A stretch of DNA of 41,055 nt, from assembly GCA_040357565.1 (NCBI GenBank), contig JBDODJ010000101.1, one strand, 5' to 3'. This document shows positions 1 through 41,055 of the stretch, piece after piece. Position 1 is the first letter of the stretch; each line of letters begins with the position of its first letter. The translations under genes were made by a program, and so were the position numbers. The notes below the pieces were generated by a model. The model ran no database searches. It was given only the letters and a program-made list of their open reading frames with translations, and was not told where the DNA came from. This DNA comes from Cercozoa sp. M6MM. Its lineage: Eukaryota; Protista; Endomyxa: Ascetosporea.

Positions 1-49
<49 letters not shown>

Positions 50-127
50 CATGGGAATTTGAGCTGTAAAAAAGATAAACAACTCGACTGGATGCAGTAA
101 AGATAAACATTGTGTGCTGTTTTGCAG

Positions 128-14349
<14,222 letters not shown>

Positions 14350-14425
14350 CGCGTTTGAACGGTCTCACCCCAAACATCCGCGAATGCCCCGGGCTATTTT
14401 GGTTGTGCATACTGTCATGACGCAG

Positions 14426-14534
14426 TTTGGATTCTTCTTAGTTAGTTGAGTCTTCTAGGAAACCAACTATGTAGTTCCCCTGCACCAGCCTGGGGTGGGT
14501 CGCTTAGGGTAGGACCATATTTGGATTCTTCTTA
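14426..14534. mobile_element. 79-bp insertion (14441-14519) flanked by a perfect 15-bp direct repeat, putative target-site duplication; SINE/non-LTR-fragment-like
   Basis: TTTGGATTCTTCTTA occurs at 14426-14440 and 14520-14534. The first 42 nt of the insert match 29477-29521 at 36/42 positions with one 3-nt gap. Confidence 0.6.
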
Positions 14535-14718
14535 CTGCAAAGCACGTCGTTTTGTAGGCGAGCAGCAAGATATACTAGATTCGGGACGATCTTTAAAATC
14601 ACTATGACCGTTTAGTACCTTAATCGCGGACGGGACGGGGACTTCTGCGATTATTGGTCCCACAGACATGAAAGTAGTCGACTACTGGACACGACGGCAC
14701 GCTAACGCTAGGTTCTAG

Positions 14719-17675
14719 CTACGAGGCGCGCGTCGTCCATTGGTCCATGCGGCGATTGAGTGCATTAATCTCTCGCTGTAGACCGCGCAGTTCCGGGTCG
14801 GAGTCCTTCTGGGCGGGATTTTCCTCTGAGCAAGCACATTGTAGATAGTCAGAAAAGTTCACGTTACAGCAAGGAGAAAGGGGTACCATCGGAGGATGCG
14901 AGCACCATGCGCACACCGGCACGCTGTCGCTTGAGACGCAGAGAGACCGGGTCGTCATCTTCGTCTGCCTCGTTAAAGCCGCTGCTGTCCTTGTGTCGGT
15001 CGGTACTGCTAGTGCCTGTGAATCCCTCGTTGCCCTCTTTGTCTGAATCGGTGAAAAGGGGGTTAAAAACACAGTTCATACAGAGCGGTAGGGGATACCA
15101 GAAGGTCGCAGCAGCTGCGCAATGTCGGCCGAGGAGAGGCCGCCGTTGTCGAAGAGACTCAGACGACGGTTGCCTCCTTCCTGCAAGGATACCGAGTACA
15201 AGTGCGTTTATGGTTCCTTAAGGGTGCTTGTGTGGAGAGTACGCTCGACACAGTGCCGGTGAGTCCGTGCTGCGCGTGATTACCCGTGGAAGACGAGGCT
15301 GCCGTGCCTGCCAGGAGACTCCGTCTGCTCTCTGCGAAACAGACACGGGCAACGAATGAATGAGAGACGTCGGTGATACACTCAAGGATACCGTATGGAG
15401 ACTCAGCAAAGGTGACACGCTTGTCGTCAGCGGCGGTTGTCCCTGCCCACACACACGTATATGTCTCTGCTTGAGAAACCCGATAGTTCATCTGGAGTAC
15501 CCCGCTGCTCCAGTTCGAGTTCCCTCTGTCGCAGCGCTTGCCGTAACTTGCGCAACTACAGCAGTCGCACAATCAGTCAGGTCAGCGAAAGAAGCAAAGA
15601 GCCGAGCCAGAGAGGAAATGAGAAGGCACAGTCATGGACATGTCCCGTATGTCGTCGTCCTTCTGACGTATCGTGTCCTTGGCCTGCGCCAGGTCGGCGC
15701 GCAGCTGCTCGACACTCGACGAGGAGCGTCGCCACTCGGACAGTTTCGAGTCGAGCACGCGCTGCTGCGAGTCGAGTTGCGAGGCCACGCGCCGCTTCTC
15801 TTCTTCGAACTGTTTTTTAGCCTGCACAGACGAGTAGCGAATAAATACGAGTACATACAACAGATGTGTCACACAGCAGCGTACCTCGTCTACGGCTGCT
15901 TTCTGGTGCGATAGTTGCGCTAACCTGTGCTGGTAGTCAGCTGCACTCGGTGATAAAAGTACAGAGAAGGGAGAAGGGAAGCAGCGAGAAGAGAAAGGAA
16001 CCACGAAGCTCGGCAACGGCATCATCAAATCGCCGCTGTAGCTGTCGCTTTTCGTTTTCGAGATTGTCTCTTTCGCGTTGCAGCTGCACGAGTGCAATTT
16101 AGCAACACTCAATACTCCCAACGACCCTCCTTCCACACGAGTTCTTTCGAGTACCTTGTCGAAGGCATCGTTGACTTCGCTTCGAACGCGGTCGGCCTGG
16201 TCCCGCTGCGCGCGCACACGCGCCTCGAACTCGTCCAGCTGCGACTCGCGTCGCGAGCACTCGTCGCTCAGTTGCGCGACCTGCTCGAACTCAGCGTCAG
16301 AAAACAAATTCGAAATATCTATACACACTAATATCTCGGCATGTCAACGCACCTGCTTCTCCCGACGGTCCATCTTGAGGGCGACCTCCTGCAGCGAGCG
16401 TGCGCGCTGCTCGAGTGCCGCCTGCTGCTGCCGCAGTGTGTCCTCCTGCCGCGTCGAGCTGGCCAGTCGCTGCTCGACGTCGCGCTCGATCGCTTCGATC
16501 CGCGCCTTCTCGCGCTGGAGGTCTGTCGGGGTTCGAAAGGGTACAAGGTTGCCAGAGTAGACAAGGGAAGGGTGGGGCAACAAACGCACTGTCGAACAAG
16601 GAGCGCAGTCGCTGTTTTTCGTTTTCATTCTCAGCGCGAAGCTGCGCGTTCTTCTTGTCGTCGGCTTCGATCCGTCGTCGCTCTTGCTGGAACTGCCGCT
16701 CCTTGGCTGCGCACGCATGCTCACGTTCGGTCAGTTCCTCTTTGGTCCGTTGCTGCGTTGATTGATTGGGGGTGCCAAGTACAGAAGCACAAACACAAGT
16801 CGGCAAAGGAGGCTACGAGTTGCTCGTCGAGTGCGGCGAGTCGGCGGTCCTCGGCGCGCACCTCTCCGTCGAGTTGCGCCTTCTGCCGCGTCACTTCGGC
16901 GTCGAGCTGCGCGAGCTCACGGCGGCGCTGAGAAACCTTCTTCTCGCGCTCGGCGACTTCGCGCTTGAGCGAGTGCTGCAGTCGCTGCGCCTCGGATCGC
17001 GCTTGCTCAGCTTCCTCTCTAAGAGGGAAGGGGTTGGGTTTCCATTGGTGGGTGGGAGAGAACAGAGAAGCAGGCTGCTGTACTGAGCGTTGCGCAGTTG
17101 CTTCTCCTTGCGTTCCAAGTCGAGTTGCATCTCCTGCTGCCGCTCGCGCTCGCGGTGCAGCTGCTGTTGGCGCGCTTCGAGTCGAGCGGCCACTTCTTGC
17201 AGGTCCAGCTCACGCTGCGCTACCTCGCGCTCACGCTCACGCAGGCGGCGCTGTGAGTCTTCGATCGCACCTCGCTCCTGCGTAGAGAGACACAAGGAGG
17301 CGCACGTACGTCAGACACAAGTTTACAGCAGAGTGAAACACTAGAGAGAGAAGGAAAGTAGAGAAGGAAAGTAGCAGGGAGCGGCACGCGCGGAGTGGGG
17401 TGTCGTACTGCTTCGCGACGGAACTCGTCTCCGAACTCGCGCGCAGTGAGCGGTCGCGATGACGCCGGCGCCGTCAGCACACCAGGCAGCGCACCGCCCG
17501 GCAAGGCACCGCCGGCAGTGTCGTACGCATAGTGCGACCGCGTGCCGACGCCAGGAGGAGGAGCGATCGTCGTGTCGAACAAGGTGTCCTCTAGACGGCG
17601 ACTGCAGCAACAACAGTACAGAACAGTACACAAGGCGACCCGCCCAACAATCAAAACATGCAAATCCTTCACCAT
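14719..17675 (-). CDS. Long E/R/Q-rich coiled-coil protein, family unassigned, multi-exon
   Basis: Minus-strand exons encode continuous heptad-rich segments, e.g. RRLREREREVAQRELDLQEVAARLEARQQQL and QLDSQQRVLDSKLSEW. The last exon ends ELRGLQREINALNRRMDQWTTRAS-TAG at 14719. The start MVKD at 17675 is tentative. Confidence 0.7.
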
Positions 17676-18099
17676 CTGGAGGGAAAGCTTTATTGGACTA
17701 AAAAGTAAGTAACGAATGCCAAAACAGGCTTGTTCTCCCGAAATGGCCGGAAGTGGCGCCGTTGGCATGACCACGATCAGAGCGCAGTGCTTAAAGCAGG
17801 GCGTGAAAACACACCGCAGCCCGATCGAATGGATCCCAGATTGCAATCATGCAATCAGCAATTCGAGCCATTTACCGCGTGTCACCGAATAGAGGATCAG
17901 TCATGCCGGTCTTGTCGACAACACAGACCACGCGTGGACACAACGAGAGCGCAGATCGCTCACGTGAAAGAGTCGCCAGCGCTCACCGAATGAATAATAA
18001 AGACAAAAAACAATCAACCGCCACCTCTTGACAGACATAAGAGCCCTAAGTGTCCGCACAGTGCTGTGGTATAGCATTTAAGGGCGTGAACGGTGTCAG

Positions 18100-18607
18100 A
18101 TGGGCAATCGTTCATCCAAGCTGCTCTCCGTCGAGGAAGCCCAACAGCGCTGTAAACTTTCTTTCGTGATTCTCCAGTCAGTTCGACTGCGTTTTTCATG
18201 TGAGACTGAGTGAGCTGATTTCATAGTGACGACGGAGGAGTGGGATCGCTGGAATGACAGCTTCGATCGACTGGCACAGCGCACAGCTCGTGCCTTGTAC
18301 GCCCGTGTTGATGTGTCTTCGAGGTACCTGGGCTGGTGGGAAGCTCTGCCTGCATCCAAAATGTCTGCTGTGTGCTGCAGCAAGCCCTTCGTGTCGGAAG
18401 CGGTGTTTCAAGCGGCCATCCTGCGGCGTCGCATGCCGGCACAGATGGGCCGCCGACTCTTTGACGCTCTCAACGTGAAGCGTAACCGTCGCCTGTCGCG
18501 ACGCGAGTTCCTCACCGGCATGGTGGCCCTCACTCGCGGCACTGTCGATGAACGTCTCCGCCTTCTCTTTGGCATGTACGACACGCACATGGTGCCTGCC
18601 TCTCTCT

Positions 18608-18665
<58 letters not shown>

Positions 18666-21608
18666 TGTGTGTATGTGTTTCAGGACGGAGTGCTCTACGT
18701 GGACCAAGTGATGACGGTGACGAGCTACTTTGCGAGTGCACTGTCGACGCGTCACGTGCCTCGCGACTGTGGTCGCATCCTGTTCCGTGCCATGCAGCCT
18801 GGTAGGCCACCTTTGGGGGGGGGGCGCGGGGGCCCCCTGTATGCTCATGTGTCTATCTAGGCGAGGTGGAGGCACAGCGTCCCAGGCACAAGCTCTCCTT
18901 CGAGAACTTCCGACAGTGGGCACTGCGTCACCTGGACTTCCCCATCGTGTCCTGGGTCTTTGCCCTCGACAGTCCCGAGGCACTCGAGCGTGCCACGCAA
19001 GAGGCCGTGCAGCGCCGCCAGGAGGTCGCCGCGCTGGCACGCGAGGCCGAGGACATGCGAAAGGATGGTAGTTATGCCCACCATGACGTGTATATTTTTG
19101 TACGTGTGTATATGTACATACACTGTGTATCAATGTCACGCAGGCGACGAGAGACGCGAGTTGCCCGAGTGGACCGACGCGCAGAAGAAGGCCGTGCGAC
19201 TCGCGCGACGCGACCGTGCCACGCGTGCTCTAATGTAGCCACACTCTCTCACTCACCTAGCTGGTCTTGGTGTCTGTGCATCCCTCTCCGTCCGCGCGGA
19301 TGTGTACAGGAAGACAACGGTCGCGAAACCAGCGGGCGACAAGGAGAAGGACGAGAGTGTGGAAGAAGAGGTTGCCGCCGATGCGAATGTTCTCGTGAGT
19401 CCCACGAGCAGTGACAATAGCAGCAACTTCCGTGTGCGTCCGCGCGGAGGCTCCGTGGCCTCGCTGACCCACTTTGACGAGAAGGAACTCACCGACCTGG
19501 AGCGGCAGTTCCACCGCATGCGCGAGCGAGGTAGTTCTCCCTTCCTTCCTCCCTCCTCCCTTCCTCCCTCTGCACAGTATGTACAATGTGTGCATGTGTG
19601 TGTGTGTGTGTGTGTGTGTGATGCAGCGAGCGAGAGGAGGTTCCTGGAGTCGCGTCTCACGCCGACGGCCGAGGAGAGCGAGAGTGAGAGCGACAACAAC
19701 GATGAGGCCGAGCTCACCGACACTGTCGACGTCAGTACACCTGCTGTCCAGCAGGACAAGGACAAGGACAAGAAGGACGAGGACGAGGACGAGGAGGACA
19801 AGGACGTCTCTGACGAGAGCGACTCCATGCGCCGCAGTCGGGTCTTTGTGAACCACTCGACGCTCGAGCAGATGCTGCGCAGTGGCGACTCTGCCGGCGA
19901 CGACGTGTTGGTACCCCCCCCCCCCTTCCCTGCGCATTTTAGATATCAGTCATGCCATCGCCCCTTGCCATTGTGCTACAGGTCCGCCGTGTGGTGTCGG
20001 CGTTCGACGCCAATGCCGACGGTCGCGTCGATCTGCGCGAGTTCCTGGTCGGTCTGTCCTCGTGCTGCCGCGGTTCGCACGACGAGAAGCTGCGCTTCGC
20101 CTTCCGTGTCTTTGACGCCAACGCCAGTGGTCACTTGCAGCGTGGTAGACCTCGCGTTTGTCCCTTGCCTTCCTTTGCCTTCCTTTCCTTTCCTGTACTG
20201 TTGTGGGTGTGCGACCAGGCGAACTGGAGGAGATGCTGCTGGCCGTGTGGAAGGTGGCCGAACTCAAGGAGAAGATTGGCGAGTTGCTGAACCGACCCAA
20301 GGACAATGCCGCTGCCGACACTGGCGACGGCGATGGCGAGAATCCCGACGCTGTGCACCGCTTGGTACTTTCCATATACCTGTATCTCTATTTATAATAT
20401 GACATATACACATGTGTACATTGATCCAGGTTGTCAAATTGGTCGACACAATCTTCCGCGATTACGATCTCGATGGCGATGGTCGCATCAACGAGTCCGA
20501 GTTCCGTCGGTACCCAAGCCTGTCATCTCTGTCTGTATGTACCCATGCACACCTGTATGATGACAGATGGGCCAACGACAACCCGTACGCACTGTCGTTT
20601 TTCTCCAAGATCCATGAGGTGACCCTTCCTCCTATGCATGGTTTGGTATGTACACTTGTGTATGTGTGTGTGTTATATGGTTGCAGTTCGCCACGGTGCG
20701 ACTCGGTCTGCAACCCAAGAGTCCTTCTCACGAAGGTGAGATTATTCGGCGCTTCCTTGCCCAGGTACAGCACACCTGTAATTGCATTGTCTGCACCGGC
20801 ATACCATACCAACTCTCCTTGGTAGTGTCCGTACGCCACTCACGAGTCGCCGGCGTCGACTCCGCTGCCCGAGAGCAGCAGCAGCGCCGCCGTCGAACTC
20901 GAGCCAATCGGCGGCGGCGACGAGGAGAGCGACGGCGTCTTTGTCGTGTCGTCGCGCTGGTGGCGTGTCTGGCGCGACTACGTCAACTCGGACGGTTCCC
21001 CACCCCCATTCCTCTGCCCCCTCCGCCTGTCTACTTACTGTCTACGCAGGTGCCTCGGTGCGTCCTGGTCCTGTCGACAACGAGGACATTCTCGAACTGG
21101 GTAACACCCTCTGTGTTGGATGGGTTTGTGTATAGTTTGACATGATGCCACTCAGAGGGCGACACTCAAAGCGACCGTCGGCAGCTGCAGCTGCGGCGCA
21201 GTTGCGTCGAAGGCCCCGACGCTGACTTTGTCATCGCGAGCGAGCGCGTCTGGTTCGCGCTGTCCAACTGGTACACACACTGCTCCAACCGGCTTGTCTG
21301 TTGTTGGTACACATGGTACACACGGTAGGTACGGAACCTCGCGGATCGGCGCCATTCGGCGACACGTGGTGCGCGACGTAGATGCGCCTGACAGTCGGCA
21401 GCGCGTGGTGGAGCTCTTCCCGCCCGCCTTTGTCGTCGAGATTCCCTCGCTGGGCCGCTCCATTCGTGTACCCTTCCCGGTGTCCCTTCCTTGTATGTCA
21501 TCTGCGGTATGTGTGTCACGCAGTGGTACGCTTCGCGCACGATGCGTATTGCCGACCTCAAGCGCGGCGTGTGCGAGGCCGCTGACCTGCAGTAGCCTGA
21601 CCCTTCTG

Positions 21609-21668
<60 letters not shown>

Positions 21669-24600
21669 CCCTTGTATCGCCCTTGTATGACCCTTGAGCA
21701 CAGGCCGCACAAGGTGCGCATGTGGGACGCCGCGCAGTCTGCCGAGGACGCCGAGGAACCGTCGGAGTCGATGGCGGCCTCGGTGGACGCTGGGCCTGCA
21801 CCTGAGCCGGTGGCCGACGCTGCCGCTGCCAACGGTGCCGCAGACCAGCAGGGCCAAGGACAGGGACAGGAGGCAGCAGTCGGTGCCAGCAACCTCACGC
21901 CGCTGGTGGACGAGCAGACGATCGACGAGGCCGCTCTCGTCGACGGCCAGCGCGTGCTCGTCGAGATCCAGCGCGAGGATGGCTCGTAGCCTGACCTCTT
22001 GCACATGTAGTAGAGGTCCGCTTCTGTGTACTGCCCTTCTGTGTGTGACTACAGGTGGCCGGGTGTCAAGCCGCCGCCGCGTGCGTCGCGTGGCTTTGCC
22101 TTGCGTCGCTGGTGGCCTGGTACTTTTCTTCGTCAGTCCAGGTACATGTGGGTGTGCAGGTGCATGTCTGTATGGTGCGACAGCATCGCCTGCCAGTTCG
22201 ACGACGACGTCTGCGGCGTCTGCCCCTGCACCGTACTGCCTCTGGCCACCTCATGCTCTCTCTGTAGTTCCCTCCTGTGTATGTCTCCGTCTGCATGCAC
22301 AGTCAACGCGAGACAGAGCTGACAGACGACGCCTACAAGGGCGTTACGGGTTTCTACAACCTCGGCAACACGTGCTTCATGAACGCGGCGCTGCAGTGCC
22401 TGAACCACACGCCGCTGCTGTCGGCGTACTTCCTGTCCAAGCTGTACCAGCACGAGCTCAACCCGGACAACCCGCTCGGTATGGAGGCCAAGGTGGCCGC
22501 GCAGTATGGCCGTCTCATCCAGCAGATCTGGCACGCCGAGCCATTCGCGCGCATGGCCCCGCGCGCACTCAAGTCCACCATCGGTGTCTTTTCTTTACCC
22601 CTACCCCTTCGCCGCCTTGCCGCCCATACCCCTACCCTTACCCTTCACCCCTCATACACCTCCCCTTTACCCCCTCCCCTCGCAGGCAAGTTCGCCCCGC
22701 AGTTCACGGGTTTCCGTCAGCAGGACGCGCAGGAACTGCTCGCTTTCCTGGTACTGTCAACTCTGTCCGTTTGTACCTGTCTTGTGTACAATGTGTACGG
22801 TACAGTTGGACGGTCTGCACGAGGGTCTGAACCGCGTGCTAGACAAGCCGTACATGACGATTCCCGACTCGGACGGCCGGCCCGATGCCGAGGTGGCTGC
22901 TGAGGTGTCTACTCTTTACCCCCTGCCTGTGTGTGTGTGCATGTGTGGTGTATGTCTGGCAGCACTGGCAATGTCACGTGGCACGCAATCGCTCCGTCAT
23001 TGTCGACCTGTTCCAGGCGCAGCTCAAGTCGGTACCAACTGATCCCTGTTGATCCCTATTGATCCCATGAGAGTGACTGAGTGACTGCAGACCGTCATCC
23101 GCGAGTGCGACTGCCGTCGCGAGAACGTCAAGTTCGACCCCTTCTCGGTCCTGTCGCTGCCGCTGCCCAAGCCGCGGGTGCCACCATATATCCCTCCTAC
23201 CCCTCTCCTCCATACCCCTATTACCCCCCCCCCCCCCGGCAGGAGCGGTATGTGCAAATCGTCGTTGTGTTCGACGCACTCGAATCGGCCGGCCGCGTGC
23301 CTGTGCGCTACGCTGTGCCGGTGCAGTATGGCGAGGTGTCTTGTGCTATCCCCTCCCCTTACATGAGTGTGTGGATGTGCGTGTGTGTGTGTGTACAGAG
23401 AGTTAGCGAAGTGCGCGAGCGTCTGGCCGAGATGTGCGAGGTGCCAGCCAGGTGCGTTGTGTCACTGTTAACCCCCCCCCCCCTCCGAGTACACGGACTG
23501 AGTGTGCTTGCAGACGACTGGTGGTTGCCGAGGTGTTCAATCGTCGACTCTACCGGTGCACTCTCACTAACCTGCCTGTCTCTATATATATATATATATC
23601 GCTATCTATATATTTATATGTATGTACTGGTATATGTGAGTGTGTATGGACAGAGCACTGCGCACTGGCAGCGACGCGGCTGTTCTGTCGGAGCGACGCG
23701 GCGACCTCCTGTACGCCTTCGAGGTGCCGCGCAGCATGGCGCCGCGCAAGCCCTCACTGCCGCCCTCTCGTTCCAAACAGCAACAACAGGAGAAACAACA
23801 ACCGAAACAACAAAGCAAACAGGCCGACGACAAGGTCGTTGTCAACGGCAAGGAGGTCACTCCCGTTGACACCGCACCTGCAGCTGAGACCGCTGAGACT
23901 GCCCAGACTGTTGAGACTGTCGAGGTGACTGAGACTGCAGCTGAGTCTACCGCTGAGGTCACAGAGGGAACTGACACCACCGAGGCAGACGAGAAGCAGC
24001 AGCAGGAAGAGGAGCAAAGCGAGGAGAAGGAGGAGGAGGAGAAGGAGGAGGAGAAGGAGGAAGAAGAGAAGCAGGAGGAGGAAGAAGACAACGAGGACTT
24101 TGCCGTGGTGCCTCAGCGTGATCCGACCGAGCGAATGTCGTCGGCCGAACGCGCCTTTGCCGCCTACGGTCCGAGTGCCGCGGCCACGGGTGCCGCCTCA
24201 GCCGTCTCCTCGTCCTCCACCGGCACTGCCCCTGCACGCACGTCTGCCTCGCCCTACCGCTCGCCTTACAGTAAGTCTGTGTGGATGTGTATGTTTGTAT
24301 GTACGTGTGTGTGCGGACAGGCTACGGTGGCTACGGTGCGCGCAAGGCGGACCCGCAGCGCGACGTGTTGCGTGTCTACGGCGACGTGGCACTCGACTAC
24401 AGGTGCACATACCCTCTGCCTCCCCCTTACCTCCTTGCCTTTTGCACCTTACACCCCTGGTCTGACCGCAGGTGCGTGCGCGTGCAGCTGCTGCACCGTC
24501 GCATGGTGCCGACGCAGGACGCCTTCCTCAACACGCACCGGCCGAAACTTGTGGCACATGCGCCGCTGATCCTGTGGTACCTTTTGTCTCTCCCGGTCAC

Positions 24601-26118
24601 TCACTAGTCATGTGTATATGTCTGTGAATGTGCGTGTGATCAGGGTGCGACCGGCCGAGTTGACACGTGCGCAGTTGTACGACCTCGTGTGGCAGTACTG
24701 CCGTCGCTACACGTCCATGCCAGCGTCGACGTCGGGTACTCTCTGCACACTGTACTTTGTGTGCTCTGTGTGCACTGTACTTTGTGTGTGTACTCTGCAG
24801 CGAGTTCAGAGACGGCGCCTCCCTTCACACTGAAGAGAGTCACGCAGAGTGCGCAGCAGTGCCTCGTGTGTCCCTGGGTCAACTGGTGCTTTGGCTGCGC
24901 ACTGCCGGCCGACGACCTGTGCCTGGTATCTGCTGGCCTACCTTGTCTCTTTGGTCCGTACATGTGTCTGTGTCTAGGCCACGGAACCGACCTTTGCGCG
25001 TGCTGCTGCACGAGTGCGAACGGGAGCCTTGCAGGCGCCGACCCTTGCCATTGGTACCGTGTCTAGTTCGTCTGTCCATAAGCGTGCATACACATGTGTG
25101 TGTCCGTGTGCAGACTGGGACGACGACTACTTTGAGCAGCATTTTGACGTGCGCGAGTGCGACGCCGTGTGGCCGCACGCCTCGGTGTCTGCCGCCGCCA
25201 ACGAGCGACGTCGCGCGCTCTCCTTCGGAGACTGCATGCGCGAGTTTACCAAGATCGTACCCTCTCTGCCTGAGATATCTTTACTTTACCCCCCCCCCCC
25301 CCCCGTTAATCAGGAACGTCTCGAGGGCGAGTCGGCACTGTACTGCGGTCGCTGCGAGCGTGATGTGCCGGTGACCAAGCAGCTCGAGCTGTGGAGTCTG
25401 CCGCCTGTGCTGTGCATCCACCTGAAGCGTCTGGTACACCCCTGTGTCAACTCAATGTAACACGTAGGCTGCCCTATTGTACCACCTCTCAGGTCGGACG
25501 CGGCCAGAAGATCGCGACACTGGTGGACACGCCGCTCACCGATTTTGACCCGTGCGAGTTCGTGTCGCCCAACAACCATGTAACCTCTGCTTGTTGCCTA
25601 CCCCCCCCCCCCAGGTATCTTGCCCGTCTGAGTAGGCACTGCACGAGTCGCGGCCGCGGTACGACCTGTATGCCGTGGTGAACCACCTCGGCAGCGGCTT
25701 TGGCGGCCACTACACGGCGCACTGCCTGGTGCGGAAGCACGCCGTGGCGCGCATGCTGATGCGACACGAGCGACGCATGGACGAACTCGAGGGTCGTGCC
25801 ACCAGGTAGGCCTCCTTCACTGTAACACTTGTATTCTGCTGTACGCGTGGACGTTGCAGTGAGGACAAGGATGCCGAGGCGACAGAGGAGGCCGGCAACG
25901 CCGACACGACTGTCCCCGAGGACGCCGAGAGCAGCTCGAGTCAGGAGGGCCAGACCCAGGACGGCCATGACGGCGAGTGGTTCCTCTTCGACGACTCGCG
26001 CGTGCGCCGCATTCCGCGCGACCGCGTCGTCACCTCGCGTGCCTACATGCTCTTCTACGTGCGCCGAGGCCTCTGTCTTGCCGATGGTACCCTCTGCTGC
26101 ATGCACCTGGGTGCACTG

Positions 26119-26175
<57 letters not shown>

Positions 26176-26313
26176 TATGTATGTTGTCCTTCTGCAGTGC
26201 TGACGGACGCCGTGCTGGAGCGCACCGGTGCCGAACTTGATGCCGCGCAGCGTGAACTCGTGAGTGCTGCTGCCTCGGCCACGTGCGGTCGACCGCGTTG
26301 CGCCTTCATGTAG
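18100..26313 (+). CDS. USP32: Ubiquitin-specific protease USP32-like (EF-hands, DUSP, UBL, split USP catalytic domain, C-terminal CaaX), about 40 introns
   Basis: N-terminus MGNRSSKLLSVEEAQQRLTTEEW resembles the USP32 start. EF-hands FDANADGRVDLREFLVGLSSCCRG and FDANASGHLQRGEL; DUSP VVSSRWWRVWRDYV..PGPVDN..WYG; Cys box GFYNLGNTCFMNAALQCL; QQDAQELLAFLLDGLHE; His box YDLYAVVNHLGSGFGGHYTA..WFLFDDSRV..AYMLFY; ends CAFM-TAG. Confidence 0.92.
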
Positions 26314-26501
26314 GTAGGCACGGGTCTCGTCTAGGTAGACACCAGACGCCGACGCCGAGCTTTGCGCGTCAAAGTGTAATTTGATTTGTCCAATCACCCG
26401 ACTTCAGTTAACAGCGCTGCAGAGGAGGTGTATATCTGCTATCGCATCATTCGATTCAGTTCCCCACTCGGCTCAGTCAGGCTGACGGCGCACATGGCGG
26501 A

Positions 26502-26896
26502 CTAAGCGGTGAAGTCGACGCCAGCGAAAGAGGAGACGCGCGTGTTCTGCAAAACTGCGAGCTGCTTCTCGCCCTTGCGGAACAGAAAATCGATGCGCTC
26601 AAAGTTCGTTCGCGGCACTGTTCGGTACTGCTCGAATTCGGCGCGTACGGACTTCATCTGTTGGCAACACCTCTGGAGCACACTTATGGATAAGTTCGGA
26701 GAGTCAGTACCAGTGGCCGCAGGTGCCGCCTCTGCATGGGACTTTCGTCGTTCAGCACTTTCTCACGTGCCGTTCGATGGAAGGTGCGGTACTGACACAC
26801 AACACGGAGCGCTAAAACTTCATATCACTAGCTAGGTAGGTAGGCATCTCATACCAGAGCAATAATGCGCTTTCGCAATGAAGTGGGCGCACTCAT
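26502..26896 (-). CDS. SDHAF1: Succinate dehydrogenase assembly factor 1 (LYR-motif protein, Sdh6/LYRM8), 3 exons
   Basis: Spliced product MSAPTSLRKRIIALYRTFHRTAREKVLNDESPMQRRHLRPLMKSVRAEFEQYRTVPRTNFERIDFLFRKGEKQLAVLQNTRVSSFAGVDFTA. It has the LYR motif plus the VRAEF..PR.....I.FL.RKG.KQL pattern of SDHAF1, and two canonical GT-AG introns. Confidence 0.85.
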
Positions 26897-27238
26897 GTCG
26901 CAGACAGTCTATAATATGTAATGAAACGCCAGTTTAGTGAACGACAGTACTAACTATGGCGCCAAAACAGAAAAGATGCATCCAGTTCTTGGCCAGTGGC
27001 TATTCTTGTAAAACAGTTTCAGGTGTCCAATCATCTGCTCAGTGCTGCGAATTCTAAGTATCTAGTGCCGTTTGTGTGTTTTGAGGCTTGACTTACTTGC
27101 AGAAAGGTACAACAGCTCTTGTCCGGAGGGGTGGGTGCAGCAATGTGGAAATTTCCTCAGCCGTGCAAAAATTCCAAAGGAACCTACCTGCAATCCGCTT
27201 TAATCCCCTTGCTGGTGCAGAAAACAAGAAGGGCAAAA

Positions 27239-27973
27239 ATGTTGTCGTTGAAGATCCGATTCGAGGACGAGATCCATCGCGTGTCATCGGAGCACGTGAC
27301 GAGTTTTGACGAGCTGGTTTCGTTCGTGAAGACCTCGTTCATCAAGCGAGTGCCCGAGCATTTCTTGCTCAAGTATCTGGACGACGAGAATGATCTGTAC
27401 TTTCTCTTTTGTGCCGTGCTTTTTGCTCTTCATGCATGCATCTCTTGGCTCTTTGTGCTCGTGCGCAGCGTAACGTGCTTCTCGCAGTCATCGTTCAATG
27501 AGGCTCTGTCCTTGTCGCGACACGAAGGCCGCCGCGTGCTCGTGTTTTCCGTGGTGCGCGATACGCGTCCCAAGCGCCGTATCATTTCCCACGACGTACA
27601 TGTTAGGAGGCTGCTCTCTTACCTGAGTTTTCGTGTAGAGCCTGCTCCGGCAGCACCAGCGACGCCGGCGAAGGAAGAAACTGGCCGTCGGATCAGATTC
27701 CTGTGCCAGCAGGGTGGTGCCGAAGTGCACGCTCTGCGCTTTGACGAAAGCACGCTCGCTTCTCACGCTTTCCAAGACATTCTCAACGAAGTGCGCTCGA
27801 AGGCCGCAGTGCGTCTGGAACGCGACACGTCGGCCTGCGCGCTGCAGTATGTCGACGATGAAGGCGACGTTGTCTCGGTGCGCCACGCCGCTGACTTTTT
27901 GGAGGCGCTCGAGGTGCTGCAATCGCTGCAGGGCGACGAAGCCGATCTTACGCTTTTCCTTTCGCATTGCTAA
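27239..27973 (+). CDS. Small protein (about 200 aa) consisting of two PB1 domains
   Basis: PB1-a: LSLKIRFEDEIHR...LKYLDDENDLVT. PB1-b: LQYVDDEGDVVSVRHAADFLEAL. Probable in-frame introns at 27397-27468 and 27579-27638. Confidence 0.8.
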   Translation: MLSLKIRFEDEIHRVSSEHVTSFDELVSFVKTSFIKRVPEHFLLKYLDDENDLYFLFCAVLFALHACISWLFVLVRSVTCFSQSSFNEALSLSRHEGRRVLVFSVVRDTRPKRRIISHDVHVRRLLSYLSFRVEPAPAAPATPAKEETGRRIRFLCQQGGAEVHALRFDESTLASHAFQDILNEVRSKAAVRLERDTSACALQYVDDEGDVVSVRHAADFLEALEVLQSLQGDEADLTLFLSHC

Positions 27974-28297
27974 AGAGTAAACGCGCGTGACAACTGCAAC
28001 TTGACTTACGTATATCTATCGTATCCGTGCTAGAAGTTAGATTCGTGTGCATGCCTCTAGCGCAGTCGCGTTTTGTTCCCGACAAACGAAATTTCGCGCC
28101 AACACTATCATCTGTGCCGGTGCCGGCGTGTAGAAAGGAAATCCACGTTCTTCAAAGTCGGGTCCCGTAGCGCAGGCCGAGATCCGGTTGCTGCTTCTGG
28201 GCGTGGACCGTACGTAATTTACGCGCGTATGCGGTGAGCGTGGAACGTAAATTTTAGATAGTAGTTCTTCAAGATAGTTTAAACCTTAGCGCGGCAG

Positions 28298-29140
28298 CTA
28301 CACCGCCATCACCGGCACTGCAGCTTAGATGTGATAGTCAAGGTCAAGTCGACCGAGCGACTCACCGATGTGAAGTGCGTCGTCAACAAACTCCCGCGAT
28401 GCAGAATCACGAAACTCCATCGCAGTTTGCACCGCAGTGTTAAACAGCTCGTCTACGGCAGCGCCTGTGCTTGCCGAGCACCAAAACACGTGCTTTGCCT
28501 AAACACAAGGACAATCACTGACCGGTGGTGCAATATATGAACGTGACTTACGTTTATCTCCTTGGCAAAGCGCTCGTACGGCGAGCGGTTGAACGAAGCG
28601 TCATTGTCTTGCACTGTGTCAAGCTTGTTGACGACAAAAAGCACAGGCGTGTGTTCGCGGAAGCGGCGCAACTCAATGTGCCACTGTCGTAGCTGCTGCA
28701 ACGTCTCAGGTCTTGTTACGTCACAGACCAAGACGGCACATTGTGCCCCAAAGTAGTACGACGAGTGCAGTGTGTGAAACCTCTCCTGACCGGCCTGTGC
28801 GGAGACACCAACGGGCTGAGTCGTCCTTCCGAAAGTCAGACCGATAAAAATTAAGTACCGTGTCCCAAAGCTCGACGTTTTCATTGCGACCATTGCACTC
28901 AACGCTGCGCCGGTGCATCGTCAGAGCGAATGTCGAGGTCGTCTCTTCGGCGTCGTATTCGCCGTGCAGAAACCGTTGCATCAACTTCGACTTGCCGACG
29001 CCACTTTCGCCGACAAGAATGATCTTCAAGGGTGCGTTGGCATGGTCTGACTGCGGGGCTGTGTCGGATTTCGCCATTGGCACGGACTTGGGGAGCTTCG
29101 TGTGACTTTTCGGGTGATGTTTTTGCGATTTATCTGTCAT
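28298..29140 (-). CDS. RABL2: Rab-like GTPase RABL2 (IFT-associated)
   Basis: KIILVGESGVGKSKLMQRFL, STFALTMHR, WDTAGQERFHTLHSSYY, WHIELRRFREHTP..VNKLD and CSASTG match RABL2 signatures (KSKLMERFL, STYALTL, ELREFRP). There are no C-terminal prenylation cysteines. The start could be 29140 or the next Met, and the last small intron is tentative. Confidence 0.85.
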
Positions 29141-29348
29141 CCCGATAAGATGAAAGAAGGGGCAATCGCGGTTCGCGAGTTGCGACTGCGCGCGAAAGGG
29201 AAGCTTTCAAGGAGGATCGTTTGTTTGCTGTGCGTCTCACCCAACTTAGCTTTGCAACCAATTCTATTTGGTTTTTCCGGACTCCGCGCGGAAGTCACGT
29301 GCAGGTGCGAGTTTGCAATTAATAGCCGGTCCGGTCCCAATACGATTC

Positions 29349-29575
29349 AGGGTAGGACCGTACACCAACCATGAAGTCGTCCCGTCGTCGTCCTTCCATC
29401 CCTCCACTCGATATCTAAACAAAAGAAACACAGAATCAGTGTAAGCATATTGTATGGTCCTGAGGTACGTGTGTAAGTTAGTTCAGTCTAGTATGAAACC
29501 ACCAACTGTGTAGTTTCCCTGAAATCTCGCGGTATCGCTATGGTTTCTTACGTTAGTAGACTGAACTATCTAACT
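29349..29575. repeat. Second copy of the 14441 element embedded in two adjacent inverted-repeat units
   Basis: 29477-29521 is homologous to 14441-14482, and AGGGTAGGACC is shared (29349-29359 / 14506-14516). Inverted repeats: 29354-29364/29451-29461 (10/11) and 29479-29490/29557-29568 (12/12). Confidence 0.6.
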
Positions 29576-30578
29576 CAGGCCGTATCGCTTTGGTTGTTGT
29601 CGTTGCCAGAGAATCGTTGCCACAGCGAGCGCATGGCAAAGTTCTGAACGGCTCCCTGCAGGCGTTGCTTCTGATCCTTGCTGCACTTGTAGTACCCGAT
29701 GGCGTTGCTCCACGACAGAGCCTACACTCAAGCCAGAAACACACATGGATTCCACACAAAGCAGTGTGACACTCACGCACCAAGGCAATGCCGACGAGGG
29801 GAAGCCACGTCGGCGACATGATCGACAGGAAGCCAAGGAGCATCCAAACCAATGGCGTCACATAGATCGCCGTCCAGAACACCTTCTCGTCCATACCGTT
29901 CAGCTTCCTCGAGGCCTAGTGCATAAATAAAAGCTTGAAATGTAAGGACGTGAACAAGACAGCAGAGCCTACAGGAGCAGCCTCGAAAATCCACTTGGTG
30001 CCACCTGCCTCGTGCTCAGTGTCCTCGGCGTTGTCTTGCGACCACCAGCGCAGTCCCACGAGTCTCCTTCCACTCACGTTCTTCACCGTCCAGAAGTCCG
30101 CCGCCAGCAGCAGAATCGTCTGTGTCCAACAGCCAACAGCCAAACAGCATAGCATCCGCAGGAAAGCAAAAGCAAAACAACACCGACACACCACAACACA
30201 CGTCATGACGTAGTTGCCGCCGAGGCCAAAGAGATACGTGAGCACTGCGCCTGTCTTGAACGCGATCGTGAAGAACTGCACTTGCACGTGACCGCGCGGA
30301 TCGGGCTCATCTTCACCCACGCCGTTGTTGGTGCTGCCGGAAGCTACTGGAGGCGGCACATCCGCCACTGGAACGACGTTCCGAGAAACCACCGGCACTG
30401 TCGTTGACGTCACTGCTTCGTCTGTCTGCAGGACACATCTCGCATATCTCCGCTCATGTTAAAACACCACAACTACACAAGAAGCTCGGACAAGAAAGAA
30501 GAAACGCACCACAAGGAAATCCTCCTGCTCGTCCAGGCCAACAAGCTCATCGTCGAAGCTGAGATGATTGTATGCCAT
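29575..30578 (-). CDS. TVP23: Golgi membrane protein TVP23 (FAM18/ECHIDNA family), 5 exons
   Basis: TILLLAADFWTVKNVSGRRLVGLRWW, KWIFE, DEKVFWTAIY and SNAIGYYKCSKDQK are TVP23 hallmarks. ATG at 30578, TGA at 29575-29577. Confidence 0.92.
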
Positions 30579-30917
30579 GATGCAACACTTTTTGGAGGCG
30601 CACTTTGCTGTTCTCCAGGACTTTAAGCGATTTCACCAACGTAAAATTAGTATTTGCACGCTCACACAGCTTGTGGTTTGCCAAAACGACGACAGCTGAG
30701 AAATTTGTTTAAAAAATCTGCCTGATTTGGACCGATCGACACTGTACTGGACCAAGTGGCGACTGGACGTCCGTCGCGTCGCCCACACAGTATTTGAGGG
30801 TTCGGACAAGCCGCAGACAAACGTAGAAACGCCTATTATAGTGTTGGAAACGTTCACATGTGCATTCATTTTCTTCAGGTTGTCTTGTATTTCTCTGACG
30901 AGTTTCTCTCTGTAGAA

Positions 30918-32822
<1,905 letters not shown>

Positions 32823-33103
32823 CGACTGTGGCTTTCACGAGCAACCTTTTTATGGAGCGGAGGCATACGCATATCGTCGCGCATCAACGCAAATCGAATG
32901 AACATAAGGAAGTACCGTACGCAACGAGCCTGTGCTGACGTCACTTTTGAGAGCGCACCCTTTTCATTTCATGTTGACTTAATTTCATTTACCACTTTTA
33001 ACAGCTCATCCTCGAAAAAGCCCGCCATACCGACTTAATTTCATTAACCATTTTAACTGAACAAAGTACGCACCGCTGACCGCGCCCTCTCGCAACAAAA
33101 ACA

Positions 33104-33364
33104 AAAAAGGAATGTGAAGGGGTTAAAAAGGAATGTGAAGGGGTTTGAGGCAGCGCGGAGCTTGCCCGCCAGAAATTGGCGGAAGGCACATGGCCCGTAG
33201 GTCAGAGGCGCACATCCACCGGGGTTATTGGGTTTAGTTTTCAACTAGCAATAATCGCCGTTCAGGTTTCCCTTCACAACGCGCGATATCGCCCCTGGTT
33301 AAGGATGCTTAGCTCCGGGGAATAGTTGACAATCCAATTAGAAACTACTTGGTTTTTATTTTTT
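33104..33364 (+). ncRNA. Candidate structured non-coding RNA, unassigned
   Basis: Intergenic, with nested stems: 33134-33142/33270-33278, 33166-33171/33177-33182, 33225-33230/33249-33254, 33235-33239/33243-33247, and a hairpin at 33292-33320. G-U pairs favour the + strand, and T5-A-T6 follows at 33353-33364. Confidence 0.3.
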
Positions 33365-34120
33365 GTGTCATGGGTCAGAGCTGATTTAGTCAAAACACGG
33401 CAGCCATGCTACATCAGGTCCGATTACAGGTGCCTCCACTAGCAATGTTGTACATAGCTTCCAAAAGAAGTCGGTTTATTCCGACCAGCGGTGATTGATG
33501 CCGCGAGCAGCATAGGGTCAACAGCTGATATTATCAGCCCTCTGGGCATGCCGATCCCGGGATCCTGGGGGTAGTAGTAAGTTCAATACCGGCGTAAACG
33601 ATCTGTTAAACAACCACAGAATACCACCAAAACTAGACCTCCGCTCGGGAGTGGGTTGAACTCAGTTCCAGAGTCGCATCAAACGATTGATTCTGGGTGT
33701 GCCACTGACTGCTGAGACAGCGACGGCGCTTTAATCTGCACCAACCACAAGCCGCCCGCGAGTGCAGCAGTGCTGTCTAGACTGCAGACCCAGGAACGAG
33801 TTTATGTCAAACCGTCCTAGTATTATACTGCAAATTTCCACGCTGATCAACTGTCGAGCACTGCAGTGGCTGAGATCAGCGATCCTGTCAATGCAAGCGG
33901 AAAGTGTGTGTATTACGGGCAGCTAAGTCGTGCAGCGACTGCGCAGCGTGCACACCTCCCACGTCCGAGTACACGCACACGGCGAGTGCAAAGCAAATTT
34001 GAGTATTCCTTCTCAGACCTTTTCTGGCTTTTTTTTTGGCCTTTTCTTGGTCGAGTGGTCTCCAGTTCGCACTGTAAAAACTCACAACCTCCCTGCTCCT
34101 GCTATGCCCCTTTGCCGCAG

Positions 34121-35651
34121 ATGCTCGGCGTAATAGCGGCTGCATTTGTGGCTTGCACATGTGCCGCACGCACGGTAAAAATCGCGGAAGGCTTTGGCCC
34201 TCGCCAGCTCGGGGGGGGGGGGGGGGGGGGGGGGGGGAACAGGTGTTTGGAGGATGCCTATGAAAAAAATTGGGTGTNNNNNNNNNNNNNNNNNNNNNNN
34301 NNNNNNNNNNNNNNNNNNNNNNNNNNNNNNNNNNNNNNNNNNNNNNNNNNNNNNNNNNNNNNNNNNNNNNNNNNNNNGGGGGGGGGGCAGTGTGAGATAT
34401 GTTGTTTGTCTGATGCGTAGAAGATCATTGGGCTGTTCCCGCTAACTGGACGTGATGGTACCTCAAGCATATGAAAGGTGCCGGTATCAGCAAAAAATGT
34501 TATTTCTTCCTTGTCACGCTAGGGAACATCGGCGAAGTACTGTTTCTCTTGAAACACAAAATCCGTTTTGTTGAACTGCTGGTACCGTTTCGGATGTGTC
34601 GGTGTGCTTGCAGAGCCGCGCATCTGGTGCTCTTCACGCACTGAACTGGCTCCGCAATGATCCAGAAAGGTGAGTTATTCTGCAACCTTGTTGTCAGTTC
34701 GGCGGACCAGGATAAGGTTCGTTTGCTGTGACAGGTTAGCAGAGGGTTTCCCAAATAACTACACCCTTCAAATTGTGGTATGCGACCATTTCTTATCTCT
34801 CAATGCATGCGATCTGTGTATCCTCTTAACTAGGACACGGCGAACTCAAAAGAAACGACACTCAATCGCGTCTACAACCACTTGCTGGATGTATGTCTGT
34901 GTGGCTCAATGTCGAACAAAAGGATCGTGATACTCTTCGTATGCACGTGTAGCCCGACGTGGCCGGTATCATTGGCGCCAGTTCTTCTGGCGTGTCCGCA
35001 GCGTACGATTTCTTTTTTCTGTCTTCTGGTATCAGCATTTTGCCTCGCTTAGTGTCTCGACGCTAAGCTCGGCCATGTCGGTCGTGCAAATCTCTTACGC
35101 CTCCACGCAAACCGACCTGTCTGTAACCTGAATTTACTGACACCTGCACACCTGTTTTCTGTGTTTCTGTCGCTTGGGTAGAGCTTTACCGATATGTTTG
35201 TGTGTAGGACAAGAGCGCATACCCCTTGTTTTGCCGTGTGGTTCCACCCAACATCCAGCAGATCCGAGCGCTACTGGGCGTGCTGACGCACTTTGGCTGG
35301 CACCGTGTCTCGGTGGTGACCACCAGCGATGGCTATGGCACTTCACTTAGCAACGACTTCCAGGTGAGTTTTCTTGCCGTGTCAAAACGATATGACAACC
35401 GAGATATGTGCTTCAGAGAGAGGTGTCGCTGGAGGAGTGGCGCGACATCTCCGTCGACGCCGTGTCCTCAATTCCTATCGTCACTGGTACTGATATCGAT
35501 ACACATGCCTCTCTCTCTCTCTTTCTCTTTCTCTCCCCTCCCTCTGGTTTGTACCAACTCTGGCTTCAGGCGAAGACAACTCGCAGCTGATCCTGGAGAC
35601 TCTCCGTCGCATTCGCGCAGCGCCTGCGCGCGTTGTTTTTTTGGTACAGTG

Positions 35652-35748
<97 letters not shown>

Positions 35749-38566
35749 AGACGGTGAAATATTGTGTTGCATTAATACGCAGGCCGCGACCGAAGTGAAT
35801 GCACGCGAAATCATGACGCAGGCAGCGCAGCTAGGTTCTCGCAGTCTGTCCTTGCTGTCTCCGTTTGAGTGTACTCACTTTGGGGAACACCATACATGCA
35901 GGCATGGCGGGCGACGATAGTGGCTGGGTCTGGATCGCCTCCGATGGCTGGTCGCAGACCTCGATCGTTGACGATTACAGCAACCTTGTACCACTGCATC
36001 AGCCCACTAGCTTTGCTGTGTGTGTGCATGTGTGTGTATGTGTGTGTGCATGTGTGTGTATGTGTGTGTGCATGTGTGTGTATGCGTGTGTGCATGTGTG
36101 TGTGTATGTGTGTGTGTGTGCATGTGTGTGTATGTATGTATGTGTGTGTATGACTCGACGTGTCTGTGTTCAGGACCTCGTCAAGGCAGCGACGGGTGTT
36201 TTGGGAGTCGCTCCGGTCAAGGTAAACATAGCCTTTGATTCGAGACCCTTTGTGGTGATGTAGTTGAGTATGGACACTGCGTTGTAGCCTCCAAACAGTA
36301 CGTTCTACCAGCACTTTGCCGACAGTTACGAGCAGAATCGCGTAGGGCTTCTCTGTGCTCTTCAGTTCTTGGCCCTGTGTTTGATTAGTGTATTTTCGGC
36401 GTGTTCGATAGACTCGACTGGAGAGCTTTCTGAATGACACCTCTGGCTGCTTTGCGGAGTCGCCGGTGTCGTGCCAAAACTTCCTGCAGGGCGACATCAA
36501 CCTGTATCTGCACTCCTTCAGGACCTCCATGCACCTACCATATCCATGCTGTTTGTGTGTGTCACTATGCAGGTACAGCTACTTTGCCTTCGACAGCACG
36601 TACACGCTGATTCGGGTATCATCATCCCAAAGTAGAGTACAGCATATCGAATGATTAACCCGCTATCGCAGGCCATCGATGCCATGCACCGCGACTCAAC
36701 TGACATTTCTACCTTGTCGTACCAATCTCCTTCTGTGTTGGCGTATACCTGTCCACTCACTTCACACACTCACGCTGTTTCTGTTTTTGCTTAGTGCGAG
36801 TGAGTTCTCGAAGCAACTAGTCGTGCCTTGTCTTTTTATATATATATATATATGTATCGGCATATGTTTCAATTATCGGTGTTGTAGGCCGAGATCAAGA
36901 ACCTCAGCTTGTCACAAAACCTGCAGTCGACGTACCCTTGATATCACGTGTAAGCACGTTTTGTTGTGTGAGTAATCTTCGTGTGGCGCAGTCAACTGCA
37001 ACCTGTGACGGGCGATCTCGTGTTTGATGACAACTGTGACCGTACTTTATGCAGTCTGTCTGTATGTACGCATGCAGGCATATGTGTTCGTGTGTGACAG
37101 GAGACCTGCCGTTCGACGTAATCAACTCGCAGTACAACGCCCAGACCAACGAAATCGAGGTCGTCGCTGTTGCTCGATGGTCCAGTAGTCACTCGCGTTC
37201 CCTTCAACGGTACTGCCTGTGTACTACGGGTGTGCGTGTGTATGTGTATGTATAACCTATCGGTCTGCTGCAGGCTGCCTGCCGACGACACGCCTGTGCC
37301 CAACGACTACCGTGAGGACGTACCTGTCACATATCAATGAGTCCAGTCACACGTACTCTGTGTACGCTTCCCGGTGTGTCACCTAGCCGAATGGAGAGTT
37401 GCGCAACTTTGTCTTTGCCGATGGCACAGAAAGTGTTCCCAAAGGTACTAACTCATCGTGTCTTTTTGTCCCATTCATGCACCACTTTAATACCTGGGCA
37501 GGCTACCTGCAGCAGCCTTGCACGGTGGACAGCATCACATGTAAGATTTACCTCTGTTTGGGACAGACAAGGCACTGGGGCACACACGTGTGCGTGTTTA
37601 TGTAGATGATCTGCACAACGACGTGTGCGGCACAAGTTCGAGCGACGGCACCTTCGACGTCTCTTTCCGCTTCGTCGGTGCGTTTAAGTCGATTCTCACA
37701 GACTGAATCTGAAACAAATAACATGCCTTGCCTATTGTGTCTCTGCTCAGATGGAGTGACCTGTGACACTGAGGCACCGGGTGCCGTGCAACTGCCTGCC
37801 ACGCGAGTACCTTACTTTGTAACAATGAGCACAGTGTGGTGACTGCGTGTTGGTGTGCAGTCGGTTCCTTGCGACAGCGTGCATCGACAGTCTTCCGCAG
37901 GTACAACACACTCGCCCGCAAACACTTTGACCGTGTGTATGTGGTTTGTGTCTGTGCTACCCAGGCATCGCTGTCCAGTCGGTCGCCGGCGTCGTTGCTA
38001 CCGTACTCCTGTGTGTCTCATCATCGGCCTCCTGACAAATGTGTTTTGTGTGCAGATGGCCGTGGTGTGCTGTGTGGCACTCTTGGTCTCGCAGCAGGTT
38101 CCGACCTGGGTGCTTCGCAATCGGTGTCCTGCCATACCCCTTTTTCCACATGTTCCTTACCTCCTTTACCCCACCCGTTGTTCGCAGCAAGAGAAGCGAT
38201 TTGACGCAGCAGCAGCAGCTCATTCTTAGTGCAGCACATTCGCCTCGCCTCAGGTACAGTGAAGACGTATGTCCATATCTACGAGGGGTTGGTTGGTACA
38301 ACTGTGCACCTCAGGAGACACGCATACCGCACTGCCATCTTTGCATTTGGTACCAGTGGAGACCTGCTTGTGTGTGTGTGTGTGTGTTGTTATAAAGACT
38401 GTTGTTGGATCTCCCTGTGTGTATTGATATATAGGCATGGGCACGCTGGTCCTGGCTCCTGTGGTGATCACTCTGAACGAACGCGAAGTGTGGCAGTGCC
38501 GAGTGTCTGCACCACTCTATACATGTACTCTCCTTTCATTCTCGACACATACACACACGCAAATGC

Positions 38567-38600
<34 letters not shown>

Positions 38601-41007
38601 CAATTTTCAATCTTAACACAGTGGCACTGTCGCTGTGTCTGGCGCCGCTGCTGCTTGCCGCCAAGACACTGGATGACAAGTACCTCCATGTGACACTACC
38701 GAGTTGTTTTGGTGTTATCTATGCGCTGTCTCTGCAGTGTGCGTCTACCTGCCGAACTGGGCGCCCTGGTTCTAGGTACACACAAACAAACACACACACA
38801 CACACACATGCTGTTTGGTGGATTATATCTTGTTCATGCAGCAACCAAGGAGCAGCGACGCAAGAGATACATCACCGTGGGCATCGTTGTCACTGTGCTG
38901 GCTGTGCTGACGTTCATCGGTGCCGTCGCTGCCTCCTGGGAGGTATGCTTTTTGTTTCCGTACACCAGTTCAGACATCTGTATTGCTGTCCTAGGTGGCG
39001 GAAGGTGATTTGGTACTGTCGTCCAACGTCAGCACTCGAGACATCGATGCCGACACTCGGCAAGAGTTCGCCCGAGGTTTCTTTGTTTGATTCAGTTTCA
39101 GAAGTGTATTGATCTGAGGACATGCGCAGTGTTCGGCGAGTCGTTCCTGTCGTTTGCTCAGTCGGTGGATGTTTTCGTGCCACGTCATCACTGCTCTGTG
39201 GTAGTGTTTCTCCATCTCTGTGCTGGAAGGGTCTTTGTACTTATGTCACTTGGCTAGTCAACGGCACATGCTTGGCTGTTCCTTGCACTTCCTGCTGTGA
39301 GGTATATCACTCAGTGTTCTTGCCTCCCTCTCGGTGTTCACTTGTGCTCCATTTGTGTGCAGTGTCGGCGTGGCTCTGCTGTGGATAGCCTACATTGCAC
39401 TGCGGTGCATGCTGTACAAGTACCACAACAAAGGTCAGAACAACGGCTCGCATTCGGCCAGCCACAACGACAACAGCAAGTACTGTTCAGGGAGAACCAC
39501 GCTGTCTATGCCTCTTGTGTCAGTGCCTCTTGTGTGTGTGCGTGTGTTATCACTGTGACTGTGCAGTTGGAGAACCACGCTGTCTATGCCGACTCGTCTG
39601 ACCATCTTCATATTGGTACACTGTGCTTTCTACATGTTACGAGTTGAGGTGAAGTCAGAAGTATATGAAATACATCGACAGCTGACGCTGATCGCCGTGA
39701 CCACCGTGCTTATCTACAGCATGAGTCGACACACCGACGCCCAAGCCCGTACTGCCAGTGTTGTCTGTGCCTTGTGGCACTGATTTGCACCTGTGGCTGT
39801 ACACAAACAGCCGGCGCTGTGGCGCGTGCCGAGGCACCTGTGCACCTGGCAGAGGTCGGCGTTTGCATCGCCGTCGCGCTGTTTGCGCTGTTGTTACTTG
39901 TGCTGCCCTTCACATGGAGGTACCATACTTTTCTGGGGTCATTGATGGTTTGTGTGTAGATGTCTGTGTGTTGCAGGACGTGTGCCAATGCCAAGGACGT
40001 GTACTATGCTCTGTACGCAAAGCACCCAGTTGGTATAAATGCACATCTAGTTGAGTCGAAGTGTACACCTTCATACTGGCCTGGTAGACTCAAAGGCGCT
40101 GGAGCGTATTGACTCGCGCAACATGCAGATGTCGGTGTCCAACACGGTATCCTCCAGCACTGCTGCTGAGGTGATTGTTTGCCACTTTTTTATTTGCTTT
40201 TGTGTCGAGCAGCACATGCTGTCGACTGCCTACACTGCGGTACTACGCAGTACCCTGTTTTTTTGTTGTTTAAAGGTTCTCAACAATGCAGAGTTTGGGC
40301 AACGTTAACGCCACCGAGAGTCTCGTTGATGAGACTAAGTAGTTTTAGCCTTCGTTTTTCTCTTGCTTGAACTTGTCGACGTTGTTCAGGCGGCGCACAT
40401 TGGCGGAACTGTCGACGGTGCTGCGTGATCCAGTCGGTAATCCTTTCCTTCTCAAACGTATATACTTTACCGTCGTGTCCAACTTTTACTCTGTGTGTGT
40501 ATGTACACAGGCTTCCACTTCTTCCTGCAGTTCGCTGCTTCACGTTACGAAAACGAAACGCCGCAGTTCTGGCGGCAAGCCAAGGTACCTCTCATTCCTG
40601 TTGACTTGCATCACCCCTGTACCACGCTATTGTGTTGTGGTGGTGTGCAGGTGCTCATGAAGCAGCTCGAAGACGCCGCTGCTGCCAGTGTAACTTGCCA
40701 TGCATACACACCTCACACAAAATGAGACATGTGATGTGCAGCCTAACATGGGAAGCGAGCGACAGGCCGTGCACGTCATGGTCGACGGTGCGCAGGTCGA
40801 AAAACTGCCGCAGAATGCGCCACTTCGATCGGCGATGTCGTTCCACATCCTGACGTCACTGGATCAGTTGGTAACCCTTCCGAAGAGTGCCTTGTTTGAC
40901 TATGAAGCATGGCGTGGATGTGTGTACAGGTGAACCGCTTTCTGGCCGACAACGCGCCTGACCAACTCAATGTGTCCGCCTCCTTGAGGTACACGAACGT
41001 GTGGATG

Positions 41008-41055
<48 letters not shown>
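34121..41055 (+). CDS. Class C GPCR-like receptor (signal peptide, Venus-flytrap domain, 4-Cys linker, 7TM) fused to a C-terminal RGS domain; 3'-partial, about 50 introns
   Basis: VFT: IIGLFPLTG, VAGIIGASSSGVS, QISYASTQTDLSDKSAYPLFCRVVP, FGWHRVSVVTTSDGYG, WVWIASDGW, YFAFDSTY, TGDLVFDDNCDR. Seven hydrophobic segments lie at 37.97-39.92 kb. RGS: LSTVLRDPVGFHFFLQFAASRYENETPQFW...VNRFLADNAPDQLNVSASLR (40.39-40.99 kb). The first exon is joined across a 100-N gap. Confidence 0.85.
34278..34377. other. 100-N scaffold gap flanked by poly-G
   Basis: Run of 100 n with G homopolymers on both sides. Confidence 0.95.

What the first reader, a model, noticed from the sequence alone, without database searches (positions are those of the whole stretch)
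34121..41055. Glutamate-receptor-like class C GPCR fused in frame to an RGS domain: a possible ligand-gated GAP
Seen: splice phases are consistent from the VFT through seven hydrophobic helices, TM7 (ALFALLLLVLPFTWR) and a short linker (..SLGNVNATESLVDETK|RRTLAE..) into an RGS fold (L.TVLRDPVG..FFLQFA...FW; NRFL..NAPDQLNVS). Known: 7TM-RGS proteins exist (Arabidopsis RGS1, fungal GprK-type, several protists), but the ones I know lack a class C Venus-flytrap ectodomain. Animal mGluR/GABA-B receptors have no fused RGS; orphan class C GPR158/GPR179 recruit RGS7 non-covalently. Inference: one polypeptide may couple extracellular amino-acid sensing directly to G-alpha inactivation, or combine on- and off-switches.
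Basis: partly seen in the sequence, partly recalled or inferred. Interest (0 to 1): 0.85.

Follow-up and report, generated by a model that had tools for sequence, protein, structure and literature searches.

The report
Flytrap receptor fused to RGS domain
A marine amoeba gene appears to encode one protein that joins an amino-acid-sensing flytrap domain and seven membrane helices to a G-protein off-switch (RGS) domain, a combination I did not find described elsewhere, but no RNA data could be checked here.

Summary
Window 34121-40989 (+) holds 52 short exons that translate exactly into a deposited protein, MES1910835.1 (hypothetical, partial; Cercozoa sp. M6MM, now Lemnamoeba sinaloensis).

- **Parts found:** a signal peptide, a Venus-flytrap domain (Pfam ANF_receptor, 187 bits), a 4-cysteine linker, seven hydrophobic helices, and the first two thirds of an RGS domain.
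- **RGS:** in the window it scores 19.9 bits, below Pfam's cut-off, because the contig ends in a (GT)n intron. The remaining RGS exons lie at the start of contig C1241. A close paralogue has the whole domain at 31.1 bits, above the cut-off.
- **Assembly gap:** it lies inside intron 1 and does not affect the fusion.
- **Membrane domain:** it looks class C only by collinear motifs and a fold match. It fails the 7tm_3 model.
- **One gene or two:** one gene is supported by the RNA-trained deposited model, by conserved coding sequence and splice sites in the linker of the paralogue, and by a third locus with the same domain order. No reads could be laid.
- **Function:** GAP activity and ligand control are inferred.
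- **Earlier notes:** the scan noted similar flytrap-membrane-RGS genes on other DNA of this genome.

I rate it a new variant of known 7TM-RGS proteins.

The parts
34121..34174 (+). Exon 1: start codon and signal peptide (P0006 residues 1-18)
   Evidence: Exact mapping of P0006. Hydrophobic N-terminus.
34175..34420 (+). Intron 1 (gtaaaa..gcgtag). It contains poly-G runs at 34211-34237 and 34378-34387 and the assembly gap at 34278-34377.
   Evidence: The paralogue has an intron at the same position.
34421..37274 (+). Venus-flytrap ligand-binding domain, about 22 exons (residues about 19-445; Pfam ANF_receptor covers residues 62-419, which map to 34757-37132)
   Evidence: Pfam: 186.8 bits on P0006; single exon 35208-35366 at E 3e-10; six-frame scan. 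PDB sequence hits to mGlu8/3/1 at E 1e-23. Pocket residues S99, A120, T122, Y170, D259 and R37 are kept.
37275..37890 (+). Linker between flytrap and membrane domain, with four cysteines (residues 486, 500, 521, 539). It is not an NCD3G nine-cysteine domain.
   Evidence: Cysteine count. No NCD3G Pfam match. Low pLDDT in the model.
37891..39983 (+). Seven-helix membrane domain. TM1 37979-38100, TM2 38334-38475, TM3 38509-38662, TM4 38871-38927, TM5 39267-39396, TM6 39598-39720, TM7 39855-39911 (spans include introns).
   Evidence: Hydropathy and coordinates. Long helices in the AF2 model. Collinear hhalign to class C 7TMs at P 0.02. No 7tm_3 Pfam hit.
39984..40312 (+). Cytoplasmic linker exons (39977-40032, 40088-40146, 40213-40239, and the start of 40292-40338) between TM7 and the RGS domain
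   Evidence: Exon map. Exon 40088-40146 is conserved with paralogue B, including synonymous changes and the same gtatcc donor.
40313..40989 (+). RGS domain, N-terminal two thirds. Exons 40292-40338, 40390-40436, 40511-40584, 40651-40689, 40742-40870 and 40930-40989, with an insertion of about 40 aa at 40684-40855.
   Evidence: Pfam RGS 19.9 bits, E 1e-3, profile 2-72. 65-95% identical to paralogue B, whose whole domain scores 31.1 bits. Atlas neighbours are RGS clusters.
40990..41055 (+). Start of the next intron (donor gt at 40989-40990), running into the (GT)n repeat that ends the contig. The gene goes on at the start of contig G000:C1241 (locus L057).
   Evidence: L057 starts with (GT)n, then an acceptor. 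Exons follow at 67-107, 167-210, 325-363, 421-472 and 529-606, which are 75-78% identical to the rest of paralogue B's RGS domain.

Best explanation
One gene of the amoeba Lemnamoeba sinaloensis (strain M6MM) encodes a single membrane protein of about 1200 residues. Its order is signal peptide, extracellular Venus-flytrap domain with an alpha-amino-acid pocket, 4-cysteine linker, seven-helix membrane domain distantly like class C GPCRs, about 55-residue cytoplasmic linker, then a divergent RGS domain with an insertion of about 40 residues.

**Shown here:**
- the domains and their order;
- the exact agreement with the deposited gene model;
- completion of the RGS domain on contig C1241;
- a close paralogue and a distant third locus with the same order;
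- many G-alpha genes in the genome.

**Inferred:**
- an amino acid closes the flytrap;
- the movement is passed through the (probably dimeric) membrane domain;
- this changes the access or activity of the tethered RGS domain towards GTP-bound G-alpha, so the receptor acts as a ligand-controlled GTPase-activating protein, as plant AtRGS1 does with glucose.
For: **Architecture**
- P0006 maps exactly to 52 exons.
- ANF_receptor scores 186.8 bits and RGS 19.9 bits at the truncated end. There are seven TM helices.

**RGS is real**
- The deposited protein of paralogue B (P0178, contig C1077) is 57% identical over the shared part and scores 31.1 bits on Pfam RGS, E 3.5e-7, profile 2-112, above the cut-off.
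- 7 of its 8 PDB sequence hits are RGS6/7/10.
- Foldseek's best hits for its AF2 model are almost all RGS domains, prob 0.94-0.99. The best VIA hit is the SNX13 RGS domain, Z 10.5.
- Gene A's missing RGS exons are found at the start of C1241.

**One gene**
- The annotation pipeline used transcriptome reads.
- The model contains a 14-nt exon and other micro-exons.
- In B, the exon before the RGS exons opens at a canonical acceptor. Its 10 codons upstream of the only available Met are conserved with A: 5 identical, 3 synonymous and 2 non-synonymous.
- B has no other Met before the RGS domain.
- A and B share the gtatcc and gtaa(t/c)c donors at the same places.
- A third, unrelated-looking locus on C1 has flytrap pieces, a 424-aa membrane ORF and a 45-bit RGS within 4 kb on one strand.
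- The membrane part alone has 7TM-RGS clusters as its nearest Atlas neighbours; this is only a lead.

**Substrate and pocket**
- There are at least 15 G-alpha loci.
- The residue matching RGS4 Asn128 (LNVS / INVA) is kept.
- The amino-acid backbone contacts of mGlu3 are kept.
Against: - The junctions between TM7 and the RGS exons therefore rest on a gene model.
- The genome is very compact, with a median intergenic distance of 162 bp. A separate downstream RGS gene is not excluded by distance.
- A spliceable open path exists in 55% of shuffles.
- Paralogue B's TM7 lies in a contig break, so B does not show the junction itself.
- The deposited B model starts at a Met inside the linker exon and is not flagged partial.
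- The RGS differs from canonical ones. The residue matching RGS4 Asn88 is Thr in the ungapped alignment. There is an insertion of about 40 aa, and R167 may be Glu. GAP activity is therefore uncertain.
- The membrane domain fails the 7tm_3 model.
Confidence: 0.6

Rival explanations
1. The fusion is real, but the protein is a working GPCR (an exchange factor for G-alpha when ligand-bound) that carries its own RGS domain. Occupied receptors would switch G-alpha on and unoccupied ones switch it off. That gives fast shut-off or a response that follows the fraction of receptors occupied. Alternatively, the RGS is a non-catalytic G-alpha anchor.
For: - The membrane domain lines up along its whole length with class C 7TMs. 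The ICL1 motif, the TM3 cysteine, the AK motif after TM3, the ND-S motif before TM6 and the proline motif in TM7 all fall in place.
- Full-length mGlu and CaSR structures are the best fold matches.
- The altered Asn88-equivalent and the insertion could fit a binding-only RGS.
- Receptor-associated RGS proteins are known: GPR158 with RGS7 (PMC8611064), and yeast Ste2 with Sst2 (PMC5199120; the mechanism there is from my memory).
Against: - No significant 7tm_3 match.
- The intracellular loops are much longer than in class C receptors.
- Known covalent 7TM-RGS proteins that have been studied act as GAPs (AtRGS1, PMC3718340; fungal class VI, PMC10794492).
- Nothing here tests exchange activity.
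Confidence: 0.22
2. There are two genes: a flytrap-7TM receptor ending shortly after TM7, and a separate small RGS gene that starts at a Met in the linker exon (around 40120-40130) or at 40286. The annotation pipeline merged them because they are so close.
For: - The median intergenic distance is only 162 bp.
- Open spliceable paths arise by chance in 164 of 300 shuffles.
- The deposited model for the paralogue's RGS part is a stand-alone 262-aa protein starting at that Met.
- Gene A has Met codons at the same place and at 40286.
- No RNA evidence was seen here.
Against: - The codons upstream of that Met are conserved as protein between A and B, with synonymous changes. In B they begin at a canonical acceptor right after a repeat-broken intron, so the exon is internal.
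- The supposed start lies in the same frame and same exon as the receptor's tail, so the two 'genes' would share one open frame.
- B has no other Met before the RGS domain.
- The B model's start is explained by the contig break 55 nt upstream.
- A third locus shows the same order.
- The pipeline used transcript data with a setting (jaccard_clip) which, from my own knowledge of Trinity, is meant to cut falsely fused transcripts; the paper only states that it was used.
Confidence: 0.13
3. The RGS call is wrong: the C-terminal exons encode an unrelated helical tail.
For: - The window's own match is below Pfam's cut-off (19.9 against 23.9 bits), and a spurious DUF2417 hit has a similar E-value.
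- Exon-by-exon Pfam scans found nothing.
- Generic helical bundles score nearly as high as RGS in the VIA search.
Against: - The paralogue's complete domain passes the cut-off.
- RGS is the only family hit, found three times independently.
- PDB sequence and fold hits are RGS.
- The rest of the domain is found on C1241.
Confidence: 0.03

Closest known systems
Plant AtRGS1 and other 7TM-RGS proteins of protists, chytrids, filastereans and ichthyosporeans
   Same: Seven membrane helices followed by a cytoplasmic linker and a C-terminal RGS box in one polypeptide. In Arabidopsis the protein is a GAP for a self-activating G-alpha, and an extracellular signal (glucose) relieves it (PMC3718340, PMC3386157). 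The architecture is widespread outside animals (PMC3971589).
   Different: Those proteins have no large ligand-binding ectodomain. Here a 430-residue Venus-flytrap domain with an amino-acid pocket sits in front. No sequence similarity to AtRGS1 was tested or seen. The RGS has an insertion of about 40 aa.
Class C GPCRs (mGluR, CaSR, GABA-B, taste T1R)
   Same: - The flytrap domain is most similar to mGlu3/8 (27% identity; PDB hits at E 1e-23).
- It keeps the Ser, Ala/Thr, Tyr and Asp contacts for the alpha-amino-acid moiety.
- A cysteine-containing linker and 7TM follow.
- The best fold matches are full-length mGlu and CaSR.
   Different: - No NCD3G domain (4 cysteines instead of 9).
- The membrane domain fails 7tm_3 (Pfam and a local 40-sequence model).
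- The intracellular loops are long.
- The distal glutamate contacts (R68, K389 of mGlu3) are Ala and Tyr.
- Animal class C receptors have no fused RGS.
GPR158 / GPR179 with RGS7-Gbeta5
   Same: A class C family receptor that brings an RGS protein to the membrane to end G-alpha signalling (PMC8611064).
   Different: The RGS is a separate protein bound non-covalently, and GPR158 lacks a flytrap domain. Here the RGS is part of the chain and a flytrap is present.
Fungal class VI GPCRs (GprK type), and database clusters of 7TM(7tm_3-like)-RGS proteins from Zoopagomycota, Chytridiomycota and Oomycota
   Same: 7TM plus C-terminal RGS, with GAP activity reported for Aspergillus oryzae GprK (PMC10794492). 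Atlas clusters of 420-550 aa carrying RGS, one also carrying 7tm_3, are the nearest neighbours of this protein's membrane part (a lead only, score 0.85).
   Different: These proteins are too short to carry a flytrap domain. Kinship of the membrane domains is not shown by any alignment statistic here.

Membership tests
Class C (glutamate-family) GPCR | Extracellular Venus-flytrap (ANF_receptor / periplasmic-binding-protein type 1) domain | tested here: met
   PF01094 at 186.8 bits, residues 62-419 of P0006. Exon alone at E 3e-10. mGlu8/3/1 PDB hits at E 1e-23.
Class C (glutamate-family) GPCR | Nine-cysteine domain (NCD3G) between flytrap and membrane (absent in GABA-B) | tested here: not met
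   No PF07562 match in P0006, while relatives P0080 and P0093 show it. Only 4 cysteines in residues 446-545.
Class C (glutamate-family) GPCR | Seven-helix domain matching the 7tm_3 model | tested here: not met
   - No PF00003 hit in the window's six frames, in the exons, or in P0006 at E up to 0.1.
- A local HMM of 40 class C 7TMs scored -3.7 bits.
- Only a weak collinear hhalign (P 0.02) and fold matches. The fold model was built with class C rows in its alignment.
Class C (glutamate-family) GPCR | Alpha-amino-acid contact residues in the flytrap cleft (mGlu3 S151, A172, T174, Y222, D301; numbering from memory) | tested here: met
   S99, A120, T122, Y170 and D259 align with them, and R37 aligns with R64. 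The distal R68 and K389 are A41 and Y339.
RGS domain (PF00615) | Match to the family model above the curated cut-off (23.9 bits) | tested here: inconclusive
   - Window part alone: 19.9 bits, E 1e-3, profile 2-72 only, cut by the contig end.
- Close paralogue's full domain: 31.1 bits, profile 2-112, above the cut-off.
- The joined protein of C101 plus C1241 exons was not scanned.
RGS domain (PF00615) | Nine-helix RGS fold | tested here: inconclusive
   AF2 model of paralogue P0178: mean pLDDT 72, core above 90. Foldseek's top hits are RGS1/4/8/16/18 at prob 0.94-0.99, but E is only 0.035-0.3 and TM 0.41-0.58. VIA's best is the SNX13 RGS at Z 10.5, not far above generic helical bundles.
RGS domain (PF00615) | G-alpha contact residues needed for GAP action (RGS4 Glu87, Asn88, Asn128, Asp163, Ser164, Arg167; from memory) | tested here: inconclusive
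   - The Asn128 equivalent is kept (LNVS in A, INVA in B).
- An EN pair is present, but with two extra residues before FW. In the ungapped alignment Asn88 falls on Thr.
- The C-terminal NSWREF / ASWREF replaces DSYRRF.
7TM-RGS receptor-GAPs (AtRGS1 type) | Seven membrane helices and an RGS box in one polypeptide, with the RGS on the cytoplasmic C-terminal side | tested here: met
   - The deposited model P0006 contains both.
- A signal peptide plus an odd helix count puts the C-terminus in the cytoplasm.
- The single-transcript status rests on the annotation and on paralogue conservation, not on reads seen here.
7TM-RGS receptor-GAPs (AtRGS1 type) | GAP activity on a cognate G-alpha, modulated by an extracellular signal | not testable with these tools
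   Only the presence of at least 15 G-alpha loci in the genome was shown.

The most novel reading that the evidence does not exclude
Lemnamoeba carries a small family of receptors in which an amino-acid-binding flytrap directly controls a covalently attached RGS domain. The family has at least two close members plus a distant flytrap-sushi-membrane-RGS locus. These would be true ligand-gated GTPase-activating receptors, or push-pull sensors that are exchange factor when occupied and GAP when empty. That is a wiring of heterotrimeric G-protein signalling not described for any class C-type receptor. It would give a natural model for how flytrap closure is passed across a membrane to an enzyme-like cytoplasmic domain.
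Probability: 0.45. Interest if true: 0.75.

Novelty: new variant of a known kind. Interest (0 to 1): 0.58.

Why it matters
7TM-RGS proteins are the main known alternative to the animal way of wiring G-protein signalling, because the receptor switches the G protein off rather than on. For the best-studied case, AtRGS1, a directly bound ligand has not been firmly established (my recollection of the field).

A 7TM-RGS protein with a well-understood ligand-binding module would help here. The flytrap domain has a recognisable amino-acid pocket, so ligand control of a receptor-GAP becomes directly testable. One could express the ectodomain, find the amino acid, and measure GAP activity with and without it.

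The finding also shows that flytrap domains have been joined to G-protein regulators outside animals in a new way. It adds to evidence that Rhizaria expanded G-alpha, RGS and class C receptor families independently.

The gene is at present an unnamed 'hypothetical protein, partial' split over two draft contigs.

Tried and rejected
**Searches that gave nothing or little**
- Six-frame Pfam scans of the genome for RGS and 7tm_3 gave no hit in this contig. Exon-by-exon Pfam scans of the RGS and TM exons gave nothing, because the exons are too short.
- A local RGS model built from 10 own-genome paralogues ranked the two RGS pieces 2nd and 7th of 1520 six-frame pieces, but at E 5-12, which is not significant.
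- The word-index search with the TM+RGS part found only the protein itself. Its length window excludes the roughly 470-aa 7TM-RGS proteins.
- The whole-protein search found only ordinary class C receptors and a triple-flytrap protein, none with RGS.

**My own gene finding**
- A home-made codon-usage and splice DP gene finder read through introns, so I dropped it.
- My hand reading of an 'HIRLAS' exon was wrong. The deposited frame (SAAHSPRL) is the one conserved in the paralogue.

**Leads rejected**
- Contig C184 as the gene's continuation: it holds its own complete RGS gene.
- The C1 locus as a close paralogue: tblastn found no similarity. It is only an architectural parallel.

**Controls**
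- Frame consistency as proof of one gene: 164 of 300 shuffles also give a valid path.

I redid it with coordinates only.
- Two papers were not held: Anantharaman 2011 and Bradford 2013.
- Complex prediction was not used. No complete G-alpha chain is available by a single reference, and the window's RGS is truncated.

- I did not search any spliced model of my own. All whole-protein work used the deposited proteins P0006 and P0178.
- The C101 and C1241 exons were not joined for a scan.
Full report
**What is there.** The region is a very intron-rich gene on the + strand of a eukaryotic contig. The window is the whole contig G000:C101 of a 23.6-Mb draft genome.

A search of 1.8 billion protein representatives with the longest flytrap exon (window:35208-35366) returned a 1072-residue protein, P0006, 100% identical. 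It is NCBI MES1910835.1, 'MAG: hypothetical protein MHM6MM_003363, partial [Cercozoa sp. M6MM]'. I mapped P0006 back on the window letter for letter. It uses 52 exons (14-156 nt, median 56) from 34121 to 40989. There are 51 GT-AG introns (median 64 nt), nearly all with GTA-type donors.

**Organism.** M6MM is a marine amoeba from fish gills, placed in Apofilosa (Rhizaria). Its draft genome (23.67 Mb, 2244 scaffolds) was annotated with funannotate train/predict/update using transcriptome reads (PMC11069148). It has since been named Lemnamoeba sinaloensis and assembled to chromosome level. That assembly has 13 introns per gene, mean intron length 82 bp and median intergenic distance 162 bp. Simple-sequence repeats broke the draft contigs (PMC13746701).

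**The assembly gap.** The N run at 34278-34377 lies inside intron 1 (34175-34420). On one side is the signal-peptide exon, which ends in phase 0. On the other is exon 2, which begins KIIGLFPLTGRD. The gap is flanked by poly-G runs of 27 and 10 bases. The paralogue has an intron at the same position. Only the assignment of the signal-peptide exon depends on the gap. The fusion claim does not.

**Domains.**
- *Flytrap.* Pfam on P0006 gives ANF_receptor at 186.8 bits, residues 62-419. Solved mGlu8/3/1 and CaSR ectodomains match at E 1e-23 to 1e-18. Aligned with mGlu3 relatives, the residues that hold the alpha-amino-acid moiety are kept: S99, A120, T122, Y170 and D259, plus R37. The two basic residues that hold glutamate's distal carboxylate are Ala and Tyr (mGlu3 numbering is from memory and fits the retrieved sequence). 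The likely ligand is an amino acid, not necessarily glutamate.
- *Linker.* It has four cysteines and no NCD3G match.
- *Membrane domain.* Hydropathy gives exactly seven helices after the signal peptide.

**Is the membrane domain class C?** Not by the family model.
- There is no 7tm_3 hit in the six-frame genome scan, in the exons, or in P0006.
- A local model built from 40 class C 7TM domains scores -3.7 bits.
- A permissive hhalign run gives a collinear alignment over all seven helices at P 0.02. The usual landmarks fall in register: ICL1 SAAHSPRL against KATSREL, the cysteine at the top of TM3, AAKT after TM3, ND-S before TM6, and LPFTW against VPKCW in TM7.
- An AF2 model (mean pLDDT 68; flytrap above 90; helices 60-83) has full-length mGlu2/3/4/8 and CaSR as best Foldseek hits. 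These span 900-1000 aligned columns and rank ahead of ectodomain-only chains. The model's alignment contained class C sequences, so this is not independent.
- The membrane part alone has clusters of 420-550-aa proteins carrying RGS as nearest neighbours in the ESM Atlas. These come from Zoopagomycota, Oomycota and Chytridiomycota, and one cluster also carries 7tm_3. The score is 0.85, which is only a lead.

I therefore call the domain class-C-like, with membership not met.

**Is the RGS real?**
- In the window it scores 19.9 bits (E 1e-3), below the 23.9-bit cut-off. It covers profile positions 2-72 and ends at the last residue before the contig ends.
- Searching the genome with P0006 found a close paralogue, 'B', broken over three small contigs. 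C122 holds the flytrap N-half (P0017). C1212 holds the flytrap C-half to TM6. C1077 holds the linker and RGS. B is collinear with A over residues 33-802 and 916-1072, and 65-95% identical in the RGS N-half.
- The deposited protein of C1077, P0178 (262 aa), scores 31.1 bits on Pfam RGS (E 3.5e-7, profile 2-112), above the cut-off.
- 7 of its 8 PDB sequence hits are RGS6/7/10.
- Foldseek's best hits for its AF2 model (pLDDT 72, core above 90) are almost all RGS domains at prob 0.94-0.99, though with weak E-values.
- An all-against-all structural search puts the SNX13 RGS domain first at Z 10.5, only a little above generic helical bundles.
- Searching the genome with P0178 then found the missing end of gene A at the start of contig C1241. 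That contig begins with (GT)n, just as the window ends with (GT)n. An acceptor follows, then five exons that are 75-78% identical to the rest of B's RGS domain and tail. The split codon AG|G gives the same Arg as in B.

The RGS domain of the window's gene is therefore complete in the genome. The draft assembly cuts it at a microsatellite inside an intron.

**How the RGS differs from canonical ones.** It has an insertion of about 40 residues after the FW helix. It has two extra residues between the EN pair and FW, so the Asn88 equivalent of RGS4 is Thr in the ungapped alignment. It has NSWREF / ASWREF where RGS4 has DSYRRF. The Asn128 equivalent is kept (RGS4 numbering is from memory).

- *Frame consistency is weak evidence.* 164 of 300 dinucleotide shuffles of the 470 nt between TM7 and the first RGS exon also allow an open GT-AG path. 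Genes here lie a median of 162 bp apart.
- *The linker exon is coding upstream of the supposed start.* Exon 40088-40146 (..SKALERIDSRNMQMSVSNT) is conserved in B (NLLERIDRRNAQMSMAPS..). In the ten codons upstream of the shared Met, five are identical, three differ synonymously and two change the residue.
- *B's linker exon is internal.* It opens directly after a canonical acceptor (tgcatgcag|), 55 nt from a TA repeat that ends the contig. A and B use the same gtatcc donor after this exon.
- *B has no other start.* There is no other Met between that exon and the RGS domain. The RGS can only be translated as a continuation of this exon, which is itself a continuation of something upstream. In A that is the TM7 tail.
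- *The stand-alone start of P0178 is best explained by the contig break.*
- *A third locus has the same order.* On contig C1, one strand carries three collinear ANF_receptor pieces, a sushi-like module, a 424-aa multi-helix ORF and a canonical RGS ORF (45.4 bits) within 4 kb. Frame-keeping introns are available between them. It shows no sequence similarity to gene A outside the domains.
- *The deposited model points to transcript evidence.* It includes a 14-nt exon and several exons under 30 nt. To me this suggests transcript support from the RNA-trained pipeline, but that is an inference.

I put the single-gene reading at about 0.85.

**Mechanism.**
- *Shown:* a secreted-side amino-acid-type flytrap, seven helices, a cytoplasmic RGS, and a genome with at least 15 G-alpha loci, about 25 RGS loci and several ordinary flytrap-7tm_3 receptors.
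- *Inferred:* ligand closure of the flytrap changes what the tethered RGS does to GTP-bound G-alpha. This would resemble AtRGS1, where glucose uncouples the GAP from a self-activating G-alpha (PMC3718340), and fungal class VI receptors, which act through GAP activity (PMC10794492).
- *Main rival:* a working receptor that also carries its own off-switch (push-pull or ratiometric sensing), or a non-catalytic RGS anchor. The altered contact residues keep this open.

**Comparison with what is known.** 7TM-RGS proteins are widespread outside animals (PMC3971589). Class C receptors with flytraps are ancient. GPR158 recruits RGS7 non-covalently and lacks a flytrap (PMC8611064).

I found no paper describing flytrap plus 7TM plus RGS. 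None of the 149 other flytrap relatives from the library search, nor the 27 relatives with precomputed Pfam domains, carries RGS. These searches were limited, and two key surveys were not readable. I cannot exclude that the architecture is listed in domain databases.

First-stage notes of this scan describe similar flytrap-membrane-RGS genes on other pieces of this same genome. These fit the loci I examined independently.

**Limits.**
- The joined step was left out.

**Verdict.** The finding is a new variant of the 7TM-RGS receptor-GAP kind, carried by an unnamed, fragmentary database entry. Transcript proof and function remain open.

Noticed in passing
window 41010-41055 and L057 (G000:C1241) 1-38: The contig ends in (GT)n and C1241 begins with (GT)n. 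The break falls inside an intron of this gene, so two draft contigs can be ordered and oriented through it. Other introns of the gene also hold long GT repeats (35644-35782, 35988-36173).
   Followed up: yes
window 34523-34536: A 14-nt micro-exon (encoding GNIGE with a split codon) lies between 65-nt and 77-nt introns. The gene has 52 exons in 6.9 kb, far above the genome's reported mean of 13 introns per gene.
   Followed up: partly
window 34211-34237 and 34378-34387: Poly-G runs of 27 and 10 bases flank the 100-N assembly gap. The gap is probably a homopolymer that the short reads could not cross.
   Followed up: no
window 39491-39512 and 39569-39590: A perfect 22-nt copy of the start of exon 39567-39615 (with its last intron bases) lies inside the preceding intron. 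It offers a decoy acceptor context.
   Followed up: no
L050 (G000:C1077) 1365-1502, minus strand: About 1.5 kb downstream of paralogue B's RGS end, on the same strand, another flytrap-type coding piece begins (..FSDKSTYPFFNR..). This suggests receptors of this kind lie in tandem.
   Followed up: no
L050 about 2965-3061 (minus strand) and L057 655-733: The deposited model P0178 seems to end wrongly. Its last ~27 residues (IPIYKLIYFFFLY...) read into an intron. A further exon (RRLLWRG..MRS..DVA.D) is conserved between B and gene A downstream of the RGS domain.
   Followed up: partly
L031 (G000:C1:449000-458900), minus strand 7319-3355: A third locus carries flytrap pieces, a sushi-like stretch (5628-5395), a 424-aa membrane ORF with a long acidic loop, and a canonical RGS ORF. 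The ORF holding the RGS N-terminal helix and the main RGS ORF overlap out of frame (3774-3741) with no room for an intron. This may be a 1-nt assembly error.
   Followed up: partly
P0001-P0005 and P0151 (database proteins): The closest library matches to the flytrap exon include giant proteins of 1400-3900 residues with 3 to 10 flytrap-like repeats and no RGS. Their origin is unknown (one comes from a Logan assembly).
   Followed up: no
window 35814-36578, minus strand: A 255-codon open frame on the opposite strand is only the translation of the GT/AC microsatellites and the flanking intron. It is not a gene.
   Followed up: partly
G000 genome-wide: For a 24-Mb genome the G-protein toolkit is large: at least 15 G-alpha loci, about 25 RGS loci and some 8 ordinary flytrap-7tm_3 receptors.
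   Followed up: partly
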